DNA from: Escherichia coli
GTDB lineage: Bacteria > Pseudomonadota > Gammaproteobacteria > Enterobacterales > Enterobacteriaceae
DNA: 64,000 bases
Strand: one strand, 5' to 3'
Assembly (NCBI RefSeq): GCF_003790525.1
Contig: NZ_CP033635.1
Part shown: positions 1 to 64,000 of the stretch, one piece after another
Layout of the letters: every line of letters begins with the position of its first letter
How positions within the stretch are numbered: position 1 is the stretch's first letter
Translations under genes and position numbers: made by a program
Notes under the pieces: generated by a model
Told to the model about the DNA's origin: nothing
The model's database searches: none
Seen by the model: the letters and a program-made list of their open reading frames with translations, nothing else

Positions 1-1217
1 AAGGCGTTAATCTTCACGCCAGCAGGGGAATGAATGCTTATTCCGACGGGGAGTAGGGCGAGGAATGCCTGCGCCCACTGTGGATTTTTTTCGCGCAGGA
101 CGGCGTGATACCAGGCGCGCAGTAGCGCCTCCTGCCAGTCGGTTTTCCCGGCCCAGCGCAGCAGTTCAACGGGGGTAGCCTGCAGTTGCGTTTGCCACCA
201 GTCGAGCGGAACCGCTGCAACTATCTGATACAGCCACCATGCGCGCTGGCCCAACTTTTCGCCTTTGGGCTTAGTTTCTTCCAGCGCATCGGCCTTCCAC
301 TCTGGTAAGAACGCCTCCGGGGCATCAAGGGCGACGCGCAGCATTTTTTCTTTGCCGGATAAGCCTTTTAGCCTTTCAAGTAAGGTCTCAGGAGCGGGGG
401 ATGAACTGAGCAACGGCGCTAACCGAGACTTCATGCGCGAGATCCAGGCGCTTTCCGGCAGACAACACAGTAACCGTGCCGCAGTTTGCCGCACCTCTTT
501 GCTGCGATCGGATAATGTCTGTTCCAGAAAGGCTTCGTCGTGTTGGGAGATCCCCACTTCCAGCACAGCCAGCAGCTGTGCGCGTTCGCGGGCATCCAGC
601 GAACTCATCTCCTGCGCCAGCCGATCGCGACCCTGTTCCGGGGCGCGAATGCGCATTTGCGTCAGATATTGCAGACGCTGTTCGGACGTGCCGTGCAGCC
701 ACATTTCTTCATCCAGCGGAGCGTCAGTGGAGGCGAGAACATAGCCCCAATCGGCGTTGATTTGCGCCAGCCAGCACCCGCGAGCGCCCAGAACATTGGA
801 CAGGATGCCGCGTAGAGATGGCTTTTGCGCTCCATAATTCAGCAATGCTGGTAACAGCAGGGGCGGAGGAAGAAGTTGACGACGGACCAATAGATCAAGC
901 GCCGACCACAGCAACCGCGGCGGTCCTTCTGACAGCAGCAGATGCAGCAGTCCCGCAAAAGCCGGGTTGTTTATTGGCTCGGCATTTTCTTTATCGATTT
1001 CCGGCAGCGGTGCGGGGTCAATCGCCTGCGGCACCCAGCCAGCCAGATGGCAGAGCGCCAGAACGCCCGCCGAGCGCAGTAGCTGTTGCTCTGCGGATGT
1101 GTTATTCGCCAGTTCAGACAGTAACAGCCCAATCTCACTTTGCGACGCCGACGGTGTAAACGCTTTTTTGTCTGTGCCGAGTAGCGCTGTGCGGGTTAAA
1201 TTTTGCCATTCGTTCAT
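1..1217 (-). CDS. hypothetical protein, partial (>=405 aa, runs off window start); translationally coupled partner of the SWIM gene; not in ORF track
   Basis: Own reverse-strand translation from ATG at 1217..1215, which overlaps the SWIM stop TGA (1216..1214) as ATGA; GGAGG lies 6 nt upstream. Reads MNEWQNLTRTALLGTDKKAFTPSASQSEIGLLLSELANNTSAEQQLLRSAGVLALCHLAGW... with no stop down to position 1. Leu/Ala-rich, helical-looking. Confidence 0.6.
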   Translation of the reverse strand, partial: MNEWQNLTRTALLGTDKKAFTPSASQSEIGLLLSELANNTSAEQQLLRSAGVLALCHLAGWVPQAIDPAPLPEIDKENAEPINNPAFAGLLHLLLSEGPPRLLWSALDLLVRRQLLPPPLLLPALLNYGAQKPSLRGILSNVLGARGCWLAQINADWGYVLASTDAPLDEEMWLHGTSEQRLQYLTQMRIRAPEQGRDRLAQEMSSLDARERAQLLAVLEVGISQHDEAFLEQTLSDRSKEVRQTAARLLCCLPESAWISRMKSRLAPLLSSSPAPETLLERLKGLSGKEKMLRVALDAPEAFLPEWKADALEETKPKGEKLGQRAWWLYQIVAAVPLDWWQTQLQATPVELLRWAGKTDWQEALLRAWYHAVLREKNPQWAQAFLALLPVGISIHSPAGVKINA

Positions 1218-2536
1218 TGTGCGCCTCCGGTTGCCCAAATGACGCTACCGGCAAGCCAGGCGCTACAGGGCGTCAGCTGCTGACCATCCCATTCCCCCAT
1301 TAGCATAAACGGCGCGCCGCCGCTGGCCGCCAGTAACCGCCAACCCTCGTCCGACGACAGGTGCGTCGGTAAGTGCTGGCCCTGTGTCGAGACGAATCGC
1401 CAGCCGCTCTCGTGCGGGTAAATCAATATTTCGCTTACTCGCAGCGGCAGAGGCCATTGCCAGGGATTCGCGCTAAGCCGCTGCGCCATGTCATGCAGCG
1501 CGTCCGGGAGGGGTAATTCTGCAAGCGGGAATCTTTCACCGCGGGTAAACGGCTCCACAACCCGCGCCCGTAGCGGTGATGCGCCAGGGAAAAAGGCAAG
1601 CGCGCCCTGGCAGACTTGCCCGGTGATAAAGTGCTGGGGAAAGTTTTTACTACCGTGTGAATAGTCCAGCAGTAGCGCGGTGCGGTGGCTCTTTTCTCCG
1701 TACAGCCAGACCCGGCGTCGCCACAGATTATTCCCTTCTTGCGCGCTTTGACCTAAGACCTGCCAGTTATCGAGGCAGGTTAATCCGTCAGTGACGTCGT
1801 GTTTATCCGGGGGTATTCCCAATGCCGCATGGAGATCGCTAAGTTGTGCCGGGGATAACATTTGTTGCTGGCGCCAGGCGTCAATAATCAGCTGTAGCTG
1901 CCCCAGTTCTTTGCACAGGCTCGATGGCCATACCTCGGCGGTAGTAAAATGAGTGGTCAGATTGTTCAGGCGAGCGGCAATTCCCGGTAGTTGGGCGTCG
2001 ACCATGCGGGCGGCGATCCCGGCAAAAGGCAACTGTTGTGCAGAGATCTGCGCCAGACCGTGGCGGATCAGGTCGTGCATCCACTGTTCGAGGAAATCCA
2101 GCCCCGCCGTCATTTTTTGGTTGCGTGCCGCTTCCCGTTTGGCGGCAGCCTGCGGGTCGGCAGCTTTTGCCTCAGCCTGCTCTTTCTTCTCTTCTTTGCG
2201 AACCGCCCGCTGCTGGCGCGAGGTTAGCCACTCGCTTACCCATTCCGGCGGCTCGCCAGCGGTGAAACTTGCGGTGTGTTGCACCTGGAGAAAAAGCAAC
2301 GCAAGGCTATGTTTACAGGGGAATTTACGGCTGGGGCAGGAACATTTACAGGCCAGATCCTGTCTGTCGATTCGTACCTGATAAGGGCGGGAGCCGCTAC
2401 CTTTACACTCTCCCCAGAAGGCAGCCTCGCTATATCCGAGCGTCGGCCATTTTGCGGGAGCAACCAGGCCACGAGCCGCTTTAACCGAGGCGTCATCGGG
2501 CGCCAGGGCTTGCACTGATTCAACGGTCAGTTCCAT
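1214..2536 (-). CDS. SWIM zinc-finger domain protein, 440 aa, function unknown
   Basis: ORF-track protein carries a CxCxnCxH motif (CKCSCPSRKFPCKHSLALLF) typical of SWIM zinc fingers, followed by a charged linker (RKEEKKEQAEAKAADPQAAAKREAARNQ); no resemblance to GltF; GC-rich. Confidence 0.75.
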   Translation of the reverse strand: MELTVESVQALAPDDASVKAARGLVAPAKWPTLGYSEAAFWGECKGSGSRPYQVRIDRQDLACKCSCPSRKFPCKHSLALLFLQVQHTASFTAGEPPEWVSEWLTSRQQRAVRKEEKKEQAEAKAADPQAAAKREAARNQKMTAGLDFLEQWMHDLIRHGLAQISAQQLPFAGIAARMVDAQLPGIAARLNNLTTHFTTAEVWPSSLCKELGQLQLIIDAWRQQQMLSPAQLSDLHAALGIPPDKHDVTDGLTCLDNWQVLGQSAQEGNNLWRRRVWLYGEKSHRTALLLDYSHGSKNFPQHFITGQVCQGALAFFPGASPLRARVVEPFTRGERFPLAELPLPDALHDMAQRLSANPWQWPLPLRVSEILIYPHESGWRFVSTQGQHLPTHLSSDEGWRLLAASGGAPFMLMGEWDGQQLTPCSAWLAGSVIWATGGAQ

Positions 2537-2649
2537 TACAATTCTCTATTGGCGTGGGGAAATCGATGGGGTCAAGGAGGCGTTAAGCAAAGCAGGAGGA
2601 GACTGTTTTCCGTAACAGCGTATTGCGCGTCCATCGCAAATTTGTAGTG

Positions 2650-2679
2650 AGTATAGCGGGCGGTAAATTCAGGAAACAA
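2650..2679 (-). promoter_or_regulatory. candidate sigma70 promoter for the SWIM operon (-35 TTGTTT, 18-nt spacer, -10 TATACT on minus strand)
   Basis: Hexamers read on the reverse strand about 115 nt upstream of the SWIM start codon; motif match only. Confidence 0.3.
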
Positions 2680-2725
2680 TGGCGGATAGCGGAAAGTGTA
2701 GTTTTTCGGAAAAAGATAACTTTAT

Positions 2726-2758
2726 CCCGTGTAACCCGTTTTAAGCGGGCTACACGGG
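2726..2758 (-). terminator. hairpin immediately 3' of gltD (13-bp stem, one mismatch, 7-nt loop), followed on the transcript by a U-containing stretch
   Basis: Inverted repeat cccgtgtaacccg / cgggctacacggg 11 nt after the gltD stop; the U tract is interrupted. Confidence 0.4.
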
Positions 2759-2768
2759 AGGCTGCAAT

Positions 2769-4199
<1,431 letters not shown>

Positions 4200-7100
4200 T
4201 TACTGCGCCTGCACGCGCAACTCTGCTGCGCTACGACTACGGTGACCCAGCAGTGCTTTTACATCACTGGACTTCGGTTTAACCAGCGCGAATTTCGTGG
4301 CGAAGGTTGACCAGTTCGCCAGAATCTCTTCACCGCGCTGGGAACCGGTATGCTGCACATGCTCGGTGATAAGACCACGCAGATGCTCTTCATGGATCGC
4401 CAAATCGTCAACGCTTAAGACCTCGACCAGTTCCGGGTTAACGCGTTTGCGGAAATCGCCGCTTTCATCGAGAACGTAAGCGAAGCCACCGGTCATGCCC
4501 GCGCCGAAGTTAACGCCGGTTTTACCCAGAATACAGACAATACCGCCCGTCATATATTCACAGCCGTTGTCGCCAATGCCTTCTACCACGGTGATAGCAC
4601 CGGAGTTACGTACGCCGAAACGTTCACCCGCGCGGCCTGCGGCATACAGACGACCTCCGGTCGCGCCATACAGGCAGGTGTTGCCGATAATGCTTGCTTC
4701 ATGGCTGCGGAAGGCTGAGCCAACCGGAGGACGAATGGCAATTAAGCCGCCCGCCATGCCTTTACCGACATAGTCGTTAGCATCGCCGGTCAGATACAGT
4801 TCCACGCCGCCCGCGTTCCACACACCGAAGCTCTGGCCTGCGGTGCCGTTGAAGTATGCTTTGATCGGATCGGCAGCCAGCCCCTGATCGCCGTGCGTCT
4901 GGGCGATATAGCCTGAAAGCGACGCGCCGACAGAACGATCGGTGTTGCGGATATCGAACCAGAAGGTTTTGCTCTGGCGTTCATCGACAAACGGTTTTGC
5001 CTGTTGCAGCAACTGCGCGTTCAGTAGGCCGTTATCAAACGGCGGGTTGTTTTCGGTGCAGTAGAGTGCCTTACCTGCATTTGGCTCGGCAGTTTCCAGC
5101 AGCTTCGACAGCGCCAGTTTCTGCTGTTTGGCGGTGAAACCGTCCAGCTCTTTCAGCAGGTCGGTGCGACCAATCAGATCCACCAGACGCGTTACCCCCA
5201 GCTGTGCCATCAGCTCGCGGGTTTCACGGGCGATAAACTCAAAGTAATTAGTCACTTTGAACGGCAGGCCGTGATAGTGATTCTTACGCAGTTTGTCATC
5301 CTGAGTTGCTACACCCGTGGCGCAGTTGTTCAGGTGGCAAATTCGCAGATATTTACAGCCAAGCGCTACCATCGGGCCAGTGCCGAAGCCGAAGCTTTCT
5401 GCGCCGAGAATCGCCGCTTTGATGATATCAACGCCGGTTTTCAGGCCGCCATCAACCTGCAAACGGATCTTGTGACGCAAGCCGTTGGCAACCAGCGCCT
5501 GTTGGGTTTCAACAAGCCCCAGCTCCCACGGACAGCCTGCGTATTTCACCGATGAAAGCGGACTTGCGCCGGTGCCGCCGTCATAGCCTGCGATGGTGAT
5601 TAAATCGGCATAAGCTTTTGCCACGCCAGTCGCGATGGTGCCTACGCCCGGTTCGGAAACCAGCTTCACGGAGATCATCGCTTTTGGATTGACCTGCTTG
5701 AGGTCGAAAATCAGCTGCGCTAAATCCTCAATAGAGTAGATATCGTGGTGCGGCGGCGGGGAGATCAGCGTCACGCCCGGCACCGAATAGCGCAGTTTGG
5801 CAATGTAAGGAGTGACTTTATCACCCGGTAACTGACCACCTTCACCCGGCTTCGCGCCCTGGGCGACTTTTATCTGAATGACGTCGGCATTGACCAGGTA
5901 CGCCGGAGTAACGCCGAAGCGACCGGACGCCACCTGCTTGATGCGCGACACTTTGTTAGTGCCATAGCGCGCCGGGTCTTCACCGCCTTCGCCGGAGTTT
6001 GAGTTACCGCCGATGCTGTTCATCGCTTCCGCCAGCGCCTCGTGGGCTTCCGGGCTTAACGCGCCGATAGACATCGCGGCGGTATCGAAGCGTTTAAACA
6101 GTTCGCTTGCCGGTTCAACATCGGCAATGTTGACTGCGTTTTCACCCGGCGTAATTGCCAGCAGATCGCGCAGCGTGGTTGCCGGACGCTCATTAACCAG
6201 CTTCGCGTATTCCTGATAGTCGCTATACTCGCCGCTCTGTACCGCCTGTTGCAGCGTGCGCACCACGTCCGGGTTGTAGGCGTGGTATTCGCCGCCGTGC
6301 ACGTATTTCAGCAGGCCGCCCTGGCTGATGGGCTTACGCGCCAGCCAGGCACGTTTCGACAGATTCAGCAGATCCTGCTGGAAGTCTTCAAAGCTAGCCC
6401 CCCCAATGCGGCTAACCGCCCCCTGGAAGCACAGGCCCACGACATCATCGTGCAGACCGACCGCTTCAAACAGTTTCGAGCAGCGGTAAGAGGCGATGGT
6501 GGAGATGCCCATTTTGGACATGATTTTGTACAAGCCTTTGTTGATGCCGTTACGATAGTTGAGCATCACGGTACGATAATCTTTGGCAATCGCGTGGGTG
6601 TCTACCAGACGGCCCAGCGTTTCATAGGCAAGGTACGGATAAATAGCCGTCGCGCCGAAACCCAGCAACACGGCGAAGTGGTGCGGATCACGGGCGCTGG
6701 CGGTTTCGACGATGATGTTGGCATCGCAACGCAGGCTTTGATCGACCAGACGGGTCTGGATCGCGCCAACCGCCATCGGAGCCGGAACCGGCAGGCGATC
6801 TTTAGCGATATTCCGGTCGGAGAGCACCAGCAGTACGGTGCCGCTACGTACCATTTTTTCGGCTTTGTCGCACAGTTCTTTCACCGTCGCTTCGAGCGTG
6901 GTTTTAGTGACGTCAAAGGTGATATCCAGCGTATCTGCGCGGTAGTGATCCTCTTTCATCGTCGTGAGCTGTTTGAAATCGGAATAGAGCAGAATCGGCG
7001 ATTTAAAGCTTAAACGGTGCGCCTGGCCTTCTGCTTCGCAGAAGACGTTCATTTCGCGGCCAATGCTGGTGGCGAGCGACATAACATGCGCTTCACGCAG

Positions 7101-8660
7101 CGGGTCGATTGGCGGGTTAGTCACCTGGGCAAATTGCTGGCGGAAGTAGTCGTAAATAATGCGCGGCTGACTGGAGAGCACGGCGAATGGGGTGTCGTCG
7201 CCCATCGAACCGACCGCTTCCTGACCGTTTTCACCCAGTACGCGGATCACCGAATCCAGCTCTTCCGCGCTGTAGTTAAATTGTTTCTGGTAGCTGGCAA
7301 GCGTGTCGTCGTCCAGTTCGCGGCTACCCACTTCTTCATCGGGCAGATCTTCAAACGGTACCAGACGGCGGACGTTTTTCTCCATCCACTCTTTATAAGG
7401 GTGGCGGCTTTTCAGATCGTCATCGGTTTCTGCCGAGTGCAGAATACGCCCACTGCGGGTGTCGATCACCATCAGTTCGCCTGGCCCCACGCGGCCTTTT
7501 TCGACCACTTCGTCAGGCTGATAATCCCAGATACCGACTTCAGAGGCGCAGGTAATGAGCTTATCTTTGGTGATGACATAGCGTGCCGGACGCAGACCGT
7601 TACGGTCGAGGTTACAGGCGGCAAAACGACCGTCAGACATCACGATGCCTGCCGGGCCATCCCACGGCTCCATATGCATGGAGTTAAAGTCAAAGAAGGC
7701 ACGCAGTTCCGGGTCCATATCCGGGTTGTTCTGCCAGGCGGGTGGCACTAACAGACGCATGGCGCGGATGATATCCATCCCGCCTGCCAGCAGCAGTTCC
7801 AGCATGTTATCCATGGAACTGGAGTCAGAGCCGGTTTCGTTGACGAACGGCGCGGCGTCGTGCAGGTCAGGGATCAGCGGCGTCTGGAATTTATAGGTAC
7901 GCGCACGCGCCCATTGGCGGTTACCAGTGATGGTGTTGATTTCACCGTTATGCGCGAGGTAGCGGAACGGCTGTGCCAGCGGCCAGCGCGGTACGGTGTT
8001 AGTGGAAAAGCGCTGGTGGAACAGGCAAATGGCCGATTCCAGACGCAGGTCCGCAAGATCCAGATAAAAGCGCGGCAGATCCGCCGGCATACACAGACCT
8101 TTATAGATGTTCACCAGATTCGACAGGCTACAGACGTAGAAGTCTTTGTCGGCTTCGAGACGCTTTTCAATGCGGCGGCGGGCGATAAACAGACGGCGCT
8201 CCATATCGCGTGGACGCCAGCCTGCCGGGGCGTTCACAAAAATTTGCTCAATGCGTGGCAGAGAGGAGAGGGCGATTTCACCCAGCACGCCTTCGTTAGT
8301 GGGGACATCACGCCAGCCCACAATCGACAATGTTTCGCGTTGCAGCTCTTCTTCAACGATGCGGCGTGCGGCAGCGGCGAGTTCAGGATCTTTATTCAGG
8401 AAGAGCATCCCGACAGCGTAGTTTTTTGCTAAACGCCAGCCGCGCTCCTGCGCAACGATGCGAAAAAAGCGATCCGGTTTTTGTAACAGCAAGCCGCAAC
8501 CGTCACCGGTTTTACCATCGGCGAGAATCGCGCCACGGTGCTGCATGCGGGCCAGTGCGTGTATTGCAGTACGCACTACCTTGTGGCTAGGTTCGCCTTC
8601 TATGTGGGCGATCAGGCCGAAACCACAGTTATCCCTCTCAAGGGATTTATCGTACAACAT
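4200..8660 (-). CDS. gltB: glutamate synthase large subunit (1486 aa; ORF-track N-terminal extension trimmed by 36 codons)
   Basis: ORF 4200..8768 contains MLYDKSLERDNCGFGLIAHIEGEPSHK..., the GltB N-terminus; the amidotransferase Cys follows the start. Confidence 0.93.
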   Translation of the reverse strand: MLYDKSLERDNCGFGLIAHIEGEPSHKVVRTAIHALARMQHRGAILADGKTGDGCGLLLQKPDRFFRIVAQERGWRLAKNYAVGMLFLNKDPELAAAARRIVEEELQRETLSIVGWRDVPTNEGVLGEIALSSLPRIEQIFVNAPAGWRPRDMERRLFIARRRIEKRLEADKDFYVCSLSNLVNIYKGLCMPADLPRFYLDLADLRLESAICLFHQRFSTNTVPRWPLAQPFRYLAHNGEINTITGNRQWARARTYKFQTPLIPDLHDAAPFVNETGSDSSSMDNMLELLLAGGMDIIRAMRLLVPPAWQNNPDMDPELRAFFDFNSMHMEPWDGPAGIVMSDGRFAACNLDRNGLRPARYVITKDKLITCASEVGIWDYQPDEVVEKGRVGPGELMVIDTRSGRILHSAETDDDLKSRHPYKEWMEKNVRRLVPFEDLPDEEVGSRELDDDTLASYQKQFNYSAEELDSVIRVLGENGQEAVGSMGDDTPFAVLSSQPRIIYDYFRQQFAQVTNPPIDPLREAHVMSLATSIGREMNVFCEAEGQAHRLSFKSPILLYSDFKQLTTMKEDHYRADTLDITFDVTKTTLEATVKELCDKAEKMVRSGTVLLVLSDRNIAKDRLPVPAPMAVGAIQTRLVDQSLRCDANIIVETASARDPHHFAVLLGFGATAIYPYLAYETLGRLVDTHAIAKDYRTVMLNYRNGINKGLYKIMSKMGISTIASYRCSKLFEAVGLHDDVVGLCFQGAVSRIGGASFEDFQQDLLNLSKRAWLARKPISQGGLLKYVHGGEYHAYNPDVVRTLQQAVQSGEYSDYQEYAKLVNERPATTLRDLLAITPGENAVNIADVEPASELFKRFDTAAMSIGALSPEAHEALAEAMNSIGGNSNSGEGGEDPARYGTNKVSRIKQVASGRFGVTPAYLVNADVIQIKVAQGAKPGEGGQLPGDKVTPYIAKLRYSVPGVTLISPPPHHDIYSIEDLAQLIFDLKQVNPKAMISVKLVSEPGVGTIATGVAKAYADLITIAGYDGGTGASPLSSVKYAGCPWELGLVETQQALVANGLRHKIRLQVDGGLKTGVDIIKAAILGAESFGFGTGPMVALGCKYLRICHLNNCATGVATQDDKLRKNHYHGLPFKVTNYFEFIARETRELMAQLGVTRLVDLIGRTDLLKELDGFTAKQQKLALSKLLETAEPNAGKALYCTENNPPFDNGLLNAQLLQQAKPFVDERQSKTFWFDIRNTDRSVGASLSGYIAQTHGDQGLAADPIKAYFNGTAGQSFGVWNAGGVELYLTGDANDYVGKGMAGGLIAIRPPVGSAFRSHEASIIGNTCLYGATGGRLYAAGRAGERFGVRNSGAITVVEGIGDNGCEYMTGGIVCILGKTGVNFGAGMTGGFAYVLDESGDFRKRVNPELVEVLSVDDLAIHEEHLRGLITEHVQHTGSQRGEEILANWSTFATKFALVKPKSSDVKALLGHRSRSAAELRVQAQ

Positions 8661-9333
8661 ATCGTGAACCTCCCCCAGGCTCTGCGGGAACCCCACTTCC
8701 GAACCGCTGCGCACGGGCACAGAAAGAGCGTGGCGACGGGGTTTGCGTGTCATACGCGCACCTCGCATTCGCCCCCTTGTTGTCCTTTTCGCATCGGTTA
8801 ATACGGTGAAGAGGGGATCTCAATTACTGCATAAATATGATGAGCAGGCTGCTCATCCAGAAAGCTTCCAGCGGATTTCCAACTTATCGGGAAAGCTGAT
8901 ACAGGTCAAATGGCAAGCTTATTGGTACAGAAATGTGCTTTAGCGCAAAATTCTTTATTAATTGTCTGAAATTAAAGTGGATTTTCTATTTAAGGCTAAA
9001 AGGGCGTCGTTAGAGAAACAGTCAATTCCTGACTGTCATAAAGGCGTGTTAACCCTTATCCTGCCTTGAACTGACGAGAAAACCAGCATTTTATACTGCC
9101 TTAATTGGTAATAACGTTTCATGCTACTGTTTTTGCCTAAAATCCATAAGGAGATAAAAAAATCTGACACAAGATAAGCAAAAGTGATTTATGTGATTGT
9201 GCATGAAATTTCGGTAATTTTGATTGATTATGCAGTTGATAAAAGCAGGCCGGGACGATTGATCCAGGTCATCGCCGAATTGAGCTAAAAATGGCAGGCT
9301 TTGGCCTCTTTTCAAGGCGCGGTCTATCAGATT
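8661..9333. promoter_or_regulatory. AT-rich divergent gltB / yhcC control region
   Basis: About 670 bp non-coding, AT-rich; known in E. coli to carry the gltBD promoter with Lrp/IHF/CRP sites; individual sites not mapped here. Confidence 0.45.
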
Positions 9334-10263
9334 ATGCAGTTACAGAAATTAGTCAATATGTTTGGTGGTGATCTCACCCGTCGTTATGGGCAAAAGGTGC
9401 ATAAGCTGACGCTGCACGGCGGTTTTAGCTGCCCTAACCGTGACGGTACCATCGGGCGTGGTGGCTGCACATTCTGTAATGTGGCCTCGTTTGCCGATGA
9501 AGCGCAGCAGCATCGTTCCATTGCCGAGCAACTGGCGCACCAGGCGAATTTAGTTAACCGCGCTAAACGCTATCTGGCCTACTTTCAGGCGTATACCAGC
9601 ACCTTTGCGGAAGTTCAGGTGCTGCGTTCTATGTATCAGCAGGCGGTGAGCCAGGCCAATATTGTCGGTTTGTGTGTTGGTACCCGCCCGGACTGCGTGC
9701 CGGATGCGGTGCTGGATCTGCTTTGCGAATATAAGGACCAGGGTTACGAAGTGTGGCTGGAGCTGGGGCTACAAACCGCCCACGACAAAACGCTGCATCG
9801 CATCAATCGCGGTCATGATTTTGCCTGTTATCAGCGCACGACGCAGCTGGCGCGTGAGCGTGGGCTGAAGGTGTGTTCTCACTTAATTGTCGGCCTGCCT
9901 GGCGAAGGGCAGGCTGAATGTTTGCAAACGCTGGAGCGAGTCGTTGAAACTGGCGTGGACGGCATAAAGCTGCATCCGCTGCATATTGTGAAAGGCAGCA
10001 TTATGGCGAAAGCCTGGGAAGCGGGGCGTTTGAACGGTATTGAACTGGAAGATTACACGCTCACTGCCGGAGAAATGATTCGCCATACGCCACCGGAAGT
10101 GATCTACCACCGCATTTCCGCCAGCGCCCGTCGCCCGACGCTGCTTGCTCCTCTGTGGTGCGAAAATCGCTGGACGGGAATGGTCGAGCTGGATCGTTAT
10201 CTGAATGAACATGGCGTACAGGGATCGGCGCTGGGACGTCCGTGGCTACCTCCAACGGCGTAG
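9334..10263 (+). CDS. yhcC: radical SAM family protein YhcC
   Basis: ORF contains MQLQKLVNMFGGDLTRRYGQKVHKLTLHGGFSCPNRDGTIGRGGCTFC (Cys-rich radical-SAM-like motif). Confidence 0.85.
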   Translation: MQLQKLVNMFGGDLTRRYGQKVHKLTLHGGFSCPNRDGTIGRGGCTFCNVASFADEAQQHRSIAEQLAHQANLVNRAKRYLAYFQAYTSTFAEVQVLRSMYQQAVSQANIVGLCVGTRPDCVPDAVLDLLCEYKDQGYEVWLELGLQTAHDKTLHRINRGHDFACYQRTTQLARERGLKVCSHLIVGLPGEGQAECLQTLERVVETGVDGIKLHPLHIVKGSIMAKAWEAGRLNGIELEDYTLTAGEMIRHTPPEVIYHRISASARRPTLLAPLWCENRWTGMVELDRYLNEHGVQGSALGRPWLPPTA

Positions 10264-10358
10264 GCCATTGAGGGGAATTCCGCATTTCTCACACAATTTA
10301 TAACGTAACTGTCAGAATTGGGTATTATTGGGGCAGGTTGTCGTGAAGGAATTCCCTA

Positions 10359-12695
10359 ATGAAGCAAATTCGTCTGCTGGCGCAGTATTATGTTGACCTG
10401 ATGATGAAGTTAGGTCTGGTGCGCTTCTCAATGTTGCTGGCGCTGGCCCTCGTCGTTCTTGCCATTGTGGTACAAATGGCGGTAACCATGGTGCTGCATG
10501 GTCAGGTCGAAAGCATTGATGTTATTCGTTCTATCTTCTTTGGTTTGCTGATTACGCCGTGGGCGGTCTACTTTCTATCGGTGGTCGTCGAGCAACTGGA
10601 GGAGTCACGGCAACGTCTGTCACGACTGGTGCAAAAACTGGAGGAGATGCGCGAGCGCGATTTGAGCCTCAACGTTCAGTTAAAAGATAATATTGCCCAG
10701 CTAAATCAGGAAATCGCCGTTCGTGAAAAAGCGGAAGCAGAACTGCAGGAAACCTTCGGCCAACTGAAAATTGAAATCAAAGAGCGCGAAGAGACACAAA
10801 TTCAGCTCGAGCAGCAATCCTCATTCTTACGTTCCTTCCTTGATGCTTCACCCGACCTGGTTTTTTATCGTAACGAAGATAAAGAGTTTTCCGGCTGTAA
10901 CCGCGCGATGGAGCTGCTGACCGGAAAAAGCGAAAAACAACTGGTTCACCTGAAACCTGCTGATGTTTACTCACCGGAAGCCGCCGCAAAAGTCATTGAA
11001 ACCGATGAAAAAGTGTTCCGTCATAATGTGTCACTGACCTATGAACAGTGGCTGGATTACCCGGACGGGCGCAAAGCCTGCTTTGAAATCCGTAAAGTGC
11101 CGTACTACGACCGCGTGGGTAAACGTCACGGTTTGATGGGCTTTGGTCGCGACATTACCGAGCGTAAGCGGTATCAGGATGCGCTTGAACGGGCCAGCCG
11201 CGACAAAACGACGTTTATCTCCACCATCAGTCACGAATTGCGTACGCCGCTGAATGGTATCGTCGGCCTGAGCCGCATTCTGCTGGATACCGAACTCACC
11301 GCCGAGCAGGAAAAATATCTCAAAACCATCCATGTTTCGGCCGTCACGCTGGGGAATATCTTCAACGATATTATCGACATGGATAAGATGGAACGGCGCA
11401 AGGTCCAGCTTGATAATCAGCCGGTTGATTTCACCAGCTTCCTTGCCGATCTGGAAAATCTCTCCGCCTTGCAGGCGCAACAAAAAGGATTGCGCTTTAA
11501 CCTGGAGCCTACGCTGCCATTACCGCATCAGGTCATTACCGACGGGACGCGTTTACGGCAGATCCTGTGGAACCTCATCAGTAACGCCGTCAAATTCACC
11601 CAGCAAGGCCAGGTTACCGTGCGCGTGCGCTACGATGAAGGCGATATGCTGCATTTTGAAGTGGAAGATTCCGGCATTGGCATTCCGCAGGATGAGCTGG
11701 ATAAAATTTTCGCCATGTATTACCAGGTGAAAGACAGTCATGGCGGTAAACCTGCCACCGGCACCGGTATTGGTCTGGCCGTTTCTCGTCGTCTGGCGAA
11801 AAATATGGGCGGCGATATTACGGTTACCAGCGAACAGGGCAAAGGTTCAACCTTTACGTTGACGATCCACGCACCGTCGGTGGCAGAAGAGGTCGATGAT
11901 GCGTTTGATGAAGACGATATGCCTTTACCGGCGCTGAATGTACTGCTGGTGGAAGACATTGAACTGAACGTGATTGTCGCGCGTTCTGTGCTGGAAAAAT
12001 TAGGTAACAGCGTTGATGTCGCCATGACCGGCAAGGCGGCGCTGGAGATGTTTAAACCGGGCGAATACGACCTGGTATTGCTGGATATTCAGTTGCCAGA
12101 TATGACCGGGCTGGATATCTCTCGTGAACTGACGAAGCGTTATCCGCGCGAGGATTTACCACCGCTGGTGGCCTTAACCGCTAACGTGCTGAAAGACAAA
12201 CAAGAGTACCTCAATGCTGGAATGGATGATGTGCTGAGTAAGCCGCTTTCTGTTCCGGCGCTAACCGCGATGATCAAGAAATTCTGGGATACCCAGGATG
12301 ATGAGGAGAGTACGGTGACGACAGAAGAGAACAGTAAATCAGAAGCATTGCTCGATATTCCCATGCTGGAACAGTATCTCGAACTTGTAGGACCGAAGCT
12401 GATCACCGACGGGTTAGCGGTATTTGAGAAGATGATGCCGGGATATGTTAGCGTGCTGGAGTCGAATCTGACGGCGCAGGATAAAAAAGGCATTGTTGAG
12501 GAAGGACATAAAATTAAAGGTGCGGCGGGGTCAGTGGGGTTACGCCATCTGCAACAGTTGGGTCAGCAAATTCAGTCTCCTGACCTTCCCGCCTGGGAAG
12601 ATAACGTCGGTGAATGGATTGAAGAGATGAAAGAAGAGTGGCGTCACGACGTAGAAGTACTGAAAGCGTGGGTGGCAAAAGCTACTAAAAAATGA
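10359..12695 (+). CDS. arcB: aerobic respiration control sensor histidine kinase ArcB
   Basis: 778-aa ORF with HisKA motif (STISHELRTPLNGI), receiver and HPt domains. Confidence 0.97.
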   Translation: MKQIRLLAQYYVDLMMKLGLVRFSMLLALALVVLAIVVQMAVTMVLHGQVESIDVIRSIFFGLLITPWAVYFLSVVVEQLEESRQRLSRLVQKLEEMRERDLSLNVQLKDNIAQLNQEIAVREKAEAELQETFGQLKIEIKEREETQIQLEQQSSFLRSFLDASPDLVFYRNEDKEFSGCNRAMELLTGKSEKQLVHLKPADVYSPEAAAKVIETDEKVFRHNVSLTYEQWLDYPDGRKACFEIRKVPYYDRVGKRHGLMGFGRDITERKRYQDALERASRDKTTFISTISHELRTPLNGIVGLSRILLDTELTAEQEKYLKTIHVSAVTLGNIFNDIIDMDKMERRKVQLDNQPVDFTSFLADLENLSALQAQQKGLRFNLEPTLPLPHQVITDGTRLRQILWNLISNAVKFTQQGQVTVRVRYDEGDMLHFEVEDSGIGIPQDELDKIFAMYYQVKDSHGGKPATGTGIGLAVSRRLAKNMGGDITVTSEQGKGSTFTLTIHAPSVAEEVDDAFDEDDMPLPALNVLLVEDIELNVIVARSVLEKLGNSVDVAMTGKAALEMFKPGEYDLVLLDIQLPDMTGLDISRELTKRYPREDLPPLVALTANVLKDKQEYLNAGMDDVLSKPLSVPALTAMIKKFWDTQDDEESTVTTEENSKSEALLDIPMLEQYLELVGPKLITDGLAVFEKMMPGYVSVLESNLTAQDKKGIVEEGHKIKGAAGSVGLRHLQQLGQQIQSPDLPAWEDNVGEWIEEMKEEWRHDVEVLKAWVAKATKK

Positions 12696-12807
12696 CCCCG
12701 GCTAGACCGGGGTGCGCGAATACTGCGCCAACACCAGGGAAATCTTGGCTGCGCCGTAAATTATTATGATGAGTTACAAGGGCACAGCACTGTTTTTCAG
12801 GCCGCAC
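12687..12807 (-). ncRNA. arcZ: small RNA ArcZ (RyhA/SraH), 121 nt, overlapping the arcB 3' end
   Basis: Reverse strand reads GTGCGGCCTGAAAAACAGTGCTGTGCCC...CACCCCGGTCTAGCCGGGGTCATTTTTT, matching the ArcZ sequence as I remember it, including its terminator hairpin. Confidence 0.85.
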
Positions 12808-12924
12808 GCAGTTAAGATAGCAAAACTTAAATGATTTGTTACATGAATCAGTTAAATGTGTGATGCGTAGCATTTTTATTAAAAAAATTAATGTGTTTCA
12901 GTCAATTGCGAAAGGATGATCACA

Positions 12925-13578
12925 ATGAAGAAAATTGGCGTAATTCTGAGCGGATGCGGCGTCTATGACGGTTCTGAAATTCATGAAGCGGTGTTGACGT
13001 TGTTAGCTATTTCACGCAGCGGTGCGCAGGCGGTCTGCTTTGCACCGGATAAGCAGCAGGTTGATGTAATCAATCATTTAACTGGCGAAGCGATGCCGGA
13101 AACGCGCAATGTGCTGATTGAAGCGGCACGAATAACGCGTGGTGAGATCCGCCCTCTGGCCCAGGCCGATGCCGCTGAGCTGGATGCGTTGATTGTGCCG
13201 GGGGGGTTTGGTGCGGCGAAGAATTTAAGCAACTTTGCCCGTCTGGGGAGTGAATGCACCGTTGACCGTGAATTAAAGGCGCTGGCACAAGCGATGCATC
13301 AGGCCGGAAAACCGCTTGGTTTTATGTGTATTGCCCCGGCGATGCTGCCGAAAATTTTCGATTTCCCGCTGCGTTTGACCATCGGTACTGATATTGATAC
13401 CGCAGAAGTGCTGGAAGAGATGGGCGCGGAGCATGTGCCGTGTCCTGTCGATGATATCGTGGTTGATGAAGACAATAAGATTGTCACCACCCCTGCATAT
13501 ATGCTGGCGCAGAACATTGCAGAAGCGGCGAGCGGCATTGATAAGCTGGTTTCCCGCGTGCTGGTCCTGGCGGAATGA
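12925..13578 (+). CDS. elbB: DJ-1/PfpI-like protein ElbB
   Basis: [30 protein letters not shown]..., 217 aa. Confidence 0.9.
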
Positions 13579-14303
13579 GTAAAAGCCGCTTAACGGTGTT
13601 TAGTTTCGTTCGCCGTTTTCTTCTGCGGTTAATGGTTGTCCTCGCCGTTTTCTGGGGCGGGGGCATCGCGTTGTTTAGCGTTGCGCCTGTTCCCTTCTCA
13701 GCGGTAATGGTTGAGCGGCAAGTCAGCGCCTGGCTGCATGGCAATTTTCGTTACGTGGCACATTCTGACTGGGTCAGTATGGATCAAATCTCGCCGTGGA
13801 TGGGACTGGCGGTGATTGCCGCAGAAGATCAGAAATTTCCTGAGCACTGGGGCTTTGATGTCGCTTCCATTGAGCAAGCCCTGGCGCACAACGAACGCAA
13901 TGAAAACCGTATTCGCGGTGCGTCAACGATTTCTCAGCAGACAGCCAAAAATCTCTTTTTATGGGATGGGCGCAGCTGGGTTCGAAAAGGGCTGGAAGCC
14001 GGATTAACGCTGGGGATAGAAACGGTCTGGAGCAAAAAGCGTATCCTGACGGTTTACCTGAATATCGCCGAATTTGGCGACGGTGTGTTTGGCGTCGAAG
14101 CTGCGGCACAACGTTATTTCCACAAACCCGCGAGCAAGCTTACCCGGTCGGAAGCTGCATTACTGGCAGCTGTATTACCTAATCCACTTCGTTTCAAAGT
14201 CTCCGCGCCATCGGGCTACGTGCGTAGCCGTCAGGCGTGGATTTTACGGCAGATGTATCAGTTAGGCGGTGAGCCGTTTATGCAACAACACCAGCTTGAT
14301 TAA
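13575..14303 (+). CDS. mtgA: monofunctional peptidoglycan glycosyltransferase
   Basis: 242-aa ORF with transglycosylase motifs ([16 protein letters not shown]); 4-nt overlap with the elbB stop. Confidence 0.93.
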
Positions 14304-14932
14304 GCTTCGCGCGAAGTGAGGGCCAGCGTTTTGCTCTCACGAGGTTGCAGATCTTTCTGCAGGGCAATAGCCAGCGCCGGTTGGGCGATAAATCGTTTCC
14401 ACAACCGCTCTTGCTTACGCAGACAACACCACTTCGACCAGGTCGCCAGTGGAATCAATGTGCTTTCACCAATGTTGTCGCAGACGACGGGGATAACCTC
14501 TGACTCACTGATGCGATGACAAAGGATATTCTGCGGCTTCAGCGACATCGTCACGATACGGTTATCCTGTAAATAACGCTTCAGCTGTTTCAGTAGCTGG
14601 CGCAGTTGTGCAATGTCTTCTTCGTAACGGCATTGTTCAGCAAATTCGGTCAGCGTAATGGAGGGCTTGCCGTCAAAATCTGCAATCACATCGTAGACAT
14701 AACCGGTTCCGCAATCCGTCTCAACGGTACCGTGATAGCGCGGTATTCCACTCCAGTCTTTTAACCGGCGACCAAGATGCGCGTAGTACTTTAACTCACG
14801 GCGGATCTCTTTATCGCCACCATCGCCACGATGGTAGACAATCTTGATACAGCGTTGGGCATCTTCCGGATGCGCATAACATTTCCGATGTCTTCCGGTG
14901 CCCAGGGGACTTTGTTCAGATAAGCGAATCAT
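14300..14932 (-). CDS. yrbL: PhoP-regulated protein YrbL (210 aa; ORF-track start trimmed)
   Basis: ORF contains [28 protein letters not shown]... Confidence 0.85.
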
Positions 14933-14982
14933 GCCATCTCCTGGAAATATTTTCTGACGATCTCCAGTATGGTCGATTAACT

Positions 14983-14999
14983 TAAACAAAACCTAAACA
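14983..14999 (-). promoter_or_regulatory. PhoP box (TGTTTA-N5-TGTTTA direct repeat) upstream of yrbL
   Basis: Reverse strand reads TGTTTAGGTTTTGTTTA about 50 bp upstream of the yrbL start. Confidence 0.55.
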
Positions 15000-15145
15000 A
15001 TGCCTCTTAAGGTTTTCTTAAGGTTCTTCTGAAAGTAAAAAGCGCACAAAATGTACAAATGACGTTGATTGAGAACGATTTCAGTACGTGATTTTCTTAT
15101 TGTCGGGGGGAGTTTGAAGGGAGTTGTATGTCAAAGTGATGAAGA

Positions 15146-15418
15146 TTAATCTTCATCAAAACCAGAATTAAAGAGGGCGATAACGGCGGCCAGTGCTTCC
15201 TCTTCCTGTGGACCGGTCGCTTCAACTTCAATCTGCCGTCCTTTGGCAGAATCCAACATCAGCAGCGCAATAACGCTGTTGGCTTCAGCCTCGGTGCCTT
15301 CGTCATTACGTAACAGCACTTCAGCGTCAAAACCTTGCATTAATTCAAACAGCTTCATTGCAGGCCGGGCATGCATGCCCAGCTTGTTTGTGATTTCAAC
15401 AGTTTGCTTGACGGTCAT
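15146..15418 (-). CDS. npr: phosphocarrier protein NPr
   Basis: 90-aa [29 protein letters not shown]... Confidence 0.93.
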
Positions 15419-16269
15419 GGTTTACGTTTTTCCAGCGTACGATGGCGTGACTGGACGTTTTTACCGCGCGAGCGGAAGTAGTCAGCCAGTTGCTCTGCAA
15501 TATACACCGAACGGTGCTTCCCGCCGGTACAACCAATGGCGACCGTCAGGTAGCTACGGTTGTTGGTTTCCAGCATAGGTAACCATAGCTCAAGATAGCT
15601 TCGCGTCTGGTAGATAAAATTGTGTACTTCTGTGTGGCGGTCGAGGAACGCGGCGACAGGCTTATCCAGACCTGTCATTGGACGCAGTTTCGGATCCCAG
15701 TGCGGGTTCGGCAAGAAGCGCACGTCAAAGACGTAATCTGCATCGATAGGGATACCGTGTTTGAAGCCGAAAGACTCAAAGACCATGGTCAGTTCGCGTT
15801 CACGTTTACCCAGCAGACGGGTACGCAGCATTTCAGCCAGCTCGTGAACGGACATTTCTGAGGTATCGACAATCAGATCCGCTCGCGAACGCAGAGGCTC
15901 CAGCAAATCGCTTTCTTTGTCGATAGCACTTTCCAGCGACAGGTTTTTGCTGGAAAGCGGATGCAGTCGGCGCGTGTCACTGTAACGACGAATTAAGGTA
16001 TTACGGTCGGCATCCAGGAACAGTAGTTGCGGTGAGAAAGCGTCAGGCAGGTTACTCATCGCCTGTTCGAATATTTCTGGTGACTCCGGCATATTACGAA
16101 CATCAATGCTGACGGCGGCAGAAATCTCGCGATCGGCCAGAGTTCGAGCCAGATCGGGTAACAACACTACGGGAAGGTTATCCACGCAGTAAAAACCCAT
16201 ATCTTCCAGCGCACGCAGGGCGACAGATTTACCTGAACCTGAACGTCCGCTGACGATCATCAGTACCAT
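15415..16269 (-). CDS. rapZ: RNase adaptor protein RapZ
   Basis: 284-aa ORF with P-loop GRSGSGKS. Confidence 0.95.
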
Positions 16270-16314
16270 GTACTGTTTCTCCTCACAACGTCTAAAAGAG
16301 ACATTACCGAATAA

Positions 16315-16806
16315 CTACGCTTCATCCGGAGTACCTTCGGTATCCGTAATGATTTGATACAGCTCTTCATCGCTCTGGGCTGCGCGTAAACGGCGGCAGA
16401 TGGTTTTGTCCGCCAGACGTTTCGCCACCAGTGACAGAGTATGCAGGTGCGTTTTAGTTTGGTCTGCCGGCACCAGCAGGGCAAAAAGTAAATCCACCGG
16501 TTGGTTGTCGATGGCATCGAAAGCTATAGGCGTTTCGAGCTGAACGAAAACGCCAACGGCGCGCAGAGTATCTTCTTCCAGTTTGCCATGCGGAATGGCA
16601 ATACCATTGCCGATACCGGTACTGCCCATTTTTTCCCGCGTCAGGATAGCTTCAAAAACCACCTGAGGCGGCAGGCTAAGTTGTTTCGCCGCCAGCTCGC
16701 TGATGATTTCCAGGGCGCGTTTTTTGCTCTGACAGTGGACGCGGCTTCGCGTACATTCCCTGTTAAGAACACTGCTAAGCTGTAGAGTTGTATCATTATT
16801 TGTCAT
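16315..16806 (-). CDS. ptsN: nitrogen-related PTS protein EIIA-Ntr
   Basis: ORF contains MTNNDTTLQLSSVLNRECTRSRVHCQSKK..., 163 aa. Confidence 0.93.
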   Translation of the reverse strand: MTNNDTTLQLSSVLNRECTRSRVHCQSKKRALEIISELAAKQLSLPPQVVFEAILTREKMGSTGIGNGIAIPHGKLEEDTLRAVGVFVQLETPIAFDAIDNQPVDLLFALLVPADQTKTHLHTLSLVAKRLADKTICRRLRAAQSDEELYQIITDTEGTPDEA

Positions 16807-16923
16807 AATTTCACCTAAGAACCTGCCCACTCAAACAGTGGAACAGGCTCGGAGCATTAACCGTACAAATGGCCCGTTGTGCCGCACAACAGGCCGCCAT
16901 GCACATGCTAATTGCCCGGACAA

Positions 16924-17211
16924 TTAGTGTTGTTTCAGTTTATCTTTATGTTTGGTCAACTGGCGTGCCAGCTTATCAATTAAGCCATCAATGGCAGCGT
17001 ACATGTCCTGACCTTCCGCGCTGGCATGAATTTCACCACCGTTTACATGCAGTGTTGCATCTGAGGTGTGGGTGACTTTCTCCACTTTCAGAACAACATA
17101 GACCTGGTTGATTCGGTCAAAATATTGCTCAAGTTTGGCAAATTTGGCTGTAACAAATTCGCGCAGTGCCTCGGTGATCTCGACGTTATTTCCGGTAATG
17201 TTGAGCTGCAT
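16924..17211 (-). CDS. hpf: ribosome hibernation promoting factor
   Basis: ORF contains MQLNITGNNVEITEALREFVTAKFAKLEQYFDRINQVYVVLKVEK..., 95 aa. Confidence 0.93.
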   Translation of the reverse strand: MQLNITGNNVEITEALREFVTAKFAKLEQYFDRINQVYVVLKVEKVTHTSDATLHVNGGEIHASAEGQDMYAAIDGLIDKLARQLTKHKDKLKQH

Positions 17212-17233
17212 AGTGTCTTCCTTATCGGTTGGG

Positions 17234-18667
17234 TCAAACGAGCTGTTTACGCTGGTTTGACGGCGGAATGGATAAAGACTCTCGGTACTTCGCAACAGTG
17301 CGGCGTGCCACCATGATACCTTGTTCCGACAGCAAAGAGGTTAACTTGCTGTCGCTCAACGGTTTCGCTGGGTTTTCCGCCGCGATTAATTTCTTCACCA
17401 GCGCACGAATCGCCGTGGAGGAAGCTTCGCCGCCGCCCTCGGTATTGACGTGACTGGAAAAGAAATACTTCAGTTCAAAAATGCCTCGTGGACTATGCAG
17501 GTATTTTTGCGTGGTCACGCGAGATATCGTCGATTCATGCATTTCGACAGCCTGGGCGATATCGGCCAGTACCATCGGTTTCATATATTCTTCACCTTGC
17601 TCAAAGAAGGCCTGCTGCTGTTCAACGATACAGCGACTCACGCGCAGTAGCGTATCGTTACGGCTTTCCAGACTCTTGATCAACCATTTGGCATCCTGCA
17701 GATTGCTGCGGATAAACTGGCTGTCACCATCGTTGCGCGCGTTATTGCACATCGAGGCGTAGTGCTGGTTGATTTGCAGACGCGGAATGCTGTCACTGTT
17801 GAGTTCTACCGTCCAGTGACCGTTATGCTTACGCACCAGCACATCTGGAATGACATACTCAGGTTCGCCAGTCTGGATCGACTGCCCGGGGCGCGGATCG
17901 AGCGACTGGATCAGATTGACGGCTTCTTTCAGCACATCTTCTTTCAGACGCGTGACGCGCATTAAAGTGCGGAAGTCGTGATTGGCTAACAGATCGAGAT
18001 GATCGCTAATAATCAGTCTGGCCTCTTCCAGCCACGGCGTGGTTTTATCGAATTGGGAGAGTTGGATCAGCAGACAGTCACGCAGATCTTTTGCCGCCAC
18101 ACCGACTGGATCAAACCGTTGGATCCGCTTAAGGACGGCTTCAACTTCGTCGATGTCAATCTCTTCATCGCCCATACTTTCGAGAATATCTTCCAGCGGG
18201 ACAGTCAGATAACCGGTGTCATCAACGGCATCGACGATAGAGGTAGCAATAGCGCGGTCAGTGTCGGAAAACGGTGTCAGCTCGACCTGCCACATCAGGT
18301 AATCCTGCAAGGTCTGCGTCGTTTCGCCCTGATAGACCGGCAGCTCGTCGTCAATGTAGTCACCGCTGGTGCCGGATGGTGTACCAGCGGTGTAAATGGT
18401 GTCCCAACTGGCATCGAGCGGCAGCTCTTCCGGCATCTCTTTTTGTTCGAGCGCGTCGGCGGTGTCCAGCGTTTCACTGTCTTGCGTTTCGCGGGTGTCG
18501 ATTTCTTCATGAGTGTCGATTTGCTCAAGCAGCGGATTACTCTCCAGCGCCTGCTGTAGCTCCTGCTGAAGTTCCAGCGTCGACAACTGCAACAGACGAA
18601 TTGCCTGTTGGAGCTGTGGCGTCATCGCCAGTTGTTGGCTAAGCCTGAGTTGCAAACCTTGCTTCAT
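17234..18667 (-). CDS. rpoN: RNA polymerase sigma-54 factor
   Basis: 477-aa [36 protein letters not shown]... with C-terminal RpoN box ([10 protein letters not shown]). Confidence 0.97.
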
Positions 18668-18714
18668 GTTCAGAATCGTACTCTCCTGCTAAAACGTCGC
18701 AAACTTCTACCCTA

Positions 18715-19440
18715 TCAGAGTCTGAAGTCTTCCCCAAGGTATACACGCTTAACGTGTTCGTCTTGTAAGATTTCTGTAGGCGTGCCGTGGGCGATCAAAT
18801 GCCCCTGACTGACGATATAAGCGCGTTCACAAACCGCCAGTGTTTCACGCACGTTGTGGTCAGTGATCAGTACGCCCAGGCCGCTGTCGCGCAGGTGTTC
18901 AATGATGCGTTTAATGTCGATAACCGAGATCGGGTCAACCCCGGCAAACGGTTCGTCGAGCAGAATAAATTTCGGATTCGCAGCCAGTGCGCGGGCAATT
19001 TCTACACGGCGACGTTCACCCCCGGAGAGTGACTGCCCCATGCTGTCACGCAGGTGCTCAATGTGAAACTCTTCCATCAGCTCGTTCGCGCGGTCTTCAC
19101 GTTGTTCAGCAGACAAGTCGTCACGAATTTGCAGTACCGCCATCAGGTTATCGTAAACGCTGAGGCGACGGAAAATGGAGGCTTCCTGTGGCAGATAGCC
19201 GATACCGCGGCGCGCGCGTGCATGCAGAGGCAGCAGACTGATATCGTCATCATCAATAATGATGTTGCCCGCATCGCGCGGCACAATGCCTACAACCATG
19301 TAGAAAGTGGTGGTCTTACCGGCACCGTTTGGCCCCAGCAGACCGACAATTTCCCCGGAGTTGACGGTCAGGCTGACGTCTTCTACCACGCGACGGCCTT
19401 TATAGGCTTTTGCAAGGTTCTTTGCAGTTAATGTTGCCAT
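18715..19440 (-). CDS. lptB: LPS export ABC transporter ATP-binding protein
   Basis: 241-aa ORF with Walker [10 protein letters not shown] and signature LSGGERRR. Confidence 0.97.
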
Positions 19441-19446
19441 AACGAA

Positions 19447-20004
19447 TTAATTACCCTTCTTCTGTGCCGGGGTCTGGCCTTTGTTGTTTTTGTCCTGCAG
19501 CTGCGACGGCACCAGAACGGTGGTTACGCGCTTACCTTTGTCGCTGAAAGCCTGCATTTTCTGCTCTTTCACCAGGTAAGTGATCTTATCGCCCTTAATG
19601 TTGCTATCGACCTGCTGCAGATAAGCATTACCCGTCAGAACGACAAAATCTTTTGCCAGTTCGTAGTGCATCTGGGAAGCGTGACCTTCAACGGGTTTAC
19701 CATTGTCCTGCATCTGGTAGAACGTTGCCGGTTTACCGTAGCCGTCAATCACTTCTTTACCTTGTTCGCCGCCCGGACGGGTAACGACCACTTTGTCGGC
19801 ATTAATTTTGATGGTGCCCTGGGTGACGATGACATTACCGGTAAAGGTAACCACGTTGCCTTGCATATCAAGAGATTGCTGGTCCGATTCAATGTGGATC
19901 GGCTGATCAGTGTCTCCGGTTACAGCAAATGCCGGAATGCTGGCGGCCAGAAGTGAGCTGGCAAGCACAAGATTAAGGCTGAGTTTGTTTGTTTTGAATT
20001 TCAT
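19447..20004 (-). CDS. lptA: LPS transport periplasmic protein LptA
   Basis: ORF contains MKFKTNKLSLNLVLASSLLAASIPAFA (signal peptide), 185 aa. Confidence 0.92.
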   Translation of the reverse strand: MKFKTNKLSLNLVLASSLLAASIPAFAVTGDTDQPIHIESDQQSLDMQGNVVTFTGNVIVTQGTIKINADKVVVTRPGGEQGKEVIDGYGKPATFYQMQDNGKPVEGHASQMHYELAKDFVVLTGNAYLQQVDSNIKGDKITYLVKEQKMQAFSDKGKRVTTVLVPSQLQDKNNKGQTPAQKKGN

Positions 20005-20548
20005 AGGATGTTCTAACCTTTTCAATCAGCTCGGCGTTCTTGCTGCGTAAGTTGCCGCGCATTTTCAGACCGCTGGAGTTAAATGTTGTTCCGTATAACG
20101 TGACGAGGTCTTCAGAGGTAACATCCTGCGTCACCAGATTGATCTGCGCGTTATCCGTCGTGATTCTGCGAAGTTGAGAGTCCGGCACAAGTGCGTTGAC
20201 TTCAACGTGTCCATATAAATAGAGCATCCGGTCATTGGTCAGCTTGGCTTTATCTGCTTTTACTGACCATGTCGGGATTTTATCCTTATCAAACGTGGTA
20301 AGTACCGGCTGCGTAAACCACGAAACGGCCTGATCGGAATAATATTCAACATGTTGAGCAATCAATCGATAGCTTAGTGCCCCTTCTGGGTTATAGACGA
20401 GCGTGTCCGTATGCTCGCTTTTATAGGTGGGATCATTGTTGTTGACGACCACCTGGGCGGTATCGTCTTTTTCGGCCATATTAATGCCGATCATCACCAG
20501 AACCGCCAGTGATAGCACAATGATAACCCAACGTCTGGCTTTACTCAT
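19973..20548 (-). CDS. lptC: LPS export system protein LptC
   Basis: 191-aa ORF MSKARRWVIIVLSLAVLVMIGINMAEK...; overlaps lptA by 32 nt. Confidence 0.92.
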   Translation of the reverse strand: MSKARRWVIIVLSLAVLVMIGINMAEKDDTAQVVVNNNDPTYKSEHTDTLVYNPEGALSYRLIAQHVEYYSDQAVSWFTQPVLTTFDKDKIPTWSVKADKAKLTNDRMLYLYGHVEVNALVPDSQLRRITTDNAQINLVTQDVTSEDLVTLYGTTFNSSGLKMRGNLRSKNAELIEKVRTSYEIQNKQTQP

Positions 20549-21111
20549 ATCGATTGCCCTTTGGCTTCATCCAGTTTGCCCTGCGCCAGGAGTAATAAGT
20601 CGCAAACTTCTCGCACTGCGCCACGACCGCCAGCAATGCGCGTCACGTAATCGGCGCGCGGGATCAACAGTGGATGCGCATCGGCCACGGCGACGCTTAA
20701 CCCCACTTTTTCCATTACCGGCCAGTCGATGAGATCATCGCCGACATAAGCCACATTTTCCGGGGCAATCGCCAGTTTTTCCAGCAGATCGCTAAAGGCG
20801 ATCAGTTTGTTTGACTGCCCCTGATACAAGTGAGTGATCCCCAATGTGGCACAACGATCTTCTACCAGTTTAGCCTTTCGCCCGGTAATGATAGCGACTT
20901 CAATATCAGAGGTGAGCGCACAACGAATGCCATAACCGTCACGAACATTGAACGCTTTCAGCTCTTCGCCATTATTGCCCATATAAATCAGGCCATCTGA
21001 CAGTACGCCATCGACATCGAGGATCAGCAGACGAATATTCTCTGCTTTTGCCATAACGTCGGCGCTGACAGGGCCGTAACAGGTCGCAAGCGACGCACCT
21101 GCTTTGCTCAT
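20545..21111 (-). CDS. kdsC: KDO 8-phosphate phosphatase
   Basis: 188-aa HAD-type ORF (ILDVDGVLSDG). Confidence 0.93.
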   Translation of the reverse strand: MSKAGASLATCYGPVSADVMAKAENIRLLILDVDGVLSDGLIYMGNNGEELKAFNVRDGYGIRCALTSDIEVAIITGRKAKLVEDRCATLGITHLYQGQSNKLIAFSDLLEKLAIAPENVAYVGDDLIDWPVMEKVGLSVAVADAHPLLIPRADYVTRIAGGRGAVREVCDLLLLAQGKLDEAKGQSI

Positions 21112-21131
21112 TGTTGTTTATCCTTGAATCT

Positions 21132-22118
21132 TTACACTACGCCTGCACGCAGTAAATCATGCATATGTAACACACCGAGTAAATGGTCGCCATCGGCAAC
21201 CATCACGGAGGTGATATGGCGGGACTGCATTAAGTTCAGTGCCTCAACGGCCAGAATGCCAGGGCGCACACGTATTCCCCCCGGCGTCATCACATCGGCA
21301 ATACTTAACTGACGAACATCCACGCCCATATCGAAGACACGGCGTAAATCACCGTCGGTAAAGATGCCTTCAATCATCATATTGTCATCGCAAATGACAG
21401 TCATACCAAGATTTTTGCGGGTAACTTCCAGCAACGCGTCACGCAGACTGGCCGTTTTCTTAACATGCGGGATCTCATCGCCCGTATGCATAATATCGTT
21501 TACGCGCAGCAGAAGTTTACGACCCAGTGCGCCGCCTGGGTGTGAGAGCGCAAAATCTTCAGCAGTAAAGCCGCGTGCTTTTAACAGCGCGACAGCGAGG
21601 GCATCGCCCATAACCAGCGTGGCGGTGGTGCTGCTGGTCGGTGCCAGCCCTAACGGACAGGCTTCTTTCGCTACTTTAACACACAGATGCACATCTGCGG
21701 CGCGCGCCATGCTGCTCTCCGGGCGACCGGTGATGCAGATTAACGGTACGTGAAGACGCTTAAGCACTGGAATTAAGGCCGTGATTTCGCTGGATTCACC
21801 TGAGTTAGAGATAGCAATCACCACATCCTGTGGGGTGACCATGCCTAAATCACCATGCGCGGCTTCACCAGGATGGACGAAAAATGAAGGTGTACCGGTG
21901 CTGGCAAACGTTGCCGCCATTTTGCGCCCGATGTGCCCCGATTTCCCCATCCCCATGACGACAACTTTCCCTTTACACCAGAACATCTTTTCACAGGCAA
22001 GCGTGAAATTCTGATTGATGTATTGATCAAGCTCCGCCAGGCATTCACGTTCAATCGCCAGGACTTCTTTACCTGCTTGCTGAAAGTCAAAACCCGGTTG
22101 TAACTCTACGTGCGACAT
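21132..22118 (-). CDS. kdsD: arabinose 5-phosphate isomerase
   Basis: ORF contains MSHVELQPGFDFQQAGKEVLAIERECL...; SIS plus CBS domains; 328 aa. Confidence 0.93.
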   Translation of the reverse strand: MSHVELQPGFDFQQAGKEVLAIERECLAELDQYINQNFTLACEKMFWCKGKVVVMGMGKSGHIGRKMAATFASTGTPSFFVHPGEAAHGDLGMVTPQDVVIAISNSGESSEITALIPVLKRLHVPLICITGRPESSMARAADVHLCVKVAKEACPLGLAPTSSTTATLVMGDALAVALLKARGFTAEDFALSHPGGALGRKLLLRVNDIMHTGDEIPHVKKTASLRDALLEVTRKNLGMTVICDDNMMIEGIFTDGDLRRVFDMGVDVRQLSIADVMTPGGIRVRPGILAVEALNLMQSRHITSVMVADGDHLLGVLHMHDLLRAGVV

Positions 22119-22131
22119 AATGCGTTTCCAG

Positions 22132-23109
22132 TTATTCAACGAGTATTGGCGATAACCAGTACAACATCGCCAGCCATACGATAAATCCGCCAGTTAATAA
22201 TACCCCTACACCACGGCCCGATTGCGGGGAGCGCCGCCAGCACAGCAACGCAAAAATAATGCTCACCAGCAACATCACGCTGTAGTCACGACTGTACGCC
22301 AGTGGATCAATCTCTCCTGGCGTTATCAGCGCGGGTAAACCCAACACGATGACAATATTAAAGATGTTTGCGCCAATAATATTTCCGACCGCAATGTCGT
22401 TTTCACCTTTGCGAACCCCCGCTATTGCGGTTGCCAGTTCCGGCAGGCTGGTTCCGATAGCAATTGCCGTCAGACCCATCGTCAACTCGCTGATGGCAAA
22501 GTAATTCGCCAGCACCGTGGCGTTATCAACCACCATCCGCGTGGCCACTGGCATGATGATAAGCGCAATGCCGAGCCATAAAAACGCGACGGGCAATCCG
22601 CCGTCACGCGGCAGCTCTGCAAGCTGCTCTCTGGTCAGGCTGTCAGTCCCCTGACGTTCAGCCTGACGTGCAAGTTTAACAATGAACAGCAGCCATAGCA
22701 CAGCCAGAAAGAGGAGAAAGATACCATCGCTGCGACTAAGTTGTCCGTCATAGAGTACGGAACCGGCCACCACGCTGACCAACAACATTAAGGGTAATTC
22801 ACGGCGTAGAACATCGGAATGGACGGTAAAAGGACGAACCAGCGCAGCCAGACCGAGGATCAGCAATATATTGATAATGTTTGAGCCGAGGGCTGTACCA
22901 ACGGCTAAATCGCGTTGTTCGTGCAGAGACGCGGCAAGCGAGACGATGATTTCTGGTAACGATGTACCAATACTGACCACCGTCATGCCGATGATTAGCG
23001 GCGGGATGCCAAAGGTTCGGCAAAGAATAGACGCGGCAAAAACCAGGCGGTCGGCACTGTAAACGACCAAAAGTAAACCAACAATTAACAGTGCCGTAGC
23101 TAAAAGCAT
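22132..23109 (-). CDS. yrbG: putative Na+/Ca2+ antiporter family inner membrane protein
   Basis: 325-aa hydrophobic ORF with duplicated GTSLPE motifs. Confidence 0.88.
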   Translation of the reverse strand: MLLATALLIVGLLLVVYSADRLVFAASILCRTFGIPPLIIGMTVVSIGTSLPEIIVSLAASLHEQRDLAVGTALGSNIINILLILGLAALVRPFTVHSDVLRRELPLMLLVSVVAGSVLYDGQLSRSDGIFLLFLAVLWLLFIVKLARQAERQGTDSLTREQLAELPRDGGLPVAFLWLGIALIIMPVATRMVVDNATVLANYFAISELTMGLTAIAIGTSLPELATAIAGVRKGENDIAVGNIIGANIFNIVIVLGLPALITPGEIDPLAYSRDYSVMLLVSIIFALLCWRRSPQSGRGVGVLLTGGFIVWLAMLYWLSPILVE

Positions 23110-23318
23110 CTAACGTCCTTTCTTCAGGTATACTCGCCGGTCCGCTGAAGATTTTCAGAAAGCCGTAACGGATTCTTAATTTTGACTTTATGCGGCTAAA
23201 AAGTAAAACAAATGCCAGCTTTCGCTAACCACGGCGGGTAATATTCTGTAAATATGTTGGGTTCAAGGTTAAATTGAGCGCCATGCTTAGAAAATCAACG
23301 CAAGACGAAGGGTGAATT

Positions 23319-24918
<1,600 letters not shown>

Positions 24919-24922
24919 GTTC

Positions 24923-25474
24923 ATGCAAACGAAAAAAAATGAAATTTGGGTGGGTATCTTTTTATTAGCAGCACTGCTTGCGGCGCTTTTTGTTTGCCTG
25001 AAGGCAGCGAACGTGACGTCTATACGTACTGAACCGACCTATACGCTTTATGCGACGTTCGATAACATTGGCGGCCTGAAAGCGCGCTCTCCGGTCAGCA
25101 TTGGTGGCGTTGTTGTGGGCCGGGTGGCGGATATTACGCTGGACCCGAAAACCTATCTGCCACGCGTAACGCTGGAAATTGAACAACGTTATAACCACAT
25201 TCCTGATACCAGTTCGCTGAGCATTCGTACTTCCGGCCTGCTGGGGGAACAATATCTGGCATTAAACGTCGGTTTTGAAGACCCGGAACTGGGGACTGCT
25301 ATCCTGAAGGATGGCGATACAATTCAGGACACCAAGTCTGCGATGGTGCTGGAAGATCTCATTGGTCAGTTCCTTTACGGTAGTAAAGGCGATGACAATA
25401 AGAATAGTGGCGATGCGCCTGCTGCTGCGCCAGGTAATAATGAAACCACTGAACCTGTGGGTACAACGAAATAA
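24923..25474 (+). CDS. mlaD: MCE-domain phospholipid-binding protein MlaD
   Basis: ORF contains MQTKKNEIWVGIFLLAALLAALFVCLKAANV..., 183 aa. Confidence 0.9.
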   Translation: MQTKKNEIWVGIFLLAALLAALFVCLKAANVTSIRTEPTYTLYATFDNIGGLKARSPVSIGGVVVGRVADITLDPKTYLPRVTLEIEQRYNHIPDTSSLSIRTSGLLGEQYLALNVGFEDPELGTAILKDGDTIQDTKSAMVLEDLIGQFLYGSKGDDNKNSGDAPAAAPGNNETTEPVGTTK

Positions 25475-26127
<653 letters not shown>

Positions 26128-26128
<1 letters not shown>

Positions 26129-26421
26129 TGAGCGAGTCACTGAGCTGGATGCAGACGGGTGACACGCTGGCGCTATCCGGAGAGCTGGATCAGGACGTTC
26201 TGCTACCGCTTTGGGAAATGCGTGAGGAAGCGGTGAAGGGGATTACCTGCATCGATCTTAGCCGTGTGTCCCGCGTGGATACGGGTGGACTGGCACTGCT
26301 GCTCCATCTTATCGATCTGGCGAAAAAGCAGGGCAACAATGTGACGCTTCAGGGGGTAAACGACAAAGTGTATACCCTCGCGAAATTGTATAATTTGCCT
26401 GCTGATGTTCTGCCTCGTTAA
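26128..26421 (+). CDS. mlaB: STAS-domain protein MlaB
   Basis: ORF contains MSESLSWMQTGDTLALSGELDQDVLLP...; start overlaps the mlaC stop (TAATG). Confidence 0.88.
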
Positions 26422-26580
26422 ATTTTTTCAGGCCGGATATGGCGTTAACCGCCTGTCCGGCAAACCTGCCTGCAAGTCGAGCCTTGTCTGATTTATCAGC
26501 GAGGCTTTTTGCTTATTTATGCCAGCGCAACTTTGCTCTAAGATGTTTCGCTGATTTATTAACTGATGATTGAAGATCCC

Positions 26581-26835
26581 ATGGAAAATAATGAAATTCA
26601 GAGCGTGTTGATGAACGCTCTCTCCCTCCAGGAAGTCCACGTTTCCGGCGATGGCAGCCACTTTCAGGTTATTGCCGTGGGTGAGTTGTTTGACGGCATG
26701 AGTCGGGTTAAAAAACAGCAGACGGTCTATGGCCCGCTGATGGAATATATTGCGGATAACCGCATTCATGCTGTGTCGATCAAAGCGTATACCCCTGCGG
26801 AGTGGGCGCGCGATCGCAAACTGAACGGCTTTTGA
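26581..26835 (+). CDS. ibaG: BolA-family acid stress protein IbaG
   Basis: ORF contains [34 protein letters not shown]..., 84 aa. Confidence 0.88.
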
Positions 26836-26889
26836 GCTATGGGCGATTCGCCGGTAGCGGATATGAATTGTTAACTGAGAACAAACTAA

Positions 26890-28149
<1,260 letters not shown>

Positions 28150-28196
28150 TTGTCTGAGAGCTGGCAGCCCCGTTCGCGGGGCTACCGCCAGACCAC

Positions 28197-28475
28197 TCAT
28201 TTTTTCGGTTTAGTGTAGCTACGCATCAACTGCGTTCTGTCGATAAACTCATGGGTCTGCGGATCATGGTAGCGAGATGGCCAGATAATCCAGGGGTCAG
28301 TTCCCAGGGCTTTCGCAATAATCATCTCTCCTTTCGGCCAGGGGCGCGATAATGCGTTCGCCAGCGTTGAGGAACTCAAACCATTTCTGCGAGATTCCGC
28401 CGCCATTGACGTTCCCTTCTTGCGCAAACCCGCAATGATGTCAGCGGGATGCCAGTCAATGAAATTACTTTCCAT
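28197..28475 (-). CDS. sfsB: Ner-like DNA-binding protein SfsB (Nlp)
   Basis: 92-aa ORF MESNFIDWHPADIIAGLRKKGTSMAAESRRNGLSSSTLANAL... Confidence 0.9.
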   Translation of the reverse strand: MESNFIDWHPADIIAGLRKKGTSMAAESRRNGLSSSTLANALSRPWPKGEMIIAKALGTDPWIIWPSRYHDPQTHEFIDRTQLMRSYTKPKK

Positions 28476-28703
28476 CTTTCCTCACTCCTTAAGTTAGTCG
28501 CTTTCATTCAGAACACTTCTTCTGTCGAGCATCACTATACTCCTGATGGCCTATTGCTCTAAAAAGTTCCTGTAAAGAGTGTGAATATTCAGAATATATA
28601 AAGATACATACACTGGTTTTTCAGGCGTTATTGCGCTGAATAAGTGTTTTTATGGAACTTATTGGAATCATCCCGCGCACTGCGCGGGATGAGGGGGAGG
28701 GGA

Positions 28704-29675
28704 TTAACGATCGCGTTGAACAGCGATGTGCGCGAGGCCGATGAGTGCTTCTCGCCACGGGGTGTCCGGGAGCACCTGTAACGCTGCGATGGCTTTGTCT
28801 GCTTCTTCCTCGGCACGCTGACGCGTCCATTCAAGAGATCCACAAGCGTTCATTGCTTCCAGAACCGGTTCCAGAAGATGGCGACCGTTACCCTGTTCGA
28901 TGGCGGTACGAATCATCTGTGCCTGTTCTGGTGTGCCATGATGCATTGCATGCAGCAGCGGCAGCGTCGGTTTACCTTCGTTCAGATCGTCGCCGATGTT
29001 TTTACCTAACTGTTCGCCATCGGCATTGTAATCGAGTAAATCGTCGATCAACTGGAAAGCAGTGCCGAGATAGCGCCCATAATCCTGCAGGCCTTTCTCC
29101 TCCTCCGGCGTACAGCCAGCCAGAATCCCGGAACACTGCGCGGCAGCCTCAAACAGACGCGCGGTTTTGCTATAGATAACGCGCATGTAGTTTTCTTCAG
29201 TGATGTCCGGATCGTTAACGTTCATCAGTTGCAGAACTTCACCTTCTGCGATGACGTTTACGGCTTCTGACATGACTTCCAGCACTTTGAGCGAGCCGAG
29301 GCTGGTCATCATCTGGAACGCGCGGGTATAAATAAAATCGCCTACCAGCACGCTGGCGGCATTGCCAAATGCGGCGTTGGCGGTAGCTTTACCCCTGCGC
29401 ATATCTGATTCATCCACAACGTCGTCGTGCAGCAGAGTCGCCGTGTGGATAAACTCGATCAGGGCAGCAATGGTGACATGCGCATTTCCCTCATAGCCAA
29501 CAGCTCGTGCAGCCAGTACAGCAATCATCGGACGAATACGTTTACCGCCGCCGCTGACGATGTAATAGCCTAACTGATTGATCAGTTGGACGTCGGAATT
29601 AAGCTGCTCAAGGATTGCCGCATTAACACCCGCCATATCTTGCGCGGTTAACTCATTGATTTTTTCTAAATTCAT
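28704..29675 (-). CDS. ispB: octaprenyl diphosphate synthase
   Basis: 323-aa ORF with DDxxD motifs (LLHDDVVDESD; IDDLLDY). Confidence 0.95.
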   Translation of the reverse strand: MNLEKINELTAQDMAGVNAAILEQLNSDVQLINQLGYYIVSGGGKRIRPMIAVLAARAVGYEGNAHVTIAALIEFIHTATLLHDDVVDESDMRRGKATANAAFGNAASVLVGDFIYTRAFQMMTSLGSLKVLEVMSEAVNVIAEGEVLQLMNVNDPDITEENYMRVIYSKTARLFEAAAQCSGILAGCTPEEEKGLQDYGRYLGTAFQLIDDLLDYNADGEQLGKNIGDDLNEGKPTLPLLHAMHHGTPEQAQMIRTAIEQGNGRHLLEPVLEAMNACGSLEWTRQRAEEEADKAIAALQVLPDTPWREALIGLAHIAVQRDR

Positions 29676-29832
29676 CGCAAAAGCCGGGCTTTTCGCCCCG
29701 ATTACCTTACTGTGAACAAAGGCAACTTAGGGTTTATGGTTAGGAATATAGGGTGATTGTACTGAAAAAATGGCACAGATAAACGTTACCGTACAAGTTG
29801 TGTTTTTTTTCTTCGTGTATTGACTGTAGCAC

Positions 29833-29861
29833 TTGTCAAAGGCGTGCGTTTTGCGTAATAT
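29833..29861 (+). promoter_or_regulatory. candidate sigma70 promoter of rplU-rpmA (TTGTCA, 17-nt spacer, TAATAT)
   Basis: Hexamer match about 70 nt upstream of rplU; motif only. Confidence 0.35.
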
Positions 29862-29897
29862 TCGCGCCCTATTGTGAATATTTATAGCGCACTCTGA

Positions 29898-30523
<626 letters not shown>

Positions 30524-30550
30524 GTTTTTCGCGTCCCGGTAACGGATGAA

Positions 30551-30578
30551 AGCCCCGCAACACGTTGCGGGGCTTTTT
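30551..30578 (+). terminator. intrinsic terminator after rpmA
   Basis: agccccgcaa-cacg-ttgcggggct hairpin followed by TTTTT. Confidence 0.75.
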
Positions 30579-30649
30579 ACATTCGATAACCGGTAAAAAT
30601 GCGCATGGTGCGACGTTAATCCGCAAATGCGCTTTGCAGGGAATACGGT

Positions 30650-31615
30650 ATGAAGCAGCAGGCAGGCATTGGCATTCTTTTGGCGCTCACCACAGCAATT
30701 TGCTGGGGGGCGTTGCCAATCGCAATGAAGCAGGTGCTGGAGGTGATGGAACCTCCGACAATCGTGTTTTACCGTTTCTTGATGGCGAGTATTGGCCTTG
30801 GTGCCATTCTTGCGGTGAAGAAGAGGTTGCCGCCATTACGCGTGTTTCGTAAGCCACGCTGGTTGATTTTGTTGGCAGTGGCGACCGCCGGGCTGTTTGG
30901 GAACTTCATCCTGTTCAGCTCATCCTTGCAATACCTGAGTCCGACCGCTTCGCAGGTGATTGGGCAACTCTCGCCAGTTGGCATGATGGTTGCCAGCGTA
31001 TTTATCCTGAAAGAGAAAATGCGCAGCACTCAGGTTGTAGGGGCATTGATGCTCCTGAGCGGCCTGGTGATGTTTTTTAACACCAGTCTGGTCGAGATAT
31101 TTACCAAGCTCACCGATTACACCTGGGGAGTAATCTTTGGGGTCGGTGCGGCGACGGTGTGGGTGAGTTATGGCGTGGCGCAAAAGGTTTTATTGCGTCG
31201 GCTGGCCTCACCGCAGATCCTGTTTTTACTGTACACTTTATGTACAATTGCGCTCTTCCCTCTGGCAAAGCCTGGAGTGATAGCGCAGCTTAGCCACTGG
31301 CAGCTCGCATGTTTAATTTTTTGCGGACTGAATACATTGGTAGGATATGGCGCCCTGGCGGAAGCGATGGCTCGCTGGCAGGCAGCGCAGGTGAGCGCGA
31401 TCATCACGCTCACCCCACTGTTTACGCTGTTTTTTTCAGATCTTTTATCACTGGCCTGGCCCGATTTCTTCGCCAGACCGATGTTAAACCTTTTAGGTTA
31501 TCTCGGTGCGTTTGTCGTGGTTGCGGGCGCGATGTATTCCGCCATTGGTCATCGTATTTGGGGCGGATTACGTAAGCATACAACGGTGGTATCGCAACCC
31601 CGCGCAGGCGAATGA
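30650..31615 (+). CDS. yhbE: EamA/DMT-family inner membrane transporter YhbE
   Basis: 321-aa polytopic membrane ORF. Confidence 0.88.
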   Translation: MKQQAGIGILLALTTAICWGALPIAMKQVLEVMEPPTIVFYRFLMASIGLGAILAVKKRLPPLRVFRKPRWLILLAVATAGLFGNFILFSSSLQYLSPTASQVIGQLSPVGMMVASVFILKEKMRSTQVVGALMLLSGLVMFFNTSLVEIFTKLTDYTWGVIFGVGAATVWVSYGVAQKVLLRRLASPQILFLLYTLCTIALFPLAKPGVIAQLSHWQLACLIFCGLNTLVGYGALAEAMARWQAAQVSAIITLTPLFTLFFSDLLSLAWPDFFARPMLNLLGYLGAFVVVAGAMYSAIGHRIWGGLRKHTTVVSQPRAGE

Positions 31616-32803
<1,188 letters not shown>

Positions 32804-32808
32804 TCAGC

Positions 32809-32840
32809 AAAACCCCGGCCATGCGCCGGGGTTTCTCTTT
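32809..32840. terminator. bidirectional terminator hairpin between convergent obgE and dacB
   Basis: AAAA-ccccggc-catgc-gccgggg-TTTCTCTTT: 7-bp GC stem flanked by an A run and a T-rich run. Confidence 0.65.
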
Positions 32841-32843
32841 AGA

Positions 32844-34277
32844 CTAATTGTTCTGGTAAATATCTTTATACAAACGGCTTTCAAAACGTACCAACGGAAT
32901 ACGGCGATTACGCTGATCCGCCGGTTCTACTGCATAGCCAGAAAGATATTGTACAAACGCCATTCGTTGCCCGCTCGCCGTGGTAATGAATCCCGCCAGG
33001 TTATATACCCCCTGCAACGAGCCGGTTTTCGCTGAGACTTTGCCATCCACGCCCGCCTGATGCAGACCTGCACGGTACTGCAAAGAGCCGTCATAGCCCG
33101 CCAGCGGCAGCATAGAGATAAAGTTAAGTTCATTGTCGTGTTGGGCTATGTATTGCAGCACCTGCATCATGGTGGCGGGGGCAATCAGGTTATGCCGCGA
33201 AAGCCCTGAACCATCGGCAATAATGGTGTTACCAATATCGACACCGGCTTGCTGGCGCAGGATCTGACGCACGGCGTCCGACCCGGCCCGCCATGTTCCA
33301 GGCACATTGAAGCGCGCATGGCCGATCATGCGGAAAACCGTATCGGCAATCATGTTGTCCGACTTTTTCAGCATAATCTTAAGCAGATCGTGCAGCGGGG
33401 CCGACTGTTTACTGGCAACTACCGTTCCAGGTTCGTTAACTTGAGTCTGGCGCAGCAGTGTTCCGCTCCAGGTGATACCCGCCTGTTTTAACTCATCTTT
33501 CAGAATTGCCCCGGCATAGCTGGCACCATCCTGCACGGCAAAAGCCAACGGGAGCGGCTCAGAACGTTGTGGCAGGCATCCGGTCAGCGTAAAGCGGTTC
33601 AGGTCGCCTGGCACCACATCCAGCTCGCAGTATTGCGCTTCGGCAGAACCACGGGGGAGGGTGCGTACCTGGCTGAACATCGTAACGGGGTAATAAGATG
33701 CCACGCGTATAAAAGCCATATCACCAGGTTTTGGGGCACTATAGAGCGAGACGGAGAAACAGTTGCGGTCAACTATGGCGGCGGCAGGCGGAGCGCTAAA
33801 GCATTGTGTCATGTCATTCCATGGCCAGCCGGGGGCTTTATCGTGGCTGGCGAAAATGGAGGTATCTATCAACACATTGCCATCGATTTGGTTGACGCCA
33901 GATTTTTTCAAAGTCGCGACCATATTGCGAATATCCTGACGTTTTAACGTCGGATCGGCACCAAATCGCGCTACTAAGTCACCCTTAAGTACACCGTTTT
34001 CCACATTACCTTTGGTTTCAAGCGTCGTGGTAAAACGAAAATCGGGGCCGAGTTGAATCAACGCCGCCAGCGCAGTAATCACTTTCTGCGTACTGGCGGG
34101 CAGCGCCATCTGCTGACTGTGGTAATCAATAGCGGGGGCCGACGCGCCGACTTTTTGCACCATCAGGGCAAGGTTGGCACCAGCGGGGAGTTGAGTAATG
34201 TACTCATCAACATTTGCGGCCTGAACACTGAACGCTATACAGCTGGTCAATCCGATGATAAATCTGGAAAATCGCAT
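32844..34277 (-). CDS. dacB: D-alanyl-D-alanine carboxypeptidase/endopeptidase PBP4
   Basis: 477-aa ORF with signal peptide and STQK active-site motif. Confidence 0.96.
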   Translation of the reverse strand: MRFSRFIIGLTSCIAFSVQAANVDEYITQLPAGANLALMVQKVGASAPAIDYHSQQMALPASTQKVITALAALIQLGPDFRFTTTLETKGNVENGVLKGDLVARFGADPTLKRQDIRNMVATLKKSGVNQIDGNVLIDTSIFASHDKAPGWPWNDMTQCFSAPPAAAIVDRNCFSVSLYSAPKPGDMAFIRVASYYPVTMFSQVRTLPRGSAEAQYCELDVVPGDLNRFTLTGCLPQRSEPLPLAFAVQDGASYAGAILKDELKQAGITWSGTLLRQTQVNEPGTVVASKQSAPLHDLLKIMLKKSDNMIADTVFRMIGHARFNVPGTWRAGSDAVRQILRQQAGVDIGNTIIADGSGLSRHNLIAPATMMQVLQYIAQHDNELNFISMLPLAGYDGSLQYRAGLHQAGVDGKVSAKTGSLQGVYNLAGFITTASGQRMAFVQYLSGYAVEPADQRNRRIPLVRFESRLYKDIYQNN

Positions 34278-34396
34278 AATCTCGCGCTAACAACCTGGAA
34301 TCGAGCCGTCATACTACGGCGCAACGCCCTATAAAGTAAACGATGACCCTTCGGGAACTTCAGGGTAAAATGACTATCAAAATGTGAATTGTAGCT

Positions 34397-34431
34397 GACC
34401 TGGGACCTGTACCCGGGTCGGTATTTTTTTT
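34397..34431 (+). terminator. intrinsic terminator/attenuator in the greA leader (GraL-type leader RNA)
   Basis: gaccuggg / cccggguc 8-bp stem with one G-U pair, then 8 T's, about 95 nt upstream of the greA start. Confidence 0.6.
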
Positions 34432-34525
34432 GCTTCTGGTCCCGGTGAGGAGTTATGCCGGGCAGGCCGAACAGCCGGGGTGGGTGAAGACTTGCCCCAT
34501 CAGGAATATTCAAGAGGTATAACAA

Positions 34526-35002
<477 letters not shown>

Positions 35003-35043
35003 GAATTACCCAATACTCAAGATGTTGATGTATTGTAAAGAAA

Positions 35044-35068
35044 GGAAAAAGGCCGCTATGCGGCCTTT
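35044..35068 (+). terminator. intrinsic terminator after greA
   Basis: A run, aggccgc-tat-gcggcct hairpin, then TTTT. Confidence 0.7.
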
Positions 35069-35157
35069 TATCAACGAACAGAGCGTGGCATTTTGCTCTC
35101 CTGCCTGCGGAAAAACCCTCGTTTTACACAGCGAATGTGTGTAACTTTAGGATAATC

Positions 35158-35451
35158 TTAGCGTGGCAGCGAGATTTTACGTTCTTTAGTTGGGCGATAA
35201 AGCACCAGCGTTTTACCGATGACCTGTACATTACAGGCGCCGGTTTCGCGCACGATAGCTTCCACGATCAAGGTTTTAGTTTCGCGATCTTCGGTGGCGA
35301 TTTTCACCTTGATGAGTTCATGGTGCTCTAACGCTTGTTCAATCTCGGCCAGCACCCCTTCGGTCAAACCATTACTGCCAAGCAGAACAACTGGCTTGAG
35401 CGGATGTGCCAGACCTTTCAGGTGCTGTTTTTGTTTAGTACTCAGATTCAT
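35158..35451 (-). CDS. yhbY: RNA-binding protein YhbY (CRS1 domain)
   Basis: 97-aa ORF MNLSTKQKQHLKGLAHPLKPVVLLGSNGLTEGVLAEIEQALEHHELIKVK... Confidence 0.93.
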   Translation of the reverse strand: MNLSTKQKQHLKGLAHPLKPVVLLGSNGLTEGVLAEIEQALEHHELIKVKIATEDRETKTLIVEAIVRETGACNVQVIGKTLVLYRPTKERKISLPR

Positions 35452-35576
35452 CGTATTTTTTGCTTACGTTGGGATTGAAAACGGGTCATTCTACCGCCAT
35501 CTCCCATATATCACCAAATAGGCGCGTAAAAATTTACGCAATTGGTTACGATGAGTTATCCCCATGGGAAAGTTAA

Positions 35577-36206
35577 ATGACAGGTAAGAAGCGTTCTGCC
35601 AGCTCCAGCCGCTGGCTTCAGGAACACTTTAGCGATAAATATGTTCAACAGGCACAGAAAAAGGGGTTACGTTCCCGTGCCTGGTTTAAACTTGATGAAA
35701 TACAGCAAAGTGACAAACTCTTTAAACCGGGAATGACGGTTGTCGACCTTGGTGCTGCGCCAGGTGGTTGGTCACAATATGTGGTCACCCAAATTGGCGG
35801 CAAAGGCCGTATCATCGCTTGCGATCTTTTACCTATGGATCCTATCGTTGGTGTGGACTTTCTTCAGGGCGATTTTCGTGATGAACTGGTGATGAAAGCA
35901 CTGCTGGAGCGCGTAGGCGACAGCAAAGTCCAGGTTGTCATGTCCGATATGGCACCAAACATGAGCGGAACACCGGCGGTGGATATCCCCCGTGCCATGT
36001 ATCTGGTGGAACTGGCGCTAGAAATGTGTCGTGATGTATTAGCGCCAGGTGGCAGTTTTGTAGTGAAGGTGTTCCAGGGCGAAGGTTTCGATGAGTATCT
36101 AAGGGAAATTCGCTCCCTGTTTACGAAGGTCAAAGTTCGTAAGCCGGACTCTTCTCGTGCACGTTCACGGGAAGTGTATATTGTAGCGACCGGGCGTAAA
36201 CCCTAA
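35577..36206 (+). CDS. rlmE: 23S rRNA 2'-O-ribose U2552 methyltransferase
   Basis: 209-aa ORF with SAM-binding motif [13 protein letters not shown]. Confidence 0.96.
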
Positions 36207-36305
36207 CCGGGAGATTTCAGACGAAAGTTTGAAAGATGCTGGATATAGAGTATCCTGACGCTGTTTTTAACACAGTTGTAATAAGAGGTTAATCCCTTGA
36301 GTGAC

Positions 36306-38240
36306 ATGGCGAAAAACCTAATACTCTGGCTGGTCATTGCCGTTGTGCTGATGTCAGTATTCCAGAGCTTTGGGCCCAGCGAGTCTAATGGCCGTAAGGT
36401 GGATTACTCTACCTTCCTACAAGAGGTCAATAACGACCAGGTTCGTGAAGCGCGTATCAACGGACGTGAAATCAACGTTACCAAGAAAGATAGTAACCGT
36501 TATACCACTTACATTCCGGTTCAGGATCCGAAATTACTGGATAACCTGTTGACCAAGAACGTCAAGGTTGTCGGTGAACCGCCTGAAGAACCAAGCCTGC
36601 TGGCTTCTATCTTCATCTCCTGGTTCCCGATGCTGTTGCTGATTGGTGTCTGGATCTTCTTCATGCGTCAAATGCAGGGCGGCGGTGGCAAAGGTGCCAT
36701 GTCGTTTGGTAAGAGCAAAGCGCGCATGCTGACGGAAGATCAGATCAAAACGACCTTTGCTGACGTTGCGGGCTGCGACGAAGCAAAAGAAGAAGTTGCT
36801 GAACTGGTTGAGTATCTGCGCGAGCCGAGCCGCTTCCAGAAACTCGGCGGTAAGATCCCGAAAGGCGTCCTGATGGTCGGTCCTCCGGGTACCGGTAAAA
36901 CGCTGCTGGCGAAAGCGATTGCAGGCGAAGCGAAAGTTCCGTTCTTTACTATCTCCGGTTCTGACTTCGTAGAAATGTTCGTCGGTGTGGGTGCATCCCG
37001 TGTTCGTGACATGTTCGAACAGGCGAAGAAAGCGGCACCGTGCATCATCTTTATCGATGAAATCGACGCCGTAGGCCGCCAGCGTGGCGCAGGTCTGGGC
37101 GGTGGTCACGATGAACGTGAACAGACTTTGAACCAGATGCTGGTTGAGATGGATGGCTTCGAAGGTAACGAAGGTATCATCGTTATCGCCGCGACTAACC
37201 GTCCGGACGTTCTTGACCCGGCCCTGCTGCGTCCTGGCCGTTTCGACCGTCAGGTTGTGGTTGGCTTGCCAGATGTTCGTGGTCGTGAGCAGATCCTGAA
37301 AGTTCACATGCGTCGCGTACCATTGGCACCCGATATCGACGCGGCAATCATTGCCCGTGGTACTCCTGGTTTCTCCGGTGCTGACCTGGCGAACCTGGTG
37401 AACGAAGCGGCACTGTTCGCTGCTCGTGGCAACAAACGCGTTGTGTCGATGGTTGAGTTCGAGAAAGCGAAAGACAAAATCATGATGGGTGCGGAACGTC
37501 GCTCCATGGTGATGACGGAAGCGCAGAAAGAATCGACGGCTTACCACGAAGCGGGTCACGCGATTATCGGTCGCCTGGTGCCGGAACACGATCCGGTGCA
37601 CAAAGTAACGATTATCCCGCGCGGTCGTGCGCTGGGTGTGACCTTCTTCTTGCCTGAGGGCGACGCAATCAGCGCCAGCCGTCAGAAACTGGAAAGCCAG
37701 ATTTCTACGCTGTACGGTGGTCGTCTGGCAGAAGAGATCATCTACGGGCCGGAACATGTTTCTACCGGTGCGTCCAACGATATTAAAGTTGCGACCAACC
37801 TGGCACGTAACATGGTGACTCAGTGGGGTTTCTCTGAGAAACTCGGTCCGCTGCTGTATGCGGAAGAAGAAGGTGAAGTGTTCCTCGGCCGTAGCGTAGC
37901 GAAAGCGAAACATATGTCCGATGAAACTGCACGTATCATCGACCAGGAAGTGAAAGCACTGATTGAGCGTAACTATAATCGTGCGCGTCAGCTTCTGACC
38001 GACAATATGGATATTCTGCATGCGATGAAAGATGCTCTCATGAAATATGAGACTATCGACGCACCGCAGATTGATGACCTGATGGCACGTCGCGATGTAC
38101 GTCCGCCAGCGGGCTGGGAAGAACCAGTCGCTTCTAACAATTCTGGCGACAATGGTAGTCCAAAGGCTCCACGTCCGGTTGATGAACCGCGTACGCCGAA
38201 CCCGGGTAACACCATGTCAGAGCAGTTAGGCGACAAGTAA
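36306..38240 (+). CDS. ftsH: ATP-dependent zinc metalloprotease FtsH
   Basis: ORF contains [22 protein letters not shown]...; Walker A GPPGTGKT; HEAGH zinc motif. Confidence 0.97.
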
Positions 38241-38273
38241 GTTCCCGCATCAGATGACTGTATTTGTACCGAA

Positions 38274-38301
38274 AACCCCGGGGCGTGCTCCGGGGTTTTT
38301 T
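38274..38301 (+). terminator. hairpin plus T-run after ftsH (partial terminator within the operon)
   Basis: aaccccgg...ccggggtt 8-bp stem followed by TTTTTT. Confidence 0.65.
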
Positions 38302-38329
38302 CTTATCAATTCATACCAGGGATAACACC

Positions 38330-39178
38330 ATGAAACTCTTTGCCCAGGGCACTTCACTGGACCTTAGCCATCCTCACGTAATGGGGATCCTCAACGTCAC
38401 GCCTGATTCCTTTTCGGATGGCGGCACGCATAACTCGCTGATAGATGCCGTGAAACATGCGAATCTGATGATCAACGCTGGCGCGACGATCATTGACGTT
38501 GGTGGCGAGTCCACGCGCCCAGGAGCGGCGGAAGTTAGCGTTGAAGAAGAGTTGCAACGTGTTATTCCTGTGGTTGAGGCAATTGCTCAACGCTTCGAAG
38601 TCTGGATCTCGGTAGATACATCCAAACCAGAAGTCATCCGTGAGTCAGCGAAAGTTGGCGCTCACATTATTAACGATATCCGCTCCCTTTCCGAACCTGG
38701 CGCTCTGGAGGCGGCTGCAGAAACCGGTTTACCGGTTTGTCTGATGCATATGCAGGGAAATCCAAAAACCATGCAGGAAGCGCCGAAGTATGACGATGTC
38801 TTTGCAGAAGTGAATCGCTACTTTATTGAGCAAATAGCACGTTGCGAGCAGGCGGGTATCGCAAAAGAGAAATTGTTGCTCGACCCCGGATTCGGTTTCG
38901 GTAAAAATCTCTCCCATAACTATTCATTACTGGCGCGCCTGGCTGAATTTCACCATTTCAACCTGCCGCTGTTGGTGGGTATGTCACGAAAATCGATGAT
39001 TGGGCAACTGCTGAACGTGGGGCCGTCCGAGCGCCTGAGCGGTAGTCTGGCCTGTGCGGTTATTGCCGCAATGCAAGGCGCGCACATCATTCGTGTTCAT
39101 GACGTCAAAGAAACCGTAGAAGCGATGCGGGTGGTGGAAGCCACTCTGTCTGCAAAGGAAAACAAACGCTATGAGTAA
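38330..39178 (+). CDS. folP: dihydropteroate synthase
   Basis: ORF contains [32 protein letters not shown]..., 282 aa. Confidence 0.96.
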
Positions 39179-40508
39179 TCGTAAATATTTCGGTACCGAT
39201 GGGATTCGTGGTCGTGTAGGGGATGCGCCGATCACACCTGATTTTGTGCTTAAGCTGGGTTGGGCAGCGGGTAAAGTGCTGGCGCGCCACGGCTCCCGTA
39301 AGATCATTATTGGTAAAGACACGCGTATTTCTGGCTATATGCTGGAGTCAGCACTGGAAGCGGGTCTGGCGGCTGCCGGTCTTTCCGCACTCTTCACTGG
39401 CCCGATGCCAACACCGGCCGTGGCTTATCTGACGCGTACCTTCCGCGCAGAGGCCGGAATTGTGATATCTGCATCGCATAACCCGTTCTACGATAATGGC
39501 ATTAAATTTTTCTCTATCGACGGCACCAAACTACCGGATGCAGTTGAAGAAGCCATCGAAGCGGAAATGGAAAAAGAGATCAGCTGTGTTGATTCGGCAG
39601 AACTGGGTAAAGCCAGCCGTATCGTTGATGCTGCGGGTCGCTATATCGAGTTTTGCAAAGCCACGTTCCCGAACGAACTTAGCCTCAGTGAACTGAAGAT
39701 TGTGGTGGATTGTGCAAACGGTGCGACTTACCACATCGCGCCGAACGTGCTGCGTGAACTGGGGGCGAACGTTATCGCTATCGGTTGTGAGCCGAACGGT
39801 GTAAATATCAATGCCGAAGTGGGGGCTACCGACGTTCGCGCGCTCCAGGCTCGTGTGCTGGCTGAAAAAGCGGATCTCGGTATTGCCTTCGACGGCGACG
39901 GCGATCGCGTGATTATGGTTGACCATGAAGGCAATAAAGTCGATGGCGATCAGATCATGTATATCATCGCGCGTGAAGGTCTTCGTCAGGGCCAGCTGCG
40001 TGGTGGCGCTGTGGGTACATTGATGAGCAACATGGGGCTTGAACTGGCGCTGAAACAGTTAGGAATTCCATTTGCGCGCGCGAAAGTGGGTGACCGCTAC
40101 GTACTGGAAAAAATGCAGGAGAAAGGCTGGCGTATCGGTGCAGAGAACTCCGGTCATGTGATCCTGCTGGATAAAACCACTACCGGTGACGGCATCGTTG
40201 CTGGCTTGCAGGTGCTGGCGGCGATGGCACGTAACCATATGAGCCTGCACGACCTTTGCAGCGGCATGAAAATGTTCCCGCAAATCCTGGTAAACGTGCG
40301 TTACACCGCAGGTAGCGGCGATCCGCTGGAGCATGAATCAGTCAAAGCTGTGACCGCAGAAGTTGAAGCGGCGCTGGGTAGCCGTGGACGTGTGCTGTTG
40401 CGTAAATCCGGCACCGAACCGTTAATTCGCGTGATGGTGGAAGGCGAAGACGAAGCGCAGGTGACTGAATTTGCACACCGCATCGCCGATGCAGTAAAAG
40501 CCGTTTAA
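39171..40508 (+). CDS. glmM: phosphoglucosamine mutase
   Basis: 445-aa ORF with active-site motif SASHNP; overlaps the folP end by 8 nt. Confidence 0.97.
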
Positions 40509-40526
40509 AGCGTTAGATAACTGGCT

Positions 40527-40553
40527 AAAAAGGCGGCGATTGTCGCCTTTTTT
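40527..40553 (+). terminator. intrinsic terminator after glmM
   Basis: aggcggc-gatt-gtcgcct hairpin followed by TTTTTT. Confidence 0.7.
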
Positions 40554-40735
40554 CTCAGCGAACACATCGGTTTTGCTGTTTTTTTCCGCAGTTGATACAA
40601 TGCGATAAAATTGCCCTTGCGAAGGTCATTCGCTTTGGTTAGTATTCACACCCGCTTCAGTGGGAAAGATTAAAAACTCCCGCTTTATTGGTTGAAGCAT
40701 TGGTACGCGGCAACTCCGCAAGGAACAGGTTGATT

Positions 40736-41068
40736 ATGTACGAAGCTCTTTTAGTAGTTTTCCTTATTGTGGCAATTGGCCTTGTTGGTCTGATCATGCT
40801 GCAGCAAGGTAAAGGCGCTGATATGGGAGCCTCCTTCGGAGCAGGCGCTTCCGCTACGCTGTTTGGTTCAAGTGGTTCTGGTAACTTCATGACCCGCATG
40901 ACGGCGCTGCTGGCAACGTTATTCTTCATCATCAGTCTGGTGCTGGGTAACATCAATAGCAATAAAACCAATAAAGGTAGCGAATGGGAAAACCTGAGTG
41001 CGCCGGCGAAAACCGAACAAACTCAGTCAGCTGCTCCGGCTAAGCCGACCAGCGATATCCCGAACTAA
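40736..41068 (+). CDS. secG: preprotein translocase subunit SecG
   Basis: ORF contains MYEALLVVFLIVAIGLVGLIMLQQGKGADMGASFG..., 110 aa. Confidence 0.95.
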   Translation: MYEALLVVFLIVAIGLVGLIMLQQGKGADMGASFGAGASATLFGSSGSGNFMTRMTALLATLFFIISLVLGNINSNKTNKGSEWENLSAPAKTEQTQSAAPAKPTSDIPN

Positions 41069-41082
41069 AAAGTAGTATCCGT

Positions 41083-41169
41083 GCCGAGGTGGTGGAATTG
41101 GTAGACACGCTACCTTGAGGTGGTAGTGCCCAATAGGGCTTACGGGTTCAAGTCCCGTCCTCGGTACCA
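41083..41169 (+). tRNA. leuU: tRNA-Leu (anticodon GAG), 87 nt with encoded CCA
   Basis: GCCGAGGTGGTGGAATTGGTAGACACGCTACCTTGAGGTGGTAGTG...GGTTCAAGTCCCGTCCTCGGTACCA; long variable arm, cloverleaf foldable by eye. Confidence 0.93.
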
Positions 41170-41182
41170 AATTCCAGAAAAG

Positions 41183-41210
41183 AGACGCTGAAAAGCGTCT
41201 TTTTTCGTTT
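41183..41210 (+). terminator. intrinsic terminator after leuU
   Basis: agacgct-gaa-agcgtct hairpin followed by TTTTTCGTTTT. Confidence 0.75.
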
Positions 41211-41627
41211 TGGTCCTGGTCTGAGGAATGGTTGTCAGGTATCTGTATCTCGTCCAGTTGCTTTACTCGTAGCTGGTACCTTGAAACGATGGTGCCGGTA
41301 CGCCTTAGTTATAAACTTTTCCCTTCTGCTGACATAATTGGCACTTTATTGTGTCAACTCCAGTTCCGGTACGAATACGGATATGTTTACTTCTCGATAA
41401 ACCATCCTGCTCCTGTCAGTATAACTACTGATGGCTACGTTCTGCGTAATGTTTAGAGACGCATTGATAATGTTATTTAATTACTGAGAACGCAATGGTC
41501 GCATCATTTAAAAAGAAAAAACTAACAGTGTTTCGGTCTGATATGGATCAGAGTTGAAAAACATGTCTGATATAAAATTGAACATTGTTGATAATTGTTT
41601 ATATTGGTTGTGAACCTGGATTTCTGG

Positions 41628-43253
41628 ATGACAGTATTCAACAAATTTGCTAGAAGTTTTAAATCTCATTGGTTGTTGTATCTTTGTGTTATTGTTTTTG
41701 GTATTACGAACTTAGTCGCCTCTTCCGGAGCGCATATGGTTCAGCGATTGCTGTTCTTCGTCCTGACCATCCTGGTTGTTAAACGTATATCATCCCTTCC
41801 GCTTCGCCTGCTTGTTGCCGCACCATTTGTGTTACTGACTGCGGCAGACATGAGTATTAGCCTCTATTCATGGTGTACCTTTGGTACAACTTTCAATGAT
41901 GGATTTGCGATTAGTGTGCTGCAGAGTGATCCGGATGAAGTTGTGAAAATGTTGGGGATGTATATCCCTTATCTATGTGCTTTTGCTTTTTTATCCCTTC
42001 TTTTTTTGGCAGTAATAATAAAATATGATGTTTCCTTGCCGACAAAAAAAGTGACAGGAATATTATTGCTGATTGTCATTTCGGGCAGTTTATTTTCAGC
42101 TTGTCAATTTGCTTATAAAGATGCAAAAAATAAAAAAGCGTTCAGTCCATATATACTAGCGTCTCGATTTGCTACCTATACACCGTTTTTCAATCTCAAT
42201 TATTTTGCTTTAGCAGCGAAAGAGCATCAAAGATTACTCTCAATTGCAAACACGGTGCCGTATTTTCAATTATCAGTCAGGGATACAGGTATTGATACCT
42301 ACGTGTTGATTGTGGGGGAGTCTGTACGTGTCGACAATATGTCTTTGTATGGATACACACGCTCTACGACACCGCAAGTCGAAGCACAAAGAAAACAGAT
42401 CAAACTGTTTAATCAAGCAATAAGCGGTGCACCTTACACTGCGCTGTCGGTTCCCCTTTCTTTAACTGCTGATTCTGTTTTGAGTCATGACATTCATAAT
42501 TACCCGGACAACATTATTAATATGGCTAATCAAGCAGGATTTCAGACTTTCTGGCTAAGCTCGCAATCCGCTTTTCGGCAGAATGGTACAGCAGTTACCA
42601 GTATCGCCATGCGCGCCATGGAAACAGTCTATGTCAGAGGATTTGATGAATTGTTGTTGCCGCATTTATCGCAAGCGTTACAGCAAAAGACGCAGCAAAA
42701 GAAACTGATTGTTCTTCATTTAAATGGAAGCCATGAACCGGCTTGTAGCGCCTATCCGCAATCCAGCGCCGTGTTTCAACCGCAGGACGATCAGGATGCC
42801 TGCTATGACAACTCCATTCATTACACAGATAGTTTGCTAGGTCAGGTTTTTGAATTATTAAAAGATCGCCGCGCCTCGGTCATGTATTTTGCCGACCACG
42901 GCCTGGAACGCGACCCTACGAAGAAGAACGTCTATTTTCATGGAGGCAGGGAGGCCAGCCAGCAGGCATATCATGTCCCGATGTTTATCTGGTATAGCCC
43001 CGTTCTTGGGGATGGCGTGGATCGCACAACGGAAAACGATATCTTTTCCACTGCGTACAATAATTACCTTATTAATGCGTGGATGGGGGTAACAAAGCCG
43101 GAACAGCCGCAAACGCTGGAGGAAGTGATTGCACACTATAAAGGAGACTCACGGGTTGTAGATGCAAACCATGATGTTTTCGATTTTGTGATGCTAAGAA
43201 AGGAGTTTACTGAGGATAAGCAAGGTAACCCCACCCCTGAAGGGCAGGGTTGA
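41628..43253 (+). CDS. yhbX: putative phosphoethanolamine transferase (sulfatase/EptA-like inner membrane protein) YhbX
   Basis: ORF contains MTVFNKFARSFKSHWLLYLCVIVFGITNLVASSG...; membrane N-terminus then sulfatase-like domain; AT-rich 5' half. Confidence 0.85.
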   Translation: MTVFNKFARSFKSHWLLYLCVIVFGITNLVASSGAHMVQRLLFFVLTILVVKRISSLPLRLLVAAPFVLLTAADMSISLYSWCTFGTTFNDGFAISVLQSDPDEVVKMLGMYIPYLCAFAFLSLLFLAVIIKYDVSLPTKKVTGILLLIVISGSLFSACQFAYKDAKNKKAFSPYILASRFATYTPFFNLNYFALAAKEHQRLLSIANTVPYFQLSVRDTGIDTYVLIVGESVRVDNMSLYGYTRSTTPQVEAQRKQIKLFNQAISGAPYTALSVPLSLTADSVLSHDIHNYPDNIINMANQAGFQTFWLSSQSAFRQNGTAVTSIAMRAMETVYVRGFDELLLPHLSQALQQKTQQKKLIVLHLNGSHEPACSAYPQSSAVFQPQDDQDACYDNSIHYTDSLLGQVFELLKDRRASVMYFADHGLERDPTKKNVYFHGGREASQQAYHVPMFIWYSPVLGDGVDRTTENDIFSTAYNNYLINAWMGVTKPEQPQTLEEVIAHYKGDSRVVDANHDVFDFVMLRKEFTEDKQGNPTPEGQG

Positions 43254-43260
43254 TGTCGAA

Positions 43261-44619
<1,359 letters not shown>

Positions 44620-44655
44620 TTAATTAACTGATGATGAGCCTGGATTTCCGCTCTC

Positions 44656-44693
44656 ACTGAATTTTTATGCAAAATAAATGAGTTTTCATTTAA
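44656..44693. promoter_or_regulatory. candidate pair of ARG boxes (ArgR operators) upstream of argG
   Basis: actGAATttttATgCAaa and aATGAgttttCATTt resemble the TGAAT-N4-ATTCA ARG-box palindrome, 50 to 90 bp upstream of the argG start. Confidence 0.45.
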
Positions 44694-44829
44694 TCATCTT
44701 TTATCGGAGACAGGAAGAGTTTAGTGTGTTTTTTGTAAAATAATGCGCTTAAGGGAGAGCAGGAGAAGGCAAAAGTATTCAACAAATGAAAGTGAACTGG
44801 ATATTCATTCACGTGATTAGCAATAAACG

Positions 44830-44859
44830 TTGACAAAATGTGGCATGGATCACTATAAT
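44830..44859 (+). promoter_or_regulatory. consensus-perfect sigma70 promoter (TTGACA, 18-nt spacer, TATAAT) upstream of metY
   Basis: cgTTGACAaaatgtggcatggatcacTATAATgcc read directly on the plus strand. Confidence 0.55.
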
Positions 44860-44907
44860 GCCTGCAGATTTTACGTCCCGTCTCGGTACACCAAATCCCA
44901 GCAGTAT

Positions 44908-44936
44908 TTGCATTTTTTACCCAAAACGAGTAGAAT
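44908..44936 (+). promoter_or_regulatory. metY proximal promoter (TTGCAT, 17-nt spacer, TAGAAT)
   Basis: -10 hexamer ends 15 nt before the mature tRNA 5' end. Confidence 0.55.
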
Positions 44937-44951
44937 TTGCCACGTTTCAGG

Positions 44952-45028
<77 letters not shown>

Positions 45029-45150
45029 CTTTCCCTTAGAGTCCTTTTTCAAATATACTGTGAAGACTTCGGCCTTCGTAGTGGGATTTGAAAAAATCCT
45101 TCTGGAAAGTGCTCCAGACCGCAGTTGCGGTTATAGGGTTCAGTTATATA

Positions 45151-45175
45151 AAGCCCCGATTTATCGGGGTTTTTT
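45151..45175 (+). terminator. hairpin plus T-run between metY and rimP (partial terminator/processing site)
   Basis: aagccccga-ttta-tcggggtt followed by TTTTT; a second weaker hairpin plus T7 lies at about 45199..45217. Confidence 0.6.
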
Positions 45176-45234
45176 GTTATCTGACTACAGAATAACTGGG
45201 CTTTAGGCCCTTTTTTTATGTCTTGGGGGTGGGC

Positions 45235-45687
45235 TTGTCCACATTAGAGCAAAAATTAACAGAGATGATTACTGCGCCAGTTGAGGCCCTGGGTTTTGAA
45301 CTGGTTGGCATCGAATTTATTCGCGGTCGCACATCCACACTGCGCATCTATATTGATAGTGAAGATGGCATCAATGTTGATGATTGTGCTGATGTGAGCC
45401 ACCAGGTAAGTGCTGTGCTGGATGTTGAAGATCCCATCACCGTTGCTTATAACCTGGAAGTCTCCTCACCGGGTCTCGATCGCCCACTGTTCACGGCTGA
45501 ACACTACGCCCGTTTCGTCGGAGAAGAGGTGACTCTGGTTCTCCGCATGGCGGTACAAAACCGTCGTAAATGGCAGGGCGTTATCAAAGCGGTAGACGGT
45601 GAAATGATCACAGTTACCGTCGAAGGTAAAGATGAAGTGTTCGCGCTGAGTAATATCCAGAAGGCGAACCTGGTTCCCCACTTTTAA
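45235..45687 (+). CDS. rimP: ribosome maturation factor RimP (probable TTG start)
   Basis: ORF contains (L)[31 protein letters not shown]..., 150 aa; start codon choice uncertain (TTG at 45223/45235 or GTG at 45229). Confidence 0.88.
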
Positions 45688-45714
45688 TAGTCTGGATGAG
45701 GTGAAAAGCCCGCG

Positions 45715-47202
<1,488 letters not shown>

Positions 47203-47226
47203 TAAACTGTAGCAGGAAGGAACAGC

Positions 47227-49899
47227 ATGACAGATGTAACGATTAAAACGCTGGCCGCAGAGCGACAGACCTCCGTGGAACGCCTGGTACAGCAATTTGC
47301 TGATGCAGGTATCCGGAAGTCTGCTGACGACTCTGTGTCTGCACAAGAGAAACAGACTTTGATTGACCACCTGAATCAGAAAAATTCAGGCCCGGACAAA
47401 TTGACGCTGCAACGTAAAACACGCAGCACCCTTAACATTCCTGGTACCGGTGGAAAAAGCAAATCGGTACAAATCGAAGTCCGCAAGAAACGCACCTTTG
47501 TGAAACGCGATCCGCAAGAGGCTGAACGCCTTGCTGCGGAAGAGCAAGCGCAGCGTGAAGCGGAAGAGCAAGCCCGTCGTGAGGCAGAAGAATCGGCCAA
47601 ACGTGAGGCGCAACAAAAAGCTGAACGTGAGGCCGCAGAACAAGCTAAGCGTGAAGCTGCTGAACAAGCGAAACGTGAAGCTGCGGAAAAAGACAAAGTG
47701 AGCAATCAACAAGACGATATGACTAAAAACGCCCAGGCTGAAAAAGCCCGCCGTGAGCAGGAAGCTGCAGAGCTCAAGCGTAAAGCCGAAGAAGAAGCGC
47801 GTCGTAAACTCGAAGAAGAAGCACGTCGCGTTGCTGAAGAAGCACGTCGTATGGCGGAAGAAAACAAATGGACTGATAACGCGGAACCGACTGAAGATTC
47901 CAGCGATTATCACGTCACTACTTCTCAACATGCTCGCCAGGCAGAAGACGAAAGCGATCGTGAAGTCGAAGGCGGCCGTGGCCGTGGTCGTAACGCGAAA
48001 GCTGCGCGTCCGAAGAAAGGCAACAAACACGCTGAATCAAAAGCTGATCGTGAAGAAGCACGCGCAGCAGTACGTGGCGGTAAAGGCGGAAAACGTAAAG
48101 GTTCTTCGCTGCAGCAAGGCTTCCAGAAGCCTGCTCAGGCCGTTAACCGTGACGTTGTGATCGGTGAAACCATCACCGTTGGCGAACTGGCGAACAAGAT
48201 GGCGGTTAAAGGCTCTCAGGTCATCAAAGCGATGATGAAACTGGGCGCAATGGCAACCATCAACCAGGTTATCGATCAGGAAACCGCACAGCTGGTTGCT
48301 GAAGAGATGGGCCACAAAGTTATCCTGCGTCGTGAAAACGAGCTGGAAGAAGCGGTAATGAGCGACCGTGACACGGGTGCAGCGGCTGAACCGCGCGCGC
48401 CGGTTGTGACCATCATGGGTCACGTTGACCACGGTAAAACCTCTCTGCTGGACTACATTCGTTCAACGAAAGTGGCCTCTGGCGAAGCGGGCGGCATTAC
48501 CCAGCACATTGGTGCATACCACGTTGAAACTGAAAACGGCATGATCACCTTCCTGGACACCCCGGGGCACGCCGCGTTTACTTCAATGCGTGCTCGTGGT
48601 GCGCAGGCAACGGACATCGTAGTCCTGGTTGTTGCTGCCGACGACGGCGTAATGCCGCAGACCATCGAAGCAATCCAGCACGCGAAAGCGGCGCAGGTTC
48701 CGGTGGTCGTTGCAGTGAACAAGATCGATAAACCAGAAGCCGATCCGGATCGCGTTAAGAACGAACTCTCCCAGTACGGCATCCTGCCGGAAGAGTGGGG
48801 CGGTGAAAGCCAGTTCGTACATGTGTCTGCGAAAGCGGGTACTGGTATCGATGAGCTGCTGGACGCTATCCTGCTGCAGGCGGAAGTTCTGGAACTGAAA
48901 GCGGTACGTAAAGGCATGGCGAGCGGTGCGGTTATCGAATCCTTCCTCGATAAAGGTCGTGGTCCGGTTGCTACCGTTCTGGTACGTGAAGGTACTCTGC
49001 ACAAGGGCGATATCGTTCTGTGTGGCTTCGAATACGGTCGTGTTCGTGCTATGCGTAACGAACTGGGTCGGGAAGTGCTGGAAGCGGGTCCGTCCATTCC
49101 GGTGGAAATCCTCGGCCTGTCCGGCGTTCCGGCTGCGGGTGATGAAGTTACCGTTGTACGTGACGAGAAGAAAGCGCGTGAAGTTGCACTCTATCGTCAG
49201 GGTAAATTCCGCGAAGTTAAACTGGCGCGTCAGCAGAAATCTAAACTCGAGAACATGTTCGCCAACATGACCGAAGGCGAAGTTCACGAAGTGAATATCG
49301 TCCTGAAGGCAGACGTACAGGGTTCTGTGGAAGCTATCTCCGACTCCTTGCTGAAACTGTCTACTGACGAAGTTAAAGTGAAGATCATCGGTTCTGGCGT
49401 AGGTGGTATCACCGAAACCGACGCTACCCTGGCTGCGGCGTCCAACGCCATCCTGGTTGGCTTCAACGTACGTGCTGATGCCTCTGCACGTAAAGTAATT
49501 GAAGCGGAAAGCCTGGATCTGCGTTACTACTCCGTCATCTATAACCTGATCGACGAAGTGAAAGCGGCAATGAGCGGTATGCTGTCTCCGGAACTGAAAC
49601 AACAGATTATCGGTCTGGCGGAAGTTCGTGACGTATTCAAATCACCGAAATTTGGTGCCATCGCAGGTTGTATGGTTACCGAAGGTGTGGTTAAACGTCA
49701 CAACCCGATCCGCGTTCTGCGCGACAACGTGGTTATCTACGAAGGCGAGCTGGAGTCCCTGCGCCGCTTCAAAGATGACGTTAACGAAGTCCGTAACGGT
49801 ATGGAATGTGGTATCGGCGTTAAGAACTACAACGACGTCCGCACTGGCGATGTGATCGAAGTATTCGAAATCATCGAAATCCAACGTACCATCGCTTAA
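47227..49899 (+). CDS. infB: translation initiation factor IF-2 (alpha form, 890 aa)
   Basis: G-domain motifs [18 protein letters not shown]; in-frame internal starts GTG 47698 and ATG 47719. Confidence 0.97.
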
Positions 49900-49916
49900 G
49901 GTTTTTAGGGTTCCAT

Positions 49917-49986
49917 GCGGGATAAGGCGTTTACGCCGCATCCGGCATGGATTGCCTGATGCGACGCTGGCGCGTCTTATCAGGCC
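49917..49986. repeat. REP/BIME element (two inverted REP units) in the infB-rbfA spacer
   Basis: gcgggataaggcgtttacgccgcatccggca followed by gcctgatgcgacgctggcgcgtcttatcaggcc, both classic E. coli REP consensus sequences. Confidence 0.85.
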
Positions 49987-50020
49987 AACGTGAACAGCCC
50001 TTCCACCTGAAATTAATTTT

Positions 50021-50046
50021 AAAAAGGGGCTAACAGCCCCTTTTTT
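50021..50046 (+). terminator. hairpin with A-run and T-run flanks between infB and rbfA
   Basis: AAAAA-ggggc-taaca-gcccc-TTTTTT directly upstream of the rbfA ribosome-binding site. Confidence 0.55.
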
Positions 50047-50062
50047 GTCAGGAGAATTTATT

Positions 50063-50464
50063 ATGGCGAAAGAATTTGGTCGCCCGCAGCGCGTAGCGCA
50101 GGAAATGCAAAAAGAGATCGCTCTCATCCTGCAGCGTGAAATTAAAGATCCTCGTCTGGGCATGATGACCACCGTTTCCGGTGTCGAAATGTCTCGTGAC
50201 CTGGCGTATGCCAAAGTATATGTGACGTTCCTCAACGACAAAGATGAAGACGCGGTTAAAGCGGGCATCAAAGCGTTGCAGGAAGCTTCTGGTTTCATCC
50301 GCAGCCTGCTGGGGAAAGCGATGCGCCTGCGTATCGTGCCGGAACTGACCTTCTTCTACGACAACTCGCTGGTTGAAGGGATGCGCATGTCAAACCTGGT
50401 GACCAGCGTGGTCAAACATGACGAAGAACGTCGTGTTAACCCGGACGACAGCAAGGAGGACTAA
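50063..50464 (+). CDS. rbfA: ribosome-binding factor A
   Basis: ORF contains [34 protein letters not shown]..., 133 aa. Confidence 0.95.
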
Positions 50465-51408
50465 TGAGTCGTCCTCGTCGTCGCGGTCGCGACATTAACG
50501 GCGTTTTGTTGCTGGATAAACCGCAGGGGATGTCCAGCAACGATGCGCTGCAAAAAGTGAAACGGATTTATAACGCCAACCGTGCCGGGCATACCGGTGC
50601 GCTGGACCCGCTGGCGACCGGCATGTTGCCGATTTGCCTCGGGGAAGCGACGAAGTTTTCCCAGTATCTGCTGGACTCCGACAAACGCTATCGGGTCATT
50701 GCGCGTCTTGGACAGCGTACCGATACGTCTGATGCCGACGGACAAATCGTTGAAGAACGTCCGGTAACCTTTAGTGCAGAGCAACTGGCGGCGGCACTGG
50801 ATACTTTCCGTGGCGATATCGAACAGATCCCTTCGATGTATTCAGCACTGAAATACCAGGGCAAAAAACTGTACGAATATGCGCGTCAGGGCATTGAAGT
50901 TCCGCGTGAAGCGCGCCCGATTACCGTTTATGAATTGCTGTTTATTCGCCACGAAGGCAATGAGCTGGAGCTGGAAATTCACTGCTCAAAAGGCACTTAT
51001 ATCCGCACCATCATTGATGACCTGGGTGAAAAACTCGGTTGTGGCGCGCATGTTATTTACCTGCGTCGTCTGGCGGTAAGTAAATATCCGGTTGAACGGA
51101 TGGTGACCCTGGAACATCTGCGTGAACTGGTTGAACAAGCCGAACAGCAGGATATTCCAGCCGCGGAGTTACTTGATCCATTACTGATGCCAATGGACAG
51201 TCCAGCTTCGGACTACCCGGTGGTGAATCTTCCGTTAACGTCTTCTGTTTACTTCAAAAATGGTAACCCGGTTCGTACATCCGGTGCGCCGCTGGAAGGA
51301 CTGGTTCGCGTTACAGAAGGTGAGAACGGCAAGTTTATCGGTATGGGCGAAATTGACGATGAAGGCCGCGTCGCGCCTCGTCGCCTGGTGGTTGAATACC
51401 CGGCGTAA
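50464..51408 (+). CDS. truB: tRNA pseudouridine-55 synthase
   Basis: 314-aa ORF with catalytic motif [12 protein letters not shown]. Confidence 0.96.
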
Positions 51409-51419
51409 TGTTAACCGTC

Positions 51420-51448
51420 TTGCGATAACAGGTCGCTACGAGTAGAAT
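51420..51448 (+). promoter_or_regulatory. rpsO promoter (TTGCGA, 17-nt spacer, TAGAAT)
   Basis: Hexamer match about 110 nt upstream of the rpsO start. Confidence 0.5.
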
Positions 51449-51460
51449 ACTGCCGCTTAA

Positions 51461-51826
<366 letters not shown>

Positions 51827-51842
51827 TTCTTGCGAGTTTCAG

Positions 51843-51870
51843 AAAAGGGGGCCTGAGTGGCCCCTTTTTT
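51843..51870 (+). terminator. rpsO intrinsic terminator
   Basis: aaaa-ggggcc-tgagt-ggcccc followed by TTTTTT. Confidence 0.8.
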
Positions 51871-51920
51871 CAAGCTGACGGCAGCAATTCACTGGAAACT
51901 AATGTATTGTTGCTATGAAT

Positions 51921-52017
51921 GATCTTCCGTTGCAGAGGTTCGCGCGGCTAATGAGAGGCTTTACCCACATTGGGCTGGGTTAGGGTTGTCATTAGTCGCG
52001 AGGATGCGCAGAAGATC
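51921..52017 (+). promoter_or_regulatory. long imperfect stem in the pnp 5' leader (RNase III autoregulatory processing hairpin)
   Basis: gatcttc (51921..51927) pairs with gaagatc (52011..52017) closing an about 95-nt structured leader; function assigned from knowledge of E. coli pnp. Confidence 0.45.
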
Positions 52018-52072
52018 GGGTATTAACACCAGTGCCGTAAGGTACTGTCTAAGAAAGAGAAAGGATATTACA

Positions 52073-54208
52073 TTGCTTAATCCGATCGTTCGTAAATTCC
52101 AGTACGGCCAACACACCGTGACTCTGGAAACCGGCATGATGGCTCGTCAGGCTACTGCCGCTGTTATGGTTAGCATGGATGACACCGCGGTATTCGTTAC
52201 CGTTGTTGGCCAGAAAAAAGCCAAACCAGGTCAGGACTTCTTCCCACTGACCGTTAACTATCAGGAGCGTACCTACGCTGCTGGTCGTATCCCGGGTAGC
52301 TTCTTCCGTCGTGAAGGCCGCCCAAGCGAAGGCGAAACCCTGATCGCGCGTCTGATTGACCGCCCGATTCGCCCGCTGTTCCCGGAAGGCTTCGTCAACG
52401 AAGTTCAGGTTATCGCCACCGTGGTTTCTGTTAACCCGCAAGTTAACCCGGATATCGTCGCGATGATTGGTGCTTCCGCAGCACTGTCTCTGTCTGGTAT
52501 TCCGTTCAATGGTCCGATTGGTGCTGCCCGCGTAGGTTACATCAATGACCAGTACGTACTGAACCCGACTCAGGACGAGCTGAAAGAGAGCAAACTGGAT
52601 CTGGTTGTTGCGGGTACTGAAGCCGCTGTACTGATGGTTGAATCTGAAGCTGAACTGCTGAGCGAAGACCAGATGTTGGGCGCAGTAGTGTTTGGTCATG
52701 AACAACAGCAGGTTGTCATTCAGAACATCAATGAACTGGTGAAAGAAGCCGGTAAACCGCGTTGGGACTGGCAGCCGGAGCCGGTAAACGAAGCGCTGAA
52801 CGCGCGCGTTGCTGCACTGGCTGAAGCTCGTCTGAGCGATGCTTACCGCATCACCGACAAACAAGAGCGTTATGCGCAGGTTGATGTCATCAAATCTGAA
52901 ACCATCGCGACGCTGCTTGCTGAAGATGAAACCCTGGACGAAAACGAACTGGGTGAAATTCTGCACGCTATCGAGAAAAACGTTGTTCGTAGCCGCGTAC
53001 TGGCAGGCGAACCGCGTATCGACGGTCGTGAAAAAGATATGATTCGTGGTCTGGATGTGCGTACTGGCGTGCTGCCGCGTACTCACGGTTCTGCGCTGTT
53101 CACCCGTGGTGAAACTCAGGCGCTGGTTACCGCAACGCTGGGTACTGCACGTGACGCGCAGGTTCTTGATGAACTGATGGGCGAACGTACTGACACCTTC
53201 CTGTTCCACTACAACTTCCCTCCGTACTCCGTAGGCGAAACCGGCATGGTCGGTTCTCCGAAGCGTCGTGAAATTGGTCACGGTCGTCTGGCGAAGCGCG
53301 GCGTGCTGGCAGTCATGCCGGATATGGACAAATTCCCGTACACCGTACGTGTGGTGTCTGAAATCACCGAATCCAACGGTTCTTCTTCTATGGCTTCCGT
53401 GTGCGGCGCGTCTCTGGCGCTGATGGACGCAGGTGTGCCAATCAAAGCTGCCGTTGCGGGTATCGCAATGGGTCTGGTGAAAGAAGGCGACAACTACGTT
53501 GTACTGTCTGACATTTTGGGCGACGAAGATCACCTGGGCGATATGGACTTCAAAGTTGCGGGTTCCCGCGACGGTATCTCTGCATTGCAGATGGATATCA
53601 AAATTGAAGGTATCACCAAAGAGATCATGCAGGTTGCACTGAACCAAGCTAAAGGTGCGCGTCTGCATATCCTGGGCGTAATGGAACAGGCGATCAACGC
53701 GCCGCGCGGCGATATCTCTGAGTTCGCTCCGCGTATCCATACCATCAAGATCAACCCGGACAAGATCAAAGACGTTATCGGTAAAGGCGGTTCTGTTATC
53801 CGTGCTCTGACCGAAGAAACTGGCACCACCATCGAAATCGAAGATGACGGTACTGTGAAAATCGCAGCGACCGACGGCGAGAAAGCGAAACATGCTATTC
53901 GTCGTATCGAAGAGATCACAGCAGAAATCGAAGTGGGCCGCGTCTACAATGGTAAAGTGACCCGTATCGTTGACTTTGGCGCATTTGTTGCCATCGGCGG
54001 CGGTAAAGAAGGTCTGGTACACATCTCTCAGATCGCTGACAAACGCGTTGAGAAAGTGACCGATTACCTGCAGATGGGTCAGGAAGTACCGGTGAAAGTT
54101 CTGGAAGTTGATCGCCAGGGCCGTATCCGTCTGAGCATTAAAGAAGCGACTGAGCAGTCTCAACCTGCTGCAGCACCGGAAGCTCCGGCTGCTGAACAGG
54201 GCGAGTAA
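52073..54208 (+). CDS. pnp: polynucleotide phosphorylase (711 aa, UUG start)
   Basis: ORF contains (M)[30 protein letters not shown]...; the start is TTG at 52073, in frame with track ORF 51986..54208. Confidence 0.95.
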
Positions 54209-54219
54209 GGTTGCCATTT

Positions 54220-54245
54220 GCCCTCCGCTGCGGCGGGGGGCTTTT
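54220..54245 (+). terminator. pnp terminator hairpin
   Basis: gccctccgc...gcggggggc stem followed by TTTT. Confidence 0.55.
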
Positions 54246-54316
54246 AACCGGGCAGGACGCCTTGTTAGCAACCGGGAACAGGACGTTCATTCAACCGTGG
54301 TCTTCGGGAGTGGGAA

Positions 54317-55201
54317 ATGAAGCCTTTTTTGCGCTGGTGTTTCGTTGCGACAGCACTTACGCTTGCAGGATGCAGTAATACTTCCTGGCGTAAAAGTGAA
54401 GTCCTCGCGGTACCATTGCAACCGACTTTACAGCAGGAAGTGATTCTGGCACGTATGGAACAAATCCTTGCCAGTCGGGCTTTAACCGATGACGAACGCG
54501 CACAGCTTTTATATGAGCGCGGAGTGTTGTATGATAGTCTCGGTCTGAGGGCATTAGCGCGTAACGATTTTTCGCAAGCGCTGGCAATCCGACCGGATAT
54601 GCCTGAAGTATTCAATTACTTAGGCATATATTTAACGCAGGCAGGCAATTTTGATGCTGCCTATGAAGCGTTTGATTCTGTACTTGAGCTTGATCCAACT
54701 TACAACTACGCGCACTTGAATCGCGGGATCGCATTATATTACGGCGGTCGTGACAAGTTAGCGCAAGATGATCTGCTGGCGTTTTATCAAGACGATCCTA
54801 ATGATCCTTTCCGTAGTCTGTGGCTTTATCTCGCCGAGCAGAAGCTCGATGAGAAGCAGGCTAAAGAAGTGTTGAAACAGCACTTCGAAAAATCGGATAA
54901 GGAACAGTGGGGATGGAACATTGTCGAGTTCTACCTGGGCAACATTAGCGAACAAACGTTAATGGAAAGGCTCAAGGCGGACGCAACGGATAACACCTCG
55001 CTCGCTGAGCATCTCAGTGAAACCAACTTCTATTTAGGTAAGTACTACCTAAGTCTGGGGGATTTGGACAGCGCCACGGCACTGTTCAAACTGGCGGTTG
55101 CCAACAACGTTCATAACTTTGTTGAGCACCGATACGCATTGTTGGAATTATCGCTCCTGGGCCAGGACCAAGATGACCTGGCAGAATCGGACCAGCAATA
55201 G
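54317..55201 (+). CDS. nlpI: TPR-repeat lipoprotein NlpI
   Basis: 294-aa ORF with lipobox LTLAGC. Confidence 0.95.
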
Positions 55202-55380
55202 CTGACGTACACATCAGCCCGTAATCTTTTTTGATTGCCATCACCTTAACGGGTGAGGGCGTTGTTGTTCGTTAATACACCTACTTTGAGCCGGTTCACA
55301 CTTTTCAATGAAAATTGCTGATCAATTTCATGATGAGTTATGTAGACTGGCCGCCATTAATTTTGAGGCACACGTACTAC

Positions 55381-57270
55381 ATGGCTGAATTCGAAACCAC
55401 TTTTGCAGATCTGGGCCTGAAGGCTCCTATCCTTGAAGCCCTTAACGATCTGGGTTACGAAAAACCATCTCCAATTCAGGCAGAGTGTATTCCACATCTG
55501 CTGAATGGCCGCGACGTTCTGGGTATGGCCCAGACGGGGAGCGGAAAAACTGCAGCATTCTCTTTACCTCTGCTGCAGAATCTTGATCCTGAGCTGAAAG
55601 CACCACAGATTCTGGTGCTGGCACCGACCCGCGAACTGGCGGTACAGGTTGCTGAGGCAATGACGGATTTCTCTAAACACATGCGCGGCGTAAACGTGGT
55701 TGCCCTGTACGGCGGCCAGCGTTATGACGTGCAATTACGTGCCCTGCGTCAGGGGCCGCAGATCGTTGTCGGTACTCCGGGCCGTCTGCTGGATCACCTG
55801 AAACGTGGCACTCTGGACCTTTCTAAACTGAGCGGTCTGGTTCTGGATGAAGCTGACGAAATGCTGCGCATGGGCTTCATCGAAGACGTTGAAACTATTA
55901 TGGCGCAGATCCCGGAAGGTCATCAGACCGCTCTGTTCTCTGCAACCATGCCGGAAGCGATTCGTCGCATTACCCGCCGCTTTATGAAAGAGCCGCAGGA
56001 AGTGCGCATTCAGTCCAGCGTGACTACCCGTCCTGACATCAGCCAGAGCTACTGGACTGTCTGGGGTATGCGTAAAAACGAAGCACTGGTACGTTTCCTG
56101 GAAGCGGAAGATTTTGATGCGGCGATTATCTTCGTTCGTACCAAAAACGCGACTCTGGAAGTGGCAGAAGCCCTTGAGCGTAACGGCTACAACAGCGCCG
56201 CGCTGAACGGTGACATGAACCAGGCGCTGCGTGAGCAGACACTGGAACGACTGAAAGATGGTCGTCTGGACATCCTGATTGCGACCGACGTTGCGGCCCG
56301 TGGCCTGGACGTTGAGCGTATCAGCCTGGTAGTTAACTACGATATCCCGATGGATTCTGAGTCTTACGTTCACCGTATCGGTCGTACTGGTCGTGCGGGC
56401 CGTGCTGGCCGTGCGCTGCTGTTCGTTGAGAACCGTGAGCGTCGTCTGCTGCGTAACATTGAACGCACCATGAAGCTGACCATTCCGGAAGTTGAACTGC
56501 CGAACGCAGAACTGCTGGGCAAACGTCGTCTGGAAAAATTCGCCGCTAAAGTACAGCAGCAGCTGGAAAGCAGCGATCTGGATCAATACCGTGCACTGCT
56601 GAGCAAAATTCAGCCGACGGCAGAAGGTGAAGAGCTGGATCTCGAAACTCTGGCCGCCGCACTGCTGAAAATGGCACAGGGTGAACGTACTCTGATTGTT
56701 CCGCCAGATGCGCCGATGCGTCCGAAACGTGAATTCCGTGACCGTGATGACCGTGGTCCGCGCGATCGTAACGACCGTGGCCCGCGTGGTGACCGTGAAG
56801 ATCGTCCGCGTCGTGAACGTCGTGATGTTGGCGATATGCAGCTGTACCGCATTGAAGTGGGCCGCGATGATGGTGTTGAAGTTCGTCATATCGTTGGTGC
56901 GATTGCTAACGAAGGCGACATCAGCAGCCGTTACATCGGTAACATCAAGCTGTTTGCTTCTCACTCCACCATCGAACTGCCGAAAGGTATGCCGGGTGAA
57001 GTGCTGCAACACTTTACGCGTACTCGCATTCTCAACAAGCCGATGAATATGCAGTTACTGGGCGATGCACAGCCGCATACTGGCGGTGAGCGTCGTGGCG
57101 GTGGTCGTGGTTTCGGTGGCGAACGTCGTGAAGGCGGTCGTAACTTCAGCGGTGAACGCCGTGAAGGTGGCCGTGGTGATGGTCGTCGTTTTAGCGGCGA
57201 ACGTCGTGAAGGCCGCGCACCGCGTCGTGATGACTCTACCGGTCGTCGTCGTTTCGGTGGCGATGCGTAA
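55381..57270 (+). CDS. deaD: DEAD-box ATP-dependent RNA helicase DeaD/CsdA
   Basis: ORF contains [21 protein letters not shown]...; motifs [26 protein letters not shown]; Arg/Gly-rich C-terminal tail. Confidence 0.96.
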
Positions 57271-57312
57271 TCATCGCTGAACAGCGAATACAGTCTGTAA
57301 AATAATATATAC

Positions 57313-57343
57313 AGCCCCGATTTTAATAATCGGGGCTTTTTTT
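57313..57343 (+). terminator. intrinsic terminator after deaD
   Basis: agccccgatt-ttaat-aatcggggct followed by TTTTTTT. Confidence 0.8.
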
Positions 57344-57423
57344 CTGTCTTTTGTACTCATGTACTGGTACAGTGCAATGCATAACAACGCAGTCGCACTA
57401 TTTTTCACTGGAGAGAAGCCCTC

Positions 57424-58668
57424 ATGGCAACACTAACCACCACCCAAACGTCACCGTCGCTGCTTGGCGGCGTGGTGATTATCGGCGGCACCATTATTGG
57501 CGCAGGGATGTTTTCTCTGCCAGTGGTCATGTCCGGGGCGTGGTTCTTCTGGTCAATGGCGGCGCTGATCTTTACCTGGTTCTGTATGCTGCATTCCGGC
57601 TTGATGATTCTGGAAGCTAACCTGAATTATCGAATCGGTTCGAGCTTTGACACCATCACCAAAGACCTGCTCGGCAAAGGCTGGAACGTAGTCAACGGCA
57701 TTTCCATTGCCTTTGTGCTCTATATCCTGACTTACGCCTATATTTCTGCCAGCGGTTCGATTCTGCATCACACCTTCGCGGAGATGTCGCTGAACGTCCC
57801 TGCACGGGCAGCTGGATTTGGTTTTGCACTACTGGTGGCGTTTGTGGTGTGGTTGAGCACCAAAGCGGTCAGCCGGATGACGGCGATTGTGCTGGGGGCG
57901 AAAGTCATTACGTTTTTCCTCACCTTCGGTAGCCTGCTGGGACATGTGCAGCCAACGACCTTGTTCAACGTTGCCGAAAGCAATGCGTCTTATGCGCCGT
58001 ATCTGCTGATGACACTGCCATTCTGTCTGGCATCTTTTGGTTATCACGGTAACGTGCCGAGCCTGATGAAGTATTACGGCAAAGATCCGAAAACCATCGT
58101 GAAATGCCTGGTGTACGGTACGCTGATGGCGCTGGCGCTGTATACCATCTGGTTGCTGGCGACGATGGGCAACATCCCTCGTCCGGAGTTTATCGGCATC
58201 GCCGAGAAGGGCGGTAATATTGATGTGCTGGTACAGGCGTTAAGCGGCGTGCTGAACAGCCGTAGCCTGGATCTGCTGCTGGTTGTGTTCTCAAACTTTG
58301 CGGTAGCGAGTTCGTTCCTCGGCGTTACGCTGGGTTTGTTTGACTATCTGGCAGATCTGTTTGGTTTCGATGACTCGGCTATGGGCCGCTTGAAAACAGC
58401 GTTGCTGACCTTTGCCCCGCCTGTTGTGGGTGGCCTGCTGTTTCCTAACGGATTCCTGTACGCCATTGGTTATGCTGGCTTAGCGGCTACCATCTGGGCG
58501 GCAATTGTTCCGGCGCTGTTGGCCCGCGCATCGCGTAAACGCTTTGGTAGCCCGAAATTCCGCGTCTGGGGCGGCAAGCCGATGATTATGCTGATTCTGG
58601 TATTTGGCGTTGGCAACGCACTGGTCCATATCTTATCGAGCTTTAATTTGCTGCCGGTGTATCAGTAA
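57424..58668 (+). CDS. mtr: tryptophan-specific permease Mtr
   Basis: 414-aa polytopic [37 protein letters not shown]... Confidence 0.95.
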
Positions 58669-58676
58669 TCAGCGGT

Positions 58677-58768
58677 GCCTTATCCGACATTTCTGCTGCC
58701 TACACAATGCCTGATGCGCTTCGCTTATCAGGAATTGTGTAGGACAGCGTTGCCATCTCGGATAAGGC
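58677..58768. repeat. REP-type nested palindromic element downstream of mtr
   Basis: gccttatccga...tcggataaggc outer arms enclosing cctacacaat-gcctgatgcgcttcgcttatcagg-aattgtgtagg. Confidence 0.7.
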
Positions 58769-58786
58769 TTCCTACGTTAAAACACA

Positions 58787-59794
58787 CTACCCCAATAATT
58801 CTTCCTTCACATCCATCACCAGCTCAAACGAATGCAGGCGCGCCTGGTGGTCGAAAATCTGCCCGTTAACCATAATTTCATCGGCGTCGGTTTCGCGCAG
58901 GATCGACTGCAAGCCATGACGCACTTTCGCTTTATCGCCCACCAGCGACATACTCAGCGCCTGCTGCACACCATACTGTTCGGACGGCGACCAGAACTGA
59001 TCCATATTTTGAATCGGTGGCGGCAGTTGCCCGGTTTCGCCGCGGCGCAGCTTCACAAAGGCTTGCTGCATTGAGGTAAACAGGAATTCGGCATCGCGGT
59101 TGCTGTCGGCGGCGATAATATTGATGCACACCATCGCATACGGTTTCTCCAACCGTGCCGACGGTTTGAAGTTGCTGCGATAAAGATGCAGCGCCTGGAA
59201 CAACATATCCGGCGCGAAGTGTGAGGCAAACGCAAACGGCAGACCAAGCTGCGCCGCCAGTTGCGCGCTGTAAAGGCTGGAGCCTAACAACCACACGGGG
59301 ATTTTCTCGCCATAGCCTGGTACCGGGCGCACATGCGGATTGGGATCGCGGGCGTCAAACCAGTCCACCAGTTCCGCGACATCGCGGGGGAAATTATCAA
59401 TATCGCCGCTCATATGACGACGCAGCGCCATCATGGTTCGCTGATCGCTACCCGGCGCGCGGCCCAGCCCCAAATCGATTCGCCCCGGATAGAGCGTATT
59501 GAGCGTGCCGAATTGTTCGGCGATCACCAACGGTGAGTGGTTAGGCAACATCACGCCGCCAGACCCCAGATGCAGCGTGGTGGTATTCGCCGCCAGATAG
59601 CCAATTAACACCGACGTTGCAGCACTGGCAATACCGGTCATATTGTGGTGTTCTGCCAGCCAGTAGCGATGATAGCCGTGCTTTTCAGCCAGACGGGCGA
59701 GATCGAGAGAGTGGGAGAACGCTTCTCGCGCTGAAGAGCCTTCGGGGATGGGGGCCAGATCGAGTAGCGAAAACGCAATGGTTTTATCAGTCAT
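58787..59794 (-). CDS. yhbW: luciferase-like (FMN-dependent) monooxygenase family protein YhbW
   Basis: 335-aa [54 protein letters not shown]... Confidence 0.9.
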
Positions 59795-59797
59795 AAC

Positions 59798-59868
59798 AGC
59801 TCACTTTGTTACCGATTAATCTTTAATACTGCATTAAAGAGTAGTTAAAGTTGTTAACAAAGTGAGCT
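59798..59868. repeat. nested inverted repeats between the ubiV stop and yhbW start (14-bp outer arms, 8-bp inner arms)
   Basis: agctcactttgtta (59798..59811) vs taacaaagtgagct (59855..59868); inner tctttaat (59820..59827) vs attaaaga (59833..59840). Confidence 0.6.
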
Positions 59869-59874
59869 ATATAC

Positions 59875-60753
59875 TTACGCTTGCAGCTCCAGCCCGGCCA
59901 GCCGCCGCCAGTAGCCGTTACAATCGCTGTTTGCCGTCAACGGCAGTGGTGCAGCGCCATTTTCATTGGCGCGGAAGGCGTCGAGCATTGCGAAAGTGTC
60001 AGTACCCTGCGGTGACAGGCGGACCACATCGACCAGCCCCTGCATGGATGTCAGCTCGTTACCGAGGTTGTAAACGTAGCCGCTCATGGTCTGAATGCCA
60101 TTGAGTACAAACACTTGTTGGTTTTCCTGCGATAGCACGTTGCGCCCGTTCGGATACTTAATGCAGCAGGTTTCACACTCATCTTTCGGGCGGTCTTCCG
60201 AACGCGCGGTAAAGCAGCGGGCGGAGTAGGCCAGCGGCAGATGACCGTAGCTCAGGACTTCCACTTCAAACTGGTTGCGAATGCCCAGCTCATCGCACTG
60301 ATTAAGCAGATTCACCAACCAGTCGCGGGAAAGCTCCACCGGCATACACCAGCGCATCATGCCCTGTTTGAGCAATATTTTCAGCGTCACCGCGTTGTAG
60401 CAGTTCAGCGCGTGCCCGGCGACGAACGGCAGTTTGCGTTCAGCGCACATATTCACCACGCCGAGATCGCTGGCTTCAATCAGAAACTCACCGTTCTCAA
60501 CATAGCGTTTCAGTTCGCCCAGTTCGGAGGATGCCTGCACCAGTGCCAGCGTGGAGAGCACAATCTGCTTGCCACTTCCGGCGAGCGATTTTGCCATCTC
60601 CAGCCAGTCGCCAACTTTGGTTGCCCGGCGTTTGCTACAGACCGCTTCACCAAGATAAATCACGTCGGCGCTGCTGGCGGCGGCCTGCTGATAAAATTCT
60701 TCCAGCGTCTCTTTTGGCCAGTACCACAGCACTGGCCCTAAGGAATATTTCAT
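59875..60753 (-). CDS. ubiV: U32-peptidase-family protein for O2-independent ubiquinone biosynthesis
   Basis: ORF contains MKYSLGPVLWYWPKETLEEFYQQAAASSADVIYLGEAVCSKRR..., 292 aa (formerly yhbV). Confidence 0.88.
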   Translation of the reverse strand: MKYSLGPVLWYWPKETLEEFYQQAAASSADVIYLGEAVCSKRRATKVGDWLEMAKSLAGSGKQIVLSTLALVQASSELGELKRYVENGEFLIEASDLGVVNMCAERKLPFVAGHALNCYNAVTLKILLKQGMMRWCMPVELSRDWLVNLLNQCDELGIRNQFEVEVLSYGHLPLAYSARCFTARSEDRPKDECETCCIKYPNGRNVLSQENQQVFVLNGIQTMSGYVYNLGNELTSMQGLVDVVRLSPQGTDTFAMLDAFRANENGAAPLPLTANSDCNGYWRRLAGLELQA

Positions 60754-60761
60754 TGCTTTTC

Positions 60762-61757
60762 TCACTGCCATTTACGGTGATACGCGCCAAGGGTGGTCTG
60801 CGTGCCTTCGGACATCGACCCGAGCGTCTCCATCCACGCGCTTTGCGGTATGAAGTTTTGCGGATCGGCCTTACAACGGTCGATAGCCTGACGCCAGACT
60901 TTCGCCACCTGGCTGACATACGCCGGGCTACGCTGGCGGCCTTCAATTTTCACCGAAGCAATATTCGCTGCCATTAACTCCGGCAGCAGTTCCAGGGTAT
61001 TGAGACTGGTGGGTTCTTCCAGCGCGTGATAGCGCTCGCCGTCCACCAGATAACGCCCTTTACACAGCGTCGGATAACCTGCGTTTTCGCCGTCCTGATA
61101 ACGGTCGATCAGCACTTCGTTCAGGCGGGATTCCAGCCCCTGCGGCGTTTGTTGCCAGCGCACGAAACGGGCCGGAGAACACGCACCCACAGTGTTGGGC
61201 GACTCACCCGTCAGATACGACGACAGATAGCAACGACCTTCCGACATAATGCACAGGCTGCCGAAAGCAAAGACTTCCAGTGGTACAGGTGTGACCCGTG
61301 CCAGTTGTTTCACCTGATGAATCGACAACACGCGCGGCAGCACCACGCGGGCAACGTCAAAATGGCGATGATAAAAGTTAATCGCCTCTTCATTGGTCGC
61401 CGAAGCCTGCACTGACACATGACGCTCAATATGCGGGTAACGCTCGGCGGCGTACTCCAGCATGGCGAGGTCGGCGAGGATCAGCGCGTCGGCACCCAGC
61501 TGCGCCGCCATATCCACGGCGCGCTGCCAGCGGGCGTAACCGTCCGGATGCGCAAAAGTGTTAATCGCGATGTGAAGTTTGCGGCGATGTTGATGGACAA
61601 AACTCACCGCTTCCTGCAATTTTTTCTCGGTAAAGTTAAGGCCGGCGAAGTGACGGGCATTGGTATCATCTTTTAGCCCGATATAAACAGCATCTGCGCC
61701 GTTTTCGATGGCCGCCTTAAGCGCCGGGAGATTTCCGGCAGGGCAGAGCAGCTCCAT
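60762..61757 (-). CDS. ubiU: U32-peptidase-family protein for O2-independent ubiquinone biosynthesis
   Basis: ORF contains MELLCPAGNLPALKAAIENGADAVYIGLKDDTNARHF..., 331 aa (formerly yhbU). Confidence 0.88.
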   Translation of the reverse strand: MELLCPAGNLPALKAAIENGADAVYIGLKDDTNARHFAGLNFTEKKLQEAVSFVHQHRRKLHIAINTFAHPDGYARWQRAVDMAAQLGADALILADLAMLEYAAERYPHIERHVSVQASATNEEAINFYHRHFDVARVVLPRVLSIHQVKQLARVTPVPLEVFAFGSLCIMSEGRCYLSSYLTGESPNTVGACSPARFVRWQQTPQGLESRLNEVLIDRYQDGENAGYPTLCKGRYLVDGERYHALEEPTSLNTLELLPELMAANIASVKIEGRQRSPAYVSQVAKVWRQAIDRCKADPQNFIPQSAWMETLGSMSEGTQTTLGAYHRKWQ

Positions 61758-61965
61758 AATTTTTCCTGAAGGTTGCGCTATCAAAGCGCAAAAATGTTAA
61801 CGAACTGGGATTTTAGTTAACCTTGCTGCGACAATTTTTGATTTAAGGCAGTTAAAGTTGTATTGGTGGTAGCAGCAATTTCATATGGAATTGTTGATTT
61901 ATACCGCTATGTTATTTTTCTGATATGGCAAAATAGGATGATTGTTGAAACAGGGAGTAAAACTC

Positions 61966-62490
61966 GTGTTGGATAAACTGCGTTCCCGTATTGTGCATTT
62001 GGGGCCATCTCTGTTGAGTGTACCGGTAAAACTGACGCCATTTGCGCTAAAACGCCAGGTTCTTGAGCAGGTCTTAAGCTGGCAATTCCGCCAGGCGTTG
62101 GATGATGGCGAGCTGGAGTTTCTTGAAGGCCGCTGGTTAAGTATTCATGTGCGTGATATTGACCTGCAATGGTTTACCTCGGTGGTGAATGGCAAACTGG
62201 TCGTTAGCCAGAACGCGCAAGCTGATGTGAGTTTTAGTGCCGACGCCAGCGATCTGCTGATGATTGCGGCGCGTAAACAAGATCCGGATACGCTCTTCTT
62301 CCAACGTCGGCTGGTGATTGAAGGCGATACGGAGCTGGGGTTATATGTGAAAAACCTGATGGACGCCATTGAACTGGAGCAAATGCCGAAAGCCTTACGC
62401 ATGATGCTGCTGCAACTGGCGGATTTTGTTGAGGCGGGAATGAAAACCGCGCCTGAAACCAAACAGACATCGGTAGGTGAACCATGCTAA
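61966..62490 (+). CDS. ubiT: SCP2-domain ubiquinone biosynthesis accessory protein (probable GTG start)
   Basis: ORF contains (V)LDKLRSRIVHLGPSLLSVPVKLTPFALKRQVLEQVLSWQF..., 174 aa (formerly yhbT). Confidence 0.85.
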   Translation: MLDKLRSRIVHLGPSLLSVPVKLTPFALKRQVLEQVLSWQFRQALDDGELEFLEGRWLSIHVRDIDLQWFTSVVNGKLVVSQNAQADVSFSADASDLLMIAARKQDPDTLFFQRRLVIEGDTELGLYVKNLMDAIELEQMPKALRMMLLQLADFVEAGMKTAPETKQTSVGEPC

Positions 62491-62987
62491 TTCGAGTAGA
62501 AATTCCCATTGATGCGCCGGGTATTGATGCCCTGCTGCGTCGTTCATTCGAAAGTGATGCGGAAGCGAAGCTGGTTCACGATCTGCGTGAAGATGGCTTT
62601 CTGACGCTGGGGCTGGTGGCGACAGATGACGAAGGTCAGGTCATTGGCTATGTGGCATTTAGTCCGGTTGATGTGCAGGGCGAAGACCTGCAATGGGTCG
62701 GCATGGCACCGCTGGCGGTAGATGAAAAATACCGTGGACAGGGGCTGGCACGCCAACTGGTCTATGAAGGACTCGATTCGCTTAATGAGTTCGGCTATGC
62801 CGCAGTGGTGACGCTGGGCGATCCGGCGCTGTACAGCCGTTTCGGCTTTGAACTGGCGGCACATCACGATCTGCGTTGCCGCTGGCCGGGCACTGAAAGT
62901 GCCTTCCAGGTACATCGTTTAGCGGATGACGCGCTGAACGGTGTAACTGGTCTGGTTGAGTATCACGAGCACTTCAATCGCTTTTAA
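62484..62987 (+). CDS. yhbS: GNAT-family N-acetyltransferase YhbS
   Basis: 167-aa [41 protein letters not shown]... Confidence 0.9.
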
Positions 62988-63276
62988 TCTTTGGGGTTTG
63001 CAGGCTGCTCAACAGTTCTGCAAACCCTGCGCCTTCCGCTACCAGACGCTCTTTTTGCCGTTTGGTCAGTTGCTTAACGCGATATTCCGCCCGTAGTGCC
63101 AGCGAACGATCGCCCACTGGCGCGGAAAACGCCAGCGTCAGTTCTCCTTTCCCGCGCAGTGCTTTCGCCCCTTTGCCGCTTTGGTGCTGCTGATAGCGGC
63201 GTTCGACATCTGTGGTGATCCCGGTATAAAGCTTATTGTCGGCGGTACGGATCAAGTAAAGAAACCAGGGTGTCAT
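62974..63276 (-). CDS. yhbQ: GIY-YIG nuclease-superfamily protein YhbQ
   Basis: 100-aa [43 protein letters not shown]... Confidence 0.9.
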
Positions 63277-63326
63277 CGTCTGCGTCGCATGTTAAGGTCA
63301 GGCCCACAGTATAAAAGAGAACAGCA

Positions 63327-63770
63327 ATGGAAACACTCACCGCCATCAGCCGTTGGCTGGCAAAACAACATGTTGTCACCTGGTGTGTGCAGCAGGAAGG
63401 GGAACTGTGGTGCGCTAATGCCTTTTATCTTTTTGATGCGCAGAAAGTCGCCTTCTACATTTTGACGGAAGAAAAAACGCGCCACGCGCAGATGAGTGGG
63501 CCGCAGGCGGCAGTTGCCGGAACGGTAAACGGTCAGCCGAAAACGGTAGCGTTAATTCGCGGCGTGCAATTTAAAGGCGAGATCCGCAGGCTTGAAGGTG
63601 AGGAAAGCGAGCGTGCGCGCCAGGCGTACAATCGTCGCTTTCCGGTTGCCAGAATGCTGTCGGCACCGGTGTGGGAAATCCGGCTTGATGAAATCAAATT
63701 CACCGACAACACGCTGGGCTTTGGTAAAAAAATGATCTGGCTACGTAACTCAGGCACCGAGCAGGCGTAA
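63327..63770 (+). CDS. yhbP: pyridoxamine-5'-phosphate-oxidase-like protein YhbP
   Basis: 147-aa [40 protein letters not shown]... Confidence 0.88.
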
Positions 63771-64000
63771 TGCCTCGCGGTTAAACGCTGGCAGATCGTC
63801 CGGTGTACGGCTGGTAACCAGCTGATCTTTATCGACCACCACTTCCTGATCGTAAAATTCCGCGCCCGCGTTTTTAACATCAATAATGATCGGTTTAACG
63901 GCAGTCAGTTTGCGCCCCCGAATCACATCGGCGCTGATCAGCAGCTGCGGACCGTGACAGATGGCGAAAACAGGTTTGCCGCTATTCACAAAATCGCGGG
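63750..64000 (-). CDS. yhbO: DJ-1/PfpI-family stress protein YhbO, 3' portion only (gene continues past window end)
   Basis: Reverse frame reads ...[74 protein letters not shown]; the track's Met at 63989 is internal. Confidence 0.85.

Follow-up and report, generated by a model that had tools for sequence, protein, structure and literature searches.

The spacer between rpsO and pnp in Escherichia coli raises the question of how much of its conserved sequence belongs to the leader of the pnp message and how much to SraG, the small RNA encoded on the opposite strand, and of where exactly that RNA and the pnp reading frame begin. We addressed this question in a stretch of 64,000 nucleotides, referred to here as the window, from the strain with assembly GCF_003790525.1 (contig NZ_CP033635.1), combining RNA folding, signal scans, Rfam searches and comparison with related genomes with the published experiments on the K-12 locus.

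The locus and its match to K-12

The window is E. coli chromosome: of the 5426 complete E. coli genomes, 5424 match a query of 1001 bases (51400..52400) along 80% or more of the query, many of them with 100% identity, and the genes found there are always truB, rpsO and pnp. An ungapped comparison of 51400..52482 with K-12 MG1655, in which the window position and the K-12 position add up to 3363241, revealed two mismatches: where K-12 has an A, the window has T at 51971 and G at 51973. Both sit in the 8-nt loop that caps the RNase III hairpin of the pnp leader and is also the loop of the SraG hairpin, and no effect on the stem is predicted. From 51974 to 52482 the two sequences are identical, a segment that takes in the SraG start site and both hexamers of its promoter.

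The spacer itself (51827..52072) is 246 nt long and its elements are collected in Table 1, together with those of the flanking genes. The terminator, the RNase III hairpin, the UUG start and SraG have all been characterised experimentally before, the region being already known and indeed textbook material. Accordingly, we read the whole of it as the E. coli rpsO-pnp intergenic control region, and it is almost certain that each element works as published for K-12; nothing in the sequence of the window contradicts this reading, and on the strength of the near-identity the strain probably behaves as K-12 does.

Further elements lie around the spacer. The S15 autoregulatory leader extends over the rpsO start (51499..51613, Rfam RF00114, 117.6 bits), and a promoter-like TTGCGA-17-TAGAAT at the end of truB (51420..51448) is likely to be rpsO P1. 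Other Rfam matches above the gathering score in the window are to the ArcZ sRNA, the greA leader, two tRNAs, the rimP leader and naRNA4, at 12700..12807 (minus strand), 34308..34429, 41083..41166, 44952..45025, 45117..45217 and 49916..49986, which is consistent with a K-12-like metY-nusA-infB-rbfA-truB-rpsO-pnp neighbourhood.

Table 1. Elements of the rpsO-pnp control region, in window coordinates, with the evidence for each
Feature	Position	Strand	Evidence
rpsO CDS (ribosomal protein S15)	51557..51826	+	ORF list; agrees in position with the K-12 and RefSeq annotations
rpsO stop TAA	51824..51826	+	sequence
GAGTTTC, between rpsO stop and T1 (probable RNase E site)	51834..51840	+	columns invariant or at least 90% conserved in the 44-species alignment
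T1, bidirectional intrinsic terminator (rpsO on +; SraG terminator and 3' end on -)	51843..51870	both	fold, scan, alignment, PMC5029454
pnp P2 promoter region and start site	51875..51918	+	position downstream of T1 (PMC5029454); +1 predicted
Stem-loop R, RNase III processing and autoregulatory hairpin of the pnp leader	51921..52017	+	fold, alignment, RNAalifold, literature
Small hairpin in the processed pnp 5' UTR (7 pairs, GUAA loop)	52030..52047	+	fold, z -1.1; both-side changes
pnp Shine-Dalgarno AAGGA	52061..52065	+	sequence; conserved in alignment
pnp CDS (PNPase, 711 aa), TTG start	52073..54208	+	K-12 (NP_417633.4) and RefSeq annotations; relatives; published toeprint and mutant
sraG primary transcript, 216 nt	52058..51843	-	K-12 b4449 (3311183..3311398) mapped; cRT-PCR in PMC5029454
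Older 174-nt SraG form (SraG-S)	52016..51843	-	essentially the part modelled by Rfam RF00082
PSraG -10 region TGTAATAT, overlapping hexamers TGTAAT (52072..52067) and TAATAT (52070..52065)	52065..52072	-	hexamer scoring
Candidate PSraG -35, TTTACG, in pnp codons 7-8	52096..52091	-	best hexamer combination; putative

Terminator and processing hairpin of the pnp leader

On the plus strand the terminator T1, AAAAGGGGGCCTGAGTGGCCCCTTTTTT, forms a hairpin with 12 pairs and a folding energy of -19.9 kcal/mol (z -3.8 against shuffles); read on the minus strand, it folds at -15.7 kcal/mol. Its layout, AAAA-GGGGGCC-TGAGT-GGCCCC-TTTTTT, places an A tract and a T tract round a G+C-rich stem as expected of a bidirectional terminator, and the published work describes T1 as the terminator common to rpsO and sraG (Fontaine et al. 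2016, PMC5029454); the 3' end of K-12 sraG maps to 51843. The U run after the stem is shorter on the minus strand (4 U). The terminator scan reports the element on the minus strand, as GGGGCCACTCAGGCCCC followed by CTTTTCTG. Its absence from the plus-strand list is a tool artefact, since there the extension of the stem runs through the A and T tracts and uses up the T run. Between the rpsO stop and T1, the motif GAGTTTC is more conserved than the flanking sequence in an alignment of 44 non-redundant Enterobacterales rpsO-pnp spacers, in which RNAalifold also recovers T1 across species. RNase E cuts upstream of T1 (PMC5029454), and GAGTTTC is probably the site at which it initiates decay of the rpsO mRNA.

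Downstream of T1 lies the promoter P2 (PMC5029454), for whose hexamers a consensus scan gives weak candidates only. We estimate its start at about 51914..51918, with an uncertainty of a few nucleotides, from two derivations that differ slightly. The published 38-nt spacing of the RNase III cuts, taken with the pairing register and a 2-nt 3' overhang, leads to 51914/15, while the in vitro pnp RNA of positions 1-234, which ends at nucleotide 79 of the ORF (PMC5029454), leads to 51918.

Stem-loop R follows directly. The segments gatcttc (51921..51927) and gaagatc (52011..52017) pair to close an imperfect hairpin of 37 pairs with its apical loop at 51968..51975, and none of 200 shuffles is as stable as this fold (-47.6 kcal/mol, z -5.1). 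It is a long imperfect stem in the pnp 5' UTR, 3' of T1 and P2 and 5' of the Shine-Dalgarno sequence, and related genomes keep its structure on the pnp-sense strand, with substitutions that compensate one another. It is thus the same hairpin, in the same place between T1/P2 and the pnp start, as the autoregulatory stem-loop described by Portier, Regnier, Jarrige and colleagues, with a stem identical to that of K-12 and the two apical-loop substitutions given above as the difference. RNase III makes two cuts in it, 39 and 77 nt from the P2 start (PMC5029454), which by the same spacing, register and overhang would fall near 51953 and 51991. A first reading of the sequence (hereafter the earlier note) had placed the rpsO terminator at 51843..51870 and had taken the gatcttc/gaagatc hairpin for the RNase III autoregulatory site of pnp. 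The fold, the minus-strand terminator scan and the published work bear out the first assignment, and the fold, the literature and the conservation across the 44 spacers bear out the second.

The alignment supports the E. coli structure as a whole, with 88.6% of cells paired against 40-49% when the partners are slid, and with changes on both sides at 27 pairs. In stem-loop R, which RNAalifold recovers independently, pairing reaches 96.8% of cells for the upper helix and 94.9% for the lower one, with compensatory changes such as the exchange of GC and AU at columns 159/242, seen in 10 sequences. It is mainly the lower stem and the apex that vary and compensate, and none of the 44 spacers departs from TTCGCGCGGCTAATGAGAG and TGTCATTAGTCGCGAGGATG in the central arms. 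When the two strands are folded separately, all 44 species have the more stable hairpin on the plus strand (mean -47.1 kcal/mol, against -29.8 kcal/mol on the minus strand). The structure has therefore been selected in the pnp mRNA, and the alternative that it was selected for SraG rather than for pnp is rejected on these grounds. The count of G·U against A·C pairs (221 vs 17) points in the same direction, but it is biased, the structure having been derived from the plus strand.

The invariance of the arms of R, about 20 nt each across the 44 spacers, exceeds what the recognition of double-stranded RNA by RNase III needs, and hints at a further reader that recognises the sequence itself, possibly CsrA at GAGGAUG. 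The motif GAGGATG (52000..52006) in the 3' arm is invariant in nearly all Enterobacterales spacers, includes an ATG in frame with pnp at 52004, and resembles the CsrA binding consensus, RGGAUG. As a candidate CsrA site it would be single-stranded only once RNase III and PNPase had done their processing, which would fit the published behaviour of CsrA.

Between R and the Shine-Dalgarno sequence, the small hairpin of Table 1 varies on both sides at all 7 of its pairs across genera; its single-sequence fold is not significant, and its complement falls in the SraG-specific 5' 42 nt. The length of the spacer also varies. In some genera the spacer reaches 300-357 nt, the additional 50-110 nt lying 5' of the hairpin in Kluyvera and Pseudocitrobacter, in the apical loop in Dickeya and Xenorhabdus, and rarely downstream, as in Serratia; in nearly all others, 79-93 nt separate the 3' core of the hairpin from the pnp start.

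SraG on the opposite strand

On the minus strand, the Rfam family RF00082 matches 52014..51843 with 162.2 bits (E 7e-31) along all 177 positions of the model, above its gathering threshold of 50 bits. The model covers only the older 174-nt form of SraG, so that the functionally essential 5' 42 nt of the full RNA (52017..52058) lie outside the match. The primary transcript measures 216 nt by cRT-PCR, begins with a T located 42 nt upstream of the old 5' end, and ends at T1 in reverse (PMC5029454). In the window, this start is the complement of A52058, and the RNA reaches 41 nt past hairpin R. The element lies between rpsO and pnp on the opposite strand and has its terminator in common with rpsO; its promoter and start would be those mapped in K-12, given the identical sequence there. 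Except for 51971 and 51973 the sequence is that of K-12 b4449, and between the window and the known SraG (also PsrO) we see no difference of substance in locus, strand, ends or sequence.

The earlier note had expected SraG antisense across the pnp leader from the literature, had left its ends unplaced, and had proposed an alignment with K-12 and a reverse-strand Rfam search. Both of these place SraG here, with b4449 at the corresponding coordinates, and the ends can now be given as 52058..51843. It had also held that the expectation would fall if 51850..52050 contained neither an Rfam match nor promoter or terminator signals on the reverse strand. The promoter lies at about 52065..52096, outside this interval, and the test, taken literally for the promoter, would fail for a real gene.

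The SraG start lies 7 nt downstream of the end of the hexamer TAATAT. The -10 region of PSraG sits between the pnp Shine-Dalgarno sequence and the TTG, abutting the start codon. In the published work, the SraG 5' end and the -10 mutation are close to the Shine-Dalgarno sequence without overlapping it, and the mutation removes the 216-nt RNA (PMC5029454). The best minus-strand combination in hexamer scoring is TTTACG (4/6) with TGTAAT (5/6) and an 18-nt spacer. A generic sigma-70 promoter scan found no promoter on the minus strand; we do not count this against SraG, because the -35 is weak and the best -10 variant, TGTAAT, fails the position-2 rule of the scan.

Two other features of this strand deserve mention. 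An ATG-initiated ORF of 58 codons (51961..52137, minus strand) runs antisense to the pnp start region; it is a mechanical ORF only, and it begins upstream of the SraG start site, hence not within the 216-nt RNA. A longer antisense transcript has been predicted to start 339 nt upstream of PSraG (PMC5029454), which corresponds to about 52397 in the window.

How far the Rfam match itself speaks for an antisense RNA is a separate matter. RF00082 matches the antisense strand in all ten genera tested (96-161 bits), including Enterobacter (two loci) and Raoultella (one locus), which have TTCTGT or TTCTAT in place of the E. coli -10 box. Among 114 Enterobacterales loci, the exact TAATAT is found at this position in 38 and an acceptable -10 in 47, or in 80 when shifts of up to 2 nt within the AT-rich stretch are allowed. 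The model spans the terminator, the P2 region and hairpin R as they appear on the antisense strand, and each of the three owes its conservation to the sense strand. Since matches occur without the E. coli -10 box, a match alone is no evidence of antisense transcription.

This leads to the most serious of the competing explanations, namely that the minus-strand signal merely mirrors the conserved pnp leader hairpin and the rpsO terminator, antisense transcription being negligible noise. Besides the ten genera, the selection of the hairpin on the pnp-sense strand in 44 of 44 species agrees with it, as do the poor expression of SraG and the small effect of losing its promoter, which raises pnp mRNA and PNPase only about 1.3-fold (PMC5029454). 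Nevertheless, we consider it unlikely. The 216-nt RNA was mapped by cRT-PCR in K-12 and N3433 and is lost on mutation of the -10. SraG is fully complementary to the pnp leader and requires its 5' 42 nt for function; in vitro, the 30S toeprint on pnp disappears with the full-length RNA and persists with the 174-nt form, and overexpression of the full-length RNA, again unlike the shorter form, lowers pnp mRNA and PNPase (PMC5029454). K-12 and N3433 are identical to the window here apart from the two loop bases. The case for SraG in the window rests on sequence identity with strains in which the RNA has been measured, and by that identity SraG is presumably transcribed in the strain of GCF_003790525.1 too. 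It is conceivable, if rather doubtful, that only Escherichia and those genera retaining a TAATAT-type -10 box beside the pnp start have a functional long SraG, in which case many of the Rfam 'SraG' matches in other Enterobacterales (Enterobacter, Raoultella, Kluyvera and others) would be mere mirror images of the conserved pnp leader and terminator.

A second explanation, which we judge slightly less probable still, accepts the RNA and holds that it acts mainly in trans on unlinked mRNAs, as in Yersinia pseudotuberculosis, the overlap with pnp being incidental. SraG is listed among the ProQ-associated antisense RNAs. It binds Hfq with sub-nanomolar to nanomolar affinity, and Yersinia SraG regulates the YPK_1206-1205 operon (PMC5029454). 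In E. coli, however, target prediction followed by microarray and Northern tests of ten candidates yielded no trans target, and deletion of hfq left both the SraG levels and the effect on pnp unchanged (PMC5029454). A search for literature on SraG after 2016 gave almost solely unrelated uses of the acronym.

The reading we retain, a cis-acting antisense RNA of pnp, has known counterparts. Like the antisense RNAs of the pairs AsflhD/flhD, GadY/gadXW and SymR/symE, SraG is perfectly complementary to a 5' region, forms a duplex cut by RNase III, and lowers the translation or stability of its target; unlike them, it faces a leader with an RNase III hairpin of its own and has a bidirectional terminator in common with the upstream gene. 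Antisense transcription at the same junction, rpsO-pnpA, is known for RliD in Listeria and ref41 in Enterococcus (PMC5029454), with no sequence similarity to SraG reported.

The start of pnp

Translation of pnp starts at TTG 52073. Both the K-12 annotation (NP_417633.4) and the RefSeq annotation of an identical strain map the start to this position, and AAGGA lies 7 nt upstream, the correct spacing for a Shine-Dalgarno sequence serving a non-ATG start. For comparison, a degenerate pattern for pnp codons 3-12, which left the start codon unconstrained, yielded 120 Enterobacterales loci, 114 of which had enough upstream sequence; the start codon is TTG in 110 of them, GTG in 4 and ATG in none. 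In the published experiments, the 30S toeprint lies 15 nt from the UUG, and changing the TTG to TGA abolishes pnp translation (Fontaine et al. 2016, PMC5029454).

The earlier note had arrived at the same codon by arguing that no in-frame ATG precedes the conserved N-terminus. The start itself stands, while the argument does not: ATG 52004..52006 is in frame with pnp, as is TTG 51986, and the first in-frame stop upstream is TGA 51920. The TTG is the start because of the annotations, the 114 relatives, the published toeprint and mutant, and the non-conserved frame of ATG 52004. Only 4 of the 114 loci have the homologue of this ATG in frame with pnp and uninterrupted by a stop; the ATG is conserved as RNA sequence and not as a codon. 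The distance from ATG to TTG varies even within Escherichia, E. coli E69 having two compensating 1-nt indels. Initiation at ATG 52004, which would lengthen the protein by 23 residues and for which the open frame down to pnp in the window speaks, is barely credible and was rejected, given its position inside the 3' arm of the RNase III hairpin, the TTG or GTG that every one of the 114 loci has where the annotated start falls, the ATG homologue that is shifted out of the pnp frame or cut off by a stop in all of them except 4, the TTG used by both annotations, and the published toeprint and mutant data.

Control of pnp and implications

Together, these elements outline how pnp would be controlled at this locus. 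The transcript ends, cleavages, toeprint and mutant effects are taken from the literature, and the sequence features, their conservation and the near-identity to K-12 come from this analysis. Transcripts from the rpsO promoter would either stop at T1 or read through into pnp, while P2 would start pnp-only transcripts just upstream of the hairpin. Once formed in the pnp leader, the hairpin would be cut by RNase III in both arms, and PNPase would then degrade the short upstream strand still paired to the new 5' end. The processed mRNA would be open to RNase E and to repression by CsrA, so that PNPase would limit its own synthesis; cleavage of the leader by RNase III is reported to trigger loss of the paired 5' fragment through PNPase, attack by RNase E and repression by CsrA (PMC5029454).

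Initiation at UUG 52073 would take place behind AAGGA, and on the other strand the weak promoter overlapping the pnp start would drive the 216-nt SraG, ending at T1 in reverse. Base-pairing by the first 42 nt of SraG, 52058..52017 in the window, stops only a few nucleotides short of the Shine-Dalgarno sequence and would block 30S binding. The duplex of SraG with the pnp message is cut by RNase III at new sites (PMC5029454), and these cuts would contribute to a modest lowering of PNPase.

A long hairpin in a 5' UTR whose cleavage by RNase III triggers decay of the downstream message is also found in the rnc leader (rncO). The parallel with pnp is an analogy only. In rnc the enzyme that cuts is itself the one regulated, whereas in pnp RNase III opens the way and PNPase closes the feedback.

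As rpsO-pnp is a classic region of post-transcriptional control, the locus carries little weight as a discovery. What the analysis adds is that it fixes the ends of SraG in window coordinates and corrects the argument for the pnp start codon. Beyond this locus, it shows that an Rfam match for a cis-antisense RNA can arise entirely from the conservation of structure on the sense strand, a general caution for the annotation of antisense RNA families.

Follow-up and report, generated by a model that had tools for sequence, protein, structure and literature searches.

The C-terminal tail of the Escherichia coli RNA helicase DeaD is a degenerate peptide repeat whose DNA similarity follows from the peptide and codon bias

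The low-complexity segment at the 3' end of the gene at 55381-57270 was analysed within a window of 64,000 nucleotides of E. coli DNA (contig NZ_CP033635.1, one strand). The segment is the Arg/Gly/Glu-rich C-terminal tail of DeaD, a member of the Pfam family DeaD_C, and its periodicity resides in the peptide. The similarity between its repeated stretches of DNA is fully explained by the peptide together with strong codon bias, and nothing in the tail DNA points to duplication or homogenisation in the recent past. Short DNA repeats inside the tail occasionally cause in-frame indels by slippage or microhomology; within E. coli such indels are rare, and from genus to genus they have built up. Taken together, this account of the deaD 3' end (a disordered tail, a peptide repeat, rare indels and a function drawn from the literature) is very likely to be correct.

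The gene is deaD (csdA), which encodes the E. coli cold-shock RNA helicase of the DEAD-box family. Its product scored 1397.5 bits against the NCBIfam equivalog profile for DeaD, NF008642 (cut-off 989), with residues 1-629 aligned to profile positions 1-628. The mechanical ORF call opens further upstream, at TTG 55315; the family profile alignment begins at the ATG at 55381. Domain analysis using Pfam revealed the order PF00270 DEAD (residues 30-196), PF00271 Helicase_C (232-340), PF25399 DeaD_dimer (374-443), PF03880 DbpA, an RNA-binding domain (RBD; 489-558), and PF12343 DeaD_C (568-629). The PDB entries 5GI4 and 5B88 are fragments of DeaD, of which 5GI4 matches the dimerisation part and 5B88 matches the RBD. 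Of 5426 complete E. coli genomes, 5425 contained a match to a stretch of 571 nt at the 3' end of deaD, annotated there as deaD by RefSeq; this stretch had 100% identity to strain SC516 and approximately 98% identity to K-12, which identifies the window as part of the E. coli chromosome. The ORF upstream of deaD (54317-55201) encodes a lipoprotein-like product of 294 amino acids, which we take to be NlpI because nlpI is known to occupy this place in E. coli. On the other side, an intrinsic-terminator-like hairpin lies 43 nt past the deaD stop codon and ahead of mtr. The coordinates of all features are collected in Table 1.

Table 1. Features of the deaD 3' end and its surroundings (positions in the 64,000-nt window)
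Feature	Position	Strand	Description
deaD (csdA) coding sequence	55381-57270	+	629 codons plus stop; ATG at 55381
C-terminal low-complexity tail of DeaD	57082-57267	+	residues 568-629; Pfam PF12343
Unit 1	57082-57114	+	11 codons, 33 nt; parsed on terminal Phe; TRF period 33
Octamer GCGTCGTG, left copy	57090-57097	+	8-nt direct repeat at the deletion junction of strain FXCREC035
Unit 2	57115-57147	+	11 codons, 33 nt; parsed on terminal Phe; seed-based repeat families
12-nt sub-unit CGTGAAGGCGGT (R-E-G-G)	57127-57138	+	inside unit 2; strain alignment
Unit 3	57148-57192	+	15 codons, 45 nt, the sole 45-nt unit; seed-based family spacing 45
Unit 4	57193-57255	+	21 codons, 63 nt, the most degenerate; seed-based family spacing 63
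Octamer GCGTCGTG, right copy	57222-57229	+	starts exactly 132 nt after the start of the left copy
GGDA and stop	57256-57270	+	after unit 4
Intrinsic-terminator-like hairpin	57313-57344	+	consensus scan; 10-bp stem, 6 G-C pairs, 5-nt loop, then T run
mtr	57424-58668		3' of deaD; ORF of a 414-aa permease (tryptophan permease); mtr adjoins deaD in RefSeq loci

The tail directly follows the folded DbpA-type RBD and corresponds over its whole length to the Pfam family PF12343, described as "DeaD helicase C-terminal disordered region" (score 45.6 bits, cut-off 23.3; profile positions 1-62 of 62 on residues 568-629). The attribution of the segment to an Arg/Gly-rich tail of DeaD in the initial annotation was thus borne out by the NF008642 score of 1397 bits, the PF12343 score of 45.6 bits and the RefSeq annotation, and the existence of a dedicated Pfam family agrees with its description there as a known low-complexity tail. 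Translation of the + strand in the deaD frame gives exactly the peptide quoted in that annotation. The start of the repeat had been placed at 57060 and needs to be moved 22 nt downstream to 57082; the stretch 57060-57081 encodes GDAQPHT, which is the end of the RBD with a short linker and precedes the repeat. Among the 62 tail residues there are 20 Gly, 19 Arg, 7 Glu, 4 Asp and 4 Phe, so that Arg and Gly make up 63% of the tail and 19 basic residues stand against 11 acidic ones. According to the Pfam description, the tail is intrinsically disordered. No PDB chain includes it, the RBD construct 5B88 stopping at residue 564, and this absence is consistent with the disorder label of Pfam.

The tail could be parsed into four degenerate units of 11, 11, 15 and 21 codons, each closing with Phe, on a base period of 11 codons. 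The unit consensus is x-G-E-R-R-E/G-G-G-R-x-F, with copies 3 and 4 lengthened, and the motif GERR occurs four times at regular positions. At the DNA level, Tandem Repeats Finder (TRF) reported an array at 57083-57177 with a period of 33, 2.9 copies, 70% matches and a score of 99, and a seed-based repeat finder returned families with spacings of 33/45 and 15/33/45/63 on the tail DNA. The region is therefore repetitive, as had been proposed, and the caution that naive repeat finders may flag it proved apt, as both programs did so. The proposed unit of about 45 nt describes only one of the four units, whose lengths are 33, 33, 45 and 63 nt.

Whether the repeat belongs to the peptide or to the DNA was evaluated using shuffled sequences. 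The whole-region offset identity was reached by 0 of 2000 mononucleotide shuffles, and by 383 of 2000 codon shuffles, which indicates that the biased composition by itself yields much of the dot-plot signal. This measure was dropped, as it cannot separate a repeat from biased composition; its place was taken by a score for local segments and by permutation of synonymous codons. The best local DNA segment, with 36 of 42 nt matching at an offset of 78, was reached in 1 of 2000 codon shuffles, and a peptide self-match of 20 residues at an offset of 11 in 0 of 2000 residue shuffles. The self-similarity suggested in the initial annotation as a check was accordingly found in the local matches of DNA and peptide, which beat their shuffles, but not in the whole-region identity, which did not rise above codon shuffles. 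When the peptide was held fixed and synonymous codons were permuted, identical aligned residues across units shared the same codon in 28 of 48 columns, whereas the permutations averaged 30.5 and 4408 of the 5000 came up to the observed value; an excess of codon sharing between units was thus absent under synonymous-codon permutation of the tail. Codon usage in the tail is narrow, with CGT for 17 of the 19 Arg, GAA for 6 of the 7 Glu, and solely GGT or GGC for Gly. The lack of excess codon sharing indicates a genuine peptide repeat, of which the DNA repeat is the shadow cast by the peptide and codon bias.

Comparison of the last 420 nt of deaD with K-12 revealed six SNPs in the coding sequence, all of them synonymous, and the tail peptide was identical; six further SNPs were intergenic, downstream of deaD. 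The restriction of coding differences to synonymous ones supports selection on the tail peptide. Alignment of deaD 3' ends between strains, which had been recommended for this region, yielded two length alleles, both in frame and both positioned on internal repeats. The first allele carries 12 additional nucleotides, a tandem duplication of CGTGAAGGNGGT (57127-57138) that lengthens unit 2 to 15 residues, and encodes a DeaD of 633 amino acids (WP_001306022.1). Counting this allele by identity bands was ambiguous, since the 12-nt gap puts carriers and non-carriers on either side of 95%; the count was therefore taken from a 56-nt junction query that is matched in full by carriers alone. This junction-specific 56-mer was present whole in 158 of 5426 complete genomes (2.9%), and strains 042, PCN033 and 51489 are among the carriers. 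A 263-nt query containing the allele had at least 99% identity in 160 genomes, and the similarity of the two counts fits one shared haplotype, that is, one old event followed by vertical inheritance.

The second allele is an in-frame deletion of 132 nt in one genome, that of strain FXCREC035, which joins the two GCGTCGTG octamers. The DeaD protein of this strain has 585 amino acids, lacks 44 amino acids and retains no GERREGGR core, although an assembly error is possible. Unless such an error is responsible, the presence of an allele without GERREGGR units in a clinical isolate indicates that the repeats are not essential for viability. Query coverage was at least 80% in 5423 of the 5425 genomes with a match, and the census of rare alleles among the 5426 genomes is a lower bound. 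Among the E. coli variants found, there was no allele with a gain or loss of exactly one 33-nt unit. Strain E200086 (H99) was considered as a 2-nt length variant and rejected; its DeaD protein is that of K-12 and the difference lies past the stop codon. Judged from these sequences, the tail appears to be stable in E. coli, with rare events that may be ascribed to slippage or microhomology.

Tails of other genera were collected by a protein homology search using the C-terminal 156 amino acids. The relatives recovered are almost only partial proteins and few are named, and they could be used for tail length and motif counts, with genus labels given as "-like". The fragment set covers Klebsiella, Enterobacter, Yersinia, Serratia, Pantoea, Hafnia and Proteus. 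In the other Enterobacterales the RBD is almost invariant and is followed by tails of 56-89 amino acids with 0-4 GERR-like motifs. These tails resemble that of E. coli in being Arg/Gly/Glu-rich, in their GERR(E)GG units and in the terminal RRRFG(G)DA. Klebsiella-like tails differ by one additional 11-residue unit and by a duplication of APRRDD, Pro, Ala and Asn are more abundant in Yersinia/Serratia-like tails, and Vibrio-like tails are rich in Arg, Asp, Asn and Lys and are without GERREGGR. One relative (P0012) independently shows an expansion of REGG like that of the 12-nt insertion allele in E. coli, and in another (P0035) two units have been lost. The distal units, through RRRFGGDA, keep their position in E. 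coli and Klebsiella-like sequences, which argues against wholesale concerted evolution. The initial annotation had called the region likely to be recombination-variable; this holds clearly between genera, where tail length spans 56-89 amino acids, and only weakly in E. coli, where about 2.9% of genomes carry the 12-nt insertion and one carries the 132-nt deletion.

Other explanations of the repeat were weighed against these data. The tail could be a hypervariable, contingency-like locus of variable-number tandem repeats, in which recombination or slippage frequently changes the copy number and gene conversion homogenises the units. The tandem array reported by TRF, the exact mapping of two E. 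coli indel alleles onto internal repeats and the variation of tail length between genera would suit such a locus; however, codon identity between the units was not in excess. Moreover, the units are just about 70% identical and unequal in length, nearly all genomes cover the query, the sole common length variant fits a single old event inherited vertically, and the distal units are positionally orthologous in Klebsiella-like sequences, so that a hypervariable locus is very unlikely. The opposite reading, that there is no real repeat and that the periodicity is the chance product of any Arg/Gly-rich low-complexity segment, draws on the codon shuffles that matched the whole-region identity. It is highly improbable in view of the local 20-residue and 42-nt matches, which shuffles almost never reached, the regular placement of GERR, the Phe at the end of every unit and the recurrence of the unit in other genera. 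A degenerate repeat of the peptide, encoded by few codons, is the reading we retain.

Two further readings concern what the repeat serves. It might serve a gene that overlaps deaD and is read in a different frame or from the opposite strand, or else some regulatory element or structured RNA at the 3' end of deaD, and frame +1 is indeed open (ORF 57065-57280, 71 amino acids, Val/Ala-rich), as are two reverse-strand frames across the tail. Open frames are, however, expected from repeated CGT, GGT and GAA codons, and the products are poly-Val/Ala, poly-Thr/Ala or Pro/Arg/Ser strings; ORF 57065-57280 and the open reverse frames were rejected as genes and regarded as by-products of the codon repeat. 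No Rfam family was found here at the gathering threshold, the coding SNPs relative to K-12 are all synonymous in the deaD frame and both indel alleles keep that frame, which leaves this reading a scarcely noticeable probability. The tail might also be a canonical eukaryotic-type RGG-box RNA-binding domain, like those of FMRP, hnRNP U or Ded1-type helicases. Its share of Arg and Gly would be suitable, and it sits on a DEAD-box helicase that phase-separates (PMC12758526), but a regular-expression scan found no tri-RGG, di-RGG or tri-RG pattern in the tail. The di-RG pattern occurred once in the tail (RGGGRG, residues 572-577). The definitions of the RGG/RG patterns, as repeats with spacers of 0-4 residues, reportedly go back to Thandapani et al. 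2013. A single RGG tripeptide was present compared to three GGR and four GERR, and the 11 acidic residues are regularly interspersed, as in a polyampholyte instead of a plain RGG box. The failure of the usual patterns makes the analogy with eukaryotic RGG domains a loose one, and membership in the canonical class is extremely improbable; this reading is a question of label. The description as a repetitive Arg/Gly/Glu-rich tail of DeaD is retained.

The function proposed for the tail draws on the literature and on its composition. The RNA affinity found to be documented belongs to the adjacent folded RBD, which is the main RNA anchor of CsdA (PMC11850223). The same source, summarising Xu 2017, reports that a construct of core, dimerisation domain and RRM without the tail has higher ATPase and unwinding activity than the dimeric core alone. 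The basic C-terminal extension has been proposed to offer a secondary site for non-specific contact with RNA (PMC1616957), and strand annealing that does not depend on ATP has been suggested to reside most likely in this basic C-terminal domain (CTD) (PMC3590231). The formation of foci by DeaD in E. coli and its salt-dependent phase separation have also been described (PMC7414142, PMC9232405, PMC12758526). The statements found concern the whole protein or the whole CTD (PMC3590231, PMC11850223, PMC12758526). No experiment assigning RNA binding, annealing or condensation to residues 568-629 was found in the literature covered, a set without the original studies of truncated proteins (Xu 2017, Turner 2007, Awano 2007, Hondele 2019). 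Neither a preprint of 2026 dealing with NAD-capped RNA and CsdA nor the paper on NudC-CsdA contained anything specific to these residues.

On this basis, the tail would behave as a flexible polyampholyte of net positive charge, and RNA binding by the tail itself is suggested by its basicity and by reviews. It may add sequence-independent RNA contacts beside the RBD, serving tethering and strand annealing, and may supply multivalent, charge-driven contacts that help DeaD to form condensates or foci. Specific, high-affinity anchoring to RNA would come from the neighbouring RBD. The two natural alleles, one with an additional REGG and one without GERREGGR, might shift RNA tethering by DeaD or its condensate threshold and so affect growth in the cold or condensate-linked persistence, which we consider unlikely. 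If these alleles were functional, the number of units would act, across Enterobacterales, as a tuning knob that evolves slowly.

The gene, its domain architecture and the tail family PF12343 are already catalogued, and nothing here is new in kind. The additions are modest: the exact parse of the units, the finding that the DNA repeat reflects a peptide repeat seen through codon bias, and two natural length alleles with their junctions. The four Phe-terminated units of 11, 11, 15 and 21 residues offer a cleaner anatomy for the design of tail truncations, and the natural alleles, one with four additional amino acids in 158 genomes and one with a deletion of 44 amino acids, could be used to test the role of the tail in RNA tethering, cold growth and condensates. 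The region also serves as an example of a false lead from repeat finders, in which an array in a highly expressed gene entirely reflects a peptide repeat that is encoded by just two or three favoured codons.

Among known systems, the closest is DeaD of E. coli K-12 (WP_001295553.1), which has the same tail peptide, the same length of 629 amino acids, the same domain order and the same nlpI-deaD-mtr neighbourhood; K-12 deaD differs by SNPs alone, synonymous within the coding part. The protein of the 12-nt insertion allele shares units 1, 3 and 4 with the DeaD analysed here and differs in unit 2, where R-E-G-G is duplicated. Eukaryotic RGG/RG boxes are likewise Arg/Gly-rich, of low complexity and carried by RNA-binding proteins, whereas the DeaD tail is rich in Glu and Asp and fails the tri-RGG, di-RGG and tri-RG patterns. 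To our knowledge, no arginine-methylation system is known in E. coli. The intrinsically disordered regions of RhlE1/RhlE2, the basic tails of Mss116 and CYT-19, and the extensions of SrmB and RhlE resemble the DeaD tail as disordered, positively charged C-terminal appendages, and such helicase appendages have been proposed to serve non-specific RNA tethering and phase separation (PMC11260450, PMC3590231, PMC9232405). These extensions have no sequence homology to the DeaD tail, which comes after both a dimerisation domain and the folded RBD, unlike extensions placed directly after the helicase core, and which is set apart from those of other DEAD-box helicases by its regular acidic/basic GERREGGR periodicity.

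The 3' end of deaD was used as a query against a collection of 5426 complete E. coli genomes, and no match whatever was obtained in one of them. Query coverage fell below 80% in two genomes, one of which was FXCREC035, the strain carrying an in-frame 132-nt deletion in the deaD tail. A second copy of the deaD 3' end could be observed in one genome, where it lay on a sequence record classed as plasmid.

The +12 allele, a tandem duplication of the 12-nt R-E-G-G sub-unit in unit 2 of the Phe-ended tail units, was searched for using a junction probe. In 26 E. coli genomes, only the first 33 nt of this probe were matched, and a match limited in this way denotes GGT in place of GGC at the unit 2 Gly codon, without the insertion. 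The GGT form lacking the insertion may have preceded the +12 allele as its ancestor, or may have arisen from it by secondary loss of one copy.

Besides the tail, another low-complexity segment was present in deaD, in the linker between the dimerisation domain and the DbpA-type RNA-binding domain. The repeat search grouped this linker with the tail in the seed-based families D1 and D2 because CGT/GAY-rich sequence is common to both. Sequence comparison revealed that the length and composition of the linker differ among relatives. Tandem Repeats Finder also gave a match within deaD at 56702–56725.

Features of the window and of deaD by position
Feature	Position	Strand	Remark
ArcZ	12700–12807	-	Rfam
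greA leader	34308–34429		Rfam
tRNA	41083–41166		Rfam
tRNA	44952–45025		Rfam
rimP leader	45117–45217		Rfam
naRNA4/CssrE	49916–49986		Rfam
S15 leader	51499–51613		Rfam
SraG	51843–52014	-	Rfam
Longest deaD ORF, extension	55315–55380	+	TTG start at 55315; 22 codons before ATG 55381
Antisense ORF inside deaD	55735–57012	-	425 aa; Thr, Phe, Gln, Val abundant
deaD linker segment	56738–56832		30-residue peptide; short direct repeats, spacings 9, 15, 27 nt
Gly codon GGC, unit 2	57133–57135		GGT in 26 E. coli genomes

The NCBIfam profile alignment begins at the ATG and the RefSeq DeaD proteins are 629 aa long, so that the upstream extension of the longest ORF probably remains untranslated. The antisense ORF looks like a shadow of the strongly biased sense frame, and no gene. 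Rfam matches elsewhere in the window were taken at the gathering level; the eight obtained (12700–52014) are all to be expected in the part of the E. coli chromosome upstream of deaD.

The deaD terminator hairpin at 57313–57344 can be read as a stem-loop on either strand; its T run lies on the + side. The six intergenic SNPs relative to K-12 include three (57325, 57327 and 57328) that were located in or beside the hairpin loop, while the G-C stem was the same as that of K-12.

Follow-up and report, generated by a model that had tools for sequence, protein, structure and literature searches.

The 80-nt spacer between ubiV and yhbW of Escherichia coli is filled with a palindrome that is genuine, non-random and conserved across enterobacteria. 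Under the explanation that we favour, and to which we give about an even chance of being correct, this palindrome represents the promoter and leader of yhbW combined with fold-back masking of the yhbW start on ubiUV read-through RNA; the transcription start site (TSS), the binding to the arm, the read-through and the selection for complementarity are the parts of it that we infer. The upstream arm would be, or would overlap, a marbox bound by MarA, SoxS or Rob (RamA in Klebsiella) in a class II-like manner, the inner palindrome would provide the −10 region, and the downstream arm would form the translation-initiation region of yhbW. Since the activator-site block is the reverse complement of the block at the start region, an RNA arriving from upstream would carry both arms and fold with about −28 kcal/mol. 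The hairpin formed on ubiUV read-through RNA would then bury the ribosome-binding region of yhbW, while the stress-induced mRNA of yhbW itself would start between the arms, without the upstream arm, and would be translatable. As an outcome, synthesis of an O2-dependent flavin monooxygenase would be uncoupled from the anaerobic transcription of ubiUV. Likely side effects would be Rho-dependent polarity on the untranslated read-through RNA and shielding of the ubiUV 3' end by the hairpin.

The genes of this locus are all on the minus strand (Table 1), so that positions 59855-59868 form the 5' arm of the mRNA and positions 59798-59811 lie just before the start codon of yhbW. In the mRNA sense, 6 nt separate the ubiV stop from the upstream arm, and 3 nt lie between the downstream arm and the yhbW AUG. 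The whole spacer reads TAA-GTATAT-AGCTCACTTTGTTA-ACAACTTTAACTAC-TCTTTAAT-GCAGT-ATTAAAGA-TTAATCGG-TAACAAAGTGAGCT-GTT-ATG, in which AGCTCACTTTGTTA and TAACAAAGTGAGCT are the outer arms and TCTTTAAT and ATTAAAGA the inner arms. The preliminary description of this DNA had proposed 14-bp outer arms and an 8-bp inner hairpin within an 80-bp spacer, and this layout was borne out by the coordinates: the outer arms, AGCTCACTTTGTTA (59798-59811) and TAACAAAGTGAGCT (59855-59868), are complementary at 14 of 14 positions and stand 43 nt apart, and the inner arms (59820-59827 and 59833-59840) pair over 8 bp, extended to 9 bp in the computed fold. The RNA folding proposed there as a check gave a stable composite hairpin, with −28.4 kcal/mol for the sense strand and −27.5 for the antisense strand (z about −5.2), and none of 200 shuffled sequences folded equally well.

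Table 1. Positions of the genes, palindrome arms, conserved blocks and predicted regulatory features around the ubiV-yhbW spacer
Feature	Sequence	Position	Strand	Remark
ubiU		60762-61784	minus	
ubiV ORF		59875-60771	minus	stop TAA at 59875-59877; RefSeq annotation of identical E. coli DNA; same layout in K-12
yhbW ORF		58787-59794	minus	start ATG at 59792-59794; RefSeq annotation of identical E. coli DNA
Upstream (5', mRNA sense) arm	AGCUCACUUUGUUA	59855-59868	minus	core of marbox-like block; kept in all Enterobacteriaceae sampled
Downstream (3', mRNA sense) arm	UAACAAAGUGAGCU	59798-59811	minus	covers weak SD-like GUGA and ribosome docking region
Inner hairpin, upstream arm	UCUUUAAU	59833-59840	minus	
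Inner hairpin, downstream arm	AUUAAAGA	59820-59827	minus	
Candidate 20-bp marbox	ATAGCTCACTTTGTTAACAA	59851-59870	minus	forward relative to yhbW; PWM match
Marbox-like 15-mer	GCTCACTTTGTTAAC	59853-59867	minus	within candidate marbox
Upstream arm plus 4 nt				mean majority fraction 0.94 (14 collinear species)
Next 12 nt (spacer)				mean majority fraction 0.58 (14 collinear species)
Block 2	TTTAATGCAGTATTAAA	59822-59838	minus	mean majority fraction 0.95 (14 collinear species)
Last 17 nt before ATG				mean majority fraction 0.85 (14 collinear species)
Predicted yhbW transcription start zone		59812-59823	minus	inferred from −10 candidates

Within the window, by which we mean the whole 64-kb stretch of DNA analysed, no perfect inverted repeat with separated arms of 14 nt or more was found besides the palindrome, and the arm sequence did not recur. 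The Rfam scan of the spacer returned only sub-threshold matches to miRNA-like hairpins (25 bits against a gathering score of 56), and a scan of the spacer for consensus promoters and terminators detected none. On the other side of yhbW, the convergent gap between the yhbW stop and mtr (58677-58768) contains nested imperfect REP/BIME-like palindromes, GCCTTATCCGACAT / ATCTCGGATAAGGC and CCTACACAATGCCTGAT / ATCAGGAATTGTGTAGG.

Among 5423 complete E. coli genomes, 4460 carried the 71-nt element at 100% identity and 962 with 1-3 SNPs, and it was single-copy in this set (median 1 place per genome). Six sampled E. coli variants had their SNPs away from the outer arms: T50C was seen four times, and the others were G56A and T29C. 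For comparison between species, sequences upstream of yhbW orthologues were collected from three sources: a genome scan at species level, contigs that encode YhbW homologues, and a scan of metagenomes with a K. pneumoniae primer. Both arms were identified in E. albertii, Citrobacter, Superficieibacter, Salmonella, Enterobacter, Klebsiella pneumoniae, Cronobacter, Franconibacter and Atlantibacter as well as in Pluralibacter, Entomohabitans, Buttiauxella and Mangrovibacter, with a degraded form in Tenebrionibacter, and the element keeps the same locus beside yhbW in the Enterobacteriaceae examined. In the more distant Providencia, Brenneria and Erwinia, only the ATG-adjacent block AACAA(A)GTGAG is retained, without a recognisable upstream arm; the core of the downstream arm, AAAGTGAG, is invariant and is retained even in these three genera. 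At the same position before the yhbW ATG, Acerihabitans arboris has an inverted repeat of different sequence, TAATACTCATAGTTATCA / TGACTGTGAGTTAACC (about 2430-2500 of its locus, −18.5 kcal/mol), which hints that the pairing as such may be what is kept.

Alignment of 14 collinear species revealed three conserved blocks, the upstream arm, TTTAATGCAGTATTAAA (block 2) and the downstream arm, separated by sequence that drifts (Table 1). The distance from TTGTTAAC to GCAGTAT is constant at 20 nt in about 14 species even though the sequence between them varies. Judged from the alignment, this pattern probably marks an activator site, followed by a −10 and then a start region. An insert of about 65 nt, conserved and structured, separates block 2 from the downstream arm in Klebsiella, Cronobacter, Franconibacter, Atlantibacter, Entomohabitans and two Enterobacter species; the arms remain complementary across it. 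The insert takes the form ACAGC...CTGGC-variable hairpin-GCCAG...GGCTGGAAGAAGACCTTCAATCTGATGAC...GCTGT (about 1085-1185 in one locus and 2410-2480 in another) and has no Rfam match; a scan of the insert-bearing Franconibacter locus likewise gave chance hairpin matches only. It may be an undescribed 5'-UTR element that is absent from E. coli.

Several insertions and rearrangements were observed at or near the element. An ERIC element of about 125 bp with ATGTAAGCTCCTGGGGATTCAC (455-579 of the E. coli E189 locus) abuts the upstream arm exactly at its 5' edge; it was present in about 9 of 30 sampled E. coli genomes, strain M19 and isolate 602 among them, and also in E. albertii, and it leaves the palindrome intact. 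Salmonella enterica has a REP-like palindromic insert between the ubiV stop and the upstream arm (about 1020-1125 of its locus), showing again that the 5' boundary of the element tolerates insertions. In E. coli M19 (NZ_CP010221.1), an IS110-family insertion sequence is located inside the start-side arm (taacaaag|agaatgag; about 1847-3100 of the locus) and the N-terminus of yhbW is missing; in this strain, nature has provided a knockout of the element. Isolate 602 of E. coli (NZ_OW968111.1, locus 61-137) has in place of the 3' half an exact reverse complement of its 5' half, generating a perfect 77-nt palindrome, which looks like a template-switch event (quasi-palindrome correction) or possibly an assembly artefact.

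The upstream arm resembles a marbox and is a candidate site for MarA, SoxS, Rob or RamA. With a PWM derived from the 33 sites that Sharma et al. (PMC5684230) obtained by ChIP-seq of MarA, the upstream arm scored 8.5 bits, ranking 54th among the 127,972 positions of the window and above 6 of the 33 training sites. In the arm, a T replaces the A of GCAC that almost every site shows, and this keeps its score at a moderate level only. Compared with the consensus AYnGCACnnWnnRYYAAAYn, ATAGCTCACTTTGTTAACAA differs by this T and at positions 18-19, where C and A stand for A and Y. The same GCTC variant is present in two bound Salmonella sites, lpxC GCTCTTTGTGCTAAA and fpr GCTCTAACTAACAAA (PMC10268841), and between genera the arm varies in two columns, which correspond to 'n' and 'W' in the marbox consensus. 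yhbW is one of the genes of the mar/sox/rob regulon. YhbW is up 77-fold in response to vanillin, alongside SoxS-regulon proteins (PMC6561319), yhbW is down-regulated in rob mutants (PMC7653855), and purified RamA bound the yhbW promoter fragment of K. pneumoniae in an EMSA and raised its transcription 6.9-fold in vitro (PMC4310594). After reconstruction from the published primers on metagenomic K. pneumoniae contigs, this fragment proved to be 261 bp long and to include only 40 bp upstream of the arm CGCTCACTTTGTTAAC. The arm was the top marbox-like PWM match both in this fragment and in the homologous fragment of E. coli.

ChIP-seq of MarA in ETEC gave no peak in the spacer, the nearest site being about 700 bp upstream inside ubiV, and the Salmonella table covering MarA, SoxS, Rob and RamA (PMC10268841) has no yhbW peak; both site lists are short and condition-dependent. 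The MarA ChIP-seq site of ETEC H10407 designated '(yhbV)' corresponds, with one mismatch, to GCACAATCTGCTTGC at 60558-60572 (+) inside ubiV, and as a site of the spacer it was ruled out by this position. Searching the literature for the arm sequence turned up nothing but a deletion primer that contains it.

Block 2 contains the candidate −10 hexamers CAGTAT (59826-59831) and TATTAA (59823-59828), and the inner palindrome coincides with this conserved −10 block. Further weak −10 candidates are located within 6 nt beyond CAGTAT. Several sigma-70 pairings of −10 and −35 were tried across species, and none was convincing in all of them; the −10 of yhbW is poor and ambiguous and was placed from conservation. 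Every candidate would put the transcription start between the arms, at about the zone given in Table 1. In these respects yhbW resembles marbox promoters of class II in the mar/sox/rob regulon (among them micF, fpr, fumC and sodA), which were reportedly described by Martin et al. in 1999. The features that yhbW would share with them are a forward marbox-like 20-mer situated 18-19 bp upstream of a weak −10, in yhbW a candidate one, and the lack of a good −35: by our measurement, ATAGCTCACTTTGTTAACAA ends 19 bp before CAGTAT, and the forward 20-mer of micF ends 18 bp before its −10 TAGAAT. In addition to this likeness to the 18-bp gap of micF, yhbW is also a member of the regulon, and its fragment is activated by RamA in vitro. 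As differences, RE1 of yhbW has GCTC for GCAC, as do lpxC and fpr of Salmonella, the ChIP studies list no peak within the spacer, and the candidate marbox is reverse-complementary to the start region of its own gene, which is not a described feature of marbox promoters.

The 3' arm of the inverted repeat covers the ribosome-binding region of yhbW, and the predicted accessibility of this region depends on where the RNA begins. Freeing the segment from −13 to +8 around the AUG was calculated to cost 19-20 kcal/mol when both arms are present and about 6 kcal/mol for RNAs starting in the predicted TSS zone. The outer stem was part of the minimum-energy fold in 17 of 18 species, over arm-to-arm distances of 43 to about 115 nt. 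Fnr activates ubiUV as an anaerobic operon (PMC10470549), and no terminator was predicted between ubiV and yhbW by the scan. Because both arms are contained in read-through RNA, yhbW would be translationally silent on it, if such RNA exists, and being untranslated it would be a natural target for Rho. Within the downstream arm, the SD-like GUGA is weak and the pairing with the 16S tail is no better than random, ruling out a canonical Shine-Dalgarno sequence as the cause of the conservation of the 3' arm. Given this weak SD, and given that conservation reaches taxa without the upstream arm, the conservation of the downstream arm is not fully explained.

Fold-back inhibition of transposase translation on read-through transcripts has reportedly been described for IS10 and IS50 (Davis, Simons and Kleckner, 1985; Schulz and Reznikoff, 1991). 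Shared with yhbW are the inverted repeat, the downstream arm lying over the ribosome-binding region and a promoter of its own, in yhbW a predicted one, between the arms, so that only transcripts from outside carry both arms and would be silenced; for yhbW this likeness is a computed one (about 20 versus 6 kcal/mol). The differences are that yhbW is a chromosomal housekeeping or stress gene and not a transposase gene, that its upstream arm is probably an activator site as well, and that the TSS position and the differential translation are predicted here from the DNA.

As to whether the pairing is under selection, the evidence is suggestive only. The preliminary description had put forward conservation of the arms in related genomes as a check. 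The arms proved to be strongly conserved across genera, while covariation is weak because the arms hardly vary. In the alignment of arms from 16 distinct sequences, 89.3% of the cells pair in the sense and 86.6% in the antisense; five pairs never vary, two pairs show double changes, and the observed pairing was reached by 37 of 500 column shuffles, so that covariation in this alignment is not significant. All six distinct internal transitions still pair in the sense RNA, five of them by changing to G.U and one by compensation (Mangrovibacter, GCUCGC/GCGAGC). Internal G.U cells number 10 in the sense and 0 in the antisense, where the equivalents are C.A mismatches. Like these transitions, the alternation of the outermost arm pair between A-U and G-C speaks for pairing in the RNA. 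Speaking against it, the terminal pair is often mismatched, transversions disrupt pairs in the three taxa that diverge most, and arms can be homogenised neutrally through template switching at palindromes (compare E. coli isolate 602).

The symmetry of the arms may also be read at the level of DNA only, the two arms being inverted sites for one protein and the RNA hairpin being incidental. The protein could be MarA, SoxS or Rob bound as monomers, with the downstream copy acting in repression or as a decoy, or it could be some symmetric regulator. This reading, which we consider unlikely, draws on the presence of the same marbox-like sequence in both arms (the antisense copy reaching 3.8-3.9 bits in E. 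coli and, in K. pneumoniae, 5.6), on antisense pairing that almost equals sense pairing, and on the mirror-symmetric conservation of the arms. MarA-family proteins bind asymmetric sites as monomers. An arm spacing that ranges from 43 to about 115 nt between genera without helical phasing is odd for cooperative or looping sites; moreover, the downstream copy is a weak marbox located downstream of any plausible TSS, and internal substitutions are G.U-tolerant on the sense strand only. That the complementarity is functionless, an ancient quasi-palindrome kept by intrastrand template switching with each arm conserved for a reason of its own, is quite improbable in our estimate. The conversion in isolate 602 shows that such events take place here, and the covariation shuffles are not significant; against this, the complementarity survives divergence at the family level and an insertion of 65 nt, and Acerihabitans has a repeat of different sequence at the same position. 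However the hairpin arose, it would hide the yhbW start on read-through RNA all the same.

The remaining alternatives assign the hairpin to the end of the ubiUV transcript or to mobile DNA. Like REP elements and stem-loops without a terminator, the hairpin could block 3' exonucleases after Rho-dependent or distal termination and in this way act as 3'-end stabiliser or processing site of ubiUV mRNA. This role is compatible with promoter and masking and may exist beside them; as the explanation of the palindrome it is rather unlikely. It agrees with the location of a strong hairpin 6 nt past the ubiV stop and with the lack of an intrinsic terminator for ubiUV, but an aerobic Term-seq study has no 3' end near ubiV or yhbW among the entries listed, and neither the fixed spacing of the −10 block nor the 3' arm abutting the yhbW ATG is accounted for. 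Since an ERIC (about 30% of sampled E. coli) or the Salmonella REP-like element can intervene between the ubiV stop and the arm, a stabiliser at this exact position is not required. This reading is the RNA processing or stability element suggested in the preliminary description. An unusual terminator or attenuator halting ubiUV transcription before yhbW is very improbable. Its resemblance to an intrinsic terminator consists in a stable hairpin directly after the stop codon; the differences are the missing U-tract (the stem is followed by GUUAUGACUG), a long AT-rich stem of 14-16 bp with 5 G-C pairs, and a large, branched interior of 43 nt with the nested hairpin, while the scan gave 0 sites and Rfam chance matches only. 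The preliminary description was therefore right in not regarding it as a standard intrinsic terminator. Least probable of all is the remnant of a miniature mobile element: it would fit the 14-bp terminal inverted repeats around a 71-bp body and the ERIC and IS110-family insertions at or in the element, but the sequence is single-copy in 5423 E. coli genomes, has no other copy in the window and occupies the same locus in the Enterobacteriaceae examined. With no further copies of the arm or the element found, a REP- or MITE-type repeat was ruled out. Like REP/BIME and ERIC sequences, the element is an intergenic palindrome that can fold into an RNA hairpin past a stop codon and might shield the 3' end of the upstream mRNA; it differs from them in being single-copy and locus-specific and in sharing no consensus with them, the true ERIC being a separate, polymorphic neighbour insertion.

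The favoured combination of yhbW promoter, leader and fold-back masking is an arrangement built from known kinds of parts. The preliminary description had proposed a protein-binding site or an RNA element between ubiUV and yhbW; it was right that the palindrome could be either or both, and what it missed is the probable role as promoter and leader. Among the possible RNA roles, masking of the yhbW start on read-through RNA has the best support. In its full form, a stretch of 14-16 nt would be used twice, as a marbox in DNA and as an anti-start sequence in RNA, so that only self-initiated transcripts would be translated and anaerobic, Fnr-driven read-through from ubiUV would never yield the O2-requiring monooxygenase, with conservation across the Enterobacteriaceae being maintained partly via template switching; this extended version is tentative and, on present balance, doubtful.

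Without the masking model, the locus would be an ordinary one, consisting of a promoter, a leader and a hairpin, and even so a candidate marbox and a TSS zone are supplied for yhbW, a strongly inducible and functionally uncharacterised gene. If the masking model is true, RNA-seq read-through into yhbW need not mean synthesis of YhbW. The logic involved has so far been described mainly for IS elements, and the ubiV-yhbW spacer would then represent a clean chromosomal case of translational insulation, without a terminator, between adjacent and oppositely regulated units, the anaerobic ubiUV and the oxidative-stress gene yhbW.

Follow-up and report, generated by a model that had tools for sequence, protein, structure and literature searches.

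Control of ubiUV by FNR is established (Arias-Cartin et al. 2023, PMC10470549), and an FNR ChIP peak has been reported for yhbUV (Myers et al. 2013, PMC3688515), the resolution of which cannot separate the FNR site F1 from the palindrome analysed here. Two FNR sites, F1 and F2, were mapped in the ubiT-ubiUV intergenic region: the distance from F1 to the downstream ubiUVp start, a start known from dRNA-seq, is 36 nt, mutation of F1 alone completely prevented anaerobic UbiV production, and F2 serves ubiTp2 (PMC10470549). UbiUV act in ubiquinone synthesis without oxygen, and transcriptional control by FNR is the only control described for them so far. The paper on ubiUVT regulation (PMC10470549) mentions neither the UTR nor the palindrome, and searches of the literature on yhbU/ubiU in connection with sRNA, Hfq or 3' ends gave nothing relevant and no description of a leader hairpin. 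The FNR control of ubiUV and the sites F1 and F2 are published already; the leader hairpin reported here adds a new example to a familiar class of elements.

Standby-region stem-loops, a concept reportedly owed to de Smit and van Duin and to Espah Borujeni and Salis, share several properties with the ubiUV hairpin. Like them, it is short, GC-rich and ligand-free, lies within the 30S contact region (-16 to -34 from the AUG), is flanked by single-stranded A/U-rich sequence and is conserved as a shape only; it differs from them in that its predicted effect on Shine-Dalgarno accessibility is very small. With the 5'-terminal stabilising stem-loops of the ompA type it has in common that it is a leader hairpin with an unimportant loop sequence, but it is internal, with 11 unpaired nt ahead of the stem, and RNase E bypasses simple internal stem-loops. 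Intrinsic terminators and attenuators are likewise GC-rich leader hairpins, and a run of U5 follows the ubiUV hairpin in Klebsiella and Raoultella only; in E. coli and most genera it has no U-tract, and it has no competing antiterminator fold. The palindrome shares one pentamer and an FNR-dependent control region with the FNR box TTGAT-N4-ATCAA (F1 and F2), but it holds a half-site only, is placed 3' of the transcription start and lacks conservation.

The window (the whole stretch of 64,000 nucleotides of Escherichia coli DNA that was analysed) carries ubiU, formerly yhbU, on the minus strand with its ATG at 61757-61755, as RefSeq also annotates it in an identical E. coli genome, and ubiT starts divergently at 61966. 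The plus strand at 61773-61791 reads TTGCGCT-ATCAA-AGCGCAA, and the perfect 7-bp arms and 5-nt core that the sequence-only reading had reported are present exactly. Its placement 16 bp before the ubiU start and just 5' of the ribosome-binding site was also correct: 16 positions (15 intervening nt) separate the end of the palindrome from the start codon, and 5 nt separate it from the AGGA Shine-Dalgarno sequence. Read in the direction of ubiU, the region is GTTAAC-A-TTTTT-GCGCT-TTGAT-AGCGCAA-CCTTC-AGGA-AAAATT-ATG, in which the TT before GCGCT is part of the 5' arm TTGCGCT. Because ubiU lies on the minus strand, the transcript carries UUGCGCU-UUGAU-AGCGCAA, followed by CCUUC, the Shine-Dalgarno AGGA and AUG. 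The start site, about 61802, was derived from the published F1 distance (36 nt) and the position of the -10 hexamer; with this start, the palindrome occupies +12 to +30 of a 45-nt ubiUV leader, and the AUG is at +46. A 401-nt region around the palindrome was found at no less than 99% identity in 5,422 of 5,426 complete E. coli genomes. The coordinates are summarized in Table 1. A TTG start at 61784, proposed by the ORF finder, in the loop and in frame with ubiU, was ruled out because the RefSeq start is at 61757 and the spacer lengths vary by non-multiples of three.

Table 1. Features of the ubiU upstream region (positions in the window).
Feature	Position	Strand	Details and basis
RNA stem-loop, ubiUV leader	61773..61791	-	5' arm 61791-61785 UUGCGCU, loop 61784-61780 UUGAU, 3' arm 61779-61773 AGCGCAA; sequence, fold, covariation
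Polymorphic base, 5' arm	61786	-	C in the window (C-G pair); T/U in MG1655 (U·G wobble)
A/U-rich single-stranded leader 5' end CGUUAACAUUU	61792..61802	-	holds the nearly invariant TTAAC box (GTTAAC 61801-61796)
Shine-Dalgarno AGGA of ubiU	61764..61767	-	sequence; CAGGA nearly invariant in 59 species; predicted unpaired
ubiU ATG	61755..61757	-	RefSeq annotation of identical genome; tblastn matches begin at residue 1 in 80 species
-10 hexamer TAAAAT of ubiUVp	61810..61815	-	sequence; invariant except A5 in alignment A1
FNR site F1 TTGATTTAAGGCAG	61838..61851	+	published; activates ubiUV; best consensus match in the intergenic region; conserved in 79/80 species
FNR site F2 TTGATTTATACCGC	61894..61907	+	published; serves ubiTp2

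When the intergenic region is scanned for TTGAT-N4-ATCAA, F1 and F2 rank first with 3 mismatches each, and the centre of F1 lies near -42 from the published start. The commonest form of F1 is CTGCCTCAAATCAA (50 species), and the E. coli form is CTGCCTTAAATCAA (26 species). The spacing between F1 and the -10 hexamer is fixed at 22 bp in 79 of the 80 species, which indicates that the promoter architecture is shared. The sequence-only reading had named ubiTUV as controlled by FNR, which for ubiUV the published regulation study and the ChIP peak bear out (PMC10470549, PMC3688515), and had stated that no full FNR box is present at the palindrome, which the consensus scan of the intergenic region upheld, since the best match overlapping the palindrome has mismatches at 5 of 10 positions. 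An FNR meaning of the ATCAA/TTGAT core, which it had likened to an FNR half-site, was not supported: the pentamer is the loop of a hairpin downstream of the start, is TTGAC in E. albertii and is unrelated in other genera. That the palindrome contains an auxiliary FNR half-site is scarcely credible. ATCAA/TTGAT does equal one FNR half-site, but the second half mismatches at 5 of 5 positions, the palindrome is downstream of the transcription start, the pentamer is not kept even in E. albertii, and mutating F1 alone already abolishes anaerobic UbiV (PMC10470549). A class II FNR activator site (~-41.5) is excluded, since the palindrome is part of the transcript and stands 3' of the promoter. A promoter-like match, TTGATA at 61784, was at chance level (1 found, 1.0 expected).

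The palindromic hexamer GTTAAC occurs twice, 20 bp apart, at 61816-61821, where it abuts the -10 hexamer, and at 61796-61801, which corresponds to +2 to +7 of the transcript. Conservation is high for both copies (GGTTAA[CT] in 78 of 80 species, with TAAC invariant), and the TAAC of the TTAAC box is invariant in alignment A1. This conservation goes beyond the need of a spacer or an initial transcribed region, and the pair could be the site of another regulator or a promoter-proximal signal.

The perfect palindrome is the minority allele within E. coli: a 61-mer of the window was matched exactly in 653 of 5,424 complete genomes. At minus-strand position 61786, T replaces C in 4,689 of the 5,424 (86%), including K-12 MG1655 and O157:H7, giving TTGCGTT...AGCGCAA. 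The C-to-T change breaks the DNA palindrome and keeps the RNA pair as U·G, and the stem changes from -9.7 to -7.3 kcal/mol with the majority allele. The perfect form is probably ancestral because E. albertii and the other Escherichia species carry C at 61786.

We compared the ubiU locus of 80 Enterobacteriaceae species, among which UbiU is 94-100% identical. F1, the 22-bp spacing, the -10 hexamer, the TTAAC box at the transcript start and the CAGGA Shine-Dalgarno sequence are nearly invariant. The stretch from the TTAAC box to the Shine-Dalgarno is the most variable sequence of the leader, yet a hairpin is almost always present there, at the same place in 68 of the 72 distinct leaders. The absence of the palindrome from other enterobacterial ubiU upstream regions, together with a lack of effect on expression when mutated, had been named as a refuting observation by the sequence-only reading; in these 68 leaders the shape was found, with a sequence that differs between genera. 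In the 59 leaders with a single hairpin, the hairpin follows the TTAAC box by a median of 6 nt and precedes the Shine-Dalgarno by a median of 7 nt. The stems are 4-10 bp long, the loops are 3-8 nt long, and the arm sequences differ between genera (Table 2). The TTGAT loop is confined to Escherichia, with TTGAC in E. albertii. The hairpin is kept as a shape, without its sequence, across Enterobacteriaceae.

Table 2. Hairpins of the ubiUV leader in individual genera.
Genus	5' arm	Loop	3' arm
Escherichia	UUGCGCU	UUGAU	AGCGCAA
Citrobacter	UGCGCC	CUUUAC	GGCGCA
Citrobacter, second form	UUGCGCC	CAGAC	GGCGUAA
Salmonella	UUGCGUC	UCA	GACGUAA
Klebsiella	GCGUCCC	UGAC	GGGCCGC
Yokenella	GCGACC	GCAU	GGUCGC
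Pluralibacter	GCGGCCC	UGC	GGGUCGC
Silvania	UUUACCGCCC	UCUG	GGGCGGUAAA

Clean loss of the hairpin was seen in Pseudocitrobacter, Enterobacter chuandaensis and one Lelliottia nimipressuralis genome (loci L034:1450-1503, L058:61-114 and L036/L045/L054:1456-1503); the Pseudocitrobacter leader is short and hairpin-free. From a comparison of L034 and L058 with L059, the loss in Enterobacter and Lelliottia looks like a 9-nt deletion between GCGATC repeats. These losses indicate that the hairpin is dispensable. In Phytobacter, Kosakonia, Mangrovibacter and their relatives the leader is longer, extending ~57-59 nt beyond the TTAAC box, and contains two GC-rich hairpins in tandem (L042, L046, L050, L060, L064, L069, L073, L076, L080 and L089). 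The hairpin of Klebsiella and Raoultella, GCGUCCC-UGAC-GGGCCGC, contains a U·C mismatch and precedes AUUUUU; it resembles an intrinsic terminator within the leader (L008:1466-1490 in Klebsiella pneumoniae; also L010, L011, L014, L017, L030, L033 and L035). Outside Enterobacteriaceae the leader is unalignable, and a GC-rich hairpin stands just 5' of the Shine-Dalgarno in several genera, for which homology is not claimable. Such hairpins were seen in Serratia, Edwardsiella, Hafnia, Budvicia and Yersinia (L082, L085, L087, L088 and L083). The Yersinia hairpin is CAUC-UUCG-GAUG, in Budvicia a U-rich run comes after a 15-bp stem, and Proteus is without a hairpin.

Covariation of the stem was examined in alignments of two kinds. 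In a MAFFT alignment of Escherichia and Citrobacter made without regard to structure, 89% of the cells of the seven proposed pairs were paired, and 2 pairs had changed on both sides. A covariance model was built from an Escherichia/Citrobacter seed and used to align all 81 sequences. In this alignment, which was fitted to the structure and leans towards it by construction, 84.7% of the cells were paired, 7 of 7 pairs showed compensatory changes, and 47 compensatory cells were counted against 15.7 +/- 3.1 in shuffles, with slid controls paired at no more than 62%. The corresponding values for the 59 single-hairpin species, with the same leaning of the model-fitted alignment, were 85.5% of cells paired, compensatory changes in 6 of 7 pairs, and 43 compensatory cells (shuffles: 13.6 +/- 3.1); over both model-fitted alignments the slid controls reached at most 64%. 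RNAalifold found a 5-bp helix with compensatory variants at 5 of 5 pairs in the 59-species single-hairpin alignment. It returned no structure on the plain MAFFT alignment (A1) or on the full model-fitted alignment including the two-hairpin species (A3), because the arms are out of register or the columns are too gappy.

The 25-mer RNA containing the palindrome folds at -9.7 kcal/mol (z = -4.96), and none of 200 shuffles was as stable. The hairpin is the sole element in the centroid structure of the leader, and a fold of this stability was reached by only 1.4% of the 25-nt windows across the 64 kb. The whole window holds 54 perfect 7-bp inverted repeats that enclose 3-8 nt, against 26 +/- 5 in dinucleotide shuffles, and those with a 5-nt loop number 14 against 4.5 +/- 1.9; the twofold excess is presumably due to terminators and REP-like elements. 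A perfect 7-bp repeat alone is therefore not rare, and the palindrome stands above chance because its pairing is conserved across genera. The folding z-scores of the individual species against dinucleotide shuffles were modest, with only ~16% below -2, which counts against a selected hairpin; they are weak because short GC-rich spacers fold anyway. An Rfam covariance-model search gave no family at or above its gathering score, and the two sub-threshold matches, elsewhere in the intergenic region, are chance matches. The Rfam family CRISPR-DR22 matched by chance at 61898-61934 on the minus strand, overlapping F2; its score was 21.9 bits (gathering score 50, E = 0.032).

Arms could be held in register in a palindromic DNA operator as well, and we therefore looked for strand asymmetry. 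The hairpin finder scores Watson-Crick pairs only and is consequently strand-blind. On the ubiU sense strand, the internal transition mismatches comprised 17 of the G·U type, spread over about eight lineages, and 1 of the A·C type, and the single A·C mismatch sits in a doubtful hairpin. A strand-neutral process should give G·U and A·C equally, so the 17 to 1 ratio argues against a strand-neutral DNA process. The folding energies of the sense and antisense strands were equal on average and gave no strand difference. The G·U bias, the U·G majority allele of E. coli and the variable stem and loop lengths together make an operator unlikely and an RNA stem-loop likely. Of the two functions that the sequence-only reading had offered, an operator or a 5' UTR hairpin affecting translation, the hairpin gained support as a structure from the leader fold (-9.7 kcal/mol, centroid), the covariation and the strand-specific wobble pairs. 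The operator lost it, given that the arms, stem length and loop length vary and that the DNA palindrome is imperfect in most E. coli genomes. A dimeric repressor bound to palindromic DNA just downstream of the start has very little probability: the perfect 7-5-7 inverted repeat at +12 to +30 does occupy a classical roadblock position, but the arms, stem length and spacer change between closely related genera, the DNA symmetry is broken in 86% of E. coli genomes by a change that is silent for RNA pairing, and the mismatch spectrum is strand-asymmetric. The palindrome is very probably the DNA image of a selected RNA stem-loop in the ubiUV 5' leader.

FNR at F1 activates a promoter with its -10 hexamer at 61815-61810 and its start near 61802. 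The resulting transcript consists of 11 unpaired A/U-rich nt, the 7-bp hairpin at +12 to +30, 5 unpaired nt, AGGA, and the AUG at +46. The hairpin would act in cis, at the RNA level and constitutively, without a ligand or a sequence-specific partner; the lack of conservation of the loop argues against sequence-specific recognition. Our preferred mechanism is that the hairpin defines the shape of the standby region, where the 30S subunit lands, just 5' of the Shine-Dalgarno. By locking up the GC-rich middle of the leader, it would set the basal translation-initiation rate of a transcript made only when FNR is active. A constitutive, cis-acting leader stem-loop that tunes translation initiation is the best overall explanation of the data, which we put forward tentatively and at somewhat less than an even chance; the specific way in which the hairpin would tune translation is a little less probable again. 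Since some lineages do without the hairpin, its effect is probably modest.

The predicted folds place the ribosome-binding site outside the stem. The Shine-Dalgarno and the AUG are unpaired in the MFE and centroid structures, with a mean unpaired probability of about 0.7-0.75 when the hairpin is formed, and a hairpin that sequesters the Shine-Dalgarno was ruled out on this ground. Disruption of the arms in silico (63 species) changed the Shine-Dalgarno accessibility from 0.68 to 0.64, and compensatory mutants did not restore it. This tiny shift, unrestored by compensation, does not support an insulator role in silico.

The same stem-loop might instead shield the ubiUV mRNA from RNase E, either because a cut in the AU-rich leader (ACAUU) leaves the stem near the new 5' end or because downstream sites are hindered. 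The anatomy is that of mRNA-stabilising leader stem-loops, an A/U-rich single-stranded segment precedes the hairpin, and the irrelevance of the loop sequence is expected of a purely structural element. However, 5'-terminal protective stem-loops of the ompA type need to lie within a few nt of the 5' end, and the ubiUV hairpin begins 11 nt from the mapped one. A block of RNase E scanning was set aside because RNase E is reported to bypass simple stem-loops (PMC9943677). We regard a stability element as unlikely. Somewhat less likely still is the absence of any function, in which a GC-rich quasi-palindrome is kept at the DNA level (e.g. by template-switch correction between the arms) and is neutral in a short spacer. 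This would agree with the loss of the hairpin without obvious consequence in several lineages and its duplication in others, with the weak folding z-scores and equal sense and antisense energies, and with the derived E. coli allele, which is found in 86% of the genomes in spite of its weaker stem (-7.3 instead of -9.7 kcal/mol). It would not account for the 17:1 sense-strand excess of G·U over A·C, which is unexpected from a strand-neutral DNA process, nor for a position relative to the TTAAC box and the Shine-Dalgarno that is kept in 68 of 72 leaders despite the most variable sequence of the leader.

A transcriptional pause or attenuator, in which the nascent hairpin slows or terminates RNA polymerase before ubiU, is improbable. 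The Klebsiella and Raoultella hairpin with its AUUUUU has the form of an intrinsic terminator, but E. coli and most genera have no U-tract, and the hairpin is followed by CCUUCAGG (as in E. coli) or ACGUCAGG. A simple terminator scan flagged the hairpin in neither E. coli nor Klebsiella, and no alternative antiterminator pairing was predicted in the leader fold. The cultures of Adams et al. 2021 were reportedly grown aerobically, a condition under which ubiUV is barely transcribed; the 3'-end supplements of that study contain no yhbU/ubiU entry. The chance is slimmer that the hairpin serves as a landing site for a factor acting in trans, either Hfq with an sRNA or some other RNA-binding protein, through which oxygen or iron would exert a second control on UbiUV. 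Conservation is higher in the flanks (UUAACAAUUUU upstream and CAGGAWAAAUUAUG downstream) than in the hairpin, and the leader motifs AAC-AAU and AGG-AAA-AAU resemble A-R-N repeats, which we counted in favour of this reading. The divergent operon encodes the Hfq-binding protein HqbA, but the HqbA paper names ubiU only within a cited title (PMC10710024). Duplex energies of ArcZ, FnrS and RyhB with the leader were no better than those of shuffled sRNAs by a crude method, and the loop is not conserved. The fuller version, in which the hairpin and its conserved flanks form a post-transcriptional module read by a trans factor (e.g. Hfq with an sRNA, modulated by HqbA) and the Klebsiella and Raoultella leaders contain a genuine terminator, is equally remote.

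A conserved leader structure, such as the translation-tuning stem-loop that we prefer, would be the first sign of a post-transcriptional layer on ubiUV. If the trans-factor module were true, anaerobic ubiquinone synthesis would gain a further checkpoint in addition to FNR. Only a small effect is expected, and leader stem-loops are well known; the result refines a known regulatory region and reveals nothing new in kind. In regards to reporter or expression constructs of ubiUV, the 45-nt leader is not neutral, and K-12 and the ~12% of strains with the perfect stem differ in stem strength. The Shine-Dalgarno-to-AUG stretch at 61755-61767 reads AGGAAAAAUUAU followed by G, with GG at -11/-10 and U and G at -1/+1, and may be the consensus elemental pause, a signal that is reportedly enriched at start codons.

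Follow-up and report, generated by a model that had tools for sequence, protein, structure and literature searches.

Three convergent gene pairs in a stretch of the Escherichia coli chromosome share their last coding nucleotides, and we consider it highly probable that these are ordinary convergent coding overlaps of passive origin, whose regulatory effect is probably small. The stretch that was analysed, hereafter "the window," comprises 64,000 nucleotides, and its coordinates convert to the reverse strand of E. coli SMS-3-5 (NC_010498.1) as 3589997 - x, where x is the window position. The two overlap-bearing stretches that we compared were 100% identical to SMS-3-5 and were found at an identity of at least 95% in ~5,424 of 5,426 complete E. 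coli genomes. A preliminary description had reported overlaps of 14 nt for yhbS/yhbQ, 21 nt for yhbP/yhbO, and 4 nt for mtgA/yrbL, and all three were recovered at the positions given there, both by direct reading and from the list of open reading frames (ORFs), as well as from the RefSeq annotations of SMS-3-5 and K-12. The genes and their overlaps are as follows:

62484 to 62987, + strand: yhbS coding sequence, encoding a GNAT N-acetyltransferase, second gene of ubiT-yhbS, with a conserved C-terminus that ends in HFNRF before the stop (ORF list, RefSeq).
62974 to 63276, - strand: yhbQ coding sequence, encoding a GIY-YIG DNA-damage-response nuclease, with a C-terminal tail that is variable in length and sequence (ORF list, RefSeq).
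63327 to 63770, + strand: yhbP coding sequence, with a variable C-terminal tail (ORF list, RefSeq).
63750 to 64000, - strand, running past the window end: 3' part of the yhbO coding sequence (full gene 63750 to 64268 in the source genome), with a conserved C-terminus that ends in REALRLLGA before the stop.
13575 to 14303, + strand: mtgA coding sequence, last gene of elbB-mtgA (ORF list, RefSeq).
14300 to 14932, - strand: yrbL coding sequence (ORF list, RefSeq).
62974 to 62987: yhbS/yhbQ coding overlap of 14 nt, with the yhbQ stop (TCA on the + strand) inside the YhbS Phe-Asn codons TTC-AAT.
63750 to 63770: yhbP/yhbO overlap of 21 nt, with the two frames in codon-aligned antisense.
14300 to 14303: mtgA/yrbL overlap of 4 nt, TTAA, consisting of two interlocked TAA stops.

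All three pairs lie on opposite strands with facing 3' ends and have stop codons that are located within, or interlock with, the coding sequence (CDS) of the partner. In the yhbP/yhbO overlap, the correspondence is reciprocal: The TAA of yhbP lies opposite a Leu codon TTA of YhbO, and the TGA of yhbO lies opposite a Ser codon TCA of YhbP. If one member of each pair had been miscalled, for instance in a wrong frame or because of a sequencing error, the overlaps would be annotation artefacts. This reading is effectively refuted. The RefSeq coordinates of all three pairs in SMS-3-5 match the window ORFs exactly, the K-12 MG1655 annotation has the same 14-, 21-, and 4-nt overlaps, and the sequence recurs in the ~5,424 E. 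coli genomes mentioned above. Start-codon choice is unable to remove the overlaps, since they involve stop codons only, and a reassignment of starts or stops, which the preliminary description had named as the outcome that would undo them, would leave them in place. Homologues of the four yhb genes with matching frames and ends were found in up to 80 Enterobacteriaceae species, and the mtgA and yrbL frames were compared among E. coli genomes only.

Overlaps of this type are common enough that three of them in one window are no statistical anomaly. With the 75 convergent overlapping pairs counted in E. coli (Huvet & Stumpf 2014, PMC4161906), ~1.03 such overlaps are expected per 64 kb, and the Poisson probability of finding three or more is 0.087, i.e., a mild local excess. 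Two of the three overlapping pairs are, moreover, neighbours in one cluster, yhbS-yhbQ-yhbP-yhbO, in which the strand alternates from gene to gene within ~1.8 kb. Among the eight convergent gene pairs in the window, three overlap, the spacer of argG/yhbX is only 7 nt long, and spacers of 40 to 155 nt separate the remaining four. The coding sequences of argG and yhbX do not overlap across their spacer (43254 to 43260), the pair is likewise listed in the published E. coli excludome, and it is an instance of the same phenomenon as the three overlapping pairs. Two further features of gene arrangement were apparent. Within the cluster, yhbQ and yhbP are divergent and only 50 nt apart (63277 to 63326), and their promoters and 5' untranslated regions (UTRs) must either overlap or be located within the coding sequence of the other gene. 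At the beginning of the window (1 to 2536, - strand), a SWIM zinc-finger gene overlaps a DUF5691 gene by 4 nt and adjoins gltD on the gltD 3' side. This position is held by gltF in K-12, and the SWIM zinc-finger/DUF5691 stretch may be strain-variable DNA.

The length of the yhbS/yhbQ overlap turned out to be set by the protein sequence of YhbS. We scanned one genome per species with YhbQ, which yielded 80 Enterobacteriaceae loci, and extended the tblastn matches to their stop codons. The overlap measured 14 nt in 65 of these species, 17 nt in three, 25 nt in one, and 4 nt in seven, and the four remaining species had none, at least one of them with an apparent assembly or frameshift problem; these counts are phylogenetically non-independent samples. 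The last five residues of YhbS, HFNRF, are well kept, with the commonest residue at each position common to 84 to 91% of species, versus only 14 to 52% at most positions of the YhbQ tail. The better-kept exceptions in that tail include the near-terminal Lys and the final Asp, which look conserved because the YhbS codons on the opposite strand largely dictate them. The same holds for the stop itself: In the yhbQ frame, the strand opposite the YhbS Phe-Asn codons TTY-AAY reads TGA or TAA, and the 14-nt overlap is thus fixed by YhbS.

At the yhbP/yhbO junction, the conserved partner is YhbO, whose tail REALRLLGA is 85 to 100% conserved as against 23 to 50% for the YhbP tail. Here, the overlap takes one of three lengths, 21 nt (with the yhbP stop at Leu166), 15 nt (at Leu168), or 4 nt (with the stops interlocked), and whichever YhbO Leu happens to be spelled TTA or CTA supplies, in antisense, the yhbP stop. 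In the window, the Leu166 and Leu168 codons of yhbO lie within 63759 to 63770 (- strand) and supply the yhbP stop on the opposite strand. A TTA or CTA codon was present at Leu166 or Leu168 in 44 of 47 species, compared to 12% of the Leu codons elsewhere in yhbO, with the species again being non-independent. On the sequence data, this bias suggests that yhbO is restricted in its use of synonymous codons by the requirement to provide yhbP with a stop. At 28 of the 80 loci (L009, L010, L014, and L015 among them), yhbO was not found adjacent to yhbP, and this overlap is therefore less widespread than that of yhbS/yhbQ.

These patterns are consistent with a simple origin of the two yhb overlaps. 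A gene with a weakly constrained tail (yhbQ or yhbP) that had no in-frame stop of its own would have read on into its neighbour, and reading would have ended at the first stop provided by the antisense of the neighbour's conserved C-terminal codons, i.e., Phe-Asn in YhbS and a TTA or CTA Leu in YhbO. The mtgA/yrbL pair represents the minimal case, a TTAA interlock of two TAA stops. Judged by the comparison across the 80 Enterobacteriaceae species, the overlaps appear to be old and to have such a passive explanation; the arrangement would persist mainly because an overlap locks two genes together.

The overlaps do have a consequence at the level of RNA. That the 3' ends of these pairs must be mutually antisense had been proposed in the preliminary description, and it is already documented in the literature, through excludome entries, a Term-seq end, Rho-dependent regions, and an RNase III duplex. 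All three pairs, along with argG-yhbX, are among the 165 convergent excludons called in at least 50% of 58 MG1655 RNA sequencing samples (ExcludonFinder, PMC12288877). Such an entry is weak evidence of regulation, since any pair with overlapping coding sequences gets flagged when both genes are expressed. More specifically, Adams et al. 2021 (PMC7815308) mapped a Term-seq 3' end on the yrbL strand at K-12 position 3349181/3349182 and categorized it as antisense to mtgA. By K-12 coordinates and exact sequence match, we placed this end at window position ~14203, which is 97 nt past the yrbL stop and inside mtgA, yielding the following feature:

14203 to 14299, - strand: 97-nt stretch from the yrbL stop to the Term-seq 3' end, antisense to the last ~33 codons of mtgA and read as the yrbL 3' UTR.

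A stem-loop without a U tract is located at 14202 to 14241, and the yrbL-strand 3' end falls at its 3' base. In the bicyclomycin (BCM) table of the same study, three Rho-dependent regions are antisense to the partner genes: 3349699 (+), antisense to mtgA, with a score of 14.6 (yrbL direction); 3348808 (-), antisense to yrbL, with a score of 3.2 (mtgA direction); and 3299102 (-), antisense to yhbO, with a score of 4.8 (yhbP direction) (PMC7815308). Accordingly, the yrbL, mtgA, and yhbP transcripts run ~620, ~270, and ~370 nt, respectively, into their partners before being stopped by Rho. We found no Rho entries for the yhbS, yhbQ, and yhbO directions in the PMC7815308 tables, and those that we searched reported no Term-seq 3' ends for the yhbS, yhbQ, and yhbP transcripts; the 3'-end positions and mode of termination of these last three are therefore proposed by analogy with yrbL. 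The supplementary SMRT-Cappable-seq tables yielded no match. The six 3' regions were only mildly C-rich, and their C/G content was uninformative for rut sites. In the explanation that we favour, each mRNA would extend past its own stop into the partner gene and end there by Rho-dependent termination, as published data indicate for part of the set, and the position of the steady-state yrbL 3' end, at the base of a stem-loop that lacks a U tract, fits a Rho-terminated transcript that was trimmed back to a protective hairpin (Dar & Sorek). Separately, a strong published Term-seq 3' end lies inside yrbL, ~130 nt after its start (K-12 3348581; window ~14803, - strand), and published p19 data place a double-stranded RNA (dsRNA) cluster with the label "New AS" at the 5' end of yrbL. 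The two observations jointly hint at premature termination or an antisense RNA in the yrbL 5' region.

The preliminary description had further held that the overlaps leave no room for terminators. This stood insofar as no convincing canonical intrinsic terminator was present: A consensus scan for a hairpin followed by a T-run gave match counts within the shuffled expectation at the three junctions, with none of the matches convincing, and Rfam returned no match at E ≤ 1 for either region. One candidate at 63808 to 63824 (+ strand), 38 nt after the yhbP stop, was weak and at chance level, and we rejected it; the published Rho region is located ~370 nt further on. As worded, the claim is imprecise and not supported, because signals for termination and 3'-end formation need no intergenic space, and here they reside inside the partner coding sequence, as Rho-dependent regions and as stem-loops without a U tract. 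One such stem-loop follows yhbS:

62993 to 63028, + strand: stem-loop with arms GGGGTTTGCAG / CTGCAAACCC, beginning 6 nt after the yhbS stop and lying within the last ~17 codons of yhbQ.

This hairpin has no U tract on either strand. Its folding energy on the + strand is -24.8 kcal/mol, with a z score of -2.65, and the z score on the - strand is -3.0. In an alignment of 59 species, 80.5% of cells could pair, as compared to ~50% when the partners were slid, and 43 cells carried a double change versus 21 in shuffles, a number that none of 500 shuffles reached. One pair splits into GC in 25 and CG in 21 cases. In this pair, one arm contributes the synonymous third position of a Thr codon, and its changes are matched on the opposite arm at a non-synonymous position, which points to constraint on the nucleic acid itself. 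In 37% of species, the hairpin ranked within the bottom 5% of local folding energies, and it was absent in Kosakonia, Phytobacter, and others. A family-wide consensus structure had to be rejected, as RNAalifold predicts none for the 59 sequences; within Escherichia, Citrobacter, and Salmonella, it yields an 8-bp stem only. The hairpin is thus clade-restricted. We regard it as a likely candidate for a 3'-protective hairpin of the ubiT-yhbS mRNA. A second hairpin followed by a CTCTTTCTG tract, downstream of yhbS in Klebsiella, Enterobacter, and Kosakonia, was also considered and rejected: It showed 40% pairing, a value that rests on our own column assignment, and no covariation, and it is absent in E. 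coli.

The inverted repeat at 62993 to 63028 might instead act as a bidirectional terminator driven by collision (Ju et al. 2019; Wang et al.), where its hairpins would form in both transcripts and pause polymerases arriving from either side, such that a head-on collision sets both 3' ends. The repeat does fold on both strands, it is located at a gene junction, it lacks a U tract as do members of that class, and it displays partial covariation. On the yhbQ strand, however, the hairpin is inside the coding sequence and ends 17 to 19 nt before the yhbQ stop, such that a 3' end just past it would produce a non-stop mRNA. Furthermore, the hairpin is missing in many genera that retain the yhbS/yhbQ overlap. 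We consider the collision model quite improbable; it fits less well than a 3'-protective hairpin, as the yhbQ-strand hairpin ends ahead of the stop codon.

Taken together, the rare Leu codons in yhbO and the hairpin covariation suggest some selection on the junctions, and to call the overlaps "purely passive" may, from these comparative data, be too strong. In its full form, such selection would act at the nucleic-acid level, with yhbO keeping the rare Leu codons TTA or CTA for the sake of the yhbP stop and the stem-loop in the yhbQ tail being kept by compensatory changes in order to protect or terminate the yhbS transcript. We deem this full form distinctly unlikely. If it were true, then yhbS-yhbQ-yhbP-yhbO would constitute a coupled antisense unit under reciprocal control, mediated by RNase III or by collision.

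For one of the pairs, the complementary 3' ends have been caught in the act of pairing. A perfectly paired 22-nt RNase III/p19 duplex with 2-nt overhangs was reported with the annotation "yhbQ yhbS" (Huang et al. 2020, PMC7373196, Table S3), at a low abundance of ~3 to 7 reads per million (RPM), and its yhbS-sense strand begins at the first nucleotide after the yhbS stop. Its equivalent in the window is as follows:

62986 to 63009: window equivalent of the "yhbQ yhbS" duplex, formed by the yhbS 3' UTR and the yhbQ mRNA.

The duplex is direct evidence, at low abundance, of pairing between the yhbS 3' UTR and the yhbQ mRNA and of their cleavage by RNase III. Among the table rows listed in PMC7373196, there was none for the 3' junctions of yhbO/yhbP or mtgA/yrbL. 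In the passive explanation, complementary 3' regions can pair in this way, with RNase III cutting them at yhbS/yhbQ, and the regulatory effect would probably be small or incidental.

A more consequential reading is that these pairs are functional excludons, with the overlaps being kept because they let a gene, when expressed, repress its partner, whether through colliding RNA polymerases, through RNase III cutting the paired 3' regions, or through both. Candidates would be the anaerobic ubiT-yhbS versus the DNA-damage gene yhbQ, the stress-induced yhbO versus yhbP, and the PhoP-regulated yrbL versus elbB-mtgA. The RNase III duplex at the yhbS/yhbQ junction agrees with such a role, as do the rare Leu codons kept in yhbO, the tight convergent layout conserved across 80 species, and the presence of all three pairs in the published excludome, in which synteny is, on the whole, higher than among other neighbours. 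Yet, our literature search found no report on reciprocal expression of these pairs, and the ExcludonFinder authors were unable to validate convergent excludons with p19 data (PMC12288877). The p19 read density was ~38-fold lower at convergent than at divergent overlaps, the yhbQ/yhbS duplex is of low abundance, and the conserved overlap length is fully explained by the protein-coding constraint on the partner. Regulatory coupling of these pairs, including the transcriptional interference that the preliminary description had put forward as possible, may exist, and we judge functional excludons to be an unlikely explanation of the overlaps.

The overlap arrangement belongs to a common, annotated, and already published class. 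Like the convergent overlapping pairs catalogued in prokaryotes (PMC4161906, PMC2716372), the pairs described here lie on opposite strands, share a few to tens of nucleotides at their 3' ends, and have conserved synteny, and their overlap is explicable by 3' extension after loss of a stop codon. Nothing essential differs from these pairs; what is added is that the partner's codons set the exact overlap length across genera. To convergent excludons (Lasa/Toledo-Arana; PMC12288877), they are alike in having overlapping transcription at the 3' ends with no terminator between the genes and, for yhbQ/yhbS, an RNase III duplex; the defining outcome of that class is mutually exclusive expression, and the likeness drawn here is one of transcript overlap. 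The Rho-dependent, hairpin-protected ends described by Dar & Sorek 2018 (PMC6061677) resemble the yrbL-strand end, which sits at the base of a stable stem-loop that lacks a U tract and is followed by a BCM-sensitive region, and a comparable candidate hairpin follows the yhbS stop. In contrast to those ends, the protective hairpin and the Rho region here are both embedded in the opposing gene's coding sequence. Finally, the inverted repeat at the yhbS/yhbQ junction, being unlike an intrinsic terminator, recalls overlapping bidirectional terminators (Ju et al. 2019; Wang et al., bioRxiv 10.1101/2022.10.23.513370). Those terminators are situated between gene boundaries and are Rho-independent (bioRxiv 10.1101/2022.10.23.513370), whereas the pairs described here have no DNA between their genes, three of their six directions are documented as Rho-dependent, and the hairpin close to yhbS falls within the yhbQ ORF.

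Overall, annotated convergent coding overlaps in E. coli do yield RNAs with complementary 3' ends, and a gene can harbour the termination signals of the gene that faces it, both of which are already in the literature, and the overlaps carry little significance beyond bookkeeping. Our additions are modest: a codon-level account of the overlap lengths (14 nt for one yhb pair; 21, 15, or 4 nt for the other), which are stable or switch among Enterobacteriaceae, and the embedded hairpin. The case could serve as a textbook example of how the protein constraint on one gene fixes the stop codon of its neighbour.
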